Source: Escherichia coli O157 typing phage 9. From it: DNA of 43,991 nt. Location of the stretch: sequence record KP869107. One strand, written 5' to 3'. Each line of letters opens with the position of its first letter. Within the stretch, counting starts at the first letter, position 1. The notes under the pieces were generated by a model. The model saw only the letters and a program-made list of their open reading frames with translations, was not told where the DNA came from and ran no database searches. This document shows positions 1 to 43,991 of the stretch, one piece after another. The translations under genes were made by a program, and so were the position numbers.

Positions 1-270
1 ACAAATTTGCCTAATTGCCCTGGCCCACCAAGAGGAACAAAGTTATTCATCACGGCGTTGTTTGCGCCGGGGTCATGATGCACAGAATCCCCGTTTTTTG
101 TCCTGCTCTCCCTCTCTTGGTTAAATGACTGGTTATATGACTGGTTCTGGATCCCGTTTTTGGGATCATTCAACATCCCGTTTTTGGGATCATTCAACAT
201 CCCGTTTTTGGGTATATTCCCGTTTTCGGTAACATTACCGTTTTCGGGTTCATTGACCCCCTCTCGGTTG
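1..270. repeat. Direct repeat, copy 1 (matches 39093-39374 except one 12-bp unit)
   Basis: Read directly: acaaatttgcctaattgccctggcc... recurs at 39093; copy 1 has 2 units of atgactggtt(a/c)t, copy 2 has 3. Confidence 0.95.
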
Positions 271-479
271 CCTTTAATGTTCCCGTTTTTGGTTATATTA
301 AGAGAGAAAACCCGCACTCTTTTTGTCGCTCCCTTTCTCTCTCCGGTATCTGAAATAAGCCCCATTTTCATGAGCGATATAAGCCCGGCCTGCACGGTTT
401 TTTTATTCAGGCAAGTGTCTTTAACGAGGCGTTCTATGCTGGGGTAGCAGAGGTTATATTCATCGGCTCTGTCAGCCAT
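1..479 (-). CDS. Replication initiator, lambda O-like (N-terminal HTH domain plus iteron-encoded linker); C-terminus lies beyond the window start
   Basis: Minus-strand translation from ATG at 479: MADRADEYNLCYPSIERLVKDTCLNKKTVQAGLISLMKMGLI... (replication-initiator HTH signature), continuing through the iterons as NG-rich repeats; sits upstream of the P-like gene in the circular map. Confidence 0.6.
   Translation of the reverse strand, partial: MADRADEYNLCYPSIERLVKDTCLNKKTVQAGLISLMKMGLISDTGERKGATKRVRVFSLNITKNGNIKGNREGVNEPENGNVTENGNIPKNGMLNDPKNGMLNDPKNGIQNQSYNQSFNQERESRTKNGDSVHHDPGANNAVMNNFVPLGGPGQLGKF
151..300. repeat. Origin-like iteron array (about 6 copies of a CCCGTTTT(T)GG core, two perfect 24-bp units) inside the O-like gene
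   Basis: atcccgtttttgggatcattcaac at 151-174 and 175-198, degenerate copies to about 300; same arrangement as the lambda ori within gene O. Confidence 0.6.
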
Positions 480-569
480 CGAGAGCAGTATGAGCTTTAA
501 TGATGAGCTGCCTGGATCTGTCTCCCAAGCCCAATCTGTTGCATGTCTGCTCATGATTAATCTCCGCTA

Positions 570-770
570 TCAGCTTGAGTGTTGTGGGGAGGAATTAATC
601 ATGATCTGCTTAATCTCTGCCCTGATGCGACGGTTTGATTCCATGGTGCACTCAACACAGTGTCCGTTGTAAACCCAGCGTTCACTGTCATGTCCGTGCT
701 TACATTGTTTTCCGGTGTAATAGCGTTTAAGTCCGCGCTTTGCGGCATCAATACGTGTAATGATTTCCAT
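570..770 (-). CDS. Hypothetical small Cys/His-rich protein in the cII-equivalent position
   Basis: ORF with C-x-H-G-H...H-C-x-x-C cluster; track start at 833 is TTG, first ATG at 770; lies between Cro-like gene and O-like gene. Confidence 0.35.
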   Translation of the reverse strand: MEIITRIDAAKRGLKRYYTGKQCKHGHDSERWVYNGHCVECTMESNRRIRAEIKQIMINSSPQHSS

Positions 771-875
771 GGTAAGCCCTGTTATTAGTATTGGGATTAC
801 GGTTATTTTGTGCTGACACAAAAAAAAGATCAACCATATTTGGTTTTTTATTACCTTTGAGGTACGAATAGATAT

Positions 876-899
876 GAAAAGACCGCCGGATGGCGGTCT
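876..899 (-). terminator. Rho-independent terminator after the Cro-like gene
   Basis: Hairpin agaccgcc-ggat-ggcggtct followed by T-tract on the minus strand. Confidence 0.5.
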
Positions 900-920
900 A
901 CAGAGGGTTGTGGCTGGATA

Positions 921-1151
921 TCATGAGTAGAAGAAGTATGCCAGTTCTGCTTTTGAGCGCAGCCATTGTCTTGTTTTACAGGCTTTAAAAAGCCCATTCA
1001 TCAATACCTTACCTGGCATTTTGCGCTTACCTGTTAAGTGAGTCTGGATATAGTGACTCGTCGTTCCGGCTTCCTGTGCGAAGGCTTCACGCTCATCCGG
1101 AGTAAGTGCAAGCCAGTGCTTTTTGAAATCGAAATGTCCGTTATCGCTCAT
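921..1151 (-). CDS. Cro/CII-like HTH regulator, divergent from the repressor gene
   Basis: 76 aa, ATG at 1151; HTH-like segment LTPDEREAFAQEAGTTSHYIQTHLTGKR; divergent from the repressor-like gene across a 154-bp operator region. Confidence 0.5.
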   Translation of the reverse strand: MSDNGHFDFKKHWLALTPDEREAFAQEAGTTSHYIQTHLTGKRKMPGKVLMNGLFKACKTRQWLRSKAELAYFFYS

Positions 1152-1187
1152 AGCTATTGCCTGATATTTATTTCAGATAATAAATAT

Positions 1188-1250
1188 TCACCCATAAGGT
1201 AACAAAAATCAAGGATAGTTACCTATGGGGTGCATTTACCTGTTGGGTAA
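1188..1250. promoter_or_regulatory. Operator cluster: three TTACC-N5-GGTAA-type sites between the divergent repressor and Cro-like genes
   Basis: Sites at 1188-1202 (TCACCcataaGGTAA), 1219-1233 (TTACCtatggGGTGC), 1236-1250 (TTACCtgttgGGTAA). Confidence 0.5.
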
Positions 1251-1305
1251 TATTGCTTTAAATTGAATCATCTACTGATTCATATATGAGGCGATTTTCC
1301 AGAAA

Positions 1306-1890
1306 ATGAAAAGTATCCAGGACGTCCGCAGGCAAAATCTCAACGACTTGATCGACCGTGAATTCAATGGTGTTCAGACGCGGATGGCAGAAAAACTTGG
1401 AACTCAGGCAAATCTGGTAAACCGCTGGGCTCTTGGCAAGAAGGTTATCGGCGACCAGGTTGCGCGAAAAATTGAAGCTGCCGCCAATAAACCCCGTAAC
1501 TGGCTTGATATCGATCGCTCGCTTTCTCAGGAAGGTTTTCAGCCTGTCGGACCAAGCGACATTGGTCAACTGGCGGCTCACAACCTGGAACGCTGGATGA
1601 GCGAAAGCCGCGACCTTTCAACGCAGGGAAAACTTCACCGCGCATCCGGCGTCGCCCAGGTAACAATCAGCCGCCTGTTAAACAATGAGGTCAGCGTTTC
1701 CATTTCCACCCTGGAGAATGTTGCATCCGCATTTGGGCGTCACGGATATGAATTACTGATTCACCCGCACGACCCCGCGACTATCAACTATGACCGCTCG
1801 CGCTACGCATTGTTACCTGAAACAGAGAAGGCAAAGATCGAAAGTTACATTGAATTTGTCATCAACCAGAACGAAAAAAACAAACAATAA
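1306..1890 (+). CDS. Phage repressor-like protein with two HTH domains and no peptidase S24 (autocleavage) domain
   Basis: 194 aa, ATG at 1306; two HTH-like segments (MAEKLGTQANLVNRW... and ASGVAQVTISRLLN...); no Ala-Gly/Ser-Lys cleavage module recognisable. Confidence 0.55.
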   Translation: MKSIQDVRRQNLNDLIDREFNGVQTRMAEKLGTQANLVNRWALGKKVIGDQVARKIEAAANKPRNWLDIDRSLSQEGFQPVGPSDIGQLAAHNLERWMSESRDLSTQGKLHRASGVAQVTISRLLNNEVSVSISTLENVASAFGRHGYELLIHPHDPATINYDRSRYALLPETEKAKIESYIEFVINQNEKNKQ

Positions 1891-1910
1891 AATCATATTT
1901 TTCAGTAAGT

Positions 1911-1935
1911 AAGCCGCCTTATGGCGGCTTTTTTA
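1911..1935 (+). terminator. Rho-independent terminator after the repressor gene
   Basis: aagccgcc-ttat-ggcggctt followed by ttttt. Confidence 0.55.
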
Positions 1936-1947
1936 TTGCCTATTCGA

Positions 1948-2024
1948 TTACCTAACGGGTAATTTTTTTAACTCATATCTATTGACATCAAACCAGATAC
2001 GCATAATTATTACCTCAACGGTAA
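1948..2024 (+). promoter_or_regulatory. Promoter/operator region of the recombination operon (TTGACA flanked by two perfect TTACC-N5-GGTAA sites)
   Basis: Sites at 1948-1962 and 2010-2024; TTGACA at 1983-1988; located just upstream of the 2044 and 2199 genes. Confidence 0.45.
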
Positions 2025-2043
2025 CAGACCGAGGTAACAAGTT

Positions 2044-2196
2044 ATGCAGTGGAAAATCATCAACGGTTGGTACTGCGTTACTGCATGCGGATTCATGAGC
2101 TGGAAGTTCCGCACCTTACAGGAAGGCATTAAGTGGGCTTTCGTCAGCAAAGAAGCTCGCGATGTAGCCAACGATAACGAGATATGGGAGGGCTGA
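2044..2196 (+). CDS. Hypothetical small protein (50 aa)
   Basis: ATG at 2044 preceded by gaggtaacaag; below the track's 60-aa cutoff, found by manual translation: MQWKIINGWYCVTACGFMSWKF... Confidence 0.3.
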   Translation: MQWKIINGWYCVTACGFMSWKFRTLQEGIKWAFVSKEARDVANDNEIWEG

Positions 2197-2198
2197 TA

Positions 2199-2498
2199 AT
2201 GAACGTTAATCAGCAGAAAAATCTTCAAAAAATCATGCTGGCATTCGACAAGGACTACCGCCTGTCAGAACAGCTATATGACCGACAAGTTGAACTGATT
2301 GAGAGCATCCGACTTCATCAACTGTCCTCAACTTTTGACGTTGTAACAGGCAAAGGCGTTCGTCAGGAAGTACTGGAGGCTGCTAAAGACAGCCCTGAGT
2401 TCGAAGAACTGATGGATGCCTATCGGCGAGAGGCAATGGCAATTATCGCCCGCTGGGATCTGGCGGATCAGCTTGATGGACAGAGGGACGCGGCATGA
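2199..2498 (+). CDS. Hypothetical protein (99 aa), translationally coupled to the downstream recombinase
   Basis: ATG at 2199 with GGGAGG RBS; stop overlaps the ATG of the next gene (ATGA). Confidence 0.45.
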   Translation: MNVNQQKNLQKIMLAFDKDYRLSEQLYDRQVELIESIRLHQLSSTFDVVTGKGVRQEVLEAAKDSPEFEELMDAYRREAMAIIARWDLADQLDGQRDAA

Positions 2499-4255
2499 AA
2501 CCGGGAATTTATTTCGACATCAGCAACGAAGACTACCACGCCGGTGACGGCGTGAGTAAGTCGCAACTGGACATGGTTGCCAAGAATCCGTCGCTTCTTA
2601 AATGGGTCCAGGCAGCACCAGAAGACGAAGAGAAAAAGTCTGCACTGGATATTGGAACCGCATTGCACTGTCTGCTTCTGGAGCCTGGAGAATTCGACAA
2701 ACGCTTCATTGTTTCACCGAAGTTCGATCGTCGGACGAAACAAGGTAAAGCTGACGAAGAAGCATTTCTTCGTGATGTAGCGGATATGGGGATTACGGTA
2801 CTTGATGCCGAGCAGTGGCGGAAACTGGAGCTGATGCGTGATAGCGCAATGGCTCACCCGGCGGCACGCTGGATGCTGGAAGCACCTGGTTTCTGCGAAG
2901 CATCAATGTACTGGAATGATGAAGATACTGGTGAGTTGTGCCGCATTCGTCCAGACAAATGGCTGAACGAGCACAACGTGATCGTCGACGTGAAAAAGGT
3001 TGCAGATATGGACCGTTTTGCACGCCACATCGAGGAATTCCGCTACCACGTGCAGGACGCAATGTACCGCGAAGGCGCAATGAGGGTTACTGGTCAGCCG
3101 CATGGTTTTTTCTTTCTTGCCGTGAGCGAAAGCATTGATTGTGGTCGGTATCCGGTACGCGTGTTCGAGCTGGATGCGCCGGATGTCGATGCCGGGCACG
3201 CTCTGTTCCGCCGGGATCTGAATACCTATCACGAATGCCGCATAAATGATGAATGGGGCGGTGTGGAAATCATTAAACGCCCTGAGTGGGCACGCAAAAC
3301 AGGATATGTACATATGAGCAACGACATCGCAAACATCAACGCACCAGTAGACACAGCAATCGCTGGAACTGCTGCAACTATTTTCAGCCCAGACGGCTTG
3401 AACCAACTGATGAAATTCGCCGAGGTAATGGCGCAAAGCCGCGTAACGGTACCGGCGCACCTCGCCGGGAAACCAGCTGATTGCATGGCCGTGGCAATGC
3501 AGGCTGCGCAGTGGGGAATGAACCCGTTTGCCGTGGCTCAGAAAACCCATGTTGTGAACGGCACGCTAGGTTATGAAGCCCAATTAGTAAACGCAGTTAT
3601 CTCAACGATGTCGCCAACAAAAGATCGCATCAACTACGAGTGGTTCGGGCCGTGGGAACGCGTGATCGGTAAGTTTGTTGAGAAAACATCCAAAAACGGC
3701 AATCCATATATCGCACCAGGCTGGACTCTAAAAGACGAAGAAGGCTGCGGTGTTCGCGTATGGGCAACCATGAAGGGCGAGGATCAACCTCGAGTGCTTG
3801 AGTTAATGCTGTCTCAAGCACAGGTAAGAAACTCCACACTTTGGGCCAGTGATCCGAAACAACAACTCGCATACCTTGCGACAAAACGCTGGTCTCGCTT
3901 GCACTGTCCTGACGTAATCATGGGCGTCTACACACCAGACGAATTACAGGAAACGGCACCGCGCGTTGAGCGAGACATTACTCCGCAAACGACCACTGCT
4001 GCGGGAATGAACAGTCTGATCAACGCTAAACCAGTGAAAAAGCCTGATGAGCAAACTCGTAAAGCGGATAGCCGTGATCCAGAAGAAATGCTGATGGCCT
4101 TTACCAGCGCAGCGATGAATTACAGCACTGTCTCCGAACTGGATAAGGCTTACAAATACATTGCACAAAAACTTTCAGATGATGACGAACTGCTGGCAAA
4201 AGCCACCGACGTTTACAGCGTTCGTCGGGAAGAATTAAACGAAACATCTATGTAA
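2495..4255 (+). CDS. Recombination protein: N-terminal PD-(D/E)XK exonuclease domain fused to a C-terminal RecT/Bet-family annealase domain
   Basis: 586 aa; N-term DIGTALHCLLLEPGEFDKRFIVSPKFDRRTKQGK (PD-(D/E)XK / exonuclease VIII-like signature); C-term MAVAMQAAQWGMNPFAVAQKTHVVNGTLGYEAQ (RecT/Bet-like); single uninterrupted ORF. Confidence 0.65.
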   Translation: MKPGIYFDISNEDYHAGDGVSKSQLDMVAKNPSLLKWVQAAPEDEEKKSALDIGTALHCLLLEPGEFDKRFIVSPKFDRRTKQGKADEEAFLRDVADMGITVLDAEQWRKLELMRDSAMAHPAARWMLEAPGFCEASMYWNDEDTGELCRIRPDKWLNEHNVIVDVKKVADMDRFARHIEEFRYHVQDAMYREGAMRVTGQPHGFFFLAVSESIDCGRYPVRVFELDAPDVDAGHALFRRDLNTYHECRINDEWGGVEIIKRPEWARKTGYVHMSNDIANINAPVDTAIAGTAATIFSPDGLNQLMKFAEVMAQSRVTVPAHLAGKPADCMAVAMQAAQWGMNPFAVAQKTHVVNGTLGYEAQLVNAVISTMSPTKDRINYEWFGPWERVIGKFVEKTSKNGNPYIAPGWTLKDEEGCGVRVWATMKGEDQPRVLELMLSQAQVRNSTLWASDPKQQLAYLATKRWSRLHCPDVIMGVYTPDELQETAPRVERDITPQTTTAAGMNSLINAKPVKKPDEQTRKADSRDPEEMLMAFTSAAMNYSTVSELDKAYKYIAQKLSDDDELLAKATDVYSVRREELNETSM

Positions 4256-4304
4256 CCACCACCGCGGCGCCACACGCGCCGCACTGCAACCAAGAGAGGT
4301 ATTT

Positions 4305-4553
4305 ATGAAAGGTGCATTAGGTAAGAAGGAACTCCTGGCGGTGGTGCCACTGTCATGGAGCACTATCGACCGTATGGAGCGCGCAGGGGAATTTCCTAAA
4401 CGCTGGTATATCACTGACAAACGCTGCGCATGGAACCGTGACGAAGTTGAGCGTTGGCTTGATGAACGTCAGGCAGCAAGCCCGGCAGAGTTCCAGGGTA
4501 AAAAACCTCCTGTTCAGCAACGTGTATATCGTCCCGTGAGCAACGCTGCATGA
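4305..4553 (+). CDS. AlpA/excisionase-like DNA-binding protein
   Basis: 82 aa, AGAGAGG RBS; MerR-like HTH pattern LLAVVPLSWSTIDRMERAGEFPKRWYI typical of AlpA/Xis. Confidence 0.6.
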   Translation: MKGALGKKELLAVVPLSWSTIDRMERAGEFPKRWYITDKRCAWNRDEVERWLDERQAASPAEFQGKKPPVQQRVYRPVSNAA

Positions 4554-4662
4554 GTGCGCTGCTAAGGCACTGGAGCAAATGGTCAGGATGGTACTTATTC
4601 CTGGCCTCTGTTTCAGCATGGCTTTATCTGCTGGCATTAATTTTCAGAGAGGGTTGGATTAA

Positions 4663-4962
4663 GTGAGAAAGTTAAGCCGACTTGAAAAATATCACATGAA
4701 TAAGGTTTCAATGCGCAGTCCGTCAAAGATTGTCGCCGTTACTCCTGCGGCGATAGAGATCGAAAAACGCGCGATTGAAAGAGAGAAAAAAGGGCAGTTC
4801 CGCATTGCCGCTCACCTTTGGCTTCAGTGTATGGATGTTGCTTCTGGTGATGTTGAACGTGCAAGGATCGCGGTTCGCAGGGACCAATGTATCACAAAAG
4901 GTAACGGCCTTCGCCGTGGCGACTATAGCGGCATAGGATGTTGTGGGGTGGTTTATGACTAA
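4663..4962 (+). CDS. Hypothetical protein (possible small regulator)
   Basis: ORF from the track; track start is GTG, alternative ATG at 4711 has an AAGG RBS; no family recognised with confidence. Confidence 0.35.
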   Translation: MRKLSRLEKYHMNKVSMRSPSKIVAVTPAAIEIEKRAIEREKKGQFRIAAHLWLQCMDVASGDVERARIAVRRDQCITKGNGLRRGDYSGIGCCGVVYD

Positions 4963-5605
4963 GAAATACACACTAATCTATGCAGATCCACCCTGGGTAT
5001 ACCGGGACAAAGCCGCAGATGGTAATCGCGGTGCCGGTTTTAAATATCCGGTTATGAGTGTGCTGGATATCTGCCGCCTTCCTGCGTGGGATTTGGCCGA
5101 TGAAAACTGTCTGTTGGCCATGTGGTGGGTGCCAACACAACCACTCGAAGCACTAAAAGTTGTTGAAGCCTGGGGATTTCGTCTGATGACGATGAAGGGC
5201 TTCACGTGGATAAAATGTGGTAGTCGACAACCAGATAAACTGGTTATGGGTATGGGGCACATGACTCGCGCCAATAGTGAAGATTGCCTGTTTGCGGTAA
5301 AGGGAAAACTACCTACGCGCATTAATGCAGGGATCGTTCAGTCATTTACCGCACCGCGGCTTGAGCATTCAAGAAAACCAGATGTCGTTCGTGAAAAACT
5401 TGTGCAATTGTTAGGCGATGTTTCTCGCATTGAACTGTTCGCCCGCCAGTCGTCTCATGGCTTCGATGTTTGGGGTAATCAGTGCGAAGACCCGGCAGTG
5501 CAACTACACCCTGGATACGCGTTGGATATTGGCGGATTAACAAATGCATTCAGCAATGCTCCGCTGTCACCAACAGACAACCAGGGGCAGGAGCGTGCAG
5601 CATGA
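4955..5605 (+). CDS. DNA N6-adenine methyltransferase (DPPW motif; MT-A70/phage Dam-like)
   Basis: YTLIYADPPWVYRD catalytic motif; start taken at ATG 4955 (track start 4943). Confidence 0.7.
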   Translation: MTKKYTLIYADPPWVYRDKAADGNRGAGFKYPVMSVLDICRLPAWDLADENCLLAMWWVPTQPLEALKVVEAWGFRLMTMKGFTWIKCGSRQPDKLVMGMGHMTRANSEDCLFAVKGKLPTRINAGIVQSFTAPRLEHSRKPDVVREKLVQLLGDVSRIELFARQSSHGFDVWGNQCEDPAVQLHPGYALDIGGLTNAFSNAPLSPTDNQGQERAA

Positions 5606-5796
5606 ACAGGGCATCACCAGCAGATTTAAGGAAATGCCTTGAAACTGCAAACATGCTTGCACACAGCGGGATAAGGTTTGTTCCAATTCCCGCTGTCACT
5701 GATGCTGAATTTGCAACACTGTCAGCAATATTCGCAGATAAAATTGAATCACTGGCAGCAGAAGCCGAGATGGAAGAAAATCAGCAGAATAATTAA
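5602..5796 (+). CDS. Hypothetical small protein (64 aa), start overlapping the methylase stop
   Basis: ATG at 5602 within gcagcATGAac (ATGA overlap); convergent with integrase. Confidence 0.35.
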   Translation: MNRASPADLRKCLETANMLAHSGIRFVPIPAVTDAEFATLSAIFADKIESLAAEAEMEENQQNN

Positions 5797-5799
5797 ACG

Positions 5800-7050
5800 T
5801 TATTCCCCCGCCATCCACTTCTCAAACTTCGACGGGGAGAACGGAATCAGATCCGTATGCTCCCCGTTAATCCAGGAATCAATCATATCGGACCACTGCT
5901 GCAACATGTAGGCGCGCTGTCTGGCGTATTCCGCTTTGTTATATACGGCGCGCACACCTTTCTGCTCATGTGCCAGAGCCTTTTCAATCCAGTCTGAAGG
6001 ATAACCAGCCTCATGCAACAACGTACTGGCTGTACGGCGCATATCGTGTACGGTGAAGCCCTGAATATGCTCACCATCTTCATTTATTATTTTCACCGTT
6101 CTGTCGATCAGAGAGTTCAGCGCGGCATTAGATAATGGCTTCCGGAAATTGTAACGACCAGGAACCAGATATTCACTTCCACCAGCGCACATCTGCAACC
6201 CGACCAATATATCCTGAGCCTGTTTAGGCAGGTAAATAACGTGCGCCCGGCTTCCCTTCATGCGGTCTGAAGGAATTGTCCATGTCCATTTTTTAAAATC
6301 TATTTCATCCCACGTTGCGTTGGTGAATTCGCCTTTACGAACCATAGTGATAAGCACCAGCTTTAAAGCCATTTTCATAGTGCCCATAGCACCAATGGCA
6401 TCCAGCGTGCGGAAGAACAGGCCAATTTCTTCTGGTGTCAGTGTTCGCTCTCGTGGTTTAAATATGGCGATAGACGAAGGTTTAATGTCAGCCGCAGGAT
6501 TAAACAAACCATGACCACGGTCATTGGCGTGACGGTATACGCTGCTGATGATCTCCCTGGCCTGCACTGCTGTTGCCCGACCACCGCGTTCGACAATCCT
6601 GTCACACAAATCACGAACCATCGATGTGGTAATTTCAGCCATCATTTTGTTGCCAAGAACCGGAAGTATGTCACGGTCGATCACTGCCTGCTTCATTGCG
6701 CGGGTACTTTCAGCCAGGATGACGTGTTTCATATAACTGTCGGTATGTACCGCAAACGTCTCGGCACCACGAATCTTTTTGATACCGTCACGTTTAGCCG
6801 CAGCCGGTGACTGGCCTGCTTTAAGCAGCTTCTTTGCAGCAATCAGTTCTTCTCGCGCTTCTGCCAGGCTGATACCGTCACGCCCATACTGCCCGATTAC
6901 CAGTGTTTCGCGGCGACCGTTGATACGGTAGTCATAGCGAAACGAGACCGTACCTGACGTAAGCACAGCTACATACAGCCCGTCACGATCGGAAACTTTG
7001 TACAGTTTGTCCTGTGGCTTGAGGTTTTTTAATTTTGTATCGGTAAGCAC
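5800..7050 (-). CDS. int: Tyrosine-type site-specific integrase (P4-like family)
   Basis: 416 aa; N-term LTDTKLKNLKP; C-terminal catalytic region HDMRRTASTLLHEAGY...AHEQKGVRAVYNKAEY; GTG start. Confidence 0.85.
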   Translation of the reverse strand: MLTDTKLKNLKPQDKLYKVSDRDGLYVAVLTSGTVSFRYDYRINGRRETLVIGQYGRDGISLAEAREELIAAKKLLKAGQSPAAAKRDGIKKIRGAETFAVHTDSYMKHVILAESTRAMKQAVIDRDILPVLGNKMMAEITTSMVRDLCDRIVERGGRATAVQAREIISSVYRHANDRGHGLFNPAADIKPSSIAIFKPRERTLTPEEIGLFFRTLDAIGAMGTMKMALKLVLITMVRKGEFTNATWDEIDFKKWTWTIPSDRMKGSRAHVIYLPKQAQDILVGLQMCAGGSEYLVPGRYNFRKPLSNAALNSLIDRTVKIINEDGEHIQGFTVHDMRRTASTLLHEAGYPSDWIEKALAHEQKGVRAVYNKAEYARQRAYMLQQWSDMIDSWINGEHTDLIPFSPSKFEKWMAGE

Positions 7051-7092
7051 AATTCACCCGTATAAAAACCATTTTCATGACGGTATGAGAGT

Positions 7093-7339
7093 ATACCTTT
7101 AAGGTAATACCGTCACCTGTACCGCCGAAAAATATGGTGTAGAGTGAATAGAAATGAATACATAAAAACAAAAACCCTCTGTAAAAACAGAGGGTTAAAT
7201 TAGTATCTGAATAGGAATGAGTTGCTATGAGTTAGCTGTTAATCATTCCCACTCAATTATTTACGGCAACCATAACCAATTGAGTGATAACATTTTTCCA
7301 AAACTTCATTTTTTTAGTACCGTTTTATATACCGTCACC
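7093..7339. promoter_or_regulatory. Candidate attP / integrase control region
   Basis: Noncoding stretch upstream of int with direct repeats taccgtcacc (7108-7117 and 7330-7339), 9-bp inverted repeat cactcaatt/aattgagtg (7250-7286), and a TTACC-type site at 7093-7107. Confidence 0.3.
7165..7196 (-). terminator. Rho-independent terminator after the lysis cassette
   Basis: Hairpin aaccctctg-taaaaa-cagagggtt with T-rich tract on the minus strand. Confidence 0.5.
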
Positions 7340-7367
7340 GGAAATCAGTACCATGAAAAATGCCATG

Positions 7368-7850
7368 CTATCTTGTCAGGGTGTCATACTGTTTTTCGCA
7401 GACTCTTCCGGCTTCGGCTGCCCGGTCAGCATACTCTGCCAGTTGTCTGTTTCTCTCGAGAGATTTGCTGAGCACGTCGGCAAGCAAAACTCCGGTGTCT
7501 GCGGCTGACGTCCCAGCGCCGACAATGGCGTTATACTGCCTGAGCTGCTCACGGATGGCAACGAGCTGTTTCTGCAACCGGCCAGCGCGAGCGGCAGCAT
7601 CAAGAGCATCATTGCGCGCCTGGTCGATCCTCTGCTGCGCTTCACGTTCATTGATCGCTTTCTCCTGTTCGTAGTGCTGACGAACTTTCTCATCTTCGGC
7701 TTTGCGCTCTTCCTTCGCCTGCACATACCCGGCGTCGTACTGACGGCTACCGTGCACATTCCAAGCAACAATTCCGGATATGACCAGAACAGCAAGCATC
7801 ACCACGATAATTAACTGTTTCCAGTATGCTTTTGCGAATGCCCAGATCAT
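7368..7850 (-). CDS. Rz: Rz-like i-spanin
   Basis: 160 aa; N-terminal TM helix then coiled-coil; start overlaps the endolysin stop (ATGA). Confidence 0.6.
   Translation of the reverse strand: MIWAFAKAYWKQLIIVVMLAVLVISGIVAWNVHGSRQYDAGYVQAKEERKAEDEKVRQHYEQEKAINEREAQQRIDQARNDALDAAARAGRLQKQLVAIREQLRQYNAIVGAGTSAADTGVLLADVLSKSLERNRQLAEYADRAAEAGRVCEKQYDTLTR
7376..7612 (-). CDS. Rz1: Rz1-like o-spanin lipoprotein, embedded in Rz in a different frame
   Basis: MMLLMLPLALAGC lipobox followed by a Pro/Ser-rich sequence, entirely within the Rz gene. Confidence 0.55.
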   Translation of the reverse strand: MMLLMLPLALAGCRNSSLPSVSSSGSITPLSALGRQPQTPEFCLPTCSANLSRETDNWQSMLTGQPKPEESAKNSMTP

Positions 7851-8476
7851 ACCGCCAGCACCTTACTGGCAGTGATGTACCGCGCGCGCCGGTCGTCGAT
7901 GCCGTTCCGGCCACCATTGATAATCAGAGTTACACGTGCAATATCGCCGGTATACTTCATGCATCCTTTGCTGGCAAAGAACCACGCTGCGCTACGAGCC
8001 GCATATTCGTCATGCGCCAGCAATTCAGGGCTCTCCAGCAGGTCAACCTTCAGACCGTTTCCGCAATCACGATAGTTATTCAAACCGGTAATCTGGATAA
8101 GCCCGCGCCCACGGTAATTCCAGCCATCGCCGGGAGCATTGTTACCCATGCGTTTGCTGTACACCAGATTGGCGATCGCTCTCTGGCGCTCGAGTGGCAA
8201 TGGAGGTTCGCCTGCGCGGCGACCCAATGCGTTGGCCTGTCCCTGAGCGAGACGCCCAGCCCGAACGAAGTTAGCCAGTCCGGTGACACTGTAGTTGAAA
8301 TTCTCCTGCAACCGGATGAAACCACCAGACTCATGCCCGACCTGAGCAATAAACATTGCCTGATCTTCAGCTTTGCTGATACCAAACTCTTTCATCGCAG
8401 AAGTTATATGCGAGAACCAGCGTGCGGCCAGCGCCTCGCTAATACCAGCAGCTCGCTGGAATTGTTTAATCTCCAT
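7847..8476 (-). CDS. Endolysin, glycoside hydrolase family 19-like
   Basis: 209 aa; MFIAQVGHESGGF...NYRGRGLIQITGLNNY signature of GH19 lysozymes. Confidence 0.75.
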   Translation of the reverse strand: MEIKQFQRAAGISEALAARWFSHITSAMKEFGISKAEDQAMFIAQVGHESGGFIRLQENFNYSVTGLANFVRAGRLAQGQANALGRRAGEPPLPLERQRAIANLVYSKRMGNNAPGDGWNYRGRGLIQITGLNNYRDCGNGLKVDLLESPELLAHDEYAARSAAWFFASKGCMKYTGDIARVTLIINGGRNGIDDRRARYITASKVLAV

Positions 8477-8774
8477 GTTGAGACCTCGTTATTTTGAAAA
8501 TCTGCACGACGTTACCGCGGGTTTTCAGAACGGCGGCAAGCATGACAGCGTTGATGACAACCTCCGAAAGATCGTCGGTCATTGGCGTGTGGTACCAGAA
8601 AGCGTACGCGGCACGTACCGGGATGCTGGCAGCGGCCACAATGAGGAAGTAAGCGATCCACCCTCCCCATCTGCGATGTTGTGAACCGTTACGCCGGAAC
8701 GTACCGACGCGGATCGCTATACATGAACAGATAACCGCATTAGCAATAAGCAAAAGCAGCTCATGAGTTGTCAT
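8466..8774 (-). CDS. Small membrane protein of the lysis cassette (holin or antiholin candidate)
   Basis: 102 aa with hydrophobic segments; directly upstream of and overlapping the endolysin start. Confidence 0.4.
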   Translation of the reverse strand: MTTHELLLLIANAVICSCIAIRVGTFRRNGSQHRRWGGWIAYFLIVAAASIPVRAAYAFWYHTPMTDDLSEVVINAVMLAAVLKTRGNVVQIFKITRSQHGD

Positions 8775-9165
8775 CGTCTTTTCTCCCCGGAATTAACTCG
8801 CGTGGATTGTCAGAACGGTGATAGAGCCAGATGCCAATGCGCACTGCGACTATTGCTGACACGAATGCGCCAGCAGAGAAGACGATCCCTTTCTCGAAAG
8901 AGTCCTGAGTGATGGTAGGGATCAGGCTGGCAAAGCCGATAAGGATCGACGCTGTGGGTTTGTAGAAGAGAAGGCCGCAGAGGAAGCTGAGCAACGACAG
9001 GAGCACGCGGCGACGGATTGGATACTCAACTGCCGAGGTAACAAAGATTACCGCACCAGCCAGAGCACCAAGCGCAACTTCTGGCGGAACACCTGCAATT
9101 ACTGCAGCAAGAGACCCCATGCTAAGCCACTGATTTAATGACTCACTGGTTAGCCCTGCTGACAT
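8761..9165 (-). CDS. Holin-like membrane protein
   Basis: Multiple TM segments; ATG at 9165 with GGTGG RBS (track start 9174 is GTG); first gene of the lysis cassette. Confidence 0.45.
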   Translation of the reverse strand: MSAGLTSESLNQWLSMGSLAAVIAGVPPEVALGALAGAVIFVTSAVEYPIRRRVLLSLLSFLCGLLFYKPTASILIGFASLIPTITQDSFEKGIVFSAGAFVSAIVAVRIGIWLYHRSDNPRELIPGRKDDDNS

Positions 9166-9324
9166 AATTACCACCGTTTACTGTGCATAAAGAACCCCCT
9201 TAGTTGGTGAGTCCATTATACACAATAAACCATATATGGTTAAAATAACTTAGAATTGATCCTATCGAAATTACCCGATAGGTGATATTATTTATTGAAA
9301 TAATACAGCTTAACGTACCTGGTC

Positions 9325-10341
9325 ATGAAAGATAAGAATTTGAATATTGAGTTGATTAGAGTGGCTGCTTGCTTTTTGGTGGTTGTTCTTCATTCTGTAA
9401 TTATAGGTATGAATGAAACAGGCTCATCAGGATGGGATATATTAAATATAATAGAATCTTTTACCAGAATATCTGTACCGTTATTCATTATGATTTCTGG
9501 GGCTTTGCTTATTAAAGAAAGTACAAATATGAATTCGTCATTAAAACGAGCAAATCGGCTATTCATTATTCTACTTTTCTGGTCGGCGATATATTACTTA
9601 TATCGTTCACATGTAAATAGTTTCCCCATAGATGTGAAATCATTTTTTAATTTATTTTTTCGATCGCAGATATTCTATCATATGTGGTACTTATATGCAG
9701 CCATTGGATTCGTTATCATTATGCCATTACTTAGTAAATTCTATTTACACTCAAATAAAATAGATGTTGTAATTTTAGTATGGTTATGGATGCTTCTTTT
9801 ATTCTTTAGTTTATTAAATGTATATCTTGGATTGAATTTAAATATCAACAATCTATTTCAAGTTAGTATATTTTCCAGCCTTGCTGTGTACTTGCTTCTA
9901 GGGAAGATAATTTTAGATAATCAAGTTAACATGACAAACTCAACAAAAATAATGTTAACCATTATGCTGACTGCATGTACGTTTGCGACCGCTTTTATAA
10001 CAAAGAATATTTCTGTTTACAGGGGACCGGTAAACCAGATGTTTTATGATAACTCGTCTTTGTTTATTGCCATGTCTGCAATATGTTTTATGGTGTTCAT
10101 GATAAACACCCCTGTTAAAAACAAAACGATATTACACATAGTGAAATTTATTTCTCCCTGCACACTAGGGATTTATCTTGTCCATCCATTAATCATTGAC
10201 ATACTCAGGAGATTTTTGCTTGATAAATATTCGATCCATCCAGAGATGTTTATCGTTATTCCTCTTTCTTTTATCGTGTTCTTAATTTCATTAGCCATCG
10301 TAGTTTTTTTAAGAAAATTTGGGTTGTCACGTGTAATATGA
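9325..10341 (+). CDS. Acyltransferase-3 family membrane protein (putative O-antigen acetyltransferase, lysogenic conversion)
   Basis: 338 aa polytopic membrane protein; markedly AT-rich compared with flanking phage DNA; sits next to the tailspike as in serotype-converting phages. Confidence 0.7.
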   Translation: MKDKNLNIELIRVAACFLVVVLHSVIIGMNETGSSGWDILNIIESFTRISVPLFIMISGALLIKESTNMNSSLKRANRLFIILLFWSAIYYLYRSHVNSFPIDVKSFFNLFFRSQIFYHMWYLYAAIGFVIIMPLLSKFYLHSNKIDVVILVWLWMLLLFFSLLNVYLGLNLNINNLFQVSIFSSLAVYLLLGKIILDNQVNMTNSTKIMLTIMLTACTFATAFITKNISVYRGPVNQMFYDNSSLFIAMSAICFMVFMINTPVKNKTILHIVKFISPCTLGIYLVHPLIIDILRRFLLDKYSIHPEMFIVIPLSFIVFLISLAIVVFLRKFGLSRVI

Positions 10342-10353
10342 CAACCAACTATA

Positions 10354-12981
10354 TTAAATATTTCCGTTCAGCGTGCGGAATGAGTATTGTTTATCCAGGT
10401 CTACTGGGGTAAATAATCCGTACATTCTGCTCGCTGCGTAGTCTGACTCAGATGAGAAACCGCCAACATAAACATGCGAACCTGCCCCTTCACATGCAAT
10501 ATCACCTGCTAATGGTCCTGAAAATGCGGTGATAGAAGATGTTCCGCTGTTGAATATGCTATTAAATGCGGCGTGAAGATCTGGTTGTCTGTACGCCCGT
10601 CGTATACGCCTTCCGGTATTTATATCAATAATAGACCACCATAATCGGCCTGGAGCGAATCCCATCGCAAAATGATATACGCCTCCTGAAGCTAACGCTT
10701 GCTCCGTTGTCAGATCGCTTGTTAACGTTTGAGTTATACCATCACCGGATAATAATATTGCTATAGTCTGCACACCACTGGAGTTAACTATAAATTGCAT
10801 AACAGCAGAGTTTCCAGAGGGCGAATATCCACTCCCCAGAGTGAAAGCTGTCATAGTTGTTGCACCCGTAAATGACGGGATTAGAACAAGGCCGATTGTA
10901 CACCCATGTCTCGATACTTTATCAGAAAATAATAACTTATCCTTGTTTGATTGCGTTAACTTAAGCATGTTTCCTTGCCCTAGTATCGAAGGAGCGCTTA
11001 CATATGTTGCGGTTGTAACGACTCCGTCAAATGTAGGAATATTGTTTTTTACGCTTCCTGTATATGTATAATAGTTTTTTAGGCCATTTATTATTAAATC
11101 ACCAGAATATGGCTGAATAAGATTATTGTCACCCATGAGTCGTTCGCTGTTTACTTCTGACTCGTAAATACCATTTATCAATACGGTACTATCGGAACCA
11201 ATACACCTCACATTTCCGGCTTGTGAATTTAGATCATATAGCGATGTAGCAGCATAGTTACGGCAAACATAACCATCTACAGTTACTATACTGTTTTCAA
11301 AAACCATATTATGGTATGACAGATTTGATGATGCACTATTTCTGTTAGTATTCAACCCACTGATAGCAACAGTTGAATTTTTAATATACAATCCATCGTA
11401 TGCACAGTCCTGTAACTCAACTCCTGTCATGTTTACATTTTGTGAATTAGAAATACGTAATCCTGAATATGGTGTTTCATTTTCTGAACCAGCCCAAATT
11501 AATTTGGCACCTATAATTCTGCAATTACCAGCACCATCAAGCACTAAGCATTCCTGCCCACACGTATCAATTTGAAGGTTTGTCCATGTAAAATCGGTAG
11601 TTCCGATCTTAGCCCCGGTTTTTTTAATGTTTCTTATGAATAATCCATGCGTTGAGACGGAAAAATTCGTTTCAGGATAATCAAATCCTAACTCGTCAAA
11701 TCCTGTAATGTGAACATTGCTAATGTAAAGATCCCTACGAACGTCAGGGGCGGTATTGAATGGATAGCTTGGTGCCCCACCTGGGTTTCCTGTCTCCATC
11801 GTTACCCCGCTTGTTCCCGCAGTTATTCCATCCCCATACAGGCCACAATCGGACAAATAAATCAGGCTGCAATCCTGAGTAATTGTCAGTAACGCGCCTG
11901 TTGCCCCAGATATTTGCTCTATCCTGGAAACGTGTAGACCAGACCCAGATAGTGAACACGACTTGTTATTTAGCTCAAGATTAGATGCTTTCCAGACATT
12001 TGTGCCAAGCTCAGCCGCCCTGCCACATTCAAGCATCTTTTGCAGTGCTGCTGTATCATCAGCCACGCCAGTGGCCCCAAACATAAACGGATTAACCTTA
12101 TCTGCATTAACCCGTAACCATACAGAACCACCTGCTGTTTTTATTACAACACCATCATCATCGGTATAGCCAGTTCCATCAAGTACAGCTCTGAATACCC
12201 CTCCACCAAGCCCAGTTCCGATCGTATGCTGTCGCAACGTGATCCTTTGACCATTTTTTTCAGGTTCTATTGTTCTTAGTGTCAATATATCAGGGCACTG
12301 ACCAATAAACTTAAATCCATCATTTGCCGCTAACTGGATCATTACATCAGTAGCCGAACCAGATTCAGGCAAAACCATTATCGGATTTCCAGTATCATCC
12401 ATTGCAACAATCTTATTCTTACGTTGCTCAATTCCCGGCAATGCTGGTATCGGCTCAGGGGTTCGTAGCGTTCTGCTCAGGTTTGTTTCTGCGACCCCAT
12501 CAACATATTTTTTTGTAGCCGCATCCTGCGGTCTTACAGGGTCACGAAGGTTACGAATATAGTTGTCCATTGCGTCGTAATAGTTAGCAACAAATGACGG
12601 CTTACGTAGCGCCAGACTAAACCAACTACGAACCTGCTGAATCAACATTGTCAGCTTATCAAACGCATCCTCATGCACCTCAGCAAAGAACTTCCCCTGG
12701 TTACGGAGATCTGTTTCCTGCGTAACCGACAGTTCACGTGATATGGAAATCTGGTAACCATTAGCCAGAGCTGTTGCAAGTATTACATTACCACCTTCAT
12801 ATCCCCCTGCGCCGGTTACTGTGTAGTCAGTATCCAGCGTCAGAACAGTGATGTTATCGTTCAGGTCAACAACCTGTACTACCAGATCAGATTCCTTGAA
12901 AACCCTAAAGGTATACGGAAATGATGTCGTAACACCGTTACCGGTGTATTCGTTGTGGTTAACTTCGGTTGAGACCGTCAT
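10354..12981 (-). CDS. Tailspike/tail fibre protein (T7 gp17-like N-terminal anchor plus beta-helix-like C-terminal domain)
   Basis: 875 aa; N-term EYTGNGVTTSFPYTFRVF...LDTDYTV anchor domain; long Gly/Asn/Ser-rich C-terminal region. Confidence 0.8.
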   Translation of the reverse strand: MTVSTEVNHNEYTGNGVTTSFPYTFRVFKESDLVVQVVDLNDNITVLTLDTDYTVTGAGGYEGGNVILATALANGYQISISRELSVTQETDLRNQGKFFAEVHEDAFDKLTMLIQQVRSWFSLALRKPSFVANYYDAMDNYIRNLRDPVRPQDAATKKYVDGVAETNLSRTLRTPEPIPALPGIEQRKNKIVAMDDTGNPIMVLPESGSATDVMIQLAANDGFKFIGQCPDILTLRTIEPEKNGQRITLRQHTIGTGLGGGVFRAVLDGTGYTDDDGVVIKTAGGSVWLRVNADKVNPFMFGATGVADDTAALQKMLECGRAAELGTNVWKASNLELNNKSCSLSGSGLHVSRIEQISGATGALLTITQDCSLIYLSDCGLYGDGITAGTSGVTMETGNPGGAPSYPFNTAPDVRRDLYISNVHITGFDELGFDYPETNFSVSTHGLFIRNIKKTGAKIGTTDFTWTNLQIDTCGQECLVLDGAGNCRIIGAKLIWAGSENETPYSGLRISNSQNVNMTGVELQDCAYDGLYIKNSTVAISGLNTNRNSASSNLSYHNMVFENSIVTVDGYVCRNYAATSLYDLNSQAGNVRCIGSDSTVLINGIYESEVNSERLMGDNNLIQPYSGDLIINGLKNYYTYTGSVKNNIPTFDGVVTTATYVSAPSILGQGNMLKLTQSNKDKLLFSDKVSRHGCTIGLVLIPSFTGATTMTAFTLGSGYSPSGNSAVMQFIVNSSGVQTIAILLSGDGITQTLTSDLTTEQALASGGVYHFAMGFAPGRLWWSIIDINTGRRIRRAYRQPDLHAAFNSIFNSGTSSITAFSGPLAGDIACEGAGSHVYVGGFSSESDYAASRMYGLFTPVDLDKQYSFRTLNGNI

Positions 12982-13137
12982 GTTAAATCTCCAGATAGTC
13001 GCAGCACCCGTTGCGCCGCATATCCGGTTATTCTATTACCTGAAAAACCACATATGGATAGATAACACATAAATACGAACAGATATTACCTTTCAGGTGA
13101 TTCGCAAAACGTGCTGGATAGCAAACAAATTATTTGC

Positions 13138-13157
13138 TACTGTGTATTTATACAGTT
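13138..13157. promoter_or_regulatory. LexA (SOS) box
   Basis: tACTGTgtatttatACAGtt, 17/20 match to taCTGTatatatatACAGta; about 20 bp upstream of the ATG at 13177. Confidence 0.6.
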
Positions 13158-13176
13158 ATTGCATGGAGAAGATAAG

Positions 13177-13434
13177 ATGCCGCAGTATCACTATCCACTG
13201 GAAGACGGATTTACCGAAAGGATTCACACGCCGGGAGGCGTCAGGTCACTGGTGGAGGGATCGCACTTGATGAAATTACTCCGGGATCTCGATAAGGATG
13301 GATTTAATGTCGATGGCCCACTTGCCGAACTGACTGCACTGATTAACTACGTCACCAGCTCACAGATGTCCATGCGGGATCTGCAAACACATCTCGACTA
13401 TTGTGCCGAACAATTACGAAAACAAACCAGATAA
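13177..13434 (+). CDS. Hypothetical small protein downstream of the LexA box (candidate SOS-induced factor)
   Basis: 85 aa from ATG 13177 with GGAGAAG RBS (track ORF 13111-13434 starts earlier). Confidence 0.45.
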   Translation: MPQYHYPLEDGFTERIHTPGGVRSLVEGSHLMKLLRDLDKDGFNVDGPLAELTALINYVTSSQMSMRDLQTHLDYCAEQLRKQTR

Positions 13435-13452
13435 GGTTTGCAATTACCAAGT

Positions 13453-13493
13453 GGAGTGCTTATATTTACCGCAAAGGTAAATATAAGCACTCC
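13453..13493. promoter_or_regulatory. 41-bp perfect palindrome (18-bp arms, 5-nt centre) containing TTACCgcaaaGGTAA
   Basis: ggagtgcttatatttacc-gcaaa-ggtaaatataagcactcc read directly. Confidence 0.6.
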
Positions 13494-13569
13494 TATTGTG
13501 CCATAGTAATCGGGCACTGGCAAAATCCAGTGCCGGGATTGGCGTCCCGGGTTACTAAAAGGCGCATTC

Positions 13570-13590
13570 ACCGCGCAAGCGGTTTTTTTA
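13570..13590 (+). terminator. Rho-independent terminator between the small ORF and the antirepressor gene
   Basis: accgc-gcaa-gcggt followed by ttttttt. Confidence 0.5.
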
Positions 13591-13746
13591 TGCGTATAGC
13601 ACGGTCACATTCGTATTATGGTGGGCTGTGTGGGGGCACCGAAAGGTGCGCCGGGTCCTTTTAGCCGGTTACGCCAACCCTGCACAGTTCACCACCAACC
13701 GATTGGCGTAGGTAGTGGTGATTAACCAGACTAAAAGGTAACCACT

Positions 13747-14331
13747 ATGACAGCTACAAAAAGCACGTCCATTTTTTCTTTCGAATCCCAAGCCGATATA
13801 CGGGTAATCGTCATTAATGGTGAGCCATGGTTTATCGCTTCAGATGTTTGTCGGGCTATAGGCATAGCAAACCATCGAGATGCTGTTCGAAAACTTGATG
13901 ATGATGAGAAGGGTGTCGCTTCAACCGACACCCCTGGCGGTGAGCAAGAATCGATCATCATCTCCGAGTCAGGACTCTACACACTGATCCTCCGCTGCCG
14001 CGATGCGGTGACACCAGGCACTATCCCCTACCGCTTTCGTAAATGGGTTACAGGTGAGGTTCTTCCTCAGATCCGCCGCACCGGAAGTTACATTAAAAAC
14101 TCGCTCCCGCAGGAAGAACGCATAAAGATGGTTGCCGACCAGGTAGCCAACGCCACGGCGTCAGCAGTAATGCAGGCGATGAAGATAGAGAACAAAACCT
14201 ACAGTGCCCCACTGAAGCCCGGCTACCGTAGCCTGATTCATTCGCCGTCTGGTGTTCTCGGCCTGACGGAGCACTCACTGCTGATGAACAGGACGACGGG
14301 CATGATGTATCAGGCGCGGCGGCGGAGCTGA
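13747..14331 (+). CDS. Bro-N domain protein / putative antirepressor
   Basis: 194 aa; N-term FESQADIRVIVINGEPWFIASDVCRAIGIANHRDAVRKL typical of Bro-N/antirepressor proteins. Confidence 0.65.
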   Translation: MTATKSTSIFSFESQADIRVIVINGEPWFIASDVCRAIGIANHRDAVRKLDDDEKGVASTDTPGGEQESIIISESGLYTLILRCRDAVTPGTIPYRFRKWVTGEVLPQIRRTGSYIKNSLPQEERIKMVADQVANATASAVMQAMKIENKTYSAPLKPGYRSLIHSPSGVLGLTEHSLLMNRTTGMMYQARRRS

Positions 14332-14445
14332 CCACCATGTTCTGCTACATCGTCGGTGTGAGCAAATGCCTGCGTGATATCCAGACGCACGCGGAGTACA
14401 TCAACGACAAGGCAGGGTTCTTCTGACGGGCGGAGGCGGCATTCG

Positions 14446-14472
14446 TTAAAAACAAGGCCGCGAAAGCGGCCT
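14446..14472 (-). terminator. Rho-independent terminator at the 3' end of the minus-strand virion operon
   Basis: aggccgc-gaaa-gcggcct with T-tract on the minus strand. Confidence 0.45.
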
Positions 14473-14491
14473 GTGACATGTCACGCTCACG

Positions 14492-14632
14492 TTATGACAA
14501 GCCTATGTACCCTGCTACACCAGATAATATCAAAATAACTGCAACAGCAAATTCGCCATAGTCAATGATACATTTACGGTTCATAACGCCAAGTGCAACA
14601 AGCGCAAACACAACAAGAATAAAAGCAATCAT
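14492..14632 (-). CDS. Hypothetical small hydrophobic protein (46 aa)
   Basis: Manual translation MIAFILVVFALVALGVMNRKCIIDYGEFAVAVILILSGVAGYIGLS; not in the track (under 60 aa). Confidence 0.3.
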   Translation of the reverse strand: MIAFILVVFALVALGVMNRKCIIDYGEFAVAVILILSGVAGYIGLS

Positions 14633-14641
14633 TTCTCATCC

Positions 14642-17116
14642 TTATTGCGGAGTGACATCCTGTGGTCGCCACCAGTATGTCTGGTTAAACTCTTTCTTCG
14701 AACGTTGCTCCATTTTACGCAAATAACCTGGTGAAAAATACTCCTGCATCTGGTTAAAGATCATGTGATCGAGAGCCGCCTTTAAGTACCAGAGATTCGC
14801 ACCTGGCATCAGACCTTTCCCCAGCTTAACCAGATCACCACCAGTCTGCTCATTCTTCCCTTCCACAGCATTTAACGGTATGCCCTGAGCAATCTTCACT
14901 ACGTCATCAACCAGACCAGCTACCGGGCCAAGCATCGACGCCAGCGCGCCGCTTCCGTACCTAGTGTGATCTGACAATAAAAAGTCACCGTAAAGGCCAA
15001 GACCACCACCTTTCAGTAGAGCACCAAGCCAGAATTTTGCGGCATCTCCTCCTGTCATCTCTCGAGGATTACGACCAGACGCAAGGTCGTTAAGTTGCTG
15101 CGACAAAGCGCCAAGAATGGTCGTACTGGCAATAAACGTCGCAATATATGCCGCACGCCCACCAGCAGACGGTATACCCATAGCGCGTGACCAGTGACGC
15201 ATAACAACCGAGATAGGGAACGATTTAAACAGGAAAACACTTCTCGTTAATTCACCTTTCCATGTTCCACGCTGAATACCAGAACCGGTTATCAGTTGCT
15301 CACGTGCTCCCGGTGTAATAACAGCCATATCAACTTCTTCAGTTACGGCACCGAGCAGTTTACGCATTGCCTCAAACTTCACGCGTTCAGGCTCACCAAG
15401 ATGTTTAACTGCTGAATCAGGGATACGCATAATGCTTTCCGGTGTCAGCATCGTATTATTACCGTTCCCCCAGTCCTCCTGTTGCGCCAACTTCCATACG
15501 CTCCAGTCTGTGTCAGTAATCCCTTTGCTTTTCAGGATACGAAAATCAGAATCATCGAGGCTACGAAGGTCTGGTGTCCGTGACACTACTTCTCCCAGGC
15601 TTCCCATCATGGTTACGCCATAGGCGCGCTTGTGCGCATCTGACCATGCTGTAAGCCCACTGGCACGCATTACCGCCGTTGCCGCCCAACGAGACACTGA
15701 CGGCCCCATATTATCCATCGCCCAGCGGTTAACGCTGCCAAGTAGAGATTCCATCGCCAGACCAGCGCGGCGCGCCCGCGCAAGTTCTGTACGGTTCGTT
15801 GGGTCCATAGCTTCAAGCTGGTTGCGGAATAACTGGTTCATTGGAAGGTTGGTAACCTTCGCAGACAGATACATGGTTCCAAGATCAGAGAACGATGACA
15901 GCAACGCGGATCCGAGTCTGCTGGCAACCAGCCAGTTGCGGATATTGTCAGACCATCGCGAGATGTGCGGATTCGCTACAGGCTGTGTCTTTCCGGAAAT
16001 AAAGTTGTACAGATTCTCTGTGTTGTTCGCCAGCCGCTCGACTTTACCGGTTTTACTCGGGTTAGCTGTTGCCGTTTCTGCCTTCACCTGATCAAGAAGA
16101 GAGCGGAAAACATGATCGGGGTTTGGGCCATATGTTTCCACCAGTGCAATATCTTTACTGATACCTTCCAAGTGACCGACCATGATTTCCCATAGAGAGC
16201 GATCGCCATAAAGTTGCTGATATTGCAGATAGGAATCTGCATCTTTGAAATGTATCTGTCGTGATGCATTACCACGGTTAGCACGTGCGCCGGAAATTCG
16301 CATTCCGGTATCAGTAAGCTTATTCAGCCCACCAGTAGCGATCGTGTTATAAGCCTCTCCAAGAAATGCAGACAACTCGGCATCGTTCATCAGTTGTCCA
16401 TCGGCTCGGATATAATATTTGCGATCCAGCTTACCTATAACATCGCTAACCCACTTATCCTTTGATACCGCCCCAACCTTTTCCATAGAATGATGTTGAG
16501 GGATCCCCCAGTTTTCGAGATAGCCAATGTCCCCACCAGCATCATTAAACCGGCGGCGCAGTAGATCTGTCACTTCTCTCCACGCCTTAGCACCTTTTCT
16601 TGCTTTAGCATTGCCAGTATTTTGCCCTCGCATTTCATATACCAGGTCACGCACGCCAGCTTCATCTTCAAACAGGCCAAAAAAGCGAGGATCAACTGCT
16701 TCAAATGCCTCTTGCAATTGACTCAATGCATAATCACGAGTGGCTTTTGTTCTGGACTCAACAGAGAGGAAATTCGATTTACCGTCTGCATTAAAAGCAA
16801 TAGTACGGTTAAGAGCGCCAAGTTTCCCATCAGCCCCTTGATAGCTATTGATAAATTTATCCAATCTCTGACGTGCGGCTATAGTGAGGGCCACACGACG
16901 TTTCTTTAATGCCGCTTCTCGCTGTAATTCTTCAGATGCCAATTGTGCTGCACGATATAGCCGCTCTGATTCGGAAAGTTGTCTCCACGACATCGGGTCA
17001 TCACGAGCAATGGAGCGCATATTTCGATAAATGCGGTCTTCAATGTTCTGTATTTCTCGCGCTGTTAACGTGCGCTGCGCCGCCTGCTGGACCGCTTGTA
17101 TACATTCCTGTCTCAT
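14642..17116 (-). CDS. Large virion internal/ejection protein
   Basis: 824 aa ORF in the block between tubular proteins and tailspike, in the position of T7 gp16-like internal proteins. Confidence 0.5.
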   Translation of the reverse strand: MRQECIQAVQQAAQRTLTAREIQNIEDRIYRNMRSIARDDPMSWRQLSESERLYRAAQLASEELQREAALKKRRVALTIAARQRLDKFINSYQGADGKLGALNRTIAFNADGKSNFLSVESRTKATRDYALSQLQEAFEAVDPRFFGLFEDEAGVRDLVYEMRGQNTGNAKARKGAKAWREVTDLLRRRFNDAGGDIGYLENWGIPQHHSMEKVGAVSKDKWVSDVIGKLDRKYYIRADGQLMNDAELSAFLGEAYNTIATGGLNKLTDTGMRISGARANRGNASRQIHFKDADSYLQYQQLYGDRSLWEIMVGHLEGISKDIALVETYGPNPDHVFRSLLDQVKAETATANPSKTGKVERLANNTENLYNFISGKTQPVANPHISRWSDNIRNWLVASRLGSALLSSFSDLGTMYLSAKVTNLPMNQLFRNQLEAMDPTNRTELARARRAGLAMESLLGSVNRWAMDNMGPSVSRWAATAVMRASGLTAWSDAHKRAYGVTMMGSLGEVVSRTPDLRSLDDSDFRILKSKGITDTDWSVWKLAQQEDWGNGNNTMLTPESIMRIPDSAVKHLGEPERVKFEAMRKLLGAVTEEVDMAVITPGAREQLITGSGIQRGTWKGELTRSVFLFKSFPISVVMRHWSRAMGIPSAGGRAAYIATFIASTTILGALSQQLNDLASGRNPREMTGGDAAKFWLGALLKGGGLGLYGDFLLSDHTRYGSGALASMLGPVAGLVDDVVKIAQGIPLNAVEGKNEQTGGDLVKLGKGLMPGANLWYLKAALDHMIFNQMQEYFSPGYLRKMEQRSKKEFNQTYWWRPQDVTPQ

Positions 17117-17121
17117 TTAAT

Positions 17122-18924
17122 TTAACCTCTCAAGAAACACGCCACAGCGACATCAAACAGGCTGGAATCCTGTATTGCCTGCTCACTTTCCCTGTTCGCT
17201 TCATCCAGTACTTCACGCGCGCTGCGCGATTGTGGATTACCATCATCATCCAGCACGGTAATTATCATGTCAGGTGATTCAAGCAGCGAGTCTTCAGCTA
17301 TGCGCAGATCAATATCTCCTGCCTGATCCGCCATCATTTTTTGTTCTGCCTGTTGCAATATTTTATCAGGCTCAAAAGGAGCTACTTCGTCTGGCGTCCT
17401 GACATCTGCTGTTTTATAGAATGAAACAGCCTGAGCATTAAGTTCACTTTCTACCTGCAGTCGCCGTGCCAGTTCTGCTCGAGCTTCAAAAAACTGACCA
17501 CCAGGCTCATGCGGTGCCAACGCGTTACGAGAAAATTCCAGGCGTTCTTGTGCCTGCCGGATTCGTTGGTCAATATCGCGAAGTCTGGCCTGTTTATCTG
17601 ATCGAGCACGAGATAAAGCCTTACCGCTACCGGTTGGCTCTTCTGCAAGAATTTGTGCGCGCTGTTCAGTGAGATTTTCAATAATTCGTTGGCTATTAGC
17701 GATTTCAGACTGGTAAACCTGTCTATCGCCACGCGGCAAAAGCTGCGCGGCCTGTTCTTCAAGCAACCGATTTTCTATAGCGCGCGCCGTTACTCCATCA
17801 TCTACAGATGACAGAGCCTCATTAACTGCCTGAGACAGCAGACTCTTGCGCCCTAGAATTTCACTGAAAGATGCAGACTCAACAATGCTGGCAACGTCTA
17901 CAGGTCTCCCCTGGCTAACATCAGACATAGCTTTTCGCAGAGCCTGAATGTGAGAATTGCGCGAAAGCACGTTGCTCGGCACGCCGGGAGCAATATCAAT
18001 TTCAGCATGATGAGCGGCATTCGCCGCCAGTGCAGCATCGACATCAACTGGTGAAAAATTTGGTGCGCTTGTAGACTCGCCTCGAGAGTTAATAAATCTG
18101 CCGACACCACCAAACGCCACCCCAAGAACAGCATCAATAGCAATTGCCTGTCGATCCAACACATCATACTGGTTAGCCATTTCGCTATAGCCACCATCAC
18201 GAAGCGTTTTTGCAGTAAGCCCACGCTGTGCCATACCGAACGCAATATTTGTACCTGCGGCATAGGCAATATCTGGCGTTGCACGTACTGCTGTTGCTGC
18301 GGCGCGTCGCACTGAACTTTCACCCGTCCGCGCAAGCTGAGCCGCCACACCTTCCGCCAGCGCACCACCAGCACGTAACCCGAGGCTCATAGGGATCAGT
18401 GTTCCAGCACCAGCAGTAATACCCTGCACTAATCCCGCTTCCTGCGCCGTCCTGAAATCAACACCCTGTGCTGTCAACCGTTCAAACTCAGAAAAACCCT
18501 GTAGAGAAGTTACCGCCGCAGCACCTCCGACCGGACCACCGAGCGTTGTACCGACAACAGCCTGCCCGCCCATATCGAACAACCCATAAAGGACCTGCCC
18601 GGCGATTCCGGTTGTCGCGGCATCAGGCGTCAGCCGCTTAACCTGCTGCTCTGCTAGTTTTCTCTGCTCAGCAATGTATGAAACTGAAGTGTCATTGAGC
18701 GAGGTGTTTTCGTTAACAAGCTGAGCAATCGGGGATACGATTTTATCCATCCCTGCCCATAGCAACTGATCTGGCTTTGCCACCAGCCCGGAGTACAAAC
18801 CAGACAATGCCGCTCCTACAGCATTGTCGAAAAAACCAACATCGCTGTTAAAGCCAACTGGATTTAATGCTGCTTCGTCAAGCTGCTGATTCTGGTTTAC
18901 TGGATTAAGGCCAAAGTAACTCAT
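17122..18924 (-). CDS. Virion internal/ejection protein
   Basis: 600 aa, Gly/Ala-rich; contiguous with neighbouring internal-protein genes. Confidence 0.5.
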   Translation of the reverse strand: MSYFGLNPVNQNQQLDEAALNPVGFNSDVGFFDNAVGAALSGLYSGLVAKPDQLLWAGMDKIVSPIAQLVNENTSLNDTSVSYIAEQRKLAEQQVKRLTPDAATTGIAGQVLYGLFDMGGQAVVGTTLGGPVGGAAAVTSLQGFSEFERLTAQGVDFRTAQEAGLVQGITAGAGTLIPMSLGLRAGGALAEGVAAQLARTGESSVRRAAATAVRATPDIAYAAGTNIAFGMAQRGLTAKTLRDGGYSEMANQYDVLDRQAIAIDAVLGVAFGGVGRFINSRGESTSAPNFSPVDVDAALAANAAHHAEIDIAPGVPSNVLSRNSHIQALRKAMSDVSQGRPVDVASIVESASFSEILGRKSLLSQAVNEALSSVDDGVTARAIENRLLEEQAAQLLPRGDRQVYQSEIANSQRIIENLTEQRAQILAEEPTGSGKALSRARSDKQARLRDIDQRIRQAQERLEFSRNALAPHEPGGQFFEARAELARRLQVESELNAQAVSFYKTADVRTPDEVAPFEPDKILQQAEQKMMADQAGDIDLRIAEDSLLESPDMIITVLDDDGNPQSRSAREVLDEANRESEQAIQDSSLFDVAVACFLRG

Positions 18925-21434
18925 TGCGGAATATCTCCGGAGAATCTCTGACGCTTCTGTGTCAGATCAAGAACAACGGGAGAACCATCATCTTTTAGCA
19001 GATAACCAGTACCAAGTTTCACCAGGTACTGACTATCGCCGTAACTTTGCAAACCATACTGACCAGGCGGTGTTTTTATCCCTGTGCCAACAACTTGTTC
19101 ATTCCAAGCCTGATTAACCTGCTTATCGAATTGCTCTGCAGACATTCCCCACGGCAAAAGAACATTCCCCATTCCGTTATAGTCATGCACGCCACCTGTA
19201 GCTACGTTAACAGCCTGTTTCCAGATATCATTGTCAATTTCGCCTGATACCACGCCTTTTTTCGCCATCACACCAGCGTAATAGTCCTTTGCGATCTCGT
19301 ATGCCATTGATGCCCCCTGAGCATCACCAGCAAATGCATCCTTCACCATGTCAGAAAACTCAAGGCGAAGATCAGCATCTTTAGGCATCGGAATACCTTT
19401 CGCGTCATCAGTACCTTTACGAGCCGCCGCGCCAGCAAGAATTGTCTGCGCAGCGGTTTCTGGAGACACGGAAACATCCGGATTAAACCAGTTTTTTTCT
19501 GCCAAAATACCACCTGGCTTATCCATCAGTATCCCGGCAACGGCAGCAGATGGAGCGTTGGCACTGATCTGCTGTAGTGCTGACATATACACCTGCCCAC
19601 CACCAGTGCTCTGCCTGATGGTATCGAGATATGCTGCCTGTTGGGAAACGGGCGCATCACGAAAGAAAACACCGATCTGATTGGCCTCGTCTTTGGAAAA
19701 GAACGTCAGTGGAGTGCCATATGACTTAGCAAGGTCACTGACCTGAGCAGCACGCAAGGCAACGCTCTGTCCAAAGTTATCCTTATTGCTCATGTCGATA
19801 GGCTTTGCCTGTCCGGCGGCAAGAGAGAACTGTACAGGATCAGCCTGTCGCTGCTTTATCACCTGACTTGCAGCCGACACAACGTTGTCATAAAGAGCGG
19901 CTCGTGCCGCATAACCCTCCCCTGTCTCACCAGTATCCGGGCGTAATTGCTCAACATATGCTGTAATGCTGCTTGTCGGCATGTTGCGGAAAGAGCCTAT
20001 ATACTGTCCGGCGATTTGCGTATTTCTGAACTCGGTATATCGCAGGTTTCCTTCTCTTACTCCATAAGCTGCAATAAAATCAGCCTCACCAGGTGGGTTA
20101 GGAAATTCAACGCCACGCATATACGCAGCTGTCGCATCGCGAACCTGGCTGTCAATCATCGTTTTATATTCAGCCTGCTGCTGCCGACGCAGTTGATCCG
20201 CCTGTCGCATAAAACTTGCCTGCGCCTCAGGAGATGCCGCATCGAATGCTGCATTACCGGTATAGCGTTTGGTGTTGGTTGGAATTGTTGATAAACCAAG
20301 TGCTGCACTGACACCAGCAGTTAACTGCTGATCACTGTATGGCTGGCTACCGTTCTCATGATGGATAATGGCTGCACAAAGCGCCTTCAGGGTATCAGGA
20401 TTAGATGCATCGAGAGGCTCATCAGCAGAAACGCCAAGTTGTTCGCACACTGCTTTGATATACGACATAGTGTCATTTTTATCAGCAGGCGGTGCCCAGC
20501 GATTAATTATCTCGCTGACGGTATCAATACCCTGCCTCTGATACGACATCAGGTTCCGCCCTAATGCACGAATCCCGTGTTCAGGTGTTTCGAATTTAGC
20601 AAATCGACCATCATCACCGGTCTGGCCTACCCACGGATTAGTTTTGCTGTATTCGAGATTTCCTGGGTTATTGTTGCGTATGCCACGGGCACGCTCGGAA
20701 GAGTCACTATCTGCTACAGCACGGCGAGCTCCAGCAGCAGTATCACTTAACTCGCCATTACTTTGGATGAATGCGGTCGCATTGTTTGCCGACCACTGGG
20801 ACAATGCAGCATCAGCAACCTTCTCTTTAAACTCGATTTTCTTGGCCTGGATTTGCTCGTTGCTCCAGCCACGTGCAACACCGTACTCCTCAATTTGCTG
20901 GAAAGTTTGCTTGTTAGCCAATACGTATGCGGCGTTGTCGCCATACAATGCTGCGGCATTTTTACCATTGTTCAGCAGTGTCGCCTGAAACTGGCCTTCT
21001 TCGTAGGCATTAATTTGCCCTATCTCGTGTCGCCCGGCCTGCGTAGTGAACTGAATGCGCTGCTGCTGCGCCTGCTGCATGAAAGCATTACGAGCCTGTT
21101 CATCCGGCAGCGACATAGCCAGTTGTTCGACCTGAGCATCAAACTGCTGCGTATACTCATGGCCTTTTCCAATAGCATTTTTCCCTTTCAGGTTAAGCAA
21201 TCCTGTTTCAGGATTATTCAGCAGATCGCTGCTTATCTGACTGAGGTTAAGAGATGCTTCCTGAGCCAGAGCGATATTGGCACGCTGTTTTGCCTGCCCC
21301 AAAACATCAATTGCCTCTGTCCCTGCCCGAACAAAAGCATCACCAATACCTTGCTGAGAAAACGTCTGCAAGCCTGCTGACTGAACTCCACGACTCTCAA
21401 CCTGACGTCCGGATACTGTTGGTACGACTGGCAT
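18921..21434 (-). CDS. Virion internal/ejection protein with a possible peptidoglycan-hydrolase-like segment
   Basis: ATG at 21434 with GGAGGA RBS (track start 21509 lies inside the upstream gene); contains RGIRNNNPGNLEY motif. Confidence 0.5.
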   Translation of the reverse strand: MPVVPTVSGRQVESRGVQSAGLQTFSQQGIGDAFVRAGTEAIDVLGQAKQRANIALAQEASLNLSQISSDLLNNPETGLLNLKGKNAIGKGHEYTQQFDAQVEQLAMSLPDEQARNAFMQQAQQQRIQFTTQAGRHEIGQINAYEEGQFQATLLNNGKNAAALYGDNAAYVLANKQTFQQIEEYGVARGWSNEQIQAKKIEFKEKVADAALSQWSANNATAFIQSNGELSDTAAGARRAVADSDSSERARGIRNNNPGNLEYSKTNPWVGQTGDDGRFAKFETPEHGIRALGRNLMSYQRQGIDTVSEIINRWAPPADKNDTMSYIKAVCEQLGVSADEPLDASNPDTLKALCAAIIHHENGSQPYSDQQLTAGVSAALGLSTIPTNTKRYTGNAAFDAASPEAQASFMRQADQLRRQQQAEYKTMIDSQVRDATAAYMRGVEFPNPPGEADFIAAYGVREGNLRYTEFRNTQIAGQYIGSFRNMPTSSITAYVEQLRPDTGETGEGYAARAALYDNVVSAASQVIKQRQADPVQFSLAAGQAKPIDMSNKDNFGQSVALRAAQVSDLAKSYGTPLTFFSKDEANQIGVFFRDAPVSQQAAYLDTIRQSTGGGQVYMSALQQISANAPSAAVAGILMDKPGGILAEKNWFNPDVSVSPETAAQTILAGAAARKGTDDAKGIPMPKDADLRLEFSDMVKDAFAGDAQGASMAYEIAKDYYAGVMAKKGVVSGEIDNDIWKQAVNVATGGVHDYNGMGNVLLPWGMSAEQFDKQVNQAWNEQVVGTGIKTPPGQYGLQSYGDSQYLVKLGTGYLLKDDGSPVVLDLTQKRQRFSGDIPQ

Positions 21435-21979
21435 TATAATCCTCCGGGTAATCTGGTTCCTGCTGCTGCCCCGATTGGCGCAGGAGTGCTTTGAGTAAAC
21501 GGACTCCACGTCCCACCAAACATCTGGTACGCACCGTATGCCTTCAGAGGCGCAGTGAGCAATGTTGTTGCTGCTCCCACATTCCCCTGTTTACGGGCTG
21601 AACTGGCTTCTGCTTTATAGTTGGCAGCCTGGACCTGATAACCGTAAGCCTCGCGTTGCGCGTTATTCACCGTCGTCAGCGAATCAAGAGCGCCAAACTG
21701 GGCAGTGTCGCCAAATATATCCAGCGCGTTACCTGTAGATAAATCAGCGCCGGTAGCCCCCATTGTCGCCGCCTGTGTACCAAGCCGCTGTCGGGTCTCT
21801 CTGCGTCGTTGCTCAGCTTCAGCGTTACCTCTGTTTATTGCATCATTTGCCTGAGCTGTGGCTATATCTGCGTTCGCTTCTGCAACCTTCGAGGCATACT
21901 TTCCCTGTTGATACTGGGTGTATGCCTGAATGCCACTCATGGCGAGCATTGCGCCACCAGCAATAACCGGATCGCACAT
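21434..21979 (-). CDS. Internal virion protein (T7 gp14-like position)
   Basis: 181 aa, Ala/Gln-rich; gene order matches T7-like virion modules. Confidence 0.45.
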   Translation of the reverse strand: MCDPVIAGGAMLAMSGIQAYTQYQQGKYASKVAEANADIATAQANDAINRGNAEAEQRRRETRQRLGTQAATMGATGADLSTGNALDIFGDTAQFGALDSLTTVNNAQREAYGYQVQAANYKAEASSARKQGNVGAATTLLTAPLKAYGAYQMFGGTWSPFTQSTPAPIGAAAGTRLPGGL

Positions 21980-22443
21980 TATTTTCTCTCCATGTGAAAT
22001 CTGTGGAAATTAAGACCAAGAGCACCATAAGGCGCGGCTTCTTCAAGCCTGAATCCAAGCCAGTGCAGCCATGCTTTGGCAACATGGTTTCGCTCGTCGA
22101 CGTAGTTTTCCAGGCGCGGATAAACTGCCAGCATCTGCTGCAATACAGGGCGGCAGTGGCGCAGAAATGTCTTCTGATATTTTTCAATACGGCTGGTTCC
22201 TACCAGCCAGGGCGTACCATTGCCACCGATCATTGACGCCGGAGATACACCAAACATGGTTACCAGTTCTCCGTTCGCGAACCCTGACCAGGCCATAGTC
22301 GCAGTGCGAAGACCAACGCGCAGCGCATCTTCGGTAGTCATCAGCGATACCGCATACAGTTCGTCAATATCAGCCTGACGAACATCCGGCAAAATCATCT
22401 GAAGATGCTCTTCGGTAGCGGGAATAATTTGAACATAGATCAT
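21979..22443 (-). CDS. Hypothetical virion-module protein (T7 gp13-like position)
   Basis: 154 aa ORF between tubular protein B and internal proteins. Confidence 0.4.
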   Translation of the reverse strand: MIYVQIIPATEEHLQMILPDVRQADIDELYAVSLMTTEDALRVGLRTATMAWSGFANGELVTMFGVSPASMIGGNGTPWLVGTSRIEKYQKTFLRHCRPVLQQMLAVYPRLENYVDERNHVAKAWLHWLGFRLEEAAPYGALGLNFHRFHMERK

Positions 22444-24914
22444 CAGAATCCCCCAACAGTAAGGCGAGGAATAACGGCAAGAACAGACAGCGGCAACGGG
22501 TCAAGCTGACGGATTTTTACACGCCCGTTTTTGCCCCAGTTACTGTCCAGTTTCACTTCTACTTTTCCGGTAGCATCATCAACAGGATCATCGTAGAACT
22601 CGAATTCACGCTGTGGATATTCGTACCATTTACCGCCGGGCGTAGTCGCCCAGATTCCGCGACTGGCATTCACAACCAGAGTAACGGACGGGATCACCTG
22701 TTTTTTGTCCAGCAGCGTTTCCTGTCCGTTAATGTTGATATCCAGTGTTTCGAATTCAGCAGTTATTGGCAGGCCGATGTGCACAACAGCCCCCGGTGAT
22801 TCCAGCGTGACGGCACCTCCGGAAACCACTTTTTGTGGTTCCACGTTCGCATCAGAGAGGATGTTTACGGTCTGGCCTTCAAGATGAGACAAGCCGCCAA
22901 ATGTCCGGCGCGCCATCTGCCAGTTCGTGGTGGCCACATTCCTGAGGGATGGCGGGACGTTCCTGTTAGCACGAACCACTACTGCGGTATTGCTGGTTAC
23001 AGAAATAATGTCGCAACGTAATTCTTTTGACACTTCATAGCCAGTATCAGGATCAGCTCCGGTATAAGGGAACTGTAGTTGCGCACCAACATCACTACTG
23101 GTGAAGTACGCACCACCAGAAACACTGATTGTATATTCCGCGAGGTAATCCCATTCGCCAGAACCACCAGTGATGGTCATCGTTCTGTCAGACGTGTTTC
23201 TTCCATCATAGCTAAGGCCAGAATCAACAAAGAAAGCATCTTCATCGCTGGTAAATAAACGGCTGGACAGTCGCTCGATGTATCTCACTGTTTGCCCGTT
23301 AACGGTTCGGTTAACGACGAAATACACCGCATCTTCATTTCCTTCGCTGATACTGCATGTGCTTTCATATTTTCCGGTACTGGATTGTGGTGCCCATGCA
23401 AAAACCTGCTGATCACGCAAATAGGTCATCACCAGTAATTTACCGTCATCACGAATGCAGAAGGCGCTGGAGTAAGGGACAATAGAGAAGCACCAGTCAA
23501 CAATGCTGTGCTTCTGAAAAAGATGATTGGCAAGGATGGTCAGGTCGTTCCCCTGATAGCCGTCAACATCGAATGAGTAGGCCAGATCACGGACAACACT
23601 GCCTTTCTCCTGGACGAACAGAGCAATATTCGCCACGGCAATTGGTGGGACGTTGCTTGAGCCATTTGATCCCTGAGAGCTGAATGCAAATGATGATGGG
23701 GTTAACACTTTGTTCTGGTCGCCGGTGATGACGTACTCACCTCCGGAAGTCAGTGCCACCAGCGAACCGACATCAATCAGGTGGCGGATCTCATTAACCT
23801 GACGCCCGGCATAGGTGTAGATAATTCTGTCGTCATCCTGCGTAGGATTGCTTTTGCCAAAATCCTTATAATCCCCAGTACGGCTGGCCCAGATAGTCTG
23901 AGGGAACGCTGTCGATGCGGCGAAGTAAAGACGTTGTTGATAATAAACAACCGTGCCAGGATAACCGTTAACACTGTTCCAGGCATATTTAGCCCATTTA
24001 TAGCTGGCATTATCCTCGCCAACGACCTGCGAAGGGATATAGGAAATCACCTCAGCAGTTGCAGTAGTGCCATTTACAGCAGTTATACGGGCAATGCCAA
24101 AACCACTGTGCAGATACTCCCACTCAATGCCAGTATCATCATCACCGGATCCGCCCCAGCCATCCCATGATGTGCCTTCTGTATGCGAAGGGCGCAAAGT
24201 GCCTGTTTTGCCTGCTGTAACGGCGCGATAGTAGTTACTGTCTGCACGGCGAATATCGCCAATCGACGTACTCTTACTGGTTTCCCATACCGGCACAGAA
24301 TCCACTGCAGGCTGTTCCAGATAGAACAATTTGCCTACCTGCTCCGCGCCAAAAATAGAGGCGCTTGCCGTTAACGTAATTGTCCCGGTGCTGGCGCTGG
24401 CATAAACCGTCAATGACTCATCAATATTGATATCTTCAAATGGCCCGTTCTTCGTTACCACATCAACCAGTTGCCAGTTGTCATGCGCATAGCGGCGCAG
24501 CTCTTTCGGCGGGTATGCCGGGTGAACCAGCGTAAGCACGTCGGCGCTTTGCGTGAATTTAATTCGGAACAGATCGGCTTCAGTATATGGCGTGGCAATT
24601 TCATAAATAACATTGCTGCTGTTCAGCACCAACGCACCATCTTTGATAACGCGCATGTACTGGTGTCCGAACTCCAGAGCATAAGTCTGAACCGTCGAGA
24701 ATTGGAACGGGATCAGGCGGCATTTCCGATTTGGGTATTTGGCGGCACCGACAAAACGCGTACCAGGTCGATTCTCAACGCCGCCATACTGCCGCACGAT
24801 AAAGTTATCGCACTTGCGCAATGCTACCTGGTACTTCGCCATGTCAATACGCCCGTACAACGACGGTCCAATCTCACCACCGGCAAAGCTGGGCTGGATC
24901 CAACTGATAGCCAT
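22443..24914 (-). CDS. Tail tubular protein B (T7 gp12-like)
   Basis: 823 aa; N-term QPSFAGGEIGPSLYGR...RPGT resembles the gp12 N-terminus; follows the gp11-like gene. Confidence 0.55.
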   Translation of the reverse strand: MAISWIQPSFAGGEIGPSLYGRIDMAKYQVALRKCDNFIVRQYGGVENRPGTRFVGAAKYPNRKCRLIPFQFSTVQTYALEFGHQYMRVIKDGALVLNSSNVIYEIATPYTEADLFRIKFTQSADVLTLVHPAYPPKELRRYAHDNWQLVDVVTKNGPFEDINIDESLTVYASASTGTITLTASASIFGAEQVGKLFYLEQPAVDSVPVWETSKSTSIGDIRRADSNYYRAVTAGKTGTLRPSHTEGTSWDGWGGSGDDDTGIEWEYLHSGFGIARITAVNGTTATAEVISYIPSQVVGEDNASYKWAKYAWNSVNGYPGTVVYYQQRLYFAASTAFPQTIWASRTGDYKDFGKSNPTQDDDRIIYTYAGRQVNEIRHLIDVGSLVALTSGGEYVITGDQNKVLTPSSFAFSSQGSNGSSNVPPIAVANIALFVQEKGSVVRDLAYSFDVDGYQGNDLTILANHLFQKHSIVDWCFSIVPYSSAFCIRDDGKLLVMTYLRDQQVFAWAPQSSTGKYESTCSISEGNEDAVYFVVNRTVNGQTVRYIERLSSRLFTSDEDAFFVDSGLSYDGRNTSDRTMTITGGSGEWDYLAEYTISVSGGAYFTSSDVGAQLQFPYTGADPDTGYEVSKELRCDIISVTSNTAVVVRANRNVPPSLRNVATTNWQMARRTFGGLSHLEGQTVNILSDANVEPQKVVSGGAVTLESPGAVVHIGLPITAEFETLDININGQETLLDKKQVIPSVTLVVNASRGIWATTPGGKWYEYPQREFEFYDDPVDDATGKVEVKLDSNWGKNGRVKIRQLDPLPLSVLAVIPRLTVGGF

Positions 24915-25522
24915 CAGGACAACCTCGCAATGGTAAACTCATCAACCGGTGGCTGTGGTTCCTGTGATTCATTCTGGCTATGCGAGCCAGCACTAAGAAT
25001 CACGCGATTGTACATATTGAGGGCAAACGTACCGAGGTCTGCATTCCCAGTCAGCGCCATGTTAATAGCTGCCGCAAGACGCCAGGCCAACGCCTCCATA
25101 AAAATGGCATCAAACATGTTCACATCTGTAACGCGAGAGACATACTTGAGCCATGCCTGAGGCTGGTCTGTGTAGATCAACTTTCCTGTTCCGTTGGTGT
25201 CTGCACCAACTTCGTACTGAACGCGCATTGCTGCTGTTGGATTGCGTACACCAGGAAGCATAATTTCAGTAATGCGCAGACAATCTGACGGGTACTGGTA
25301 CGCATATTCCCAGTCAGGCGGTGGATTGCTCGTATCTGCAAGCGCCACGCGTTTGGTAGCAAAGTTCCAGTCAAAATCAGAAAGCACAGCATCACGACAG
25401 GCCTCAAAGTGCAGCGAACATTCCCCCGCTTCCTTGCTGGCTTCCGTCAGGCTGTTAATGCTGCGGCTGTTGCCAATATTGGACAGCGCACGATTACAGA
25501 TCTCTACTACAGAGGCCATCAC
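24914..25522 (-). CDS. Tail tubular protein A / adaptor (T7 gp11-like)
   Basis: 202 aa; N-term pattern NRALSNIG...SDFDWNF; size and position as gp11. Confidence 0.5.
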   Translation of the reverse strand: MMASVVEICNRALSNIGNSRSINSLTEASKEAGECSLHFEACRDAVLSDFDWNFATKRVALADTSNPPPDWEYAYQYPSDCLRITEIMLPGVRNPTAAMRVQYEVGADTNGTGKLIYTDQPQAWLKYVSRVTDVNMFDAIFMEALAWRLAAAINMALTGNADLGTFALNMYNRVILSAGSHSQNESQEPQPPVDEFTIARLS

Positions 25523-25848
25523 TCACCTCCGTTACCGTACAGAGTTTCAGCCGCTGATTTTTCTACATCCCCGGAAACAGGAGCGATCGCCATATCAGTG
25601 ATCTGCAGATCGGCGCTGCGATTAACGCCATCGTTAGTTTCTCTGGCAGACAGGCCTCGAATAACAGCCTTTGCAGTTATCATCACTTCCGTTCCGACGC
25701 CCTTAGGTTGCGCCTTCAGCTTATTCAATGTGTCGTTATTAAGAGTGATGCACAGCCCCCACGGGTATTCATCGCGAGTTCTGGTTTCTCCGCTCTCATC
25801 CTGGTAGCTGTCAGTGCCGGTTTTGAGGTTTACGAGTTCCATATACAC
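25519..25848 (-). CDS. Hypothetical head/tail-module protein
   Basis: 109 aa ORF, coupled to the downstream gene. Confidence 0.4.
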   Translation of the reverse strand: MYMELVNLKTGTDSYQDESGETRTRDEYPWGLCITLNNDTLNKLKAQPKGVGTEVMITAKAVIRGLSARETNDGVNRSADLQITDMAIAPVSGDVEKSAAETLYGNGGE

Positions 25849-25892
25849 TCCTGCAATAAAGGGGCCGAAGCCCCTTGTCTGATCCGCGAGGC

Positions 25893-26237
25893 TTACACGC
25901 CAAGTTCTTTACGCTTATCTGCGATCTTCTCGCGGAGCGTTTCGGCTTTGGCGTTATGGTGTGGCTTCTCGTTAAAGAGCAATTCGTACTCTTCACGGAG
26001 CTTATCCAGCTCACCATCATCTGACACATCGTTGATGATTTTGGTACTGGTTGCTGCCATTGACACCTTTCCTGCTACCTTTGCTTTTGCCTGTCTGGCT
26101 GCATCGTTAACAGGTTCCAGTGCGCTACCAGGCTCACCTTCGTATTCGATTTCTGCCCCCTCCGGCCACAGAGTGTTATGGATATGAGAGAGGCGCAGAA
26201 CGCGGTATCTTGGTTTCTCACCTGACATCGATATCAC
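25893..26237 (-). CDS. Hypothetical head-module protein
   Basis: 114 aa ORF. Confidence 0.4.
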   Translation of the reverse strand: MISMSGEKPRYRVLRLSHIHNTLWPEGAEIEYEGEPGSALEPVNDAARQAKAKVAGKVSMAATSTKIINDVSDDGELDKLREEYELLFNEKPHHNAKAETLREKIADKRKELGV

Positions 26238-26238
26238 C

Positions 26239-26676
26239 TTAACCAGTTACTTTTGAGCGGATCGGATACGGCGTATTGGCATCAACATCAAGACTGATAC
26301 CAGCAGTGAATTCGCCAGCCGTTAGTGGGCCAGTTGCGACGGAGTAGTTAACACGCAGATATCGCTGAACACCGGCAGGCACCTTTGCAGAAACAACTCG
26401 TTTACCTGCTGTCAGGGCGGTCTTTGCCAGTGCACCACTATCATAAATAGTGGTCCATGAGCTGTTATTCTCACTCGTCTGCAACTGGATGTTTACAGTT
26501 GCCTCACCACTTGCCGTGGCGGCTTCGTTAACCAGCGCCCAAAACTCAAGCGGGTAACCCACGCCGATATCACGACGTTTTCCGTCAATTGGACCGAGAT
26601 CGATTACGTCAGTAGAAGCCGCGGTATTCGTAACCGCCTGAGCTTCGGAGAACATCAACAGTTTGTCGGTGATCAT
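26239..26676 (-). CDS. Putative capsid decoration/accessory protein
   Basis: 145 aa ORF immediately after the major capsid gene; function inferred from position only. Confidence 0.35.
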   Translation of the reverse strand: MITDKLLMFSEAQAVTNTAASTDVIDLGPIDGKRRDIGVGYPLEFWALVNEAATASGEATVNIQLQTSENNSSWTTIYDSGALAKTALTAGKRVVSAKVPAGVQRYLRVNYSVATGPLTAGEFTAGISLDVDANTPYPIRSKVTG

Positions 26677-26727
26677 CTTCTTTCTCCATTAGTGGGTCTG
26701 TTACGACCCACAGGTTAATAACAGGCG

Positions 26728-27720
26728 TTACACCACGCGGGCTTCTGTTTCCAGAAGCGCATCAGTTTCACGGATTGGTACACCACGGAATGAAGTCCAC
26801 CACTCGCCTTCAGTCTCTTTTACGCTGATAGCCAGAGATGTTTTCTCCAGAGACTGCAGATCAAGAGCCTGGCCTACAGTGCGGTTCATGTAGAACACCG
26901 GGCGGCCCATGCCACGGTTTGGAATGCGATGCAGTGCTTTAACCATCAACTTCGCAATATTTGCGGCAGAGGAAGGTTCTGAAAGATTGCTGACATCGAT
27001 GTTTGCAATGCGAACAACATAACGCCAGTCACGCAGAGCAAGTCCGTTGTCCCATTTGTAATGGGTGCGATAGCCTTCGTACTTGCCGCCATTAGCATCT
27101 TCCAGTGTCACCTGGCCTTTATCTTCCATCTGGATGCCAGCCTTCTTCCCTTTCGGGAAGATGCCATGCACGGTGTTTTCGCCCCACACCACTAACCAGA
27201 TTGAGGTGTTATCTGTACCCGTGCCACCAGCATCAATGATGTTCTGAGCATTACCCGCAGACAGACTGGAATAGCGGGAGGACAGTCCCATAAACTGCTG
27301 AGGGTTAACGCTGGAATCACCATAAAACAGCGTCTGCGCCATCTGCTGATTCATCGCTTCAATAAATGCGCGGTCTTCAGACAGGCGGAATTCGGCGGTA
27401 TTGCCGTTCAAATCAGCCAGTGACTTATCGACTTCAGCATAGGTTTCCAGCATGCCAACGGAATCGGTGACCTGCACTGTGGTTGATTTGCTTGGCTGTA
27501 CACCATAGTTCAGCAAACGCCAGGTAGCTGAAGGTAAACCAGAACGAATGGTGGTTCGGTGTCCGGTAGGAAGGTTCCCTTCGACAAAAGGCATATCCTG
27601 AAGGATCGGGTTAGTTTGACCGAGAAGCTCGATAATCTTATCGACTTTCCCGTTTGGATCGACGCGCTTACCCCAGTCAGCCAGCGTTAGCGCAGTTAAG
27701 CCTTTAACAGCCATTGTCAT
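26728..27720 (-). CDS. Major capsid protein
   Basis: 330 aa; follows the scaffold gene; size and position typical of an epsilon15-like major capsid protein. Confidence 0.65.
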   Translation of the reverse strand: MTMAVKGLTALTLADWGKRVDPNGKVDKIIELLGQTNPILQDMPFVEGNLPTGHRTTIRSGLPSATWRLLNYGVQPSKSTTVQVTDSVGMLETYAEVDKSLADLNGNTAEFRLSEDRAFIEAMNQQMAQTLFYGDSSVNPQQFMGLSSRYSSLSAGNAQNIIDAGGTGTDNTSIWLVVWGENTVHGIFPKGKKAGIQMEDKGQVTLEDANGGKYEGYRTHYKWDNGLALRDWRYVVRIANIDVSNLSEPSSAANIAKLMVKALHRIPNRGMGRPVFYMNRTVGQALDLQSLEKTSLAISVKETEGEWWTSFRGVPIRETDALLETEARVV

Positions 27721-27728
27721 TTCCTCTC

Positions 27729-28430
27729 TTATTTGCCATAGAGCACTTCGGCCGCACTACGCTGGCCTTCATTACCACCGGTGACCATGCCATCTTCAGA
27801 CATCGCCTTTCCGATTTTCACGAACGTTTTGACCAGATCAGGGTGATTACCCAGCCCGGTGGTGTTCAGATATTCTTTGAGTTCAGGTGTCCCGAACTGG
27901 TCAAGCGCACGCTGTGCGGCGCTAAGGTTAGAAATCAACTTGTCGCCACCGATTTCTTTGTCAGCTTTTATATCCGCAGCCCACTGCTCGGTTGTTTTCT
28001 GCCAGGCTTCTGCCTGGCGCTGCTGAACACCTGCCAGAATCTTCGGATAAGCATCAACCAGCTTTTGCGCTTGCTCGTTGGTCAGGTTTAGTTCTCGAGC
28101 CACCGGCTCGAACTCCTTCAACGCTTCTGTATCCAGCTCTACGCCTTCGGCAGCCTGAAACTCGTACTTCTCAGGCGCACCCTCTGGTTTATCGCCGTCC
28201 TTTTTTTCATCCTGCTTATCGTTTTCAGACTTTTTGTCATCAGCAGGTTTATCGCCATCAGCAACAGGTTGTGGCTTATCACCTTCCTGTTGTGATGGAT
28301 CACCAACTGGAGCAGGGTTATCACCTGCAGGCGCTGACGGTTCTGACGCAGCCGGAACTACTCCACCATCGACTGGTTGCTCATTGCAAAGACGGCGATA
28401 CAGCAAACGCTCAAATAAACTCATGATCAC
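27729..28430 (-). CDS. Scaffolding protein
   Basis: 233 aa, highly acidic (Asp/Glu/Lys-rich, low complexity), between portal and capsid genes. Confidence 0.5.
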   Translation of the reverse strand: MIMSLFERLLYRRLCNEQPVDGGVVPAASEPSAPAGDNPAPVGDPSQQEGDKPQPVADGDKPADDKKSENDKQDEKKDGDKPEGAPEKYEFQAAEGVELDTEALKEFEPVARELNLTNEQAQKLVDAYPKILAGVQQRQAEAWQKTTEQWAADIKADKEIGGDKLISNLSAAQRALDQFGTPELKEYLNTTGLGNHPDLVKTFVKIGKAMSEDGMVTGGNEGQRSAAEVLYGK

Positions 28431-28723
28431 TCCTGTTCACTGGCCTCTTTGGCCATCTTCAAATACTGTTCAGGGCAATGCGCCATAACGCGCTGAAACA
28501 GTTCCAGCGCCAGATTGCGTTGCCCCTCATTAAATGCCATTGCCATAGCGTCCATCGGCGAGATAGCGGAAAACACACGGCCTTTCTCCAGTACCGACCA
28601 GACAACCCGACGCCCCTGTTCACAGCTCATGACAAAGCGAATGTCATCAATTTCACGCTGTGCCATGTCACGTTGCTTACGGGCGTTTTCTTCTTTCAGT
28701 TGATCGTCTTCGTAATCTGTCAT
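28427..28723 (-). CDS. Hypothetical small protein after portal
   Basis: 98 aa ORF coupled to portal. Confidence 0.4.
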   Translation of the reverse strand: MTDYEDDQLKEENARKQRDMAQREIDDIRFVMSCEQGRRVVWSVLEKGRVFSAISPMDAMAMAFNEGQRNLALELFQRVMAHCPEQYLKMAKEASEQE

Positions 28724-30399
28724 TGTGATTGCCCACCCTGACCACTAACTGCATTCGCCATAGCTGACAAAACACTCGGATCCGAAGTTTTAGCTTCGCT
28801 TAGCGTCTTGACCCCCTGTGCCGCCGCCATCCCCATCGCCATCATTTGTTGCTGCTGTTGCTGCTGTGCCCGTTGCTGGCGAGCCTGCTCAACCTGTTCC
28901 TGCGGAACAATGACGGTTGGAGACACTCCGGACATATCAGCGAATGCATCGATCGCCTGATCAACGTTGAGTTTGTCGAGAGCTTCTGGTTTCACTTGCG
29001 CAAGTTGACCAATGAAGTTGACCGTAGACGCCAGACTGGACAGGCCGATAGACTTCTGCGCCTGAGCCATGACGGAAATGTATTCGACCTTCAGGGGCAT
29101 ACCTTCCATCACGTCTGGCGGTGGCGGCAGCATGTTTTTACGCACCATCATCGAGAAAGAGCGATCAATGAGAGGATTAAGACATTCGTCGTTCAGGCGC
29201 TCCAGAACCGGCCCCAACATCAGAAGTTTTTCTTCTTTCATTTCGATCACCGCTTCAACAGGCATTGAGCGGGTATTGATGTTCTGCAACATCATGAACA
29301 GATCGACAAAGTAGGCGCTGTTAATGATTTGACGAGTGTCCTGAATGTCTGCTACCAAATCTGCTGTACTGGGGTTAACCAGATAAGCAGGCCTGAAGCC
29401 ATCCTGACCAGTAATCTGATCGATATACGTGATGTCGCCAGGAAGAAGGGAGGCGCGCTGATTCTTGAGGGAAGTCGGAGCAACCATCGGCGGATTGGTG
29501 GCTTTATCAATCAACTGCGACTTGCGCTTCTGGAGAAGCTGCAATGCCTTAACAGGTCCAAGCGCCAGCATACCCGGGCATGATGATCCATAAACATCTT
29601 CGCCATTAACTTCCCAGCGCGGAGCCATAATTGGAAACTCATCGAATCCGGACTCACGCAACAACTTGTCGTTATCGCCACCAACCTCGTAATAAACCGA
29701 TTTGAATGGCTTGTTCTTGCTATCCAGCTTCGATGTATCGCGGTCAATGTTCGGGTAAACCGAATGCATCACTTCAATCCACTTCTCGTAGGTGCCGCTT
29801 TCCCACATGCTTTTTACGGATTCGCTGACGTTATTTAGTCCGAACTCCTGAACAAGCTGACGAACAGTCATAGAGAACTTGCGAAAACAGGTGTCCACAC
29901 TGCCACGAGGTGAGTTAGCCAGGTAGTAACTGCCTATCGGGAATGGCATTGTACGAATGATGTCCTCGTCATCATCCAGCACCGCCATTGCGCCAGTGCT
30001 GTATGTGCCGAGGCTTCCGTATAACTGCGGCAGCGACTGATAGAGATTCGACTTATTGAACATATCGTTCATGCGGTTCTGCACCGCCTCAAGCCACAAC
30101 TTAACAGGGCCATAATCCATCATTTCAGGATCTGGCGTAGCCAGGCGAAACCACGGACGCGCGGGGCTTGTGATGCCTGACATCATGCCGCTGGCGAGAG
30201 TGCGCGCCGCCATAGTCCCGGTCGAATCAATAATGCGTGTATTGCGTCGATCGTTACGGTTGACCTCAGAAGTCAGAAAGCGGGAACCACGCGGGTTGAT
30301 GTAATCACTCAACTCGCGCCAGTGCGGCTCGAACGACTGACGCTCGCTTTCAAGTTGTGCGAACTGTTTGTTCAATCGCTCTTTAGTTGTTTCCGCCAT
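28720..30399 (-). CDS. Portal (head-tail connector) protein, T7 gp8-like
   Basis: 559 aa; ATG with GGAG RBS; Gln/Ala-rich C-terminus (QQRAQQQQQQQMMAMGMAAAQG) characteristic of gp8-type portals. Confidence 0.75.
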   Translation of the reverse strand: MAETTKERLNKQFAQLESERQSFEPHWRELSDYINPRGSRFLTSEVNRNDRRNTRIIDSTGTMAARTLASGMMSGITSPARPWFRLATPDPEMMDYGPVKLWLEAVQNRMNDMFNKSNLYQSLPQLYGSLGTYSTGAMAVLDDDEDIIRTMPFPIGSYYLANSPRGSVDTCFRKFSMTVRQLVQEFGLNNVSESVKSMWESGTYEKWIEVMHSVYPNIDRDTSKLDSKNKPFKSVYYEVGGDNDKLLRESGFDEFPIMAPRWEVNGEDVYGSSCPGMLALGPVKALQLLQKRKSQLIDKATNPPMVAPTSLKNQRASLLPGDITYIDQITGQDGFRPAYLVNPSTADLVADIQDTRQIINSAYFVDLFMMLQNINTRSMPVEAVIEMKEEKLLMLGPVLERLNDECLNPLIDRSFSMMVRKNMLPPPPDVMEGMPLKVEYISVMAQAQKSIGLSSLASTVNFIGQLAQVKPEALDKLNVDQAIDAFADMSGVSPTVIVPQEQVEQARQQRAQQQQQQQMMAMGMAAAQGVKTLSEAKTSDPSVLSAMANAVSGQGGQSQ

Positions 30400-30413
30400 T
30401 TCAATGACTCCGG

Positions 30414-30620
30414 TTACTGACCAAGCAGCGTTTTACCGCTGGTATTAGCGGTTGATGTGTCGCCCTGAGAACCGGTAAGCAGCGTAGAACTACGACCAGC
30501 AGCAGCGCGACGGCGACGTGTTTCTTCGTCGCGGGCATCAACAACGGCGGCATCCTGCTCCTGTGGTGCTGCCTGAACTTCTGGTGTTGCAGGCACTGAT
30601 GGTGAGCTACCCATGCACAT
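30414..30620 (-). CDS. Hypothetical small protein preceding portal
   Basis: 68 aa; GGAG RBS identical in context to the portal RBS. Confidence 0.35.
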   Translation of the reverse strand: MCMGSSPSVPATPEVQAAPQEQDAAVVDARDEETRRRRAAAGRSSTLLTGSQGDTSTANTSGKTLLGQ

Positions 30621-30688
30621 ATCAATGACTCCGTACGCAATTAAATTATTACCAATTTAACCACATATGATTTATTTATCGTAGATAG

Positions 30689-30725
30689 TTGACATTTAAC
30701 GCACGAATTATTACCTTTCAGGTAA
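30689..30725. promoter_or_regulatory. TTGACA plus perfect TTACC-N5-GGTAA site
   Basis: gttgacatttaacgcacgaattaTTACCtttcaGGTAA; same architecture as the site at 1983-2024. Confidence 0.4.
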
Positions 30726-31047
30726 GCAAAGAGTTCATTCCGGTTATTAACCTGACTGGCTTGTCGTTAAATTGAACAGGTGGAGTGAGCTTTTATTTTG
30801 AGCAGTACGGCGTATGGCACATGCGCCGATAGCGGTCTGGATACGTTTAAGGGGCACCCTCCCTTGCTCGAGCAAACGAACCAGGTAGCCGGAATGTGCA
30901 AGTCGAGCGGTTTTATTCCGCGCACGGGGATTCACCATCCCGGCGATTCGGTGTGACGCCTCGGAAGAGACGAGGGTACAACGATGAGAGCATTTATGGA
31001 GCCGCGACAAAGTGTGGCGCCTTAACAGGCTAAGTGCTCTCAGCGTT

Positions 31048-31124
31048 GTGGCATTAGCTCAGTTGGACAGAGCAACCGCCTTCTAAGCGGTTGGTCGCAG
31101 GTTCGAATCCTGCATGCCACGCCA
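31048..31124 (+). tRNA. tRNA-Arg (anticodon TCT)
   Basis: Cloverleaf read by eye: acceptor gtggcat/atgccac, D-loop tagctcagttgg, anticodon loop cttctaa, T-loop ggttcgaatcc, 3' CCA. Confidence 0.8.
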
Positions 31125-31286
31125 GAATCACGCCTAAGGACCGTGATGCCAGAAGTTCCAGGGGCTTGGCGGTGATGGTTTCCCTTGAAGGACTATCACC
31201 GCCCTTTTTACAGCAGGACGCCATTGCGATGACTTCATGCTGTAAACCAGTACAGCCACGGAAGGCATAACTCATTGCTTCCAGTT

Positions 31287-31311
31287 CGCCCGGTTCGCCG
31301 GGCATTTTTTT
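31287..31311 (+). terminator. Rho-independent terminator downstream of the tRNA
   Basis: gcccgg-ttcg-ccgggc followed by attttttt. Confidence 0.5.
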
Positions 31312-31327
31312 AAGGTGAGATCAGACT

Positions 31328-31699
31328 ATGAGTGACAAAGACATTGAATCTGAAATTCAGGCTAAAGGTTTAGCCGCGCCGCGCGTTACGCCAGACCATA
31401 TCGAGAGCATTATTGCTCAGGAGGCATATTTCACAGCAGAAGATGGTGTCTTTGGCGTAGCCATAAAAGCGAAACATACTGGCGGAGAGGTAAACTACCA
31501 GCCGCACGAATCACTTTCTCTGCTGACGTTCTGCGTTCTGGTGCTGCGCAACGGCTTCACCGTCACCGGAGAGAGCGCCTGTGCAAGCCCGGAAAACTTT
31601 GATGCGGAAATTGGTCGGAAGATTGCCCGGCAGAATGCTGCAAACAAAATCTGGATGCTTGAAGGTTACTTGCTGAAGCAGAAGTTAAGCGAGCAATAA
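31328..31699 (+). CDS. Hypothetical phage protein (possibly N4 gp49 / Sf6 gp66-like family)
   Basis: 123 aa; AAGGTGAG RBS; C-terminal GESACASPENFDAEIGRKIARQNAANKIWMLEGYLLK resembles that family from memory, not verified. Confidence 0.4.
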   Translation: MSDKDIESEIQAKGLAAPRVTPDHIESIIAQEAYFTAEDGVFGVAIKAKHTGGEVNYQPHESLSLLTFCVLVLRNGFTVTGESACASPENFDAEIGRKIARQNAANKIWMLEGYLLKQKLSEQ

Positions 31700-31715
31700 C
31701 ACCGTGACATGTCAC

Positions 31716-31748
31716 AAACAGCCAGCCGATGAGCTGGCTTTGTTTTAT
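31716..31748 (+). terminator. Hairpin terminator after the 31328 gene
   Basis: agccagc-cgatga-gctggct followed by ttgtttt; immediately preceded by palindrome GTGACATGTCAC. Confidence 0.4.
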
Positions 31749-31789
31749 CCTCACCAGAGGATATCTCCGTCATTATCCCCGCTAACGGA

Positions 31790-33265
31790 TTAAGCATAGG
31801 GATCGTAATCTGTAATGGCCTTGCCTTGCTGGTTCTGCTGCCCGGGAATTCGCAGACGCTTAGACACAGGGAACGCAAACGTCAGCAGTAGCGCATCGCC
31901 TTTACCCGGCGAACGCCCAAGCCGCTCCTTGATATCTTCCTTCGGTTCGATAACGATTTTACCGTCCACTCGAACTTTGTACTCTGCCGTCGACAGGTCG
32001 TCCGCTGTTTCCTGGTCATCCAGCATCCCGCCCAGCCTCAGCCATGTCTTGCATGAGTTGAACATCTCCCCACGCTTGTTGAGCATCTGCGGGTCAGTAG
32101 ACGCGCCACCGAACGGAACAAGTTGCCATGTACGACCCCAGCCGTCACCGATTGACTTCAGACCAGTTCCGTAACCGAAGTCGATGAACACTGCGTCAGC
32201 CTGGTACTGGTCTTCAAAGTCAGCGATACGCTTCGCCATAATCAGATCGTCAGTGGTCTTGTTGCCAGTCCACAGCACCTTACTGTGCAGCCCCTGCCGC
32301 AGGTATATCACAGCGTCATCAACGCCGGAGTATGCCGGGTCAACGCCGATTATCACCGGAGCATGTGCAACCTGCGCAGCGGTTACCACCCGTTTCATTG
32401 CCTCGTCAGTAAGGCCGGTAGGGATAAACTGCAATTCAGATGCATCCGGGAATATGCCGCGCACACGGATTTTAACGAAGTCGCTGCCTTCCCCGTAGTC
32501 ATCAACCCATTTCTGCAACTGCTGTTTGTTAGTGCCTTCCACCGTCCGGCTGTCAATCTGCGCAGTTTTCCAGCGGTGTTTATATTTGCGGAAACATTCG
32601 CGGAAACGCCCGGTGTTACGTGTAGGGTTTCCGAATGCCACCCAGATAATCTCAGTGTCTTCGTCCGTCAGCGCACCCTCTGCTACCTCCCACACCAGAT
32701 CGGCAATGTTGGATGCTTCGTCGAATACCACGATGATGCGTTTGCGCTCGTTGTGTAGTCCGGCGAATGCCTCAGTGTTGTGCTCAGACCAGGGGATTGC
32801 GTCAGCTCGCCACCGCTTGTCGTGCCCAGGGTCATTGCTGTACATCGCGGTAGCGGTACAGGTAAACCAGTCTTTCGTGATAGCAAGGTTCGACCACTTG
32901 ATAATTTCCGGCCAGGTCTTCGTTCGTAGCTGGTTGTCGGTGTTGGCGGTCACCACGACCTTACAATCCTCGCAAGTGGACATGCCCCAGTTGATCAGCA
33001 TTGAGATGAATGCGGATTTACCAATACCGTGACCCGAAGCGCGTGCCAGCATAAGCGGCTGATAGCGCGTCTCTGGATTCTGCAGGTGATCACGTATCTC
33101 TCGGAACGCATCAGCCTGCCACTGACGTGGACCGGTGGCATGTGCTAATTCAGTCCCCTCTTCCCCCCACGGGAACGCATAGAGGGCATAGCCAAGCGGA
33201 TCGTGAGTGAACCCTGCAATATCCTCGATCAACTGCTCTTCAGGAGATAACGCTGTATCTGTCAC
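31790..33265 (-). CDS. terL: Terminase large subunit
   Basis: 491 aa; Walker A-like ARASGHGIGKSAF; classic ATPase plus nuclease two-domain length; GTG start overlapping the TerS stop. Confidence 0.85.
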   Translation of the reverse strand: MTDTALSPEEQLIEDIAGFTHDPLGYALYAFPWGEEGTELAHATGPRQWQADAFREIRDHLQNPETRYQPLMLARASGHGIGKSAFISMLINWGMSTCEDCKVVVTANTDNQLRTKTWPEIIKWSNLAITKDWFTCTATAMYSNDPGHDKRWRADAIPWSEHNTEAFAGLHNERKRIIVVFDEASNIADLVWEVAEGALTDEDTEIIWVAFGNPTRNTGRFRECFRKYKHRWKTAQIDSRTVEGTNKQQLQKWVDDYGEGSDFVKIRVRGIFPDASELQFIPTGLTDEAMKRVVTAAQVAHAPVIIGVDPAYSGVDDAVIYLRQGLHSKVLWTGNKTTDDLIMAKRIADFEDQYQADAVFIDFGYGTGLKSIGDGWGRTWQLVPFGGASTDPQMLNKRGEMFNSCKTWLRLGGMLDDQETADDLSTAEYKVRVDGKIVIEPKEDIKERLGRSPGKGDALLLTFAFPVSKRLRIPGQQNQQGKAITDYDPYA

Positions 33266-33858
33266 TGATTACCATCCTGACGTTCTTTGAGTCGCTTCCT
33301 GGCTGCCGCTATGCGATCAGCAATTGTCACATTCACATTAACATCCAGGCGTTCTTTGAATGCGTTGACGTCGACGTGCTTACCAATCAGTTCGAGGTTC
33401 TTCACCTTGTCAGGCCATTTAATTTTTTTGAGGATTGTCTCTATCGAATCCTCGTTCATGTTCATGATGGTCGATGACAGATCAAAGCCACTAAGCGTAG
33501 TGCGCCAGATTTTCGGCCACTCACGGATTGGTTTAAGGCTCCCATCGTCGTTGAGGATATCGATCACGTCCATCTGGTCGATCTCCACCAGGCGCATGAG
33601 AACGTAATCAGCACTGACGCGCATTCGTTTGTTGCGCTCCTCCATCAACTCGGCAATCCGTTTTTGAATGCGTTCATCGCGCATCATGACACTGGCTTTA
33701 ACTGCCGCTGTATTTGGGGAGAATCCTGCGTTAATCGCTGCCTGAGTCTGGTTTTCAGGCGTTTTGATGTATGACTGGCAATAAGCCTCCTGCATTGCTG
33801 TGAGCGGCTTAAATTGCGTTGATTTGCGTTTATAGGTTTTAGGTTCAGCAGGCATCAT
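33262..33858 (-). CDS. terS: Terminase small subunit
   Basis: About 198 aa from ATG 33858 (GGTGG RBS); directly upstream of TerL. Confidence 0.6.
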   Translation of the reverse strand: MMPAEPKTYKRKSTQFKPLTAMQEAYCQSYIKTPENQTQAAINAGFSPNTAAVKASVMMRDERIQKRIAELMEERNKRMRVSADYVLMRLVEIDQMDVIDILNDDGSLKPIREWPKIWRTTLSGFDLSSTIMNMNEDSIETILKKIKWPDKVKNLELIGKHVDVNAFKERLDVNVNVTIADRIAAARKRLKERQDGNQ

Positions 33859-33862
33859 AACC

Positions 33863-33897
33863 ACCGTGGTAATAGTTACCGTTGTGGTAATAGTACC
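33863..33897. promoter_or_regulatory. Tandem 17-bp direct repeats containing GGTAATAG(T)TACC immediately upstream of terS
   Basis: ccgtggtaatagttacc / gttgtggtaatagtacc read directly. Confidence 0.4.
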
Positions 33898-33901
33898 ATG
33901 C

Positions 33902-33927
33902 AAAATAAAGCCGCCATAGTTGGCGGC
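33902..33927 (-). terminator. Rho-independent terminator between the early/middle genes and the late (terminase) operon
   Basis: gccgcca-tagt-tggcggc with T-rich tract on the minus strand. Confidence 0.5.
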
Positions 33928-33976
33928 AGTATTCAAAACCCATCAAATTCATCATGCATAATCTACTCGTAACATG

Positions 33977-34315
33977 TCACACTATTAATTTCGTTTCATG
34001 CCAGCCTTTAGTCACCCAGCATTGCGAGTCACCATTACACGGGCATGAATTAACTGGAACTCTCTCGCCGCACTTACCGCAACGTTTTCTGCTGATCGAT
34101 TTTATACGCCCGTGCACGCGTGCATCATCCTGGCGGATCAGTAACGCTATATACTCACCAAATTCGTAAGGCGCACGCCCGGGGCGACGCGTAGCACAGT
34201 TACGCTCCAGCATTTCAATTTCCTGAGCATCAAGCACAATTTCCAGCTTACGCACACCAGATGCAGCTTGTCTGGCTCTCTGAGCGGCTTTGCGCTCTGC
34301 TGCTGATTTAGCCAT
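33977..34315 (-). CDS. Small protein with RHH-like N-terminus and C-terminal Cys cluster (candidate regulator)
   Basis: ATG at 34315 with AAGGT RBS; RKLEIVLDAQEIEMLER (strand-helix pattern) and CGKCGERVPVNSCPC. Confidence 0.4.
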   Translation of the reverse strand: MAKSAAERKAAQRARQAASGVRKLEIVLDAQEIEMLERNCATRRPGRAPYEFGEYIALLIRQDDARVHGRIKSISRKRCGKCGERVPVNSCPCNGDSQCWVTKGWHETKLIV

Positions 34316-34589
34316 CAATATTTACCTTTATCGCGTATACCTTTACCGGTTTATCGCCGAAGTGCGGATGTGTGATTGTCTTGATTTCATATCCGTCATA
34401 CGGAACATCAATTCTACGGCTGGAATCGTCGCGCTTCGGATATCCCTTTGTGATAATCAGGCGGTCATACTCCCGGAACATAATTCGCTTATTCCAGTAG
34501 TCATTACACAGGCGATACTCTTCCGTTTTCTCTCCGCGAATCATGGCATCGAAGTATTCACCTTTGACGGCAAGTTGCAGGTTAGCCAC
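34308..34589 (-). CDS. ASCH-like domain protein
   Basis: 93 aa; AVKGEYFDAMIRGEKTEEYR...LIITKGY pattern; GTG start with GGAGG RBS. Confidence 0.45.
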   Translation of the reverse strand: MANLQLAVKGEYFDAMIRGEKTEEYRLCNDYWNKRIMFREYDRLIITKGYPKRDDSSRRIDVPYDGYEIKTITHPHFGDKPVKVYAIKVNIDG

Positions 34590-35283
34590 GGTTAACCTCC
34601 AGTTGTGGTGCTGCTTCTATAGCAGCCCTGTAACCAGCAGCATGACCGCGAAAGTTAGCAATCTCTGATAGCCACGCTTTAATCATGGCCTGAGTTGGCT
34701 CCTTCGGCACCATAACCCAACTATCCGGAGTTCCCGGAGAGTTGCCAGCCAGTCTACGCAACACAGCCTTAACCGCCTCAATACGGTCATCATCAACTTT
34801 TTCTACAATATTGGAATTTAAATACTTCGAAGCCTTGCTATGCCAATCGCTGGTTTTAGGGTCTTGTCCATCCATCAAACGCCAAGCTTCAGCGATTAAC
34901 TCATAGCCAGTAACAGTGGCTTCCTGCGCATCACCAATCAGTTGTGTGATCTCTCTTTCAAGCATGCTTAGAGCGTTAGGCATTGGTTTTTCTTCAGGTA
35001 CTACTGGCACCGGAGGGGCGGCATAAACAGGAATAACGTCCGCTTGCTCTTTATTGCTTTCATCCGTTAAAGCCCAGAATAATTTCCCGGCCGGATGTTT
35101 GAAAATATAAGCAACTGGCTCTGCTTCCAGCGATGCCAGCGTAATTTCGGCCAGCTTGAGGTGAATAACCGCCGCATCAGAAGCGCCCGGGACTCTTTCC
35201 ACCGCACCGCGAAGAACCTCAATATTCTTCTTAGCCTGCTCAATCAACTGCTCTTTGGTGAACTCTTTGGTAATAGTGGTCAT
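34582..35283 (-). CDS. Hypothetical protein
   Basis: 233 aa ORF, ATG start; no family recognised. Confidence 0.45.
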   Translation of the reverse strand: MTTITKEFTKEQLIEQAKKNIEVLRGAVERVPGASDAAVIHLKLAEITLASLEAEPVAYIFKHPAGKLFWALTDESNKEQADVIPVYAAPPVPVVPEEKPMPNALSMLEREITQLIGDAQEATVTGYELIAEAWRLMDGQDPKTSDWHSKASKYLNSNIVEKVDDDRIEAVKAVLRRLAGNSPGTPDSWVMVPKEPTQAMIKAWLSEIANFRGHAAGYRAAIEAAPQLEVNRG

Positions 35284-35488
35284 TTATTAATCCTCAAAAC
35301 TTTATGCCCGGGCGCAAAAGCACGCGTTTTGTCTTTGCTTATTCGCCAGCCATCCTTACGTGCCTCTTTTGCACAGCCAGCCCATGACGTACCGATATAC
35401 TCACCGAAGTCTGGCGTTTGATATTTACCATTTGTACACTGGCGACAATCACAGTAGAGATGCATGGTGTAACTTGCGGCAATAGCCA
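35280..35488 (-). CDS. Small Cys-rich hypothetical protein (69 aa)
   Basis: ATG at 35488 with AAGGAG RBS; CDCRQC...C cluster. Confidence 0.45.
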
Positions 35489-35490
35489 TA

Positions 35491-35682
35491 TCAGTCTCCT
35501 TTAGCGCGCAGGTGGTTTTTCCAGCGGTTTTGCGCCGCGCTGCGCTTATCTTTGATTCCCTCTCTGGCAATTCCAGAATATAAGTACAACACCACACGGC
35601 GATTGCTAACTCTCAACCACTGGCTGGGATAGCAACGTCTGTATACACGGGAAATAAGCATCTTTGCTTTACGGTTTTTCAT
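35491..35682 (-). CDS. Arginine-rich micro-protein (63 aa), paralogue of the upstream ORF
   Basis: MKNRKAKMLISRVYRR...; start overlaps the stop of the previous ORF (ATGA). Confidence 0.35.
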   Translation of the reverse strand: MKNRKAKMLISRVYRRCYPSQWLRVSNRRVVLYLYSGIAREGIKDKRSAAQNRWKNHLRAKGD

Positions 35683-35861
35683 CTTACTGCGTACCCTTTC
35701 TTCCGCCTGTTCTGTGACGCGCTGGGCTTTTTGCAACAACTGTGCCCCATCACCCCGCAACACCCCGTCAACCTCACTCGTCTGTTACTAATCCTCAACC
35801 AGCGCCAGACCCCAACACCGTTTCTGCGAGCTAACAGAATTTTTGCCTTACGGTTTTTCAT
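35679..35861 (-). CDS. Arginine-rich micro-protein (60 aa)
   Basis: MKNRKAKILLARRNGVGVWRWLRISNRRV...; start overlaps the stop of the previous ORF (ATGA). Confidence 0.35.
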   Translation of the reverse strand: MKNRKAKILLARRNGVGVWRWLRISNRRVRLTGCCGVMGHSCCKKPSASQNRRKKGYAVR

Positions 35862-35953
35862 CGTTTTGCTCTCCTGCGTTTCTTTGCTTCGCGTCGTGCA
35901 GCCGCAATACCGGTATGGCGGCGCTTTGGTGCAGGGATGATGTTGTCAGCCAT
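35858..35953 (-). CDS. Arginine-rich micro-ORF (31 aa)
   Basis: MADNIIPAPKRRHTGIAAARREAKKRRRAKR; stop overlaps the next ATG; weak RBS. Confidence 0.2.
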   Translation of the reverse strand: MADNIIPAPKRRHTGIAAARREAKKRRRAKR

Positions 35954-36033
35954 CAGGACATGCGGCTTTGCAATTAGCGCAGAAGCCCAAAATCGAGTCG
36001 GATACGGTAACAAGCCGATACATGCCACACGCA

Positions 36034-36732
36034 TTACTCACCTCCTTTGATGCGAATGCCAGCGGCGCGTGGCACATTAACTTCCACGATGCGCACAGTT
36101 GGTTTGTACATCTCAATCGCTGTCAGCCAGTCAGCGCCAGTCATGCGCTTTTCTGCATCGCCATTAGTCCACTTAACCGGTACACCAATAGCCTTCATCG
36201 CGATTTCTATTTCCCCGGCAATGGCGCTTTTTCCGCAACCAGTAAAACCAGAAACAACGACAAGAACTTCACCTTTGGCTGGCTTTATTTCCCGTGCTTC
36301 CAGTTCAGCAATACGCTTACTCCCATCCGAGATAACACCTTCGTAATACTCGCGTTGCTCGTTGAGTTTTGATTTTGCTTCCTCAAGCTCAACACGCAGT
36401 TTCCCTACCGTTAGCGCAATATCCTCGTTCTCCTGGTCACGGCGTTTGATGTATTGCTGGTTTCTTTCCTGTTCATCCAGCAGTGCCAGCACGGTAGCCG
36501 GGTTAGCCTCTGCTATGAATTCAGCGTTTGCATAAGCCTGAGCATCTGATTCAATCAGGCAGTTAACATGACATTCCGCAATCACACCACCGGGTTCTCC
36601 TTTCCATTTTTGGCAAACAAAAACTCCTGTTAAATTGCCGTGCTGGTTAACAGATGTATGCCCTACGATGTAGCTTCCTTTAGTTGCTTTCTCTGCCTTT
36701 TCACGCAGTGCCTGATAGTTAATTTGGGTCAC
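36034..36732 (-). CDS. Hypothetical protein (possibly Ead/Ea22-like, coiled-coil)
   Basis: 232 aa; GTG start with GGAGGA RBS; central coiled-coil-like region. Confidence 0.4.
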   Translation of the reverse strand: MTQINYQALREKAEKATKGSYIVGHTSVNQHGNLTGVFVCQKWKGEPGGVIAECHVNCLIESDAQAYANAEFIAEANPATVLALLDEQERNQQYIKRRDQENEDIALTVGKLRVELEEAKSKLNEQREYYEGVISDGSKRIAELEAREIKPAKGEVLVVVSGFTGCGKSAIAGEIEIAMKAIGVPVKWTNGDAEKRMTGADWLTAIEMYKPTVRIVEVNVPRAAGIRIKGGE

Positions 36733-36938
36733 TCTTCATCCTCCAAGTCGGCAACGGCGTCCATCACATCAGAACCGCGAATAACCTCAAAAGCACGGCA
36801 GGCCATTTGAAATACCAGTTGCTCTTGCGGATGCGGTGATTCCCAATATTTGAATCCAGGGCGATGCGCGTACCCCATCATTGAATAAAAATCACCAGCA
36901 AGCTTAATCGCGGCATCAACAAGCTCTCTGTTAGTCAT
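36729..36938 (-). CDS. Hypothetical small protein
   Basis: ATG at 36938 (track start 36986 would overlap the upstream gene); stop overlaps the next start (GTGA). Confidence 0.35.
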   Translation of the reverse strand: MTNRELVDAAIKLAGDFYSMMGYAHRPGFKYWESPHPQEQLVFQMACRAFEVIRGSDVMDAVADLEDEE

Positions 36939-36949
36939 TCTTTTTCCGC

Positions 36950-37525
36950 TCACTGGTTGCCTCCTTTGCGAATCTGTTCCGCCCATTCTTCTAGGGATTT
37001 CTCCGCATATTCACCGGACAGGCCATCAATCGGGTGTGGTTCATTAGCCAACTCTTCTTTCGCTGACAGAATCATGCGTGTAACGTCGAAAACTTCACGT
37101 AAAGACTTATTGATAAATCCGTGATTGAAAGCAGCAGCAAGACGGCTTGCGGTATAGTTAATCCCCTCGTTGCGTGCTTCCGCACGAATTTCAGCCAGGA
37201 AAGCATCGGTGGCTGGAATGGGCTTTTGTGGTGATATAGCAATGCGAATTGTCTCAAGGTCTGGATCTGTTTCCGCTGCTGGCACCTTGATATAACCCAT
37301 CTGCACCCCATTCATGATGAACCTGCGACGGTCATCACATATCGCCTTCAGCCCCGCATTCTCCGCCGCCATCGCATTAGCACGCACCAGTTGCACTTCC
37401 AGTTGCGTTGCCAAATCGCTGATCAGCTTTGCCACACTACGCATATCAACGGCACCACATTCTGCTTTCAGTTCCGAAGCCATCTCATGCCCGGCGGAAA
37501 CTAACCCTTTGATATTACTTTCCAT
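36950..37525 (-). CDS. Hypothetical protein
   Basis: 191 aa ORF, ATG start. Confidence 0.4.
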   Translation of the reverse strand: MESNIKGLVSAGHEMASELKAECGAVDMRSVAKLISDLATQLEVQLVRANAMAAENAGLKAICDDRRRFIMNGVQMGYIKVPAAETDPDLETIRIAISPQKPIPATDAFLAEIRAEARNEGINYTASRLAAAFNHGFINKSLREVFDVTRMILSAKEELANEPHPIDGLSGEYAEKSLEEWAEQIRKGGNQ

Positions 37526-37586
37526 CTTTACCCTCGCTTATCCACATAACTTATTGATTACATTGATAACTAAAAAGATCGTCGAT

Positions 37587-37931
37587 TCAGAACTCTTCGA
37601 TATTCCAGCCACCACCTGCTTTCTTTGGTTTAACCGTTACCCCGATGATTCGGAACGGATACTGATCTGCGGCGACTTTGGTTTTCACCCTGGCGTCGTC
37701 GGTCCAGAAACCTTTCACTTCGTGCAGTTCCATCTCTCCGGTGGCGAGCATCACAGCGAAATCGGGCGTATAAAACGTGTTGTCAGCCAGCCGCAGCTTG
37801 ATACCCTCGAACCGATACCAGGCGACTTCCCCTGCACGTTTACGCTGCTCAAGGTGCTGGCAATACGCAGATTCTGTTTTGTTCATCTGGCCTGTTTTGA
37901 GTCGACCAAGAGCCTGTATCTGTTTTCTCAT
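37587..37931 (-). CDS. DUF1064-like phage protein
   Basis: 114 aa; pattern EVAWYRFEGIKLRLADNTFYTPDFAV...HEVKG recalled as DUF1064, common in lambdoid early regions. Confidence 0.5.
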   Translation of the reverse strand: MRKQIQALGRLKTGQMNKTESAYCQHLEQRKRAGEVAWYRFEGIKLRLADNTFYTPDFAVMLATGEMELHEVKGFWTDDARVKTKVAADQYPFRIIGVTVKPKKAGGGWNIEEF

Positions 37932-37934
37932 GAT

Positions 37935-38011
37935 TTACCTCTAAGGTAATTAAAAACCACATAAGACACGAAATCAATAGATCTAAGAATATTTTGTTAC
38001 CCATTAGGTAA
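37935..38011. promoter_or_regulatory. Two perfect TTACC-N5-GGTAA sites between the P-like and DUF1064 genes
   Basis: 37935-37949 TTACCtctaaGGTAA; 37997-38011 TTACCcattaGGTAA. Confidence 0.45.
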
Positions 38012-38048
38012 CTATTGAGGCGTAAAAAAATGCGCTATCGCGCTGGTA

Positions 38049-38849
38049 TTACTTGATAAATCCTGCTGCCTTTCCTCGCCTGTATTCCTCCATCAGCCAC
38101 TGCGCCGGTGTTATTCCCCCCAGGGTGGCGGCGTTAGGCATGCACCCGAAACTTCGCCCTGGTGGATGGTAAACATCTCTCCCTGTGTCCGGAGGCGTAC
38201 TCATGGGTTCTGGCTTTGCCTGTATGCTGATCACCGGATCGGGTATCTGCTGTCCGGAAGCCACCTTTTTCGCCCAATCATCGAGCAGCCTGCGCGCGTG
38301 TTTCTCAACCTCAATCTCGCTAAGCTGGCGCTGATACATTGCACGGCGGGTATCACATACGACCCAGTACATAACCGGATGCCGCCACGGGAATCTTTCG
38401 GGACCACCAGGATATAAACTTTTTTCCTTGCTGTACCGGTGAAACTCCGCCATCACATCGTCAATGGTGACGCCAAGAACCATCTTGCTGTCTTTACACC
38501 ACTTGATGAATTGCCCTGGCGACGGCCAGAACGGAGACTCACTGGCGCGGGCGTGGCGCATACCAGCAGAAACCTGTTCACGGGTTCGGATCCCCCCTTC
38601 GGCAAACGCAGCAATCCACTGCTGTTTTGCAGCAACTTCCTGCTCTGGCGTCTTCAGGTTGGTTACCACTGCCGCCGGAAACAGTTGTTTCAGCTGTTTG
38701 AAAAGGGCATCAACAAGCCTCTCTGCTGACATGTTCACCACGTTGTCATTGTTGGTGTACTGATGCTCATAACCTGACATGCGAGAAAGGGCTTCTCCGT
38801 CACGGTTTTGTATCGCGGTAAAAACGTTGTTCACAAGAAATCCTCCCAT
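38049..38849 (-). CDS. Replication protein P-like (helicase loader)
   Basis: 266 aa; segment GIRTREQVSAGMRHARASESPFWPSPGQFIKWCKD aligns by eye with lambda P (GITTMEQVNAGMRVARRQNRPFLPSPGQFVAWCRE). Confidence 0.7.
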   Translation of the reverse strand: MGGFLVNNVFTAIQNRDGEALSRMSGYEHQYTNNDNVVNMSAERLVDALFKQLKQLFPAAVVTNLKTPEQEVAAKQQWIAAFAEGGIRTREQVSAGMRHARASESPFWPSPGQFIKWCKDSKMVLGVTIDDVMAEFHRYSKEKSLYPGGPERFPWRHPVMYWVVCDTRRAMYQRQLSEIEVEKHARRLLDDWAKKVASGQQIPDPVISIQAKPEPMSTPPDTGRDVYHPPGRSFGCMPNAATLGGITPAQWLMEEYRRGKAAGFIK

Positions 38850-39374
38850 GCTTCAGGGCTGTTCCAGTGCGGAACGTTGTTATCAGGTAATGTTGATTGC
38901 TTCTGTCTGCTAATCTGCAGCCGCCTTGCCAGCTTCTGCTCCCACTGTGCCTGATGGTATGCCTTACCCTCAGCCATCCAGTAAATTCTGAACTCTGCAA
39001 GTTCCTGTGCCGTTGGCAGACTGTCCAGGTAGATCCCCTGCAATGAGCTTTTCCGAAGAAAGTCATCTGATGGCTGCCATTGTTCATGCATGACAAATTT
39101 GCCTAATTGCCCTGGCCCACCAAGAGGAACAAAGTTATTCATCACGGCGTTGTTTGCGCCGGGGTCATGATGCACAGAATCCCCGTTTTTTGTCCTGCTC
39201 TCCCTCTCTTGGTTAAATGACTGGTTATATGACTGGTTATATGACTGGTTCTGGATCCCGTTTTTGGGATCATTCAACATCCCGTTTTTGGGATCATTCA
39301 ACATCCCGTTTTTGGGTATATTCCCGTTTTCGGTAACATTACCGTTTTCGGGTTCATTGACCCCCTCTCGGTTG
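38831..39374 (-). CDS. Replication initiator O-like, C-terminal part plus iteron-encoded linker; N-terminus lost in the N run
   Basis: Minus-strand frame open from the N run through the iterons (MLNDPKNG repeats, NQSY repeats) to a stop at 38831; overlaps the P-like start. Confidence 0.6.
39093..39374. repeat. Direct repeat, copy 2 (truncated by N run at 39375)
   Basis: Identical to 1-270 apart from an extra 12-bp tandem unit at 39229-39240. Confidence 0.95.
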
Positions 39375-39474
39375 NNNNNNNNNNNNNNNNNNNNNNNNNN
39401 NNNNNNNNNNNNNNNNNNNNNNNNNNNNNNNNNNNNNNNNNNNNNNNNNNNNNNNNNNNNNNNNNNNNNNNNNN
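39375..39474. other. Run of 100 N (unresolved or masked sequence) at the junction between the two phage modules
   Basis: Read directly. Confidence 1.
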
Positions 39475-40077
39475 CACGGCATTCATCGCATCAAGAACCG
39501 GTGATAAATCCTCACCACCATTACCTTCTGCCTGCTGTGCTGATTGCTGAACACGGGACTGGAGATAGTTATTTTTACGGATGAGCGAAGCCACCGCGTC
39601 ACCAATTTCCGGATACATCTCCCTGATACGGGCAATCTGCTCATCAGAAATTTTTTCGTTTTCCGGTAACGGTGTGGGCTTCATACCGGCCTGGTGGATC
39701 TGAGACGTCAGCAGTTCCACCCTGCGTTTTTCTTCAGCTATCTGCCCACGAAGAAGTGCGGCTTCCTGTTCGGCCCGTTGCTTACCGGAACGTTCAGCCT
39801 CAAGGACTTCATAGGGAATGACGTGTTTACCGTCGCGGGTGAGCACCCCCTTCGCTTCCGGCTCCTTCACGTCCTGCGTCTGCTCCACACTGGCATCCGG
39901 CGTCGGTGCCACATTGTTATCGCCCGTCTGAGTCTGTGCTTCCTCATCCGCATGTTTTTCCGTGGTATCTTCCGTCACGACGTCCTGTGCGTGACTGTCA
40001 ATATCCACATCCCCAAGTCCTTCCAGCATTTTTTCCAGTTGTTCCGGGGTTTCTTCACCCGTAAATTCAAAATCCAT
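39475..40077 (-). CDS. Putative scaffolding-like protein of a P22-type head module, 3' end lost in the N run
   Basis: Acidic N-terminus and coiled-coil-like middle; located downstream of the portal as the scaffold gene is in P22-like phages. Confidence 0.35.
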
Positions 40078-40186
40078 AAATAACTCCGCATGGTCTGTTT
40101 ATCGGACAGATCCGAATGGTTGAGTAAATAAGGCTTATCGCTGCCCCCGCGAATAAGCGCACCGCTCCCGGAACGCTTACCTCCGG

Positions 40187-40216
40187 AAACAAAAAACCCC
40201 GTACGATGACGGGGTT
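40187..40216 (-). terminator. Rho-independent terminator after the P22-type portal gene
   Basis: aacccc-gtacgatgac-ggggtt with T6 on the minus strand. Confidence 0.45.
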
Positions 40217-40235
40217 CAGTTGAAGCCAGAGTTTT

Positions 40236-42336
40236 CAGAGCGACATTTCATTCATCCGCTGTTGTAACGTATACAGCATCTGTTGCTGAAGAACGTCCTG
40301 CTCCTGTTCCATATTCTGTACGCCGGTAATGATTTCTGCCGTATGTGCCTGGTTAAGCGCATNNNNNNNNNNNNNNNNNNNNNNNNNNNNNNNNNNNNNN
40401 NNNNNNNNNNNNNNNNNNNNNNNNNNNNNNNNNNNNNNNNNNNNNNNNNNNNNNNNNNNNNNNNNNNNNNNNNNNNNNNNNNNNNNNNNNNNNNNNNNNN
40501 NNNNNNNNNNNNNNNNNNNNNNNNNNNNNNNNNNNCTGCCTGTTGTTGCTGAAGTGCCTGTTGTTGTGCCGCTACTTCCTGTTCTTCCGGCGTCATTTCA
40601 TCCGGTGATTTTGGCGTCCCCAGCGCAGCACGAATACGCTCAACAAACTCCTGTTTCTGCGGCACATCCAGAAGATTAACCCACAGGTCGAGCACAACAG
40701 CCTGCACCTGAGGCGGCAGCCCCTGAATAACCTCTGACATTCTCTGTGCAAGCTGTGCCTTAAACGCCGGTGTCTGCTGAACAGGCGCCAGCGCAATATG
40801 TGTATTTAACCTTGAAATATCATTGGTCAGTTCACCATTATCACCTTCAGCATTGAGGACAATGGTCTGGCGACGCTGGCGATCATCGCGATTAATCACC
40901 ACTGCATGATTACGGCGTTTTTTCAGGTCATCGAGAAGATAAGCCAGCAACAGTCTTCCCACCTGCTGGCAGGCAAACTGGTAGTTATCGTTGATTTCCG
41001 CAAGGGTTGTGGCCCCCTGCTCCACCAGGTTACTGATAGCCACGCCTGACGTCGCACCTGAATCCTGCCCGAGAAATGCGGAATACACTCCNNNNNNNNN
41101 NNNNNNNNNNNNNNNNNNNNNNNNNNNNNNNNNNNNNNNNNNNNNNNNNNNNNNNNNNNNNNNNNNNNNNNNNNNNNNNNNNNNNNNNNNNNNNNNNNNN
41201 NNNNNNNNNNNNNNNNNNNNNNNNNNNNNNCTGCATGACCTGAAACTGCTGGCTGGCAACCTGAAAATCCTGCTCAACCCGAAAAACATCTGCGACACTT
41301 TTCTGATTTTTTCGGACCGGATTCAGTTTAATAATGCCATCCGGACGTTCGATCTGCTCCATCAGGTCGTTGTCTGACAACTGGGTGGCATCCTCGTCCA
41401 TAATCACGCGTTTGGCCTGAAGCAACCAGGTCAGCTTGATACGACGAAAATTCACCTCATCCTGTGCCGGAATGGCGCGGGAAATTAGCCCGTATGGCTC
41501 CCCGGTTTTATCCTTTCGGTATCCCCAGAAAGGAACCAGCGGAAACATCCCCTGCGGAGCACTACAGGGGCGATCCACAATAAAGTGTGGCCCGACAAAC
41601 CAGGCTTCACGAATACGGCTTACCCGCCCGACTTTCACCTGAACCCGCCCGGATGCCACAGCTACCGCCTGCATCAGATTATTTTTATCAAAGGCCACCA
41701 CCCGTCCATTACTGAGTTCAATCACCGGAAGACGCTCGAATGTACGGTAATAAACCACCTGAAGCAGCACACGACGGCGTTCACGCTGAAGCCATTCGTT
41801 CTGCTGTCGATCCCATGACTGATACTCTTCCCATGCACTCATCAACGGACTGGGCTGGCCTTCAGTAACCGTGGTATCGACAAAACCACGCCAGTCATCA
41901 ATGGCATAATCGATAACCTGAGCCATTCCCGGGAATGTAGCTTTTGCCTCATCGGTATCCATCCAGCGGCGACGCATCAGCCATCGGCAGTCACTTAAAT
42001 CAGCCTCCCGGCTCAGCCAGTCCCAGAAAACCTCATTCCGGCTGACAGTAGACACCTTAAATTCAGGCCCGAACGGATCGCTGTTTCGTCTGACCTCCAC
42101 CCAACTGAGGCCCGCCTTGATTTGTTCCGCATAGGCATCAGAGCGGGCTTTATTCATATTGCCAAGGCGGCATGCATCGGCAAATTCAGCATTAATAGCT
42201 TCAGCCAGTTTTTCAGTTTCATCATCTGGCTCGTCTGACATCACCACCAGATCAGTCCGTGTTTTGGCCTCCATTCCCAGAACGCCATCGACGGTAGGCG
42301 CGATGAGGTTATGGATAGTCATCGGCTGACCGCGAT
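40236..42336 (-). CDS. Portal protein, P22-type, interrupted by N runs (5' end inside the N run at 42337-42558)
   Basis: Long portal-sized reading frame with a Gln-rich C-terminal helical region (QEVAAQQQALQQQQA); true C-terminal frame ...QQRMNEMSL ends at 40236. Confidence 0.55.
40363..40535. other. Run of 173 N inside the portal gene
   Basis: Read directly. Confidence 1.
41092..41230. other. Run of 139 N inside the portal gene
   Basis: Read directly. Confidence 1.
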
Positions 42337-42558
42337 NNNNNNNNNNNNNNNNNNNNNNNNNNNNNNNNNNNNNNNNNNNNNNNNNNNNNNNNNNNNNNNN
42401 NNNNNNNNNNNNNNNNNNNNNNNNNNNNNNNNNNNNNNNNNNNNNNNNNNNNNNNNNNNNNNNNNNNNNNNNNNNNNNNNNNNNNNNNNNNNNNNNNNNN
42501 NNNNNNNNNNNNNNNNNNNNNNNNNNNNNNNNNNNNNNNNNNNNNNNNNNNNNNNNNN
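42337..42558. other. Run of 222 N spanning the terminase/portal gene junction
   Basis: Read directly. Confidence 1.
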
Positions 42559-43991
42559 GAGCCATCCAGTGTGTGGTTCTGCGTTTATCCGTTTTCTGTT
42601 TTACCCTCACCGGCATTCTGGCGCGCATCTCCTGGGCAATCATGTAGCTCATGAGCTGATCATCAAAGCAGCCTTCCTGTGCATTCATGGAGCCTTTCGC
42701 GTCATAAACGTAGGTGTTCATTTCCGATAATGTGCCTGACCAGCGGATCCCTGATATTCCATTATTCAGAAGCGTTTTCATTCCTTCGGTCAGAACAGGT
42801 TTGCTCTGACGGGTTGTCAGCCAGCCAAGGCGGGGCGTATCGTCGTCATATGCCTGGTCAAGATGCTGTTCGTTGTAGATATAACGTGTCGGATAGAGTT
42901 CCCGGAGTTTCAGGATAACTGCATGTCCGTGATTATTACGCTCCGGCCCCACAAACGCGTTGTTATACATACGACAGACCTGCGAAATGAGATGAGCAAA
43001 AAGTTCAGCATCGAGATGCCCGAACCAGTGAGCCACCTGCTCGCCATTACTGCGTTTGACAACATCCAGCGATGAGCGGTCTCCGTGCTCCAGCCCTTCG
43101 GCAGTATCTGCCCCANNNNNNNNNNNNNNNNNNNNNNNNNNNNNNNNNNNNNNNNNNNNNNNNNNNNNNNNNNNNNNNNNNNNNNNNNNNNNNNNNNNNN
43201 NNNNNNNNNNNNNNNNNNNNNNNNNNNNNNNNNNNNNNNNNNNNNNNNNNNNNNNNNNNNNNNNNNNNNNNNNNNNNNNNNNNNNNNNNNNNNNNNNNNN
43301 NNNNNNNNNNNNNNNNNNNNNNNNNNNNNNNNNNNNNNNNNNNNNNNNNNNNNNNNNTGTTCATCAGTAAGCGTGATGTTCATTGCCTTCTCAACCGCAG
43401 AAAAATACGTCATTTTTTCCCGTGACAGCTTCAGCCCGCTTTCCGGCACTCTGGCGCTGTATTTAGGATCCTGCCACCAGGCGTAAAAATGGAATTTATA
43501 ATCCTGTGCCGTCAGCAATAAGCCTGATGCAGTGATCTCCTGTGCTCGGTTACTCATCTCGTAAAAATCACCACCCACGCCTTCAGCAGTGGACTCATCA
43601 AAAATAATGCATTCATCAGAGACGGCATTAAGCGTACCGGTTCGCAGTTCTTTCGCCTTAGCCGGATATTTCGCGCAAATTTTGCCGTGCTCTGAGATAT
43701 GCAGGCGCTGCACCGTACCTGAACGGAATGAGGTTGCCACCTGGATACTCGAGCCGTGACCAAACAGGATATAGCCACCGCTGGCACCGCTACGACGTTC
43801 AACGATGGTGAATGAGGCTCTCAGCCAGTCAGGGAGATGATCAAACGGTACAGCAATTTTTGTGCGGAAAATTTCACTGGCAGCCTGTTTATCCTGAGCG
43901 ACGATCCCGCATTTGAGATGCGGAATGAATAATGCCTGGTCGAGAAGATAAATATCAATGGCTGTGGAAAATCCCAGCTGGCGCGCTTTCA
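42559..43991 (-). CDS. Terminase large subunit, P22-type; N-terminus beyond the window end, interrupted by an N run
   Basis: Minus-strand frame from the window end: ...ILFGHGSSIQVATSFRSGTVQRLHISEHGKICAKYPAKAKELRTGTLNAVSDECIIFDESTAEG...; after the gap ...VAHWFGHLDAELF...DDQLMSYMIAQEMRARMP (nuclease-domain-like). Confidence 0.55.
43116..43357. other. Run of 242 N inside the terminase gene
   Basis: Read directly. Confidence 1.

What the first reader, a model, noticed from the sequence alone, without database searches (positions are those of the whole stretch)
9175..10353. AT-rich acyltransferase moron next to the tailspike: probable O-antigen modification (lysogenic conversion)
The 338-aa polytopic acyltransferase-3 family gene is conspicuously AT-rich relative to the flanking phage DNA, is on the opposite strand to its neighbours, and is preceded by a TTACC-type site (9271-9285). 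O-antigen acetyltransferases in this position modify the receptor recognised by the tailspike and block superinfection.
Basis: partly seen in the sequence, partly recalled or inferred. Interest (0 to 1): 0.45.

Follow-up and report, generated by a model that had tools for sequence, protein, structure and literature searches.

The report
Known phiV10 O-antigen acetyltransferase gene

Summary
ORF 9325-10341 (+, 338 aa) is a single-domain Acyl_transf_3 protein. It has 30.9% GC in a 49% GC phage, which is the GC minimum of the genome. It lies on the opposite strand to both neighbours and is convergent with the tailspike gene. The stretch is 100% identical to gene oac (PhiV10p26) of Escherichia phage phiV10. 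Its GenBank note, and papers citing Perry et al. 2009, say it acetylates the O157 antigen and blocks phiV10 adsorption and plaque formation. Its low GC and moron position were published in 2013. The finding is therefore correct and already known.

Three things were added here.
- The low-GC block is larger than reported. oac and the receptor-binding part of the tailspike (10354-12321) share GC3 of 0.32. They form one contiguous block, 79% identical at DNA level, that also occurs in P22-like prophages of Salmonella enterica, among them the serovars Ago and Soerenga.
- The "TTACC site" is real. TTACC-N5-GGTAA occurs 14 times at one mismatch or fewer, against about 1.3 expected. The epsilon15 record annotates the same motif as the repressor operator.
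- The site before oac sits at a fixed backbone position in 39 of 76 related loci, abutting a -10-like element.

Whether the repressor throttles oac is untested.

The parts
9325..10341 (+). oac: 338-aa AT3-only O-antigen O-acetyltransferase (phiV10 PhiV10p26)
   Evidence: ORF. Pfam PF01757, E = 5.8e-36. PHROG 3333 'O-acetyltransferase', E = 1.8e-54. 100% identical to the phiV10 oac gene. Motifs R12-X10-H23, R75-A-N-R78, I57-S-G59 and Y284-L-V-H287 are present. AlphaFold2 model is all-helical, pLDDT 92.6.
9271..9285 (.). TTACCCGATAGGTGA: one-mismatch copy of the phage repressor operator TTACC-N5-GGTAA
   Evidence: The motif is enriched about tenfold or more in the window. The epsilon15 record annotates the same motif as 'protein_bind: repressor'. 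In relatives it is conserved 113-116 nt from the gp27 start, with variable N5.
9283..9291 (+). Candidate extended -10 element (TGATATTAT) of the oac promoter, overlapping the right operator half-site. Inferred, not shown.
   Evidence: A TAnnnT hexamer directly after or overlapping the operator occurs in all 21 distinct upstream regions of loci with + strand cargo. No transcript data were available.
9175..9245 (.). Conserved backbone block between gp27 and the operator. It holds a candidate leftward promoter for the lysis cassette: TTAACC at 9243-9238, 17 nt, TATAAT at 9220-9215.
   Evidence: Near-invariant in 8 relatives. Consensus promoter scan scores 10 of 12 on the - strand. The epsilon15 record places an RNase III site in the equivalent block. 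Function is inferred.
10322..10346 (-). Hairpin followed by a T-run on the - strand, a likely terminator of the tailspike transcript. It lies inside the last codons of oac.
   Evidence: Terminator scan. Folding energy -12 kcal/mol, z = -3.0. An equivalent stem-loop is annotated as a terminator in epsilon15. The hairpin is conserved in the P22-like locus L095.
10354..12321 (-). Tailspike residues 221-875, the receptor-binding part. It belongs to the same low-GC3 cassette as oac.
   Evidence: GC3 is 0.323, equal to oac at 0.322 and far from 0.52-0.58 for backbone genes. It is 89% identical to the tailspike of P22-like Salmonella prophages. Window 9428-12321 aligns with L095 as one contiguous blastn block at 79% identity.
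12322..12981 (-). Tailspike residues 1-220, the epsilon15-type particle-binding N-terminal part (backbone)
   Evidence: It has no counterpart in the P22-like tailspike, which carries a P22 head-binding domain instead. GC3 is 0.427. The phiV10 annotation notes similarity to epsilon15 gp20.
8761..9165 (-). gp27, a holin-like membrane protein and the first gene of the lysis cassette. It was the anchor used to collect related loci.
   Evidence: Pfam Phage_holin_8. PHROG 198 holin. 345 relatives in IMG/VR, of which 80 were fetched.
1306..1890 (+). Repressor gene (PhiV10p40), whose product presumably binds the TTACC-N5-GGTAA sites
   Evidence: Homologous to the SPC32H repressor Rep, PDB 5D50, E = 4e-42. 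It is flanked by operator clusters at 1188, 1219 and 1236 and at 1948 and 2010.

Best explanation
The gene is oac of the temperate podovirus phiV10 (genus Uetakevirus).

Mechanism. It encodes an inner-membrane acyltransferase-3 protein with no SGNH domain. As generally proposed for AT3 proteins, it would take an acetyl group from a cytoplasmic donor, presumably acetyl-CoA, pass it across the membrane and O-acetylate a sugar of the O157 O-antigen repeat. The O157 antigen is the receptor of the adjacent tailspike, and the acetylated antigen is a poor receptor. Cells that express oac therefore bind less phiV10 and are not plaqued. This is receptor-level superinfection exclusion, or lysogenic conversion.

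Anatomy. oac sits in the slot between the lysis cassette and the tailspike gene. In this phage genus that slot regularly carries O-antigen-modifying genes on the strand opposite to the late genes. A hairpin terminator inside the last codons of oac probably stops the tailspike transcript before it can run antisense through oac. oac is probably read from its own extended -10 promoter. That promoter is overlapped by an operator of the phage repressor.

Shown, by publication: the activity on the O157 antigen and the block of binding and plaque formation.
Shown here: the identity, the family motifs, the composition, the cassette and the conservation of the operator.
Inferred: the promoter, the terminator, repressor binding at this site and the direction of its effect.
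For: Identity: 100% over 1179 nt to the phiV10 oac gene, and the whole window 1-39374 is the phiV10 genome.

Function, from the literature:
- PMC11854483: the pBAD-oac plasmid reduces phiV10 binding to O157:H7 and O157:H- strains. It cites Perry 2009 for the O157 modification and the loss of plaques.
- PMC9558356: an AT3-only protein that acts in serotype conversion by O-acetylation of the O-antigen.

Family:
- PF01757, 124.6 bits.
- H23 is invariant and R12, Y284 and H287 are at least 90% conserved among 56 homologues.
- R12-X10-H23 and R75xxR78 are present. The review names these motifs as functionally important in OafA/OafB and OacA.
- The confident all-helical model has human HGSNAT as its best solved-structure match. 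HGSNAT is an acetyl-CoA-dependent transmembrane acetyltransferase.

Link to the receptor:
- The nearest homologues always sit convergent with a tailspike. The 99%-identical protein is in phiV10-type prophages; its cluster includes proteins named from Salmonella serovar Urbana. Urbana is group N, with an O-unit related to O157.
- The 55%-identical protein is in P22-like Salmonella prophages whose tailspike receptor-binding part is 89% identical to that of phiV10.
- oac and that tailspike part form one DNA block with equal GC3.

Slot: in relatives the same slot holds the epsilon15 polymerase inhibitor and beta-polymerase, gtr genes, or one of at least 17 dissimilar acyltransferases.
Against: - I could not read Perry et al. 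2009 itself. The experimental claims reach me through the GenBank note and citing papers.
- The acetylated sugar position is reported as unidentified.
- Expression in lysogens was not seen in any data available here.
- The operator lies across the candidate promoter, a geometry like that of the repressible early promoter at 1205-1177. This would predict repression in lysogens, which fits a purely lysogenic role poorly.
- Fold support is weak in numbers: Foldseek E = 0.07 and TM-score 0.47-0.53.
Confidence: 0.93

Rival explanations
1. oac is mainly an early lytic or infection-phase gene. It is transcribed in a burst before the repressor accumulates, and again after induction. This would stop sibling phages from adsorbing to infected cells and debris. 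In established lysogens the repressor would hold it down, so it would not be a classical constitutively expressed conversion gene.
For: The repressor operator overlaps the candidate -10 element in all 21 distinct upstream regions of loci with + strand cargo. The orientation, with the GGTGA half-site next to a TATTAT hexamer, matches the operator inside the spacer of the leftward early promoter at 1205-1177. The P_L-like promoter is also covered by an operator.
Against: epsilon15 carries a perfect operator at the same place. Yet its lysogens are stably converted, which is established knowledge about epsilon15 and recalled rather than tested here. The phiV10 record calls the product an immunity function. 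A single operator with a degenerate half-site may only dampen expression. No expression data exist either way.
Confidence: 0.15
2. The acyltransferase modifies another envelope glycan rather than the O-antigen, for example enterobacterial common antigen as WecH/YiaH does, or peptidoglycan or capsule. Exclusion would then be indirect.
For: The typing phage 10 record labels the gene 'yiaH: inner membrane protein'. AT3 proteins have many different substrates.
Against: Published work reports modification of the O157 antigen and reduced binding. The gene travels in one DNA block with the tailspike part that recognises the O157/O30 antigen, in two unrelated phage backbones. The yiaH label is an automatic name, not an experimental result.
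Confidence: 0.03
3. The low GC is only a side effect of the hydrophobic amino-acid composition of a polytopic membrane protein. It is not a sign of foreign origin.
For: The protein is rich in I, L, F, K and N, whose codons are AT-rich.
Against: GC3 is 0.32, against 0.54-0.56 in the adjacent membrane proteins gp27 and holin. The soluble tailspike receptor-binding part has the same GC3 of 0.32. The block is shared at 79% nucleotide identity with a P22-like prophage. Relatives with more than 95% identical flanks carry different genes in the slot.
Confidence: 0.02

Closest known systems
Oac (PhiV10p26, AAZ95944.1) of Escherichia phage phiV10; Perry et al. 2009, FEMS Microbiol Lett 292:182
   Same: It is the same gene: 100% nucleotide identity over 9175-10353 and the same neighbours.
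   Different: Nothing in the gene differs. The window differs from the phiV10 record only by a 12-nt indel at position 124 and by an unrelated tail after 39374.
Oac/OacA of Shigella phage Sf6, and OacB, OacC and OacD
   Same: AT3-only architecture. A phage-borne gene next to the tailspike. It O-acetylates the O-antigen that the tailspike uses and so blocks superinfection. The motifs R/K-X10-H and RXXR are shared.
   Different: No detectable sequence similarity in a tblastn search of 50,697 phage records at E <= 1e-3: no Shigella phage was hit. The substrates differ, a rhamnose-containing repeat against the perosamine-containing O157 repeat. The phage backbone differs, P22-like against Uetakevirus.
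OafA and OafB of Salmonella (AT3 fused to SGNH)
   Same: The same membrane AT3 domain and the same kind of substrate, the O-antigen.
   Different: The phiV10 protein has no SGNH domain. Several relatives in the same slot do have one, for example the 654-aa protein of L038.
Serotype-conversion module of epsilon15 (gp22 alpha-polymerase inhibitor, gp21 beta-polymerase)
   Same: The same slot, the same opposite-strand orientation, the same upstream operator and the same terminator at the junction with the tailspike gene.
   Different: The chemistry is entirely different: a change of O-antigen polymerase linkage rather than acetylation.
Human HGSNAT (PDB 8VKJ and related entries)
   Same: Best solved-structure match of the model. 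It is a transmembrane acetyltransferase solved in complex with acetyl-CoA.
   Different: 12% identity, TM-score about 0.5, E = 0.07. It is a lysosomal eukaryotic enzyme with extra domains. This is an analogy of fold and mechanism, not family membership.

Membership tests
Acyltransferase-3 (AT3, Pfam PF01757) | Domain match above the curated threshold over the whole domain | tested here: met
   124.6 bits against a cut-off of 31. Residues 6-327 match profile positions 2-322 of 326.
Acyltransferase-3 (AT3, Pfam PF01757) | R/K-X10-H motif in the first transmembrane helix | tested here: met
   R12-X10-H23. H23 is invariant and R12 is at least 90% conserved in 56 homologues. The motif is named in PMC9558356.
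Acyltransferase-3 (AT3, Pfam PF01757) | RXXR motif in the first cytoplasmic loop (essential in OacA) | tested here: met
   R75-A-N-R78. The alignment consensus there is KRxxR.
Acyltransferase-3 (AT3, Pfam PF01757) | Polytopic all-helical membrane protein of about ten helices | tested here: met
   AlphaFold2 model with pLDDT 92.6 and pTM 0.91, and 13 helices of which about 10-11 are long enough to span a membrane. The hydropathy scan agrees. Topology was not determined experimentally.
Acyltransferase-3 (AT3, Pfam PF01757) | Acyl transfer to an extracytoplasmic glycan | not testable with these tools
   Reported for this gene by Perry 2009, as cited. The sugar position is unidentified.
AT3-SGNH fused O-antigen acetyltransferases (OafA/OafB type) | C-terminal periplasmic SGNH domain (PF19040) | tested here: not met
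   Only PF01757 was found, and the protein ends at residue 338. A slot relative of 654 aa does show PF19040.
Close relative (orthologue) of Sf6 Oac | Detectable pairwise sequence similarity | tested here: not met
   tblastn against the phage collection gave no Shigella phage hit at E <= 1e-3. The best hit outside phiV10-type records was 27% identical, in a Salmonella record.
Phage moron / lysogenic-conversion cassette | Atypical composition and presence or absence between otherwise near-identical phages | tested here: met
   GC 0.31 against 0.49. Relatives with about 95% identical flanks carry other genes or none in the slot. Only 2 of 5426 complete E. coli genomes hold the full gene.
Phage moron / lysogenic-conversion cassette | Own promoter and terminator | tested here: inconclusive
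   There is a conserved -10-like element after the operator. The only clear terminator at the 3' end is on the opposite strand. No transcript data were available.
Phage moron / lysogenic-conversion cassette | Expressed from the prophage and changes the host phenotype | not testable with these tools
   The phenotype is shown with the cloned gene. Expression in lysogens rests on Perry 2009, which is not held in the library.
Operator of the epsilon15-family repressor (SPC32H Rep type) | Palindrome TTACC-N5-GGTAA, conserved half-sites, variable centre, in a regulatory region | tested here: met
   One mismatch at 9271-9285. The same position is occupied in 39 of 76 related loci, with N5 varying. 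The epsilon15 record annotates the identical motif as repressor sites.
Operator of the epsilon15-family repressor (SPC32H Rep type) | Bound by the repressor | not testable with these tools
   The phiV10 repressor is homologous to Rep of PDB 5D50. Binding at this site is inferred only.

The most novel reading that the evidence does not exclude
In the epsilon15/phiV10 genus the O-antigen-conversion slot may be wired directly to the lysis-lysogeny switch. A repressor operator is fixed in the backbone 113-116 nt from the first lysis gene and overlaps an extended -10 promoter. Whatever modification gene lands in the slot, whether acetyltransferase, gtr or polymerase, would then inherit repressor control: a burst after infection or induction, and throttling in stable lysogeny. 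The operator survives in slots that have no cargo and no -10 element. It may therefore also guard the lysis cassette, or serve as a looping anchor for the tetrameric repressor.
Probability: 0.35. Interest if true: 0.4.

Novelty: already known. Interest (0 to 1): 0.12.

Why it matters
The gene itself matters in practice. phiV10 is used for O157 phage typing and as a reporter phage, and strains that carry a phiV10-type prophage escape detection because of this gene. That is already known. The side results are modest. The acetyltransferase and the tailspike receptor-binding part move together as one cassette between two unrelated podovirus lineages, whose hosts include Salmonella group N and E. 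coli O157, which have related O-antigens. The conversion slot also carries a conserved repressor operator. If that operator works, surface modification would be tied to the phage's regulatory state, which could be tested with simple reporter fusions.

Tried and rejected
- Perry et al. 2009, Kropinski et al. 2007 (PMC2698709) and Kim et al. 2016 (PNAS, SPC32H Rep) are not held in the library. Their content is used only through citing papers, GenBank annotation or memory, and is marked as such.
- A sequence search of the PDB with Oac found nothing meaningful. Only the fold search gave HGSNAT, and that match is weak.
- The 7-bp inverted repeat CCTATCG/CGATAGG at 9261-9282 was flagged as terminator-like on the + strand. 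It is not conserved in relatives, because the centre of the operator varies. I treat it as incidental.
- I considered that the operator marks + strand cargo only. This is rejected as an absolute rule. 10 of 39 loci without + strand cargo keep the operator, four of them with the tailspike stop 15-63 nt after the start of the site. 7 of 37 loci with + strand cargo lack it. The loci are related to one another, so no p-value is given.
- I tried to place the oac promoter so that the operator would sit at an activator position near -41. No usable -10 element exists there in phiV10, and the downstream sequence is not conserved (reading).
- A literature search for a described operator in front of the conversion genes found none. 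That does not prove it is undescribed.

Full report
**1. Observation**

The stated interval 9175-10353 holds one real gene, ORF 9325-10341 on the + strand, 338 aa. The upstream gene is the holin-like gp27, annotated at 8761-9165 with a longest ORF reaching 9174. The downstream gene is the 875-aa tailspike at 10354-12981. Both are on the - strand.

The ORF has 30.9% GC, against 48.9% for the phage part of the window. It is the GC minimum among all 1017-nt windows. z is -4.5 against all windows and -8.4 against windows outside 9000-12000. The edges are sharp, near 9200 and 10400. GC is low at all three codon positions. The neighbouring membrane proteins gp27 and holin have GC3 of 0.54-0.56, so amino-acid bias does not explain the shift.

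Pfam gives a full-length Acyl_transf_3 match and nothing else: 124.6 bits against a cut-off of 31. The sequence at 9271-9285, TTACCCGATAGGTGA, is a one-mismatch copy of TTACC-N5-GGTAA.

**2. Identity**

The interval is 100% identical to Escherichia phage phiV10 (DQ126339.2 / NC_007804.2). There the gene is annotated as oac, PhiV10p26, 'O-acetyltransferase; acetylates the host O-antigen; functions in superinfection immunity'.

Window 1-39374 is the complete phiV10 genome, circularly permuted, with about 280 nt repeated at both ends and a 12-nt indel at position 124. The remainder, 39375-43991, is not phiV10 (see section 7).

**3. What is known experimentally**

I could not open Perry et al. 2009. 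[quoted passage not shown] The same paper adds its own binding assays. The pBAD-oac plasmid significantly reduces phiV10 binding to an O157:H7 strain and to an O157:H- strain.

The AT3 review PMC9558356 lists the gene as an Oac homologue that acts in serotype conversion 'at an unidentified sugar position'. PMC3573123 had already tabulated the gene as 31% GC in a 49% GC genome. It called such homologues 'un-ameliorated' and lying 'within a known moron position'.

**4. Family features and mechanism**

In an alignment of 56 homologues, H23, G59, W121, P134 and G193 are invariant. R12, V51, P52, F54, M56, W86, Y90, G282, I283, Y284 and H287 are at least 90% conserved. The protein carries R12-X10-H23 and R75-A-N-R78. 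The review singles out these two motifs as functionally important in OafA/OafB and in OacA.

The AlphaFold2 model is confident, with pLDDT 92.6 and pTM 0.91, and is all-helical. No solved structure is detectable by sequence. By fold, the best matches are six chains of human HGSNAT, a transmembrane acetyltransferase solved with acetyl-CoA bound. The match is weak: probability up to 1.0, E from 0.07, TM-score 0.45-0.53.

This agrees with the general AT3 model in the review, in which an acetyl group is taken from a cytoplasmic donor and delivered to a glycan outside the membrane. There is no SGNH domain, so the protein is AT3-only like the Oac proteins and is not OafA-type.

**5. The unit that moved is larger than the gene**

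Across 5.8 billion proteins the family thins out quickly:
- a 99%-identical cluster;
- three clusters at 51-55% identity, from Salmonella and Citrobacter braakii;
- everything else at 38% or less.

The 99% cluster comprises E. coli O157:H7 and Salmonella proteins, including one from serovar Urbana. The protein lies in phiV10-type prophages, in the same slot, with a 96%-identical tailspike.

The 55% cluster comes from Salmonella serovars such as Ago and Soerenga. It lies in P22-like prophages arranged as integrase, then acyltransferase, convergent with a tailspike. That tailspike has a P22 head-binding domain. From residue 122 onwards it is 89% identical to phiV10 tailspike residues 221-875.

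At DNA level, window 9428-12321 aligns with that locus as one uninterrupted block at 79% identity. The block runs from inside oac, through the convergent junction with its hairpin, to the domain boundary of the tailspike. GC3 is 0.322 for oac and 0.323 for this tailspike part, against 0.52-0.58 for backbone genes.

Serovar Urbana belongs to Salmonella group N, whose O-unit is related to the O157 tetrasaccharide. That Ago and Soerenga are also O:30 is from my own knowledge of the Kauffmann-White scheme. The receptor-binding module and the receptor-modifying gene thus form one cassette, found in two unrelated podovirus backbones. The hosts named so far include E. coli O157 and Salmonella group N, whose O-antigens are related.

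The full gene is rare: only 2 of 5426 complete E. coli genomes hold it, both O157:H7.

**6. The slot and the 'TTACC site'**

*The slot.* In relatives the position between gp27 and the tailspike holds various cargo:
- the epsilon15 alpha-polymerase inhibitor and beta-polymerase;
- GtrA plus acyltransferases in SPN1S;
- AT3 proteins of 600-655 aa in Tyrion, 66FD and two E. coli prophages.

Among 80 IMG/VR loci anchored on gp27, 76 could be classified. 37 carry cargo on the + strand, all with low GC of 0.29-0.41. The cargo falls into many mutually dissimilar clusters. All ten representatives tested are Acyl_transf_3, one of them with SGNH.

*The motif.* TTACC-N5-GGTAA occurs 8 times exactly and 6 times with one mismatch, against 0.04 and 1.3 expected. 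Most copies lie between genes:
- 1188, 1219 (two mismatches) and 1236, between the cro-like gene and the repressor gene;
- 1948 and 2010, before the early-left genes;
- 7093, before int;
- 9271, before oac;
- 13086 and 13466, around p24 and before the antirepressor;
- 30711;
- 33858 and 33876, which fall inside the annotated start of the small terminase gene;
- 37935 and 37997.

The epsilon15 GenBank record annotates ATTACC-N5-GGTAAT sites as 'protein_bind: repressor'. The phiV10 repressor is homologous to SPC32H Rep, PDB 5D50, E = 4e-42. Rep is a tetramer that binds palindromic sites. The site is therefore best read as a repressor operator.

*Conservation.* The site belongs to the backbone, not to the cargo:
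- About 110 nt upstream of oac are conserved in relatives with different cargo. AAATTACC-N5-GGTGATA is kept while N5 varies.
- In the IMG/VR set the operator sits 113-116 nt from the gp27 start in 29 of 37 loci with + strand cargo, and in 10 of 39 loci without.
- All 21 distinct upstream sequences of cargo-bearing loci have a TAnnnT hexamer directly after GGTGA, giving TGnTAnnnT, an extended -10 form. Where the half-site is GGTAA, the hexamer overlaps it (TAAAAT or TAAGAT). Several empty slots keep the operator but have lost that hexamer.

*Regulatory reading.* The geometry, an operator over the spacer and the -10 element, resembles the leftward early promoter at 1205-1177, whose spacer holds operator 1188-1202 in the same orientation. 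It therefore predicts dampening by the repressor, not activation. That is hard to square with constitutive conversion in lysogens, and I could not resolve it. Repressor binding, the promoter and the sign of the effect are all inferences.

*The terminator.* On the - strand, a hairpin at 10322-10346 followed by a T-run lies just after the tailspike stop and inside the last oac codons (dG -12 kcal/mol, z = -3.0). epsilon15 has an annotated terminator at the equivalent place. This suggests that the tailspike transcript ends there. In that case oac would not be read antisense, and the lysis cassette would need its own promoter. A candidate for that promoter, TTAACC-17-TATAAT at 9243-9215, lies in the near-invariant block 9175-9245.

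**7. Verdict**

The finding is correct in observation and in interpretation, and it is already known at the level of gene, function and compositional oddity.

The additions here are incremental:
- the true extent of the foreign cassette;
- its presence in P22-like Salmonella prophages;
- the diversity of cargo in the slot;
- a conserved repressor operator and promoter in front of the slot, whose regulatory meaning is open.

Interest is low for the finding as given. The operator question is a small, testable lead.

One unrelated point: the window tail 39375-43991 consists of pieces 100% identical to the terminase and portal region of Stx2 phages such as 933W. The pieces are separated by five runs of N. 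The window therefore looks like a scaffold that joins phiV10 to fragments of another prophage.

Noticed in passing
window 39375-43991: After the complete phiV10 genome come a 100-N gap and then pieces 100% identical to the large-terminase and portal region of Stx2 phages (933W, VT2-Sakai), broken by four more N runs. This looks like a scaffold or assembly join, not one phage genome.
   Followed up: partly
window 1-270 and 39093-39374; position 124: About 280 nt are present at both ends of the phiV10 part, which is circular-permutation overlap. The window lacks one copy of a 12-nt tandem repeat (ATGACTGGTTAT) that the phiV10 record has at this point.
   Followed up: partly
window 851, 1188, 1236, 1948, 2010, 7093, 9271, 13086, 13466, 30711, 33858, 33876, 37935, 37997 (15 nt each): A genome-wide network of 14 TTACC-N5-GGTAA sites at one mismatch or fewer. 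The network includes sites before int and before the antirepressor. Two sites fall inside the annotated start of the small terminase gene. Only four such sites are annotated in the 8.5-kb immunity-region stretch of the epsilon15 record that I fetched.
   Followed up: partly
window 13458-13488: The operator at 13466 sits in the centre of a perfect 31-nt palindrome, GCTTATATTTACC-GCAAA-GGTAAATATAAGC, between p24 and the antirepressor gene. It could be a hairpin as well as a binding site.
   Followed up: no
window 9175-9245: This block is near-invariant across the 8 aligned relatives. It contains the palindrome CCATATATGG and a 10-of-12 consensus promoter pointing into the lysis cassette. The epsilon15 record calls the equivalent an RNase III site.
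   Followed up: partly
L028, L054, L063, L019 (IMG/VR loci), about 113-177 nt upstream of the gp27 start: These slots are empty, with the tailspike stop codon 15-63 nt after the start of the operator. They still keep a perfect or one-mismatch operator, although several have lost the -10-like hexamer.
   Followed up: partly
L030 (251 aa) and L059 (392 aa), - strand ORFs in the slot: Some relatives carry, on the late-gene strand, proteins with signal-peptide-like N-termini and GDS/GNS-type motifs. These may be SGNH esterases or acetyltransferases. They were not run against Pfam.
   Followed up: no
L071-L090 subset (13 loci): A group of relatives has a conserved small ORF of 98-118 aa on the late-gene strand between gp27 and the tailspike, and no operator. 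Its function is unknown.
   Followed up: no
L045 (IMG/VR), slot: One locus carries two cargo genes in tandem: a 335-aa protein that clusters with the 321-aa slot proteins of L026 and L053, and a 357-aa protein. Neither was run against Pfam. The slot can evidently stack modules.
   Followed up: no

Follow-up and report, generated by a model that had tools for sequence, protein, structure and literature searches.

The region at positions 13435 to 13746 of the window, by which we mean the whole stretch of 43,991 nucleotides that was analysed, most probably (at a probability of about 0.85) carries a secondary immunity cassette of the P1/P7 type (immI-like). Judged by homology and by analogy with the known systems, the cassette would combine a repressor operator, a decoy RNA of the IsrK type and a C4-type antisense RNA directed against the ribosome site of ant, the Bro-N antirepressor-type gene downstream. 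The region belongs to RNA families that are known and curated, so the result adds to the annotation and is no discovery. Over the 1.4 kb around the structured region the sequence shows 100% identity with Escherichia phage phiV10 and O157 typing phage 10, and going by its sequence the window represents phiV10, which belongs to the epsilon15-like Uetakeviruses. The features are collected in Table 1. Below, small ant denotes the SOS-controlled gene upstream of the region and Rep the repressor of the phage.

Table 1. Positions of the features in the window and the sequences or observations that define them.
Feature	Position	Strand	Sequence or description
Rep gene	1306-1890		194-aa repressor; match to the SPC32H repressor, PDB 5D50_A, E = 4e-42
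Tailspike gene	10354-12981	-	
Further Rep operator	13086-13100		5' of small ant
LexA box	13140-13155		CTGTGTATTTATACAG; 5' of small ant
Small ant	13177-13434	+	small ORF
Upstream promoter-like site	13438-13466	+	TTGCAA-17-TATATT; consensus scan of the window and ZX5
Perfect palindrome	13453-13493	none	18-bp arms, 5-nt loop; inverted-repeat search
Palindrome, left arm	13453-13470		GGAGTGCTTATATTTACC
Rep operator core	13466-13480	none	TTACC-N5-GGTAA = TTACCGCAAAGGTAA; palindrome centre
Palindrome, loop	13471-13475		GCAAA
Palindrome, right arm	13476-13493		GGTAAATATAAGCACTCC
isrK-type promoter (predicted)	13499-13507	+	extended -10 TGcCATAGT; predicted start G13514
IsrK-type small RNA	13514-13589	+	two 5' hairpins, single-stranded linker, rho-independent terminator
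IsrK hairpin 1	13514-13520 / 13527-13533	+	GCACTGG/CCAGTGC
IsrK hairpin 2	13534-13549	+	CGGGA/TCCCG
b1	13539-13545	+	UUGGCGU; IsrK hairpin 2 loop, complementary to b'
a1	13555-13562	+	CUAAAAGG; IsrK linker, complementary to a', identical to a2
Terminator-spanning helix (predicted)	13562-13567 with 13590-13595	+	GCGCAU/AUGCGU
Terminator stem	13570-13583	+	ACCGC-GCAA-GCGGT; T run to 13589
C4-type antisense RNA	13614-13699	+	86 nt; long closing stem around two hairpins
a'	13657-13664	+	CCUUUUAG; C4 second hairpin loop
b'	13670-13677	+	UACGCCAA; C4 linker after second hairpin
b2	13703-13710	+	UUGGCGUA; ant 5'UTR, target of b'
ant 5'UTR hairpin (predicted fold)	13712-13748	+	13712-13719 with 13741-13748
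a2	13731-13738	+	CUAAAAGG; ant 5'UTR, target of a'
Bro-N gene (ant)	13747-14331	+	
Injection-type genes	3' of Bro-N gene	-	

The IsrK-type and C4-type RNAs and their pairing elements

We searched the region against all Rfam families, a check that the first-pass annotation of this DNA had proposed, and obtained two matches above the curated cut-offs, both on the + strand. The isrK model (RF01394) matched 13514-13589 with 75.9 bits (cut-off 50), and the C4 model (RF01695) matched 13614-13699 over its full length (model positions 1-87) with 77.7 bits (cut-off 45). The c4-a1b1 model (RF03163) stayed below its cut-off (44.1 vs 46.7 bits, 13501-13553) and was outscored by the overlapping isrK model; the region does contain a1 and b1. 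Matches to MIR6217, Atu_C6 and Ocean-VII lay far below the cut-offs and were discarded.

Two short hairpins and a rho-independent terminator had already been noticed in the first-pass annotation. Folding confirmed the hairpins at 13514-13533 and 13534-13549, and the terminator was confirmed with its stem at 13570-13583 and a T run up to 13589. Given the Rfam matches, these elements together make up one IsrK-type small RNA. Folding and covariance analysis had been suggested as well, and both support the structure: in an alignment of 14 phages, compensatory changes were found at 5 of the 11 base pairs of IsrK, hairpin 1 included, and at 12 of the 27 base pairs of C4. The C4 region, which starts 24 nt after the end of IsrK, folds at -45.6 kcal/mol (z = -4.7), and its single-sequence fold reproduces the C4 structure. 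The idea that a small structured RNA is encoded here was thus borne out by the isrK and C4 matches. The analogy to the sar RNA of P22 that accompanied it did not hold, as the RNAs share the strand of ant and carry short complementary loops. The C4 structure and the repeated complementary elements of 7-9 nt were absent from the first-pass annotation, though C4 lies inside the coordinates that it covered.

An additional helix would span the terminator and could form only in read-through transcripts. It was predicted in 12 of the 14 phages (for SfV and P7 via single-sequence folds), a count to be read with a weak non-cognate control, the helix sequence being common to many phages, and with the helix lying out of register in the MAFFT alignment. 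The variants observed were GCACAUA/UAUGUGU, GGCGACAA/UUGUCGUU and, in P7, GCGGACA/UGUCCGU.

The pairing elements of C4 were labelled a' and b' following the APSE-7 record. Each has a complementary copy in IsrK (a1, b1) and another in the 5'UTR of ant (a2, b2). The element a2 holds the Shine-Dalgarno sequence of ant, AAGG, which precedes the AUG at 13747 by 9 nt. In the fold predicted for the 5'UTR, a2 and the Shine-Dalgarno sequence are placed in the loop of a hairpin and the stem includes the A and the U of the start codon; analogous hairpins were predicted in most relatives.

We then compared these elements across the 14 phages. At least nine different a' sequences occur among them, for example CCUUUGUAG, CCACUUAG, CCUUUUUC, CCUGUUUAG, CCGAUAAC and CCGUAUGC, with CACAAUC in P7. 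In each phage, P7 and a Pseudomonas phage included, both a1 and a2 are altered to match its own a'. For b' we observed the variants ACGCCAA, AGACCAA, AUGCGAA and CUGCUAA, and b1 and b2 are likewise matched. Counted as contiguous complementarity on the loop and linker elements only, the mean for a' with a2 was 9.3 nt in cognate combinations vs 6.1 nt in non-cognate ones. Matrices of duplex energies between C4 and its target RNAs were dropped, as pairing among the G+C-rich stems of the hairpins confounded them. The three-way co-variation of the elements gives strong evidence for functional pairings that specify the type of immunity, comparable to the difference between P1 and P7.

An alternative reading of the same stretch is a leader peptide, the 35-codon ORF at 13618-13725, whose translation would be coupled to that of ant. 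It draws on Gifsy-1, where translation of the corresponding orf45 has been shown and contributes to the activation of the antirepressor gene anrP, and where the authors attribute activation to this upstream ORF (PMC4825925). The AUG of the phiV10 ORF also lies within the conserved 5' end of C4. However, the ORF that starts at this AUG ranges from 3 to more than 200 codons in the relatives (3, 15, 28, 31, 33, 35, 64 and others) and ends anywhere from 118 nt before the start codon of ant to an in-frame fusion with ant, whereas the C4 region is conserved at the level of RNA pairing. The ORF that starts within C4 of Gifsy-1 overlaps the start of anrP (AUGA), whereas the one in phiV10 is unconserved and stops 21 nt before the AUG of ant with no overlap. 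A coupled leader peptide is unlikely on this evidence. We did not accept the ORFs at 13401-13664 (87 aa) and 13618-13725 (35 aa) as genes, since ORF length is unconserved while the RNA pairs are conserved.

The operator and the palindrome around it

Upstream of the two RNAs lies the motif TTACC-N5-GGTAA. The window holds 8 exact sites of this motif, vs 0.04 expected, and a further 6 sites with one mismatch, including 1188-1202. According to the list of ORFs, all of them fall between ORFs: some surround the repressor gene, others precede the terminase, replication, O-acetylase and small ant genes, and one lies at 13466-13480. The GenBank record of epsilon15 annotates ATTACC-N5-GGTAAT seven times as 'repressor; lysogeny', and the motif is identical. 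The SPC32H repressor is described as a tetramer on palindromic sites that is taken apart by small Ant (PMC9638917). Rep, small Ant, the LexA box and the operator motif are all homologous between phiV10 and the Rep-Ant lytic switch of SPC32H and epsilon15, and the presence of an operator in the palindrome is explained by this type of switch. The first-pass annotation had taken the centre of the palindrome for an operator. With the motif enriched in the window and matching the sites annotated in epsilon15, this interpretation is well supported, and Rep would be expected to bind at 13466-13480.

The operator core sits between two promoter-like sites. For the upstream one, the last base of the -10 element is the first T of the operator and the predicted start (~13473) falls in the operator centre. 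In TL-2011b and EC.W1-9, whose upstream DNA is unrelated, the pattern TTGnnn-17/18-TATnaT is kept with equal spacing to the operator, and we regard the site as a putative promoter. The downstream, isrK-type promoter has its -35 element TTTACA directly 3' of the operator in the relatives; in phiV10 this element is degraded, having been lost through the change that perfected the palindrome. The scan of ZX5 gave TTTACA-17-CATAGT with the TG, and in all relatives there is a sigma-70-like pair whose end lies 7 nt upstream of IsrK position 1. Since the operator centre is located ~44 nt 5' of the start in the relatives, Rep could activate, rather than repress, the downstream promoter.

The palindrome with its 18-bp arms is present at 13453-13493 as first reported, and no other local inverted repeat in the window comes close to it in length; the chance expectation for such repeats is ~1e-5. 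The match of the arms is perfect for 18 nt and still 91% when they are extended to 23 nt, and as RNA the palindrome has a predicted fold of -31.5 kcal/mol (z = -12). In the relatives the left arm is the same, and the right arm reads GGTAAAT-TTACATC-GCACTCC, which leaves a quasi-palindrome only. The alignment against these relatives shows 7 bases of the right arm swapped in phiV10 for 4 (ATAA), which exactly complement the left arm. Exact replacement by the complement of the other arm is what a templated mutation on a quasi-palindrome would be expected to leave behind. In a comparison with 5,426 E. coli genomes, the perfect 18-bp arms were found only in phiV10 and in the TT12A/B prophages, and the phiV10 version of the palindrome was not found in any complete E. 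coli genome. The TT12B prophage of O157:H7 has the same perfect arms around a reversed loop, TTTGC; as this is opposite to the loop of phiV10, the loop was flipped in one of the lineages. Because the perfect arms are limited to the phiV10/TT12 lineage and are imperfect in the others, their perfection points to a recent templated change and not to a 'super-site'. The perfect palindrome looks like a by-product of such a mutation on a quasi-palindrome, and its perfection is unnecessary for the proposed logic of the cassette.

There are two other possible roles for the palindrome. It could terminate the transcripts of the SOS-controlled small ant or stabilise their 3' ends, as it begins 19 nt 3' of the stop codon of this gene and a terminator directly follows the gene in epsilon15 and SPC32H. 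However, no U tract follows the stem (UAUUGUG), the palindrome was not called by the terminator scan of the + strand and the stem is much weaker in the relatives. Moreover, the core is a repressor site with 8 exact copies in the window, those elsewhere being in non-3' contexts. We consider this role improbable.

The second role is that of an extended 'super-operator' that is functional as such, or of a structured RNA element in the leader of ant. The first-pass annotation had proposed a super-site of this kind together with an attenuator gating read-through into the antirepressor gene. The palindrome is indeed perfect, statistically extreme and centred on the operator core, and a transcript from small ant would fold it into the hairpin of -31.5 kcal/mol. 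Yet in Tyrion, TL-2011b, EC.W1-9, ZX5, phiv142-3 and PH444 conservation is limited to the 15-bp core and the arms are imperfect or absent, and the restriction of the perfect arms to phiV10 and TT12A/B among the 5,426 genomes also speaks against this role. The other 13 operator sites are without extended symmetry, transcripts from either of the predicted promoters would miss the left arm, and the change from 7 nt to 4 nt in the right arm bears the templated signature given above. A super-operator or leader element is thus very unlikely. The attenuator half of the proposal fared better: the terminator exists, and in homologous systems it is partly read through into the antirepressor gene (PMC4825925).

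Genomic context and the two antirepressor-type genes

The ORF upstream of the region, which had been called SOS-regulated, indeed lies behind a consensus LexA box and is a homologue of the small Ant of SPC32H. Its product matches PDB 5D50_E with E = 2.9e-46, and its tblastn matches are annotated 'ant: anti-repressor' in SPC32H/N. The gene downstream matches Pfam Bro-N (1.6e-21) and the PHROG 'anti-repressor Ant'. The Bro-N proteins of the relatives have 218-234 aa, and the C-terminal domain of the intact ones is 44% identical to small Ant (E = 3e-16); this resemblance supports a role of the Bro-N protein as a Rep antirepressor. Compared with TT12B and ZX5, ant of phiV10 has a 16-nt deletion between 14287 and 14288, which causes a frameshift and removes most of the C-terminal domain that resembles small Ant. 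For this reason the phiV10 gene is probably inactive as an antirepressor, and the cassette may be partly defunct in this phage.

IsrK, C4 and the Bro-N gene are all absent from the loci of epsilon15, SPC32H and a Klebsiella relative that we compared, and there a terminator directly follows small ant. The cassette can thus be identified by comparison as an accessory insertion, placed between the small SOS-controlled ant and the injection-protein genes of an epsilon15-like phage. It is widely distributed. About 1,000 of the 5,426 complete E. coli genomes match the cassette query, and Stx phages also carry the cassette. Pairs of IsrK and C4 occur in the Uetakevirus-like phages ZX5, TL-2011b, phiv142-3, Tyrion and EC.W1-9, and also in Stx phages (VT2-Sakai, P27-like), SfV, Salmonella phages and APSE; upstream of C4, P7 and a Pseudomonas phage match the c4-a1b1 model in place of isrK. 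Some epsilon15-like phages would have, in addition to the characterised LexA-Ant-Rep switch, a second antirepressor tier that is gated by RNA, and the antirepressor of this tier shares a domain with small Ant.

For this part of the genome the phiV10 record has only p24 as a hypothetical gene, a feature 'similar to SF0880', a 'putative rho-independent terminator' and, with a Bro-N domain, a 'putative anti-immunity protein'. The present assignments correct the annotation of phiV10 and its relatives, whose records show only a 'terminator', spurious small ORFs or nothing. The feature 'similar to SF0880' occupies the same stretch as the RNA region.

Comparison with known systems and proposed mechanism

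In P1, C1 represses the c4-icd-ant operon and full repression of ant needs C4 (PMC8198154). P7 shows the same order of elements as phiV10 on one strand: C1 operator, a1b1 hairpins, c4, b2 and a2/SD over the ribosome site, and the ORF. The likeness to immI of P1/P7 further extends to the C4 fold, to a probable antirepressor as the output and to a primary repressor with many dispersed operators, as for C1 of P1. There are also clear differences. An icd-like conserved ORF between C4 and ant was not found in phiV10, unlike in P1; in P7 the targets of C4 lie over the ribosome site of icd, which is followed by ant, whereas in phiV10 C4 targets the ribosome site of ant directly. The operator of phiV10 belongs to an SPC32H-type Rep that is unrelated to the repressor of P1/P7, the upstream element passes the isrK cut-off as a full IsrK-type RNA and that of P7 does not, the antirepressor is a Bro-N fusion, and the a'/b' specificity sequences differ.

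The isrK-orf45(STnc1160)-anrP-isrJ locus of Gifsy-1 is the sole relative for which direct experiments on read-through and on activation by IsrK in trans exist. There, the isrK promoter drives anrP and the IsrK terminator is partly read through. The resulting long transcript is translationally silent, an ~80-nt RNA complementary to IsrK, STnc1160, is processed from it, and IsrK supplied in trans raises the translation of anrP ~140-fold; binding of Hfq and activation by IsrK in trans are documented for Gifsy-1 only (PMC4825925). Lysogens of Gifsy-1 express IsrK and STnc1160 at high levels (PMC7067206). The authors of the first of these studies liken STnc1160 to the CI RNA of P4, without mention of the C4 of P1 (PMC4825925). 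The Gifsy-like locus SW-37 aligns throughout with the phiV10 cassette, and with a C4 score of 61.9 bits for the Gifsy-like locus we identify STnc1160 as a C4 homologue. Gifsy-1 thus shares with phiV10 IsrK and its terminator, a C4 homologue and an antirepressor gene; it differs in that phiV10 has no isrJ downstream and has a predicted Rep operator at the promoter. The three-way co-variation described above ties the IsrK system of Gifsy-1 to the classical C4 mechanism of P1.

The APSE phages of Hamiltonella have the trio of isrK, C4 and Bro-N annotated in GenBank, with a' and b' marked. The APSE paper reports isrK and C4 beside a Bro-N gene and notes the match upstream of Bro-N (PMC7313666). 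These phages differ from phiV10 in belonging to the Sendosyvirus lineage, in their specificity sequences and in having no Rep-type operator.

P22, also a short-tailed temperate phage, resembles phiV10 in that an RNA, sar, negatively controls an antirepressor gene beside the tailspike gene in immI. The sar RNA acts as cis-antisense: it is made from the opposite strand and is fully complementary to its target, and Arc and Mnt act at the promoter. In our searches of phiV10 we found no RNA family match on the minus strand and no Arc/Mnt-like ORFs. The only points in favour of a sar-like cis-antisense RNA over the ribosome site of ant are the analogy in function, an antirepressor controlled by an RNA, and a weak promoter-like site on the minus strand at 13523-13495. 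Such an RNA is extremely unlikely, since all Rfam matches are on the + strand, the promoter-like site is directed away from ant, no minus-strand pair of promoter and terminator was found around 13700-13750 and genes of the Arc/Mnt type were not found. By analogy, the arrangement is one that works like immI of P1/P7 and isrK-STnc1160-anrP of Gifsy-1, and unlike sar of P22.

For the P1/P7-type cassette we propose the following course of events, the steps of which are taken over from P1/P7 and Gifsy-1 by homology; for phiV10, the promoters and start sites, the processing of C4 and the binding of Rep to 13466-13480 are predictions by analogy. Transcription would start at G13514 and possibly also near 13473, and most transcripts would end at 13589 to give the short IsrK. 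Read-through transcripts would carry C4, which may be cut out as a stable RNA of ~80 nt. The C4 of P1 is matured by RNase P from the leader of its own target transcript. C4 would then pair with b2 and a2 and block the entry of ribosomes on ant, and the antirepressor would thereby stay off both in lysogens and in superinfecting genomes that share the specificity. The short IsrK, which carries a1 and b1, would compete for the loops of C4 or open the structure in cis, and with IsrK in excess the translation of ant would be turned on. The terminator would set the ratio of IsrK to C4, and Rep on the operator would set the level at which the cassette is transcribed. This reading of IsrK as a decoy against an antisense RNA is simple and can be tested by compensatory mutations.

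The terminator scan found no terminator on the + strand between small ant and 13570-13589. SOS-induced transcripts of small ant should therefore cross the palindrome and end at the IsrK terminator. It is conceivable, although we hold it to be rather doubtful, that the SOS mRNA thus carries the a1/b1 decoy at its 3' end, so that DNA damage would yield both the small antirepressor and a titration of C4 that releases the Bro-N antirepressor. If this were true, it would be a feed-forward link from the protein switch to the RNA switch, with a Rep operator between both tiers. It would apply fully to phages with an intact Bro-N ant (ZX5 and the TT12 prophages), the second tier being broken in phiV10.

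We also noted that the specificity elements of phiV10 partly overlap with those of the Stx prophages of its O157 host; C4 of an Stx prophage shares b' with phiV10 and has two differing positions in a'. This overlap makes cross-talk between co-resident prophages plausible.

Rep operators and the two antirepressors

The small antirepressor, which is controlled by LexA and encoded at 13177-13434, is a homologue of the SPC32H Ant and matches PDB 5D50_E. We found the intact Bro-N antirepressors (ZX5, 1251-1946 of L003) to end in a C-terminal domain that shares 44% identity with it across 72 aa. On this likeness we infer that the Rep-binding module is carried twice by these phages, once under SOS control and once under RNA control. 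In phiV10 itself the Bro-N antirepressor gene (13747-14331) is broken: compared to the TT12B prophage and ZX5, a 16-nt deletion at 14287/14288 causes a frameshift and the C-terminal ~45 aa are lost. Another frame still encodes these residues, up to 14424, and the phiV10 annotation lists the remnant as a separate 29-aa ORF, p22.

The operator of the repressor, TTACC-N5-GGTAA, is dispersed across the window with eight exact sites and six sites with one mismatch, located in front of early, replication, terminase, O-acetylase and ant genes. A single repressor, Rep, with many operators is an arrangement similar to that of C1 in P1.

Positions of Rep operator sites and of protein features from public records
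Feature	Sequence	Position	Remark
Rep operator sites	window	851, 1188, 1236, 1948, 2010, 7093, 9271	start positions; exact or one mismatch
Rep operator sites (rest of 14)	window	13086, 13466, 30711, 33858, 33876, 37935, 37997	start positions; exact or one mismatch
'ash family protein'	L003 (ZX5)	1132-1245	over C4/IsrK RNA region
'similar to SF0880'	L001 (phiV10 record)	3575-3642	over C4/IsrK RNA region

Palindrome loop and IsrK structure

The perfect palindrome of phiV10 and its copy in TT12B are identical apart from the 5-nt loop, which is GCAAA in phiV10 (13471-13475) and TTTGC in TT12B (772-776 of L021). Judged from the two sequences, the difference is a natural flip of the loop between the 18-bp inverted repeats.

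The IsrK terminator is predicted to be enclosed by a helix (13562-13567 / 13590-13595); predictions for 12 of the 14 phages, P7 among them, contain this helix, with compensatory variants. This predicted helix is possible only in the read-through RNA and touches the 3' end of a1, the copy of the ant leader element within the IsrK linker. For hairpin 1 (13514-13533 and homologues) the stem co-varies and the loop is nearly invariant: it reads GCAAAAUC or, in the case of P7 and of the Pseudomonas phage, CAAAUUC. The loop showed no complementarity to C4 and may therefore be a binding site for a protein, for example Hfq, or for some other partner.

Protein features annotated over the RNA genes

In three relatives an annotated CDS runs right across the IsrK and C4 genes (825-1661 in L012, which is orf37 of SfV; 831-1973 in L013; 825-1973 in L016) under the names 'transcriptional regulator', 'putative antirepressor' or 'Rha protein'. 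The true start is likely the ATG at 1428, directly after the a2/SD element, which includes the Shine-Dalgarno sequence of ant. The small protein features over the same region (see table) are probably spurious.

Make-up of the window

Positions 1-146 recur at 39093-39238, and this repeat marks the ends of the phiV10 genome. Searching with 39000-43991 gave a match at 100% identity, in five pieces covering 75% of the query, between the part from 39476 on (39476-43991) and the portal and large-terminase DNA of the Stx phages 933W/VT2-Sakai. By its sequence the window is more than one genome and the contig looks chimeric or concatenated. The phage genome also holds a tRNA-Arg gene (anticodon TCT) at 31048-31124.

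Follow-up and report, generated by a model that had tools for sequence, protein, structure and literature searches.

From the sequence, we consider it probable that the junction between the early-right operon and the terminase genes of Escherichia coli O157 typing phage 9 (record KP869107) is a terminator-insulated terS promoter operated by the immunity repressor Rep, and not a dedicated late-activator site. The whole stretch of 43,991 nucleotides that was analysed is called the window, and its features are collected in Table 1. At the junction, the terminator T_A ends the early-right operon and is followed directly by an element that fits an extended -10 promoter. Two palindromes lie over this promoter-like element, one across the -10 edge and the putative start site and the other across the ribosome-binding site and the ATG. 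Rep would occupy about 14 such sites, heading nearly every operon. Since these sites are at operon heads, the terS-terL operon would be silenced directly by Rep in the lysogen. When Rep is removed, terS-terL would fire from its own promoter, with no dedicated late activator acting on the repeats. The preliminary description of this DNA had placed a late-gene control region before the terminase, which was borne out by the terminator, the promoter-like element and the operators over the terS ribosome-binding site. It had also suggested a dedicated late-activator or antitermination site at the repeats. This is contradicted by the 14 copies found genome-wide, which include the rep-cro region and the early-left promoter.

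Table 1. Features of the window discussed in the text (positions are those of the window; the strand is given where the feature has one).
Feature	Position	Strand	Remarks
Immunity repressor gene, SPC32H Rep homologue, 194-aa HTH protein	1306-1890	plus	PDB 5D50, E 4e-42; putative binder of TTACC-N5-GGTAA
Operator copies (two)	1188-1202, 1236-1250		intergenic between rep and the divergent cro-like gene
Operator copies (two)	1948-1962, 2010-2024		the first after the terminator behind rep; the second abuts the early-left promoter TTGACA-17-AATTAT
Palindrome, exact GTGACATGTCAC	14473-14484		1 nt upstream of the terminator ending the long virion operon; SPN1S counterpart at 19662
Palindrome, exact GTGACATGTCAC	31704-31715		follows the Sf6-gp66-like stop by 4 nt and precedes the terminator common with terL by 4 nt; SPN1S counterpart at 2174
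Operator copy	30711-30725		between the portal operon and the divergent tRNA-Arg / gp66-like unit
terS (small terminase, Terminase_2)	33262-33858	minus	Pfam PF03592, E 1e-29
Operator O2 (candidate)	33858-33872		TTACC-ACGGT-GGTtA, one mismatch; reaches over GGTGG (Shine-Dalgarno, 33865-33861) to the A of the first ATG (33858)
Operator O1 (candidate)	33876-33890		exact TTACC-ACAAC-GGTAA; across the junction of the two repeats
Extended -10 promoter-like element TGgTACTAT	33890-33898 (TG 33898-33897, hexamer 33895-33890)	minus	putative start near 33883
Intrinsic terminator T_A	33901-33927 (stem 33927-33910, T-tract 33909-33901)	minus	ends the early-right operon
Palindrome GTGACATGT(T)AC, GTAACATGTCAC	33969-33980		overlaps the TGA stop of the 112-aa gene; one mismatch; likely cognate site of the RHH protein
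Gene of the 112-aa RHH + Cys4 (zinc) protein	33977-34315	minus	phiV10 gp55 / epsilon15 gp49 family, phrog_536; last gene of the early-right operon
Operator copies (two)	37997-38011, 37935-37949		the first just past the terminator that follows the P-like gene; the second covers the DUF1064 ribosome-binding site
Further operator copies			before int (1); between oac and the lysis genes (1)
Further operator copies			tail-fibre region (2); after the terminator behind the cro-like gene (1)

Between 33200 and 35300 the window is 100% identical to E. coli O157 typing phage 10, and the matched parts of this region are 100% identical to phiV10 of the genus Uetakevirus, which comprises the epsilon15-like temperate podoviruses. 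The genes of interest all lie on the minus strand, in the order replication/nin-like early-right operon, 233-aa ORF, ASCH protein, 112-aa protein, a gap of 118 nt, terS and terL. The start of terS is the ATG at 33858 or at 33855. The phiV10 record uses the TTG at 33936 instead, but this start is disfavoured since the ORF beginning there would take in the terminator. About 20 IMG/VR loci have an additional 68-aa ORF that separates the 112-aa gene from terS. At the same place, BUCT554, BUCT711 and several prophages have an ORF with a near-perfect LexA box upstream. A UmuD-like label that had been given to this SOS-box ORF from its N-terminus was withdrawn because the ORF had no Pfam match.

A rho-independent terminator behind the 112-aa gene had been noted before, and a clean hairpin with a T-tract is indeed present at 33927-33901. 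T_A reads GCCGCCA-ACTA-TGGCGGC followed by TTTATTTTG. The 7-bp stem has 6 G-C pairs and a 4-nt loop, and together with its flanks it folds with -15.8 kcal/mol. T_A is thus a G+C-rich hairpin with a T-tract directly after it on the transcribed strand, as is typical of intrinsic terminators. Hairpin and T-tract were retained in the relatives, with differing stem sequences. T_A was lost only where the SOS-box ORF is inserted and was kept where the 68-aa ORF is inserted.

The element TGgTACTAT is predicted to be the extended -10 sigma-70 promoter of terS. Its conservation was analysed in 25 distinct relatives that were chosen only for an operator followed by a terS-like start. In these, the 14 nt upstream of O1 contain GCRTGnTAbTA, or GCRTGnTAbTAT when the first T of the operator is included, and the T, G, T, A, T and A are invariant (25/25). 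The n of the TGn is A in 9, G in 8 and T in 8 relatives, and the third base of the hexamer is C in 12, G in 9 and T in 4. Both degenerate positions are those that sigma-70 reads least. The TG, the A at hexamer position 2 and the T at position 6 are conserved, as expected of a TGnTATAAT-like extended -10 element. The hexamer and the operator share one base, the last T of the former and the first T of the latter, and this register is also that of the early-left promoter TTGACA-17-AATTAT at 2010. The terS element has no recognisable -35, and a simple promoter scan did not list it. With the putative start near 33883, O1 is at about -7 to +8 and O2 at about +12 to +26, which would be the positions of a repressor. 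The terS gene starts about 26 nt downstream of this start site.

The tandem repeats before terS had been described as two direct repeats. An exact 11-nt repeat is present, whereas the unit and its phase had to be corrected: the conserved element is TTACC-N5-GGTAA and not GGTAA-CTA-TTACC. The window has just two exact copies of the 11-mer ACTATTACCAC, both on the minus strand and 18 nt apart (33894-33884 and 33876-33866). These copies extend to GGTA(-)CTATTACCAC and GGTAACTATTACCAC. Random sequence would give about 0.28 such close 11-mer repeats in 44 kb, and five loci of this kind are present in the window. The GGTA half-site of the upstream copy is not conserved and is replaced by TGG, TGT or TGA in relatives. 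What the relatives conserve is TATTACC-N5-GGTAA, bridging both copies. The direct repeat is two adjacent palindromes, seen in the wrong phase. O2 is kept as TTAC(C/T)-N5-GGTAA in the SPN1S, 66FD and BUCT554 groups. The comparison with the late regions of related phages, which the preliminary description had asked for, showed that the repeats, redefined as palindromes, track terS. When the 68-aa ORF or the SOS-box ORF is inserted after the 112-aa gene, the core of promoter and operator stays beside terS. This also holds for the SOS-box insertion, where the terminator is gone and the repeats remain.

In the whole window TTACC-N5-GGTAA has 14 matches with at most one mismatch, 8 of them exact, where 0.79 are expected and 100 shuffles gave at most 3. 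All 14 copies are intergenic, on both strands, and by the phiV10 annotation almost all lie beside the start of a transcription unit. The exception is the copy at 13466, which is downstream of gene p24 and within a longer hairpin. At three places a terminator is followed by an operator and then by a promoter or a ribosome-binding site with a second operator. The pair at the DUF1064 gene has the same architecture of a terminator followed by operators as terS. In SPN1S, TTACC-N5-GGTAA is the top palindrome of the 5-N-5 type, with 18 copies (10 exact) at equivalent places. They include sites at 33554-34463, which fit the placement expected of an immunity operator, in the repressor/cro region and at early promoters. 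The phages Omnitron, AH07 and ZF40 have a homologue of the 112-aa protein together with other repressors, and no exact TTACC-N5-GGTAA. The palindrome therefore seems to track the Rep-type immunity module and not the 112-aa gene.

The palindrome is very probably the operator of Rep, possibly shared with the Cro-like protein. We assign it to Rep because of the copies in SPN1S, the absence from the phages with other repressors, the homology to Rep, the findings in the Pseudomonas phage PseuP_224 and the half-site spacing. The 194-aa repressor of the window shares an NLVNRW stretch with SPC32H Rep, with an overall identity of only about 42%. According to PMC9638917, Rep binds as a tetramer to palindromic sites. 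Candidate operators flank rep at 1188, 1236, 1948 and 2010, and the same palindrome is thus present in the repressor/cro region and at early promoters, as expected of an immunity operator. The spacing of 10 bp between the half-sites of TTACC-N5-GGTAA suits HTH dimers. Homologues of Rep are almost confined to Uetakeviruses. PseuP_224 is an unrelated lambdoid siphovirus that has its own Q, no 112-aa gene and no GTGAC palindromes. Its cI shares only the N-terminal HTH domain with Rep, and two TTACC-N4-GGTAA palindromes, with N4 in place of N5, lie directly upstream of cI. In this one outside lineage, the motif thus goes with the DNA-binding domain of the repressor in a phage unrelated to the Uetakeviruses. 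Nearly all Uetakeviruses inherit Rep, the operators, terS and the 112-aa gene together, and for this reason the choice of Rep over the Cro-like or another HTH protein as the putative binder leans on the placement of the sites and on PseuP_224.

The likeness to the SPC32H Rep/Ant system (Rep PDB 5D4Z and 5D50) was drawn from protein homology. The 194-aa repressor is a clear homologue, and phiV10 has a Bro-N antirepressor-like gene. Immunity with dispersed operators is known from P1, where C1 has many operators, from phiC31 with its conserved inverted repeats and from mycobacteriophage L5 with the stoperators of gp71. As in these phages, one repressor site is found at many intergenic positions, and the operons including the late ones would be silenced individually. 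Unlike in P1, phiC31 and L5, the repressor and the site are of another family, the sites are symmetric and often paired, and two pairs and the terS site directly follow a terminator. This suggests a decentralised design in which one repressor site stands on nearly every operon, the packaging operon included. Terminators would insulate the neighbouring units and a small extended -10 promoter would serve terS. If every operon is only repressed by Rep, this design does not account for the late timing. No late-gene regulator for epsilon15/phiV10-type phages was found in the searched literature or in the phiV10 record. Neither TTACC-N5-GGTAA nor the second palindrome treated below, GTGAC-N2-GTCAC, nor a late control of Uetakeviruses was described in this literature, whose scope did not include the primary papers on SPC32H Rep and epsilon15, and the ZX5 paper has nothing on late regulation. 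The epsilon15/phiV10-type phages include O157 typing and reporter phages, and O1/O2, T_A and the promoter are targets for engineering or inducing them.

The 112-aa protein had been described with an RHH-like N-terminus and a C-terminal Cys cluster, and an RHH fold combined with a Cys4-type module was supported. In the monomer model, residues ~20-75 match the RHH fold with an N-terminal beta-strand followed by two helices. The Cys pattern of the family is C-x2-C-x8-C-x-C-x5-C. A Foldseek search against the PDB gave nothing significant, and NF008671 was matched weakly by 16 of the 57 family members. The predicted fold is that of the RHH regulators, such as Arc, Mnt, CopG, omega, the ParD/MazE antitoxins and the E. 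coli YbfE 'LexA regulated protein'. It differs from them by a long helix, the Cys4 zinc module and a C-terminal helix. The C-terminal half is weakly similar to TraR in a PDB profile search (hmmsearch E 0.02; hhalign probability 66%), and PRK11019 was matched by 2 of the 57 members. With TraR and DksA (PDB 6N57, 5W1S; YbiI 2KGO) it has in common the order of helix, CxxCGxxxP zinc finger and helix. Unlike them, the family does not have the Cys spacing CxxC-x17-CxxC, none of its 57 members matched PF01258 (zf-dskA_traR), it has no free N-terminal acidic helix tip, and the TraR-like part is fused to the RHH part. P2 Ogr, P4 Delta and 186 B are also small Cys4 proteins of temperate enterobacterial phages. 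The 112-aa family differs from these as well, since it had no match to PF04606 (Ogr_Delta) and has an RHH fold, another target palindrome and another genomic placement.

A second palindrome, GTGAC-N2-GTCAC, is the likely site of the 112-aa RHH protein, as judged from its distribution, and is distinct from TTACC-N5-GGTAA. Of 49 protein clusters, 41 have it at the stop codon of the 112-aa gene, either over the TGA or 2-9 nt after a TAA or TAG. These clusters include members of 30-45% identity from Pectobacterium, Pantoea, Klebsiella and Pseudomonas phages and from metagenomic viruses. The arms of the palindrome are invariant around a variable central dinucleotide, and most close relatives have the exact form GTGACATGTCAC at the stop. 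Among the loci selected by terS, 19 exact sites were found in 58.8 kb with the 112-aa gene and none in 361.5 kb without it. Exact copies of GTGAC-N2-GTCAC number 3 each in SPN1S, Omnitron and ZF40 and 2 in AH07, where we estimate about 0.05 per genome to be expected. The half-sites of this palindrome are spaced 7 bp apart, like the omega heptads, which is fitting for RHH proteins such as omega. Unlike the sites of other RHH regulators, it lies at the 3' end of the protein's own gene and not at the promoter. In the window the copy at the stop of the 112-aa gene is 41 nt upstream of T_A (23 nt in SPN1S). The 112-aa protein probably modulates transcription at operon ends. We lean towards an insulating or roadblock role over antitermination because two of the three junctions with the palindrome are convergent.

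The 112-aa protein could still act on the late genes in two ways. It might bind the GGTAA..TTACC repeats and activate or antiterminate transcription into terS, which we regard as very unlikely. Its gene closes the early operon, where lambda has Q, and lies 60-1130 nt upstream of terS in almost all Uetakevirus-like loci with enough flank, so that a role in late expression is conceivable. It has the predicted RHH DNA-binding fold. The absence of a lambda Q-like antiterminator, noted earlier, stood up: the 112-aa protein and its two upstream neighbours had no antiterminator match in Pfam, PHROG or NCBIfam. None of the four scanned proteins (these three and terS) matched Q, Ogr or another antiterminator family, and none is named in the phiV10 record. 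However, the repeats are only two of the 14 copies of a palindrome that is also found in the immunity region, and they follow terS and not the 112-aa gene when another gene is inserted. Exact copies are absent from the three phages that have the 112-aa gene with another repressor, and the 112-aa family has its own conserved palindrome. The repeats cover -7 to +26 of the promoter-like element, which is the position of a repressor and not of an activator. The AH07 homologue belongs to the early-left operon, next to xis/int, and AH07 has a distinct Q-like antitermination protein ahead of the lysis/terminase genes, which argues against a general late-activator role of the family. The junction does resemble the lambda Q/PR'/qut system in that the early-right operon closes with a small regulator gene, which the late genes follow directly, and in that a -10-like AACTAT is present in the initially transcribed region. 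It differs from the Q type since none of the scanned proteins belongs to the Q family (lambda, 82 or 21 type), the repeats are copies of an operator that is spread over the genome, and the terminator is upstream, not downstream, of the promoter-like element. R2 had also been considered as a sigma-dependent pause element as in lambda PR'. This was dropped, since R2 consists of operator halves, with no Q-like protein and no downstream terminator. Alternatively, the 112-aa protein might act from its own palindrome GTGACATGTCAC, 41 nt upstream of T_A, by antitermination into terS-terL or as a roadblock or insulator. We hold this to be unlikely, though it is the strongest of the alternatives. In this phage as in SPN1S, an intrinsic terminator follows each of the three palindromes, exact or nearly exact, at a distance of 1-41 nt, and the palindrome is on the side from which the terminator shows its good T-tract. 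About 1% of the genome is within 45 nt upstream of the nine annotated terminators, which by our own estimate puts the chance of three out of three at ~1e-6. Many other clusters of the family also have a terminator after the palindrome, and TraR, which the C-terminal half weakly resembles, binds in the secondary channel of RNA polymerase. Against this, antitermination at the two convergent junctions would yield only antisense RNA. In other lineages the palindrome lies directly before an ORF or an SOS-box promoter and not before a terminator, and the extra copies in ZF40, AH07 and Omnitron are within coding regions. What resembles the TraR helix is helix B of the RHH core, a helix without a free acidic tip, and none of the 57 members had a zf-dskA_traR match. 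A more specific form, in which the gp55 family is a DNA-tethered termination/antitermination factor that contacts the passing RNA polymerase at GTGAC-N2-GTCAC upstream of intrinsic terminators, is a long shot. If true, the family would be a new class of DNA-tethered elongation regulator in temperate phages and would gate the boundary between the early operon and terS as well. In any case, an uncharacterised RHH-zinc family is present in many unrelated temperate phages, and the pair of protein and palindrome is ready for biochemistry.

Two further readings of the repeats were considered. The palindromes might act in the RNA, where the upstream repeat would pair with the Shine-Dalgarno sequence and start of terS and control its translation. 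The 137-nt region does fold with -43.8 kcal/mol (z = -4.55), and in the minimum-energy structure the ribosome-binding site pairs through its GUGGU with ACCAC, and the first AUG is likewise paired. However, any DNA palindrome folds stably as RNA, and the same palindrome is found at promoters and at non-transcribed positions, on both strands. The minimum-energy structures were inconsistent across 57 relatives, with no common pairing scheme between the groups, and an Rfam scan of 33000-35000 found nothing at E up to 1. The inconsistent structures led us to reject an RNA switch or translational operator, to which we give hardly any weight. The repeats might also be a pac site or a binding site of TerS. 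Pac sites are often located in or beside terS and may be short repeats, as in SPP1, P1 and P22, and the large terminase is annotated as PacB-like. However, the motif is not specific to the packaging region but is spread over 14 intergenic sites including the immunity region, and a symmetric palindrome of 15 bp is of the type bound by HTH dimers. A pac site is the least probable of these readings and was rejected because the motif is genome-wide.

The phiV10 RefSeq record starts terS with TTG at 33936, giving a protein of 224 aa. When this start is used, the terminator and both operators, which are copies of the palindrome TTACC-N5-GGTAA, fall within the terS ORF; the stretch concerned is 33859-33936. 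The start is likely an ATG at 33858 or 33855, which stands behind GGTGG.

In many relatives, the place of the terminator is taken by an ORF of 109 aa that lies between terS and the gene encoding the 112-aa RHH/zinc protein. This inserted ORF has its own putative promoter, TTGACT-17-TATACT, and a near-perfect LexA box, TACTGTTTAAATGTACAGTA. A comparison with Pfam gave no match; the ORF may be an antirepressor or an SOS-controlled moron. At the locus L105, a prophage of Pseudomonas lundensis (1638-1690), the stop-codon palindrome of the gene homologous to that of the 112-aa protein is GTGACGTGTCAC and is followed 13 nt downstream by a second inverted repeat, GTGACTA-N7-TAGTCAC. The arrangement suggests that some lineages have tandem sites.

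The operator palindrome also occurs elsewhere in the window. Downstream of gene p24, the copy at 13466 is the centre of a long palindrome (13453-13493) with perfect 18-bp arms and a 5-nt spacer, GGAGTGCTTATATTTACC-GCAAA-GGTAAATATAAGCACTCC. Another copy, at 30711, is overlapped by a putative TTGACA promoter at 30689. Between terL and the portal operon there is a small unit on the plus strand, made up of a tRNA-Arg gene and a gene of the N4 gp49 / Sf6 gp66 family; this unit is apparently driven by the promoter at 30689.

Besides TTACC-N5-GGTAA, a second palindrome, ACCAYATRTGGT, is over-represented in the window, with 5 matches where 0.29 are expected. Four of its five copies are located in intergenic control regions, 18-51 nt from a TTACC-N5-GGTAA site; for the copy at 9677, the nearest such site is about 400 nt away.

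Positions of the plus-strand unit, the inserted ORF and the second palindrome
Feature	Sequence	Position	Strand
tRNA-Arg (TCT) gene	window	31048-31124	plus
N4 gp49 / Sf6 gp66-family gene	window	31328-31699	plus
ACCAYATRTGGT copies	window	833-844, 9229-9240, 9677-9688, 13047-13058, 30660-30671	
Inserted 109-aa ORF region	L090 (BUCT554); also L093, L096, L098 and many IMG/VR loci	1790-2190 (L090)	

The gene of the DnaT-like replication initiator contains tandem repeats (113-260, and 39217-39306) that look like origin iterons. Of a 24-bp unit, ATCCCGTTTTTGGGATCATTCAAC, there are slightly more than two exact copies, accompanied by degenerate ones; a unit of 12 bp, ATGACTGGTTAT, occurs twice.

The last 4.5 kb of the window (39475-43991) are not phiV10-like and show 100% identity to the large terminase and portal region of the Stx2 phages 933W and VT2-Sakai. 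Five runs of N lie in this right-end part (39375-43357). The window thus appears to consist of a phiV10-type genome and, joined to it, a segment of an unrelated Stx phage. The sequence of positions 1-270 recurs at 39093-39374 with 96% identity.

Follow-up and report, generated by a model that had tools for sequence, protein, structure and literature searches.

Four Small Back-to-Back Genes Downstream of an Ea22-like Gene in Escherichia coli O157 Typing Phage 9, Including a Tandem Pair of Basic Mini-Proteins

The Locus and Its Genes

The window analyzed here is the whole 43,991-nucleotide sequence of Escherichia coli O157 typing phage 9 (KP869107), and the feature of interest is a run of small open reading frames (ORFs) on its minus strand. 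A preliminary description, made from the sequence alone, had pointed to four such ORFs in succession. They are present where it had placed them, with lengths of 60, 63 and 69 amino acids (aa) for the last three, and are listed with their surroundings in Table 1. The four-ORF region is 100% identical to positions 36981–37881 of phage phiV10 (DQ126339/NC_007804), in which these ORFs are the annotated genes PhiV10p49 to PhiV10p52 (here p49 to p52), all of them hypothetical proteins. Their upstream neighbor, the Ead/Ea22-like gene p48, is the anchor of the module.

The chain of genes had been taken to be four long but proved to comprise ten, p46 to p55, which lie back to back with gaps of −4, −4, −1, −4, −4, +1, −4, −8 and −8 nt. 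A terminator-like hairpin closes this operon just after p55 ends, at a site marked in the phiV10 record as a putative rho-independent terminator, and promoter-like sites and minus-strand terminator-like sites were sought between 35280 and 36034 with none found. The nin-like position ascribed to the genes was borne out, as they are located downstream of replication gene P and a DUF1064 gene and upstream of the late region.

Table 1. Features of the p48–p55 region (positions in the window).
Feature	Position	Strand	Description
PhiV10p48	36034..36732	-	Ead/Ea22-like, 232 aa; Pfam PF13935, E=4e-41; annotated in NC_007804
Predicted mRNA hairpin	36020..36077	-	Covers AAGGAGG ribosome-binding site and start codon of p49; minimum free energy −29 kcal/mol, 71-nt window
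PhiV10p49	35858..36034	-	58 aa; phrog_13831, E=6.9e-43, 58/58 positions
PhiV10p50	35679..35861	-	60 aa; phrog_1380, E=6e-29, positions 1-60/62; subtype B
PhiV10p51	35491..35682	-	63 aa from ATG; phrog_1380, E=1.4e-32, 62/62 positions; subtype A
AAGGAG ribosome-binding site of p52	35496..35501	-	Inside last p51 codons (K-G-D), 6 nt before p52 ATG
PhiV10p52	35280..35489	-	69 aa; phrog_926, E=4.5e-37, 69/69 positions
PhiV10p53	34582..35283	-	233 aa, mosaic hypothetical protein; next in the coupled chain after p52
Intrinsic-terminator-like hairpin	33910..33927	-	7-bp stem, 6 GC pairs, T tract; closes the p46–p55 operon

Junctions and Probable Translational Coupling

The gaps around the four genes (−1, −4, −4, +1 and −4 nt) are of the kind expected for translationally coupled genes. 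The TAA stop of p48 overlaps the ATG of p49 (TAATG), p49/p50 and p50/p51 are joined by ATGA and p51/p52 by TGA-T-ATG with an AAGGAG, all three as originally described, and the TGA of p52 overlaps the ATG of p53. Shine-Dalgarno sequences (GGAGG, AGGAG, GAAAGG and AAGGAG) lie upstream of the starts and within the preceding ORFs, so that, with stops and starts overlapping in this way, ribosomes would probably move from one ORF to the next. The arrangement recurs in related loci. Every junction between adjacent copies of PHROG 1380, the family of p50 and p51, is ATGA (31/31), and the upstream ATGA and downstream TGA-N-ATG of the arrays are kept in most loci. At the end of p51, AAGGAG is followed by TGA-T-ATG, and the same CTAAAGGAGnnTGAnATG junction is retained in related loci regardless of which gene comes next. 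The sole hint that downstream genes may depend on upstream translation is the hairpin predicted over the start of p49; for 19 sequence variants of this start region from related loci, predicted folds range from −17 to −33 kcal/mol, with pairing partners that vary among the variants.

Gene Models and Protein Families

No family had been recognized for these ORFs at the outset, yet all four match PHROG families at E ≤ 6e-29, and the GenBank record of phiV10 already carries the remark that p51 is similar to p50 and VT2-Sap08. The first ORF, given as 31 aa, turned out to be the 3′ part of p49, read from an internal ATG (35953) of a 58-aa gene. A 31-aa form would span just the C-terminal half of phrog_13831, a full 1–58 match to p49 is found at 41 homologous loci, and in phage 933W an in-frame deletion of 7 codons removes M28, the very ATG from which the short form was read. 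The N-terminal half of p49 is moderately hydrophobic, and its C-terminal tail is KRRHTGIAAARREAKKRRRAKR; this arginine-rich tail coincides with the conserved junction from which the first PHROG 1380 copy takes its ribosome-binding site, and it also matches phrog_8108 and phrog_21931. The extreme basicity claimed for the three upstream ORFs is real, with pI values of 12.0, 11.9 and 11.4 and net charges of +13, +18 and +15. They are not three paralogues, however. Only p50 and p51 are related, as p49 is assigned to a different PHROG and aligns with the p50/p51 family profile at an hhalign probability of 0.2% over 1 column.

The tandem pair shares the MKNRKAK(I/M)L and WLR(I/V)SNRRV motifs, as had been noticed, and the two proteins are 47% identical by BLASTP (E=1e-11). 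Members of PHROG 1380 are about 60 aa long with a pI of 11–12 and the signature M-K-N-R-K-A-K-x-L ... (R/K)-(I/V)-S-N-R-R ... S-A-A-Q-N-R-W-K-N-H; the shorter motifs M-K-N-R-K-A-K, S-N-(R/H) and S-A-A-Q-N-R, by which membership is judged, are borne by p50 and p51, p50 with the substitution given below. The ends are conserved and the center is highly variable, and at least four subtypes can be told apart. The non-terminal copy of the pair, p50, has an ATGA overlap at each end and terminates in ...SQNRRKKGYAVR, whereas the terminal copy, p51, terminates in ...AAQNRWKNHLRAKGD. In p50, S-A-S-Q-N-R-R-K-K-G replaces S-A-A-Q-N-R-W-K-N-H, and all non-terminal copies likewise have R-K-K-G where the conserved W-K-N-H is expected.

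The GTG start at 35763 that gives p51 90 aa in GenBank is probably wrong. Members of the family begin at MKNRKAK, the open frame upstream of that point differs in length among loci, and PGAP calls the 63-aa form; the same pipeline omits p50 in two genomes (strains TT12B and EC2). A p50–p51 frameshift fusion through the 90-aa frame was considered and rejected on account of the varying length of the open frame before p51 across loci.

The last of the four, p52, is a small Cys/His-containing protein unrelated to PHROG 1380. It has a conserved CxCxxC...H motif in which C13, C15 and C18 are invariant and H62 is kept in 13 of 15 aligned sequences, the 2 exceptions having diverged across the whole C-terminus; this pattern suggests that p52 possibly binds zinc. 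An identity as a homeodomain/zinc-finger protein of the lambda Ea8.5 type was considered and has no support at the sequence level: phmmer and a PDB profile search returned nothing relevant at E ≤ 10, the Ea8.5 homologue 2M7A included.

Coding and Selection

The comparative sample consisted of 80 related phage loci from IMG/VR, which together with duplicates of the phiV10 region yielded 118 homologous copies. The ORFs had been proposed to be coding, and a codon-substitution analysis agrees: all four genes are under purifying selection, with pN/pS between 0.18 and 0.41, and their variation gathers at third codon positions. The values of 0.27 for p49 (0.20 for its first 27 codons; 23 unique DNAs) and 0.18 for p52 (13/8/36 variable sites at the three codon positions) rest on few substitutions because diversity is low, identity being mostly above 85%. 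Within PHROG 1380, pN/pS is 0.33 for subtype A, 0.40 for B and 0.38 for D; subtype A has 31/28/55 variable sites by codon position, and B copies give 0.41 where they are non-terminal and 0.24 where they are terminal. Four DNA variants of p50 differ at 4 sites, all of them third-position and synonymous.

The coding frame is open over the full length in 62/62 unique extracted copies. Three of the five alternative frames are closed in every copy, and the remaining two are open in 1 copy and in 7 copies, respectively, so the open frames are beyond chance. At the invariant residues N3, K5, K7, S26, N27, G37, K46 and Q51, pN is 0 with a crude between-subtype pS of at least 0.68. This combination of invariant residues and saturated synonymous change places the constraint on the protein, and it upholds the earlier view of p50 and p51 as diverged coding paralogues and not a noncoding repeat. 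Frameshifts and stops in homologues, which had been named as the observation that would speak against coding, are rare: 117 of the 118 copies are intact. The lone truncated copy (locus L065) and a few frameshifted variants in databases (P0066, P0069, P0077 and P0083) indicate that some copies do decay.

Arrays and Distribution

A locus carries one, two or three PHROG 1380 copies in tandem, in the subtype order D-B-A wherever this can be assigned, the second copy being unclassified in 2 loci. The gene order Ea22-like, p49, PHROG 1380, p52 recurs among related loci, and the family, which is common among Shiga-toxin and other temperate coliphages, accompanies an Ea22-like gene in temperate enterobacterial phages of several kinds: Stx phages (exo-xis region), P1-like phages, Sasha-like phages and phiV10. 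In 933W the module is flanked by ea22 and xis, a P1-like phage has it close to recT/EaA, and in Sasha it follows a ParB-like gene and overlaps it by ATGA. In phage 24B, ea22 mRNA is abundant after both infection and induction (PMC4195576). The exact sequences of the four genes occur in public databases on 31 to 988 contigs under the label "hypothetical protein". The family is narrow, with a patchy occurrence. Among 1.84 billion representatives, an exhaustive HMM search detected just 43 small relatives (cluster representatives), none of which carries an informative partner domain; in species-representative genomes the family alignment found nothing and a single-protein scan only one 427-nt Xanthomonas contig fragment. 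A scan of the K-12 Rac prophage for homologues with gene names (rcbA, ralR, ydaE) found none.

Fold, Function and Alternative Readings

For PHROG 1380, AlphaFold2 with a 29-sequence alignment gave a model with a pLDDT of 75, in which a helix (4–13), a three-stranded sheet (20–26, 29–34 and 39–44) and a second helix (49–62) are predicted; an earlier, less diverse alignment of 20 sequences had given an unusable model (pLDDT 56). The only match to the model in a Foldseek search of BFVD was a member of the family in phage Av-05 that is itself uncharacterised. Sequence-based searches were likewise empty for function. Pfam, searched with single sequences and with every member of the A3 and A4 alignments, gave nothing significant for p49–p52, NCBIfam gave nothing for the same four, and PDB sequence and profile searches with p49, the p50/p51 family and the p52 family gave nothing meaningful. 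An HNH or beta-beta-alpha-metal nuclease was rejected because a conserved catalytic His is absent: the strands carry no invariant His, H57 is missing in the non-terminal copies, and Pfam has no HNH match to the family. A type I toxin was rejected as the proteins are hydrophilic (GRAVY −0.7 to −1.0).

Our best guess is that these small proteins bind nucleic acid as accessory factors within the Ea22 early module. For the PHROG 1380 proteins, nucleic-acid binding is put forward tentatively, at somewhat under even odds, from their charge and their conserved Asn, Gln, Arg, Lys and Ser residues. The candidate surface would be the exposed polar and basic face of the C-terminal helix (Q51, N52, R53, K55 and N56), with the N-terminal N-R-K-x-K and the S-N-R-R turn as further candidate contacts, and the proteins would serve as dispensable early accessory factors, akin to the small exo-xis and nin proteins.

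A different target is conceivable, if somewhat less probable, in which p50 and p51 recognize an acidic surface on a protein of the host or phage instead of nucleic acid and act as host-takeover or anti-defense inhibitors, the variable central sheet setting specificity and the tandem subtypes covering different targets. Early accessory regions such as exo-xis and the nin-like region are rich in small host-modulating proteins, and a variable center between conserved ends in at least four subtypes, up to three differing subtypes side by side in fixed order, and a narrow, sporadic occurrence typical of arms-race accessory genes would all suit such a role. However, the invariant Asn, Gln, Arg, Lys and Ser suit nucleic-acid contacts at least equally, PADLOC (a library of defense, not anti-defense, models) matches none of p49–p52 at E ≤ 1, and positive selection in the center cannot be demonstrated because substitutions between subtypes are saturated.

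It is improbable that p51, the terminal copy, alone is functional and that p50 is a duplicate in decay whose frame persists chiefly because it carries the translation-initiation region of p51. The omission of p50 by PGAP, the loss of W-K-N-H from the C-terminal helix of non-terminal copies, the frameshifted B-type variants (P0066, P0069 and P0077) and the higher pN/pS of B copies in non-terminal than in terminal position are what such decay would leave. A pN/pS of 0.41 is still far below 1, though, the p50 variants differ only synonymously, the MKNRKAK and SNRR core motifs are unbroken, and many phages keep intact non-terminal copies of two or three subtypes in fixed order. The last rival reads the ORFs as products of chance or of faulty annotation and the repeat as an element acting in cis at the DNA or RNA level (a recombination linker, small RNA or regulatory structure); it is very improbable and already largely refuted. 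The array boundaries are conserved whatever the neighbor, with AGGAGAGCAAAACGATG before the first copy and CTAAAGGAGnnTGAnATG after the last, and together with the matches of the p49 tail to other PHROGs this makes it plausible that part of the basic tails arose incidentally from mosaic junctions and ribosome-binding sites. Against a cis-acting element stand the conservation at the amino-acid level with synonymous saturation of the invariant codons, the single frame open in all full-length copies when the others are closed in nearly all, the in-frame indel in p49, the third-position excess of variation and Rfam covariance models, which find no match between 34000 and 37500 even at E ≤ 1. We hold with a probability of about 85% that p49, p50, p51 and p52 are genuine small coding genes, annotated before, within the ten-gene early operon p46–p55.

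The finding is real but ordinary, since the genes came with the phiV10 genome annotation as hypothetical proteins and all four belong to PHROG families without known function; in this respect it matters little. What is gained is a corrected annotation (58 aa and not 31 for p49, an ATG start and 63 aa in place of GTG and 90 aa for p51, and p50 as a real gene, one that PGAP often leaves out) and the description of PHROG 1380 as an Ea22-associated tandem mini-protein family that is conserved, ordered and under selection. L0068 and PhiV10p50 are named in no paper in the literature searched, papers on the exo-xis region do not extend to what lies downstream of ea22, the supplement of the EHEC translatome study has no entry for the p49–p52 genes, and a recent paper on phiV10 infection dynamics contains no expression data. 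A defined function for these small proteins, if found, would be of some interest to the field.

Comparison with Known Systems

By position, the phiV10 module is equivalent to lambda ninA–ninH, between replication genes and the late regulator, and both are tightly packed series of overlapping small ORFs. The two differ in content: the module has no Pfam Nin match, and its homologues in Stx phages are early-left (exo-xis) genes. A further resemblance is to the N proteins of lambda and P22, which are expressed early, are disordered and have very basic short helices with Arg, Lys, Gln and Trp. PHROG 1380 shares with such arginine-rich-motif peptides the basic short helices with Trp and the early, lambdoid-type setting. 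This is resemblance only, as no homology to N was detected, a folded three-stranded sheet is predicted for PHROG 1380 in contrast to the disordered N, and no boxB-like partner was identified for the family.

[quoted passage not shown] It is in this region that the 933W homologues of p49–p52 are located, although the module belongs to the early-right (nin-like) operon in phiV10 and the exo-xis genes to the pL operon. Sequence similarity between the exo-xis proteins and p49–p52 is absent, both against the Pfam models of several of them and in the PDB search that included the Ea8.5 homologue 2M7A, and Orf63 and Orf61 are all-helical, unlike the helix-sheet-helix predicted for PHROG 1380.

The closest relationship is with the PHROG families themselves, and here the synteny is shared. 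PHROG 13831 is the family of p49, and PHROG 926, which includes VT2-Sap07 and 933W L0067, is that of p52. PHROG 1380, which includes VT2-Sap08 of VT2-Sakai and the C-terminal part of 933W L0068, takes in p50 and p51 by an end-to-end profile match, and its members elsewhere have the same length, motifs and place after the Ea22-like gene; where 933W has one B-type copy, phiV10 has two, a B followed by an A.

Gene content and annotation

The arginine-rich micro-ORFs singled out in the preliminary description are a real observation, but one that was partly misread. The minus strand of 35200-36100 is 100% identical to 36981-37881 of Escherichia phage phiV10 (DQ126339 / NC_007804), an epsilon15-like Uetakevirus, and all four ORFs are CDSs already annotated in that record. 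The ATGA junctions of p49/p50 and p50/p51 are present in the sequence, as is the TGA-T-ATG that follows p51, with AAGGAG 6 nt 5' of the p52 ATG. The first ORF had been taken as 31 aa long, but the actual gene, p49, encodes 58 aa, matches phrog_13831 over 58/58 positions, and has an ATG sharing one base with the TAA stop of p48, the Ea22-like gene before it (TAATG). Nor is this a chain of four, as the run extends from p46 through p55, with successive gaps of -4, -4, -1, -4, -4, +1, -4, -8 and -8 nt. A scan of the four-gene region found no promoter-like or minus-strand terminator-like sites, and a terminator-like hairpin lies 3' of p55. The conserved stop/start overlaps suggest that the genes are translationally coupled. 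The "nin-like" position is a reasonable description, with the phiV10 module lying 3' of replication gene P and a DUF1064 gene, and 5' of the late region.

Features in and around the phiV10 p48-p52 genes and elsewhere in the window
Feature	Coordinates	Strand	Basis
PhiV10p48, Ea22-like	36034-36732
Predicted p49-start hairpin, 13 bp	36020-36077	minus
PhiV10p49, 58 aa	35858-36034	minus	phiV10 record CDS
PhiV10p50, 60 aa	35679-35861	minus	phiV10 record CDS
PhiV10p51, 63-aa form	35491-35682	minus	phiV10 record CDS, there 90 aa
PhiV10p51, 90-aa form	35491-35763		GenBank/RefSeq phiV10
PhiV10p52, 69 aa	35280-35489	minus	phiV10 record CDS
3' junction CTAAAGGAGnnTGAnATG	35487-35503
tRNA-Arg (anticodon TCT), predicted	31048-31124	plus	within phiV10 sequence
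TGGGATCATTCAACATCCCG copies	39265-39284 and 39289-39308

The first three ORFs, p49-p51, are strongly basic (pI 12.0, 11.9 and 11.4), and p50 and p51 share MKNRKAK(I/M)L and WLR(I/V)SNRRV (47% identity, E=1e-11). The proposal of translationally coupled, basic coding paralogues holds for p50 and p51; p49 is no paralogue of the two (hhalign probability 0.2%). Each of the four ORFs falls in a PHROG family without known function (p49 in 13831, p50 and p51 in 1380, p52 in 926), and none has a match in Pfam, NCBIfam or PADLOC. The GenBank note on p51 already reads "similar to VT2-Sap08 ... and PhiV10p50", and the genes, the p50/p51 similarity and the PHROG families are prior knowledge. The exact p49-p52 protein sequences occur on 31 to 988 public contigs under the labels "hypothetical protein" or "prophage protein", and no mention of PhiV10p50 or of L0068, the 933W protein whose C-terminal part belongs to PHROG 1380, was found in the literature. 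The present contribution lies in corrected annotations and in defining PHROG 1380 as a family of tandem mini-proteins that is under selection, keeps a set order and lacks structural relatives. GenBank/RefSeq phiV10 begins p51 at a GTG 27 codons upstream, producing an 84-nt overlap with p50, whereas PGAP uses the ATG of the 63-aa form and, in E. coli TT12B and EC2, omits p50 altogether.

Evidence for coding

Every family member was extracted from 80 related loci fetched from IMG/VR. A full-length open frame is present in 117 of the 118 detected p50/p51-family copies, partly by construction, as the copies were detected via a protein profile, and the remaining five frames are interrupted in almost every copy. 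Within subtypes A, B and D, pN/pS is 0.33, 0.40 and 0.38, and the variable sites of subtype A fall 31/28/55 by codon position; the four p50 DNA variants differ at 4 sites, all synonymous third positions. Between subtypes, N3, K5, K7, S26, N27, G37, K46 and Q51 are invariant (pN=0) against a saturated background of synonymous differences, which places the constraint on the protein rather than on a DNA or RNA element. Rfam gave no match on 34000-37500 even at E<=1. Frameshifts and stops, proposed as the counter-evidence to look for in homologues, are rare (one truncated copy in locus L065 and a few frameshifted database variants), and since the homologues are mostly intact, the coding interpretation stands.

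For p52, pN/pS is 0.18 and the variable sites are distributed 13/8/36. The full 58-codon p49 frame, starting with ATG or GTG, is found in 41 related loci. For p49, pN/pS is 0.27 overall and 0.20 in the first 27 codons; in 933W, an in-frame 7-codon deletion removes exactly the ATG chosen in the preliminary description. At the p49 start, the RBS AAGGAGG and the ATG are predicted to be buried in a hairpin (71-nt window, -29 kcal/mol). Homologous junctions are predicted to fold at -17 to -33 kcal/mol with varying outer pairing partners, and the hairpin would be compatible with ribosome-dependent unmasking.

Possible functions

In the p50/p51-family alignment, the N-terminal M-(K/N)-N-R-K-A-(K/R)-x-L and C-terminal S-A-A-Q-N-R-W-K-N-H are conserved, the (I/V)-S-N-(R/H) turn is nearly invariant and the center is highly variable. 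From helical periodicity, A50, W54 and L58 would lie on the side turned toward the predicted sheet, leaving Q51, N52, K55 and N56 exposed as a conserved polar stripe. Together with N3, R4, K5, K7 and the S26-N27-R28-R29 turn, this stripe would make a surface mostly of residues of the nucleic-acid-contact type. Because such a surface would sit on a protein with a net charge of +15 to +18, nucleic-acid binding is the favored reading, at a probability of roughly 0.4. Ranked second, and somewhat unlikely, is that these basic proteins are protein-protein inhibitors that would serve host takeover or anti-defence. More doubtful still is that they form a novel class of small effectors of the Ea22/exo-xis module, which would bind nucleic acid or target the host.

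Among the aligned relatives of p52, C13, C15 and C18 are invariant and H62, in AP[G/N]HK, is kept in 13 of 15 sequences, the two exceptions diverging across the whole C-terminus; this suggests a CCCH zinc site. C39 is not conserved, and no Pfam family or solved (PDB) relative of p52 was found. In p48, a Walker-A-like GFTGCGKS (aa 159-166) lies in the C-terminal third, with weak matches to APS-kinase and AAA families (E 0.06-0.17), and the protein may combine the Ead/Ea22 domain with a small P-loop domain.

Structure of the window

Window 1-33976 corresponds to 33988-1 of the phiV10 record and 33977-39374 to 39104-33707. The window thus holds one full turn of the phiV10 circular map plus an overlap of 270-282 bp (1-270 and 39093-39374, with a 12-bp indel) within the replication-initiator gene. 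Most of the last 4.5 kb (39475-43991, start approximate) matches the terminase-portal region of Stx2 phages 933W and VT2-Sakai at 100% identity, in five aligned pieces that together span 75% of the query, 39000-43991. The window does not correspond to a simple prophage and has the look of a chimeric contig or of an assembly walk, with adjacent prophages as a possible alternative. Two adjacent identical copies of TGGGATCATTCAACATCCCG, 24 nt apart and each followed by TTTTTGGG, occur in the replication-initiator gene; flagged by the terminator scan, they look more like origin iterons than terminators.

Distribution, tandem arrays and mosaic junctions

Only 43 p50/p51 relatives came out of 1.84 billion representative proteins searched exhaustively with a profile; nearly all are of 53-112 aa, the four longer ones being weak or read-through products, and those with a named source come from Escherichia, Salmonella and Citrobacter. 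By tblastn, the family occurs in 143 of 50,697 phage records, often unannotated, including in many Stx-phage records; the examined carriers belong to the Stx-converting, P1-like, Sasha-like and phiV10-like phages, and Av-05 is the sole lytic carrier met in any search. In species-representative genomes, the only p51 match covers 16 C-terminal residues and lies on a 427-nt draft contig of Xanthomonas pisi DSM 18956, probably enterobacterial or phage contamination.

The recurring gene order is Ea22-like gene, p49, PHROG 1380 (1-3 copies), p52 and a variable gene. In a P1-like phage the module lies near recT and EaA, and in Salmonella phage Sasha the sole copy, of type A, overlaps a preceding ParB-like gene through ATGA. 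In phage 24B, ea22 mRNA reaches high levels upon infection and upon induction (PMC4195576). The exo-xis literature covers orf60a, orf63, orf61, orf73, ea22 and ea8.5, and does not treat genes downstream of ea22.

PHROG 1380 is present once in 50 loci, twice in 29 and three times in one. The subtypes, A (YPSQWLRVSNRR; p51), B (GVW(R/Q)W..SNRR; p50) and D (ISNHK), always follow the order D-B-A wherever assignable, in the combinations B-A, D-A, D-B and D-B-A, with the second copy unclassified in two loci. This fixed order, and the ATGA found at 31 of 31 copy-to-copy junctions, point to old paralogues that have undergone differential loss, and not to duplications of recent date.

Non-terminal copies end in ...SQNRRKKGYAVR*, the last codons holding the RBS of the next copy, and the terminal copy ends in ...NRWKNHLRTKGE*, the last codons holding AAGGAG for any following gene. 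The 3' junction is conserved ahead of at least six different, unrelated downstream genes, and the 5' junction AGGAGAGCAAAACGATG recurs behind differing upstream tails (both in L006-L085, a set of related loci). The 5' junction ...AAACGCAGGAGAGCAAAACGATG encodes the p49 tail KRRRAKR*, which also matches two further PHROGs. Both junctions appear to serve two roles, as joints of mosaic recombination and as translation-initiation regions. As the junctions are conserved and the tail is common to other PHROGs, part of the arginine-richness of p49 is plausibly a by-product of conserved boundary/RBS sequence, as are, plausibly, the last residues of p50/p51. The region is an ordinary piece of a temperate-phage accessory operon, and conserved boundary/RBS sequences of this kind are typical mosaic joints of lambdoid phages.

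Follow-up and report, generated by a model that had tools for sequence, protein, structure and literature searches.

Record KP869107 of Escherichia coli O157 typing phage 9: a phiV10-type genome very probably concatenated with a gapped scaffold from a Stx-converting phage

The record deposited for Escherichia coli O157 typing phage 9 (KP869107) is, in all likelihood, a concatenation of two unrelated assembly products: the genome of a phiV10-type phage and a scaffold from a contaminating Stx-converting phage. The window considered here is the whole stretch of DNA in this record, 43,991 nucleotides in length. A sequence-only reading had suggested that the coding content switches to a different phage lineage at a run of 100 Ns towards the right end, and such a change does occur at this point: positions 125–39358 correspond to typing phage 10 (Uetakevirus), whereas positions 39475–43991 correspond to 933W/VT2-Sakai (Sepvirinae/Traversvirus). 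There is no biological novelty in the record; both sequences were already known, at 100% identity.

The left part: a complete phiV10-type genome

The left part of the window contains a complete phage genome that is identical to that of typing phage 10 at 39234/39234 bases, as confirmed by exact string comparison. This genome encodes both terminase subunits, small and large, as well as a portal and a capsid protein of its own, and the packaging genes ascribed to it by the sequence-only reading were found in place, with the portal gene at 28720–30399 and the large terminase gene at 31790–33265. The features of this part are the following:

1–270: terminal overlap, left copy, duplicating 39093–39374 and also matching the end of the typing phage 10 record
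125–39358: complete phiV10-type (Uetakevirus) genome, identical to O157 typing phage 10 (KP869108)
38831–39304, minus strand: C-terminal 157 codons of a DnaT-like replication gene, cut by linearisation of the circular genome
39093–39374: terminal overlap, right copy, where the phiV10-type contig truly ends

The two copies of the terminal overlap are identical at 270 of 282 positions, and their single difference is one 12-bp gap, the 12-bp unit being present in two copies in the left overlap and three in the right. Iteron-like tandem arrays are found in the right copy, with units of 12 bp (3.4 copies), 24 bp (2.6 copies) and 18 bp (3.1 copies). As positions 1–270 repeat positions 39093–39374, the phiV10-type contig closes on itself, and the sequence to the left of the 100-N spacer carries on at window position 271, not into the Stx segment. 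The truncated DnaT-like product has been deposited as 'primosomal protein 1' for both typing phage 9 (AKE46440.1) and typing phage 10 (AKE46491.1). The TT12B prophage has an intact DnaT-like gene of 834 bp, which runs uninterrupted through the point at which the contig ends. An att core lies near 7241–7257, in the middle of the window, and both ends of the window consist of phage sequence.

The right segment: 933W-type DNA

Five blocks of sequence, of 888, 556, 1106, 557 and 634 bp, lie beyond the 100-N run, and each of them matches Stx2 phage 933W/Sp5 at 100% identity and in collinear order. All 3,741 determined bases of 39475–43991 are 100% identical to AF125520 and AP000363 (933W and VT2-Sakai), and the same 4,397-bp span is found in the top matches listed from among 192 phage and 425 genome records. 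Identical segments are present in Stx1 and Stx2 phages alike. The segment had been proposed to come from another lineage than positions 1–39092; the 100% match to 933W supports this proposal. Judged by sequence identity, the true lineage of the right segment is that of a 933W-like Stx-converting phage. The features of this part, including the spacer that precedes it, are the following:

39375–39474: 100-N spacer, very probably an artificial join of two unrelated assembly pieces
39475–40077, minus strand: L0115 (hypothetical protein), N-terminal 201 of 335 codons, C-terminal part missing (locus 3001–3603 of L001)
40235–42336, minus strand: portal L0114, visible residues 65–432, 443–627 and 674–714 (coordinates from block mapping)
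40363–40535: scaffold gap 1, 173 N in place of 135 bp of 933W sequence, inside the portal gene
41092–41230: scaffold gap 2, 139 N in place of 30 bp, inside the portal gene
42337–42558: scaffold gap 3, 222 N in place of 194 bp, hiding the terminase stop and the portal start
42559–43991, minus strand: large terminase L0113, visible residues 73–282 and 383–567 (phrog_2, terminase large subunit)
43116–43357: scaffold gap 4, 242 N in place of 297 bp, inside the terminase gene

The three genes thus listed, in the order L0115, portal and large terminase, were correctly placed on the minus strand by the earlier reading, as mapping onto 933W showed, and none of them is complete. Residues 1–64, 433–442 and 628–673 of the portal protein are lost to gaps, and the record ends before the N-terminal 72 residues of the large terminase are reached. 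In 933W, L0115 is encoded between the portal gene and the major capsid gene. An exact protein look-up with the ORFs of this appendix, four spanning Ns and six free of them, gave no match in the collection, with the sole exception of an antisense ORF of 129 aa. This antisense ORF has been deposited for many Stx phages, under no AKE accession.

The segment had been described as a P22-type packaging and head module. This description holds for the portal only, at the level of the Pfam family (P22_portal, PF16510, E = 1.4e-128), and does not extend to the terminase, to L0115 or to the module as a whole. Even for the portal, direct comparison with P22 gp1 revealed only a weak similarity (23% identity over 252 aa, E = 0.007). 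No significant similarity was obtained in a comparison of the large terminase with P22 gp2 (best E = 0.014, over 71 aa); the nearest solved relative of this protein is T4 gp17 (1.6e-7), and there are no P22 or Sf6 terminase chains among its solved-structure matches. The term 'scaffold-like' had a positional basis alone, as L0115 has no Pfam hit, belongs to a family of unknown function (phrog_479) and displays no similarity to P22 gp8. A BLAST search for P22-like phages had been put forward as a check, and there were none among the organism groups listed for 192 megablast matches.

The N runs and the sequence they replace

A scan of the whole window found five N runs, all of them exactly where they had been reported, and no further N elsewhere. 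The inner runs interrupt genes, as had also been claimed, with two in the portal gene, one over the terminase stop and portal start and one in the terminase gene. Gap sizes had been expected to be informative when set against the sequence missing from homologues; the N lengths do not match the sequence missing relative to 933W, from which they depart by +38, +109, +28 and −55 bp, respectively. As the inner runs differ in length from the sequence they replace, they are estimated-size scaffolding gaps rather than masks. The idea that the Ns are deliberate masks, with which a database or the data providers hid a real, uninterrupted sequence, is consequently very improbable. The round length of the 100-N run would suit it, but masking preserves length, and the four inner runs are of the wrong length between flanks that follow 933W collinearly and at 100% identity, whereas the 100-N run divides two sequences that cannot be contiguous.

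The length of gap 3 happens to bring the portal and terminase genes into one frame, creating a spurious ORF of 668 aa (41030–43036). The GC content of the missing pieces (0.40–0.61, versus 0.49–0.53 for the blocks) is unremarkable at such short lengths, and a check for repeats at the gaps found the 933W segment to be single-copy in most of the genomes with matches. Low coverage is the simplest cause of the gaps.

The junction

The junction query had no place covering at least 80% of it in any of the 201 matching phage records, or in any of 5,426 complete E. coli genomes. This absence, the self-closure of the left contig and the truncated or gapped state of all three genes on the right support the suggestion that the record contains a scaffold join, and also the suggestion that it is not a functional chimera. 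That the record represents a real hybrid phage, into which part of a packaging module of the 933W type has been incorporated, is barely credible. Lambdoid and other temperate phages are indeed mosaic, and the window was deposited as one record, but the phiV10-type genome is already complete, closing at 39,092 or 39,104 bp, its DnaT-like replication gene would be interrupted by the appendix, and no such join was found in any related record searched. Moreover, the appendix has no function as a second packaging module: its three genes are incomplete, and it contains no small terminase, capsid or tail gene.

The sequence-only reading had also raised the possibility of a neighbouring second prophage. 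The two parts would then be adjacent prophages in a draft bacterial chromosome, with N runs that are ordinary scaffold gaps; E. coli O157:H7 genomes are known to carry both elements as prophages, and draft genomes typically contain gaps whose size has been estimated. This explanation is nevertheless highly unlikely. The record was deposited as a typing phage, from a phage lysate, and has no bacterial flanks; the left unit is self-closing, and its permutation point is the DnaT-like gene rather than attP. In the complete genome of TT12B, yfgI and guaA border the same prophage, which has no Stx phage as a neighbour, and the two sequences occur within about 1.4 kb of each other in none of the 5,426 complete genomes (0/5,426).

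Proposed origin of the record

If KP869107 is a concatenation of two assembly products, the first piece (1–39374) would be the complete contig of the typing phage, with a real length of 39,092 or 39,104 bp; the circularity or terminal redundancy of the genome would account for the overlap of about 270 bp between the contig ends. In the second piece (39475–43991), five short contigs from a Stx-converting phage of the 933W type would have been scaffolded from paired-end reads at low coverage, with the four inner N runs giving the gap sizes estimated by the assembler; the 100 Ns would be a conventional spacer, physically meaningless. The typing-phage genomes were obtained by paired-end Illumina sequencing and Velvet assembly, with 1–7 contigs per phage, and those of typing phages 9 and 10 were given as '40-45000 bp' (PMC4429339). 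Scaffolding and concatenation are not mentioned in that paper, in which the word 'scaffold' occurs 0 times.

The most likely source of the Stx DNA in the appendix is a prophage carried by the STEC O157 strain in which the typing phage was grown; induction of this prophage during growth would have led to its DNA being extracted along with that of the typing phage. The strain used to propagate phage 9 was STEC O157 PT2 (PMC4429339). Only 4.5 kb of a Stx phage of about 61 kb is present in the record, and contamination by an induced prophage fits this amount only if coverage was very low or if other contigs were discarded.

The same artefact might instead have arisen from reads of bulk host chromosomal DNA, or from cross-contamination by a STEC library on the same run, rather than from an encapsidated induced prophage, although this is rather unlikely. 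Host carry-over or cross-sample contamination would yield the same picture, and the laboratories involved sequence many STEC isolates. The locus tags of typing phage 10 begin at ECTP10_01613, implying more than 1,600 other annotated features, so the assembly of that phage must once have held much non-phage sequence that was later trimmed. However, bulk carry-over would not be expected to leave just the packaging region of a prophage, and for phage 15 the authors stated explicitly that temperate phages were induced by propagation and that their DNA was co-extracted (PMC4429339).

Consequences for typing phages 9 and 10

Typing phages 9 and 10 have been said to differ by three genes, a possible cause of their differing host reactions (PMC4429339); a gene list for these two phages is absent from the supplement of that paper. 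As their phiV10-type genomes are identical over 39,234 bp, a three-gene difference cannot lie within the phage genome itself, and the published difference most probably reflects the appendix or differences in annotation. Tentatively, the typing phage 9 stock could be a mixed lysate, in which the phiV10-type phage is accompanied by a 933W-type Stx phage, in encapsidated form, that had been induced in the PT2 strain used for propagation. If this were so, assembly would have succeeded only for the region immediately following the small-terminase gene, where headful packaging would give the highest coverage. The six phage types lysed by typing phage 9 but not by the sequence-identical typing phage 10 would then be attributable to this second phage, or to host-controlled modification, rather than to the 'three extra genes' that have been published. 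Reference typing lysates would also be carrying a toxin-converting phage.

The record is otherwise best regarded as an ordinary artefact, the value of which lies in curation. A public single-phage record appears to carry some 4.6 kb of foreign sequence from a Stx phage, interrupted by gaps, together with a duplicated end of about 270 bp, and these inflate the length of the genome from 39.1 to 44.0 kb. In automated surveys, its content can seed false calls of a 'chimeric phage', of 'two terminases' or of a 'Stx-phage-related Uetakevirus'.

Comparison with known systems

The left genome is 100% identical over 18,977 bp to that of phiV10, an epsilon15-like phage, and the length of the phiV10 genome (39,104 bp) matches its closed length of 39,092 or 39,104 bp. 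Unlike phiV10 and typing phage 10, the typing phage 9 record retains the terminal overlap of about 270 bp and the foreign appendix of 4.6 kb. The right segment has L0113 to L0115 in the same order and on the same strand as 933W/VT2-Sakai (Sp5; Sepvirinae, Traversvirus), but it is only an internal fragment of 4.4 kb, with both ends cut within genes and four unsequenced gaps, and it lacks the stx, small terminase, capsid and tail genes of 933W. The P22 module (gp3-gp2-gp1-gp8-gp5) shares with the 933W type the order small terminase, large terminase, portal, unassigned gene and capsid, the unassigned 933W gene (L0115) occupying the position of the P22 scaffolding gene; the 933W-type capsid, in contrast to that of P22, belongs to the Phage_capsid_3 family. 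Concatenated or scaffolded draft assemblies likewise join unlinked pieces with 100 Ns and place approximate N runs between contigs of 550–1,100 bp, whereas KP869107 is presented as a single phage genome.

A phiV10-type genome with an untrimmed overlap

The part of the window to the left of the 100-N run (1-39374) is a phiV10-type, epsilon15-like Uetakevirus; positions 125-39358 match the typing phage 10 record (KP869108) at 39,234 of 39,234 positions. It encodes its own small terminase and, as a first reading made without database searches (the sequence-only reading) had recognized, its own large terminase and portal.

Features of the phiV10-type part
5800-7050, minus strand: integrase
28720-30399: portal
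31790-33265: large terminase
38831-39304, minus strand: 157-aa DnaT fragment, deposited as 'primosomal protein 1' (AKE46440.1, typing phage 9; AKE46491.1, typing phage 10)
39210-39358 (also 121-254): three tandem arrays next to one another (12 bp x3.4, 24 bp x2.6, 18 bp x3.1)

Window 1-270 duplicates 39093-39374, the sole difference being one 12-bp unit (ATGACTGGTTAT), present in two versus three copies, so the contig is self-closing, with a length of 39,092 or 39,104 bp. Either the copy number varies within the stock or the repeat was mis-assembled; with three copies, the closed length equals that of phiV10 (39,104 bp). A terminal overlap of about 270 bp was left untrimmed in KP869107. In the complete O157:H7 genome TT12B, the element is integrated as a prophage, with yfgI and guaA on its two sides, and reads uninterrupted across the end-to-start junction of the window, inside an intact 834-bp DnaT-like gene. 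This read-through and the self-overlap indicate that the true continuation after 39374 is window 271 onward rather than the sequence beyond the N run. The 157-aa 'primosomal protein 1' is a fragment made, in both typing-phage records, by linearizing the genome within this gene; intact prophage homologues have 271-277 aa. The probable attP core is at about 7241-7257, beside the integrase gene, where 17 bp are shared by the two alignments between the window and the TT12B prophage.

The three tandem arrays share the core CCCGTTTT(T/C)GGG and are located within the DnaT-like replication gene, where they look like origin iterons embedded in an initiator gene, the arrangement seen in lambda O. The contig break coincides with this cluster of iteron-like repeats, and tandem-repeat clusters are common break points of short-read assemblies.

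A 933W-type fragment beyond the N run

The coding content does switch phage lineage at the 100-N run, as had been proposed. A comparison of the segment beyond it (39475-43991, here the appendix) with P22-like phages had been suggested. In a megablast search it matched 192 records of phages and 425 E. coli replicons; the top hits, at 100% identity, include Stx2 phage 933W (AF125520), VT2-Sakai (Sp5) and numerous further Stx1- or Stx2-converting phages. It aligns with 933W in five blocks (888, 556, 1106, 557 and 634 bp) with zero mismatches and in the same order and orientation, and its lineage is that of a 933W-like Stx-converting phage. None of its three genes is complete, and the small terminase, capsid and tail genes flanking them in 933W are absent from the appendix.

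Genes of 933W in the appendix (all minus strand)
L0115, hypothetical: only residues 1-201 of 335 kept
L0114, portal: lacks residues 1-64, 433-442 and 628-673
L0113, large terminase: residues 1-72 (beyond the window end) and 283-382 missing, as are the final residue and the stop codon

Antisense to L0115 runs a probably spurious 129-aa ORF (39694-40083, plus strand), which numerous Stx-phage and STEC records list as a hypothetical protein (e.g. Stx1_p005). Its cluster includes a 109-aa protein labelled Xanthomonas hyacinthi; this member is on a 356-bp contig and looks like contamination in that assembly. The terminase-portal-L0115 region is broken by ISEc8 (IS66 family) in the complete O157 genomes of CEC03102 and related strains, and by IS1203 (IS3 family) in those of EC4115, TW14359 and SS17. 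Packaging by the Stx prophages so interrupted is presumably defective.

Gap lengths and the junction

A scan of the whole window found ambiguous bases in five N runs and none elsewhere, with the coordinates and lengths already reported for them.

N runs in the window
39375-39474: 100 N, joining the phiV10-type part to the appendix
40363-40535, gap 1: 173 N versus 135 bp in 933W (difference +38)
41092-41230, gap 2: 139 N versus 30 bp (+109)
42337-42558, gap 3: 222 N versus 194 bp (+28)
43116-43357, gap 4: 242 N versus 297 bp (-55)

Deliberate masking had been one option, but a mask keeps length, and in none of gaps 1-4 does the N count agree with the missing 933W sequence. Paired-end insert-size estimates would not keep it, so gaps 1-4 are estimated-size scaffolding gaps separating short contigs, a pattern that suggests low coverage. 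A 668-aa ORF (41030-43036, minus strand), in which the terminase C-terminus is fused to the portal, is spurious: the wrong length of the 222-N run restores the frame by chance, whereas the other N runs shift it. It could mislead gene callers that read through N runs.

Both halves of a query spanning the join (38575-40362) were covered at one place in none of 201 matching phage records and none of 5,426 complete E. coli genomes. Together with the yfgI/guaA flanks in TT12B, this gives no support to a neighbouring second prophage. The self-closing left contig, the incomplete appendix genes and the absence of the junction from these records and genomes bear out the proposal of a scaffold join; neither a functional second packaging module nor a chimeric phage is present in KP869107.

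Source of the appendix and comparison of typing phages 9 and 10

The typing phages were assembled with Velvet from paired-end Illumina reads, giving 1-7 contigs per phage; typing phage 9 (accession KP869107) was propagated on STEC O157 of phage type PT2, and phages 9 and 10 were described as having '40-45000 bp genomes' (PMC4429339). For phage 15, the paper states that temperate phages were induced by propagation and their DNA co-extracted (PMC4429339). The record is best explained as a concatenation of a complete phiV10-type contig with its untrimmed overlap, 100 N and a low-coverage 933W-type Stx-phage scaffold. The Stx DNA most likely derived from a prophage of the propagating strain, which would have been induced while the lysate was produced; host chromosomal carry-over or run cross-contamination is a less likely source. 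Locus tags in KP869108 run from ECTP10_01613 to 01663, so the typing phage 10 assembly held much extra sequence that was trimmed before deposition; its more than 1,600 other features indicate heavy non-phage DNA in that lysate also.

According to the abstract of the source paper, phages 9 and 10 differ by just three genes, present in phage 9 and proposed as a possible cause of differing host reactions (PMC4429339). All sequence differences between the two records are confined to the terminal overlap or the appendix, and a tailspike protein is deposited in both (AKE46407.1 and AKE46458.1). Since the phage genomes are identical, the published difference is most probably a matter of the appendix contaminant or of annotation; consecutive accession numbers suggest just one deposited CDS (AKE46441) after DnaT in KP869107. 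The appendix is an artefact of the public record and its biological interest is low; its practical value lies in database hygiene and in the interpretation of the typing-phage paper (PMC4429339).

Relationship to P22

The label 'P22-type' given to the appendix by the sequence-only reading holds in part. The large terminase L0113 has no Pfam match and no significant similarity to P22 gp2, its closest solved structure by sequence being T4 gp17. L0115 has no Pfam match and no similarity to P22 gp8 or any solved structure, and its PHROG family is of unknown function; 'scaffold-like' was a guess from its position before a Phage_capsid_3 capsid gene. The portal L0114 matches Pfam P22_portal (E = 1.4e-128), with just 23% identity to P22 gp1 over 252 residues. 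The label stands only for the portal family; in their order, the packaging and head genes of 933W resemble those of P22.
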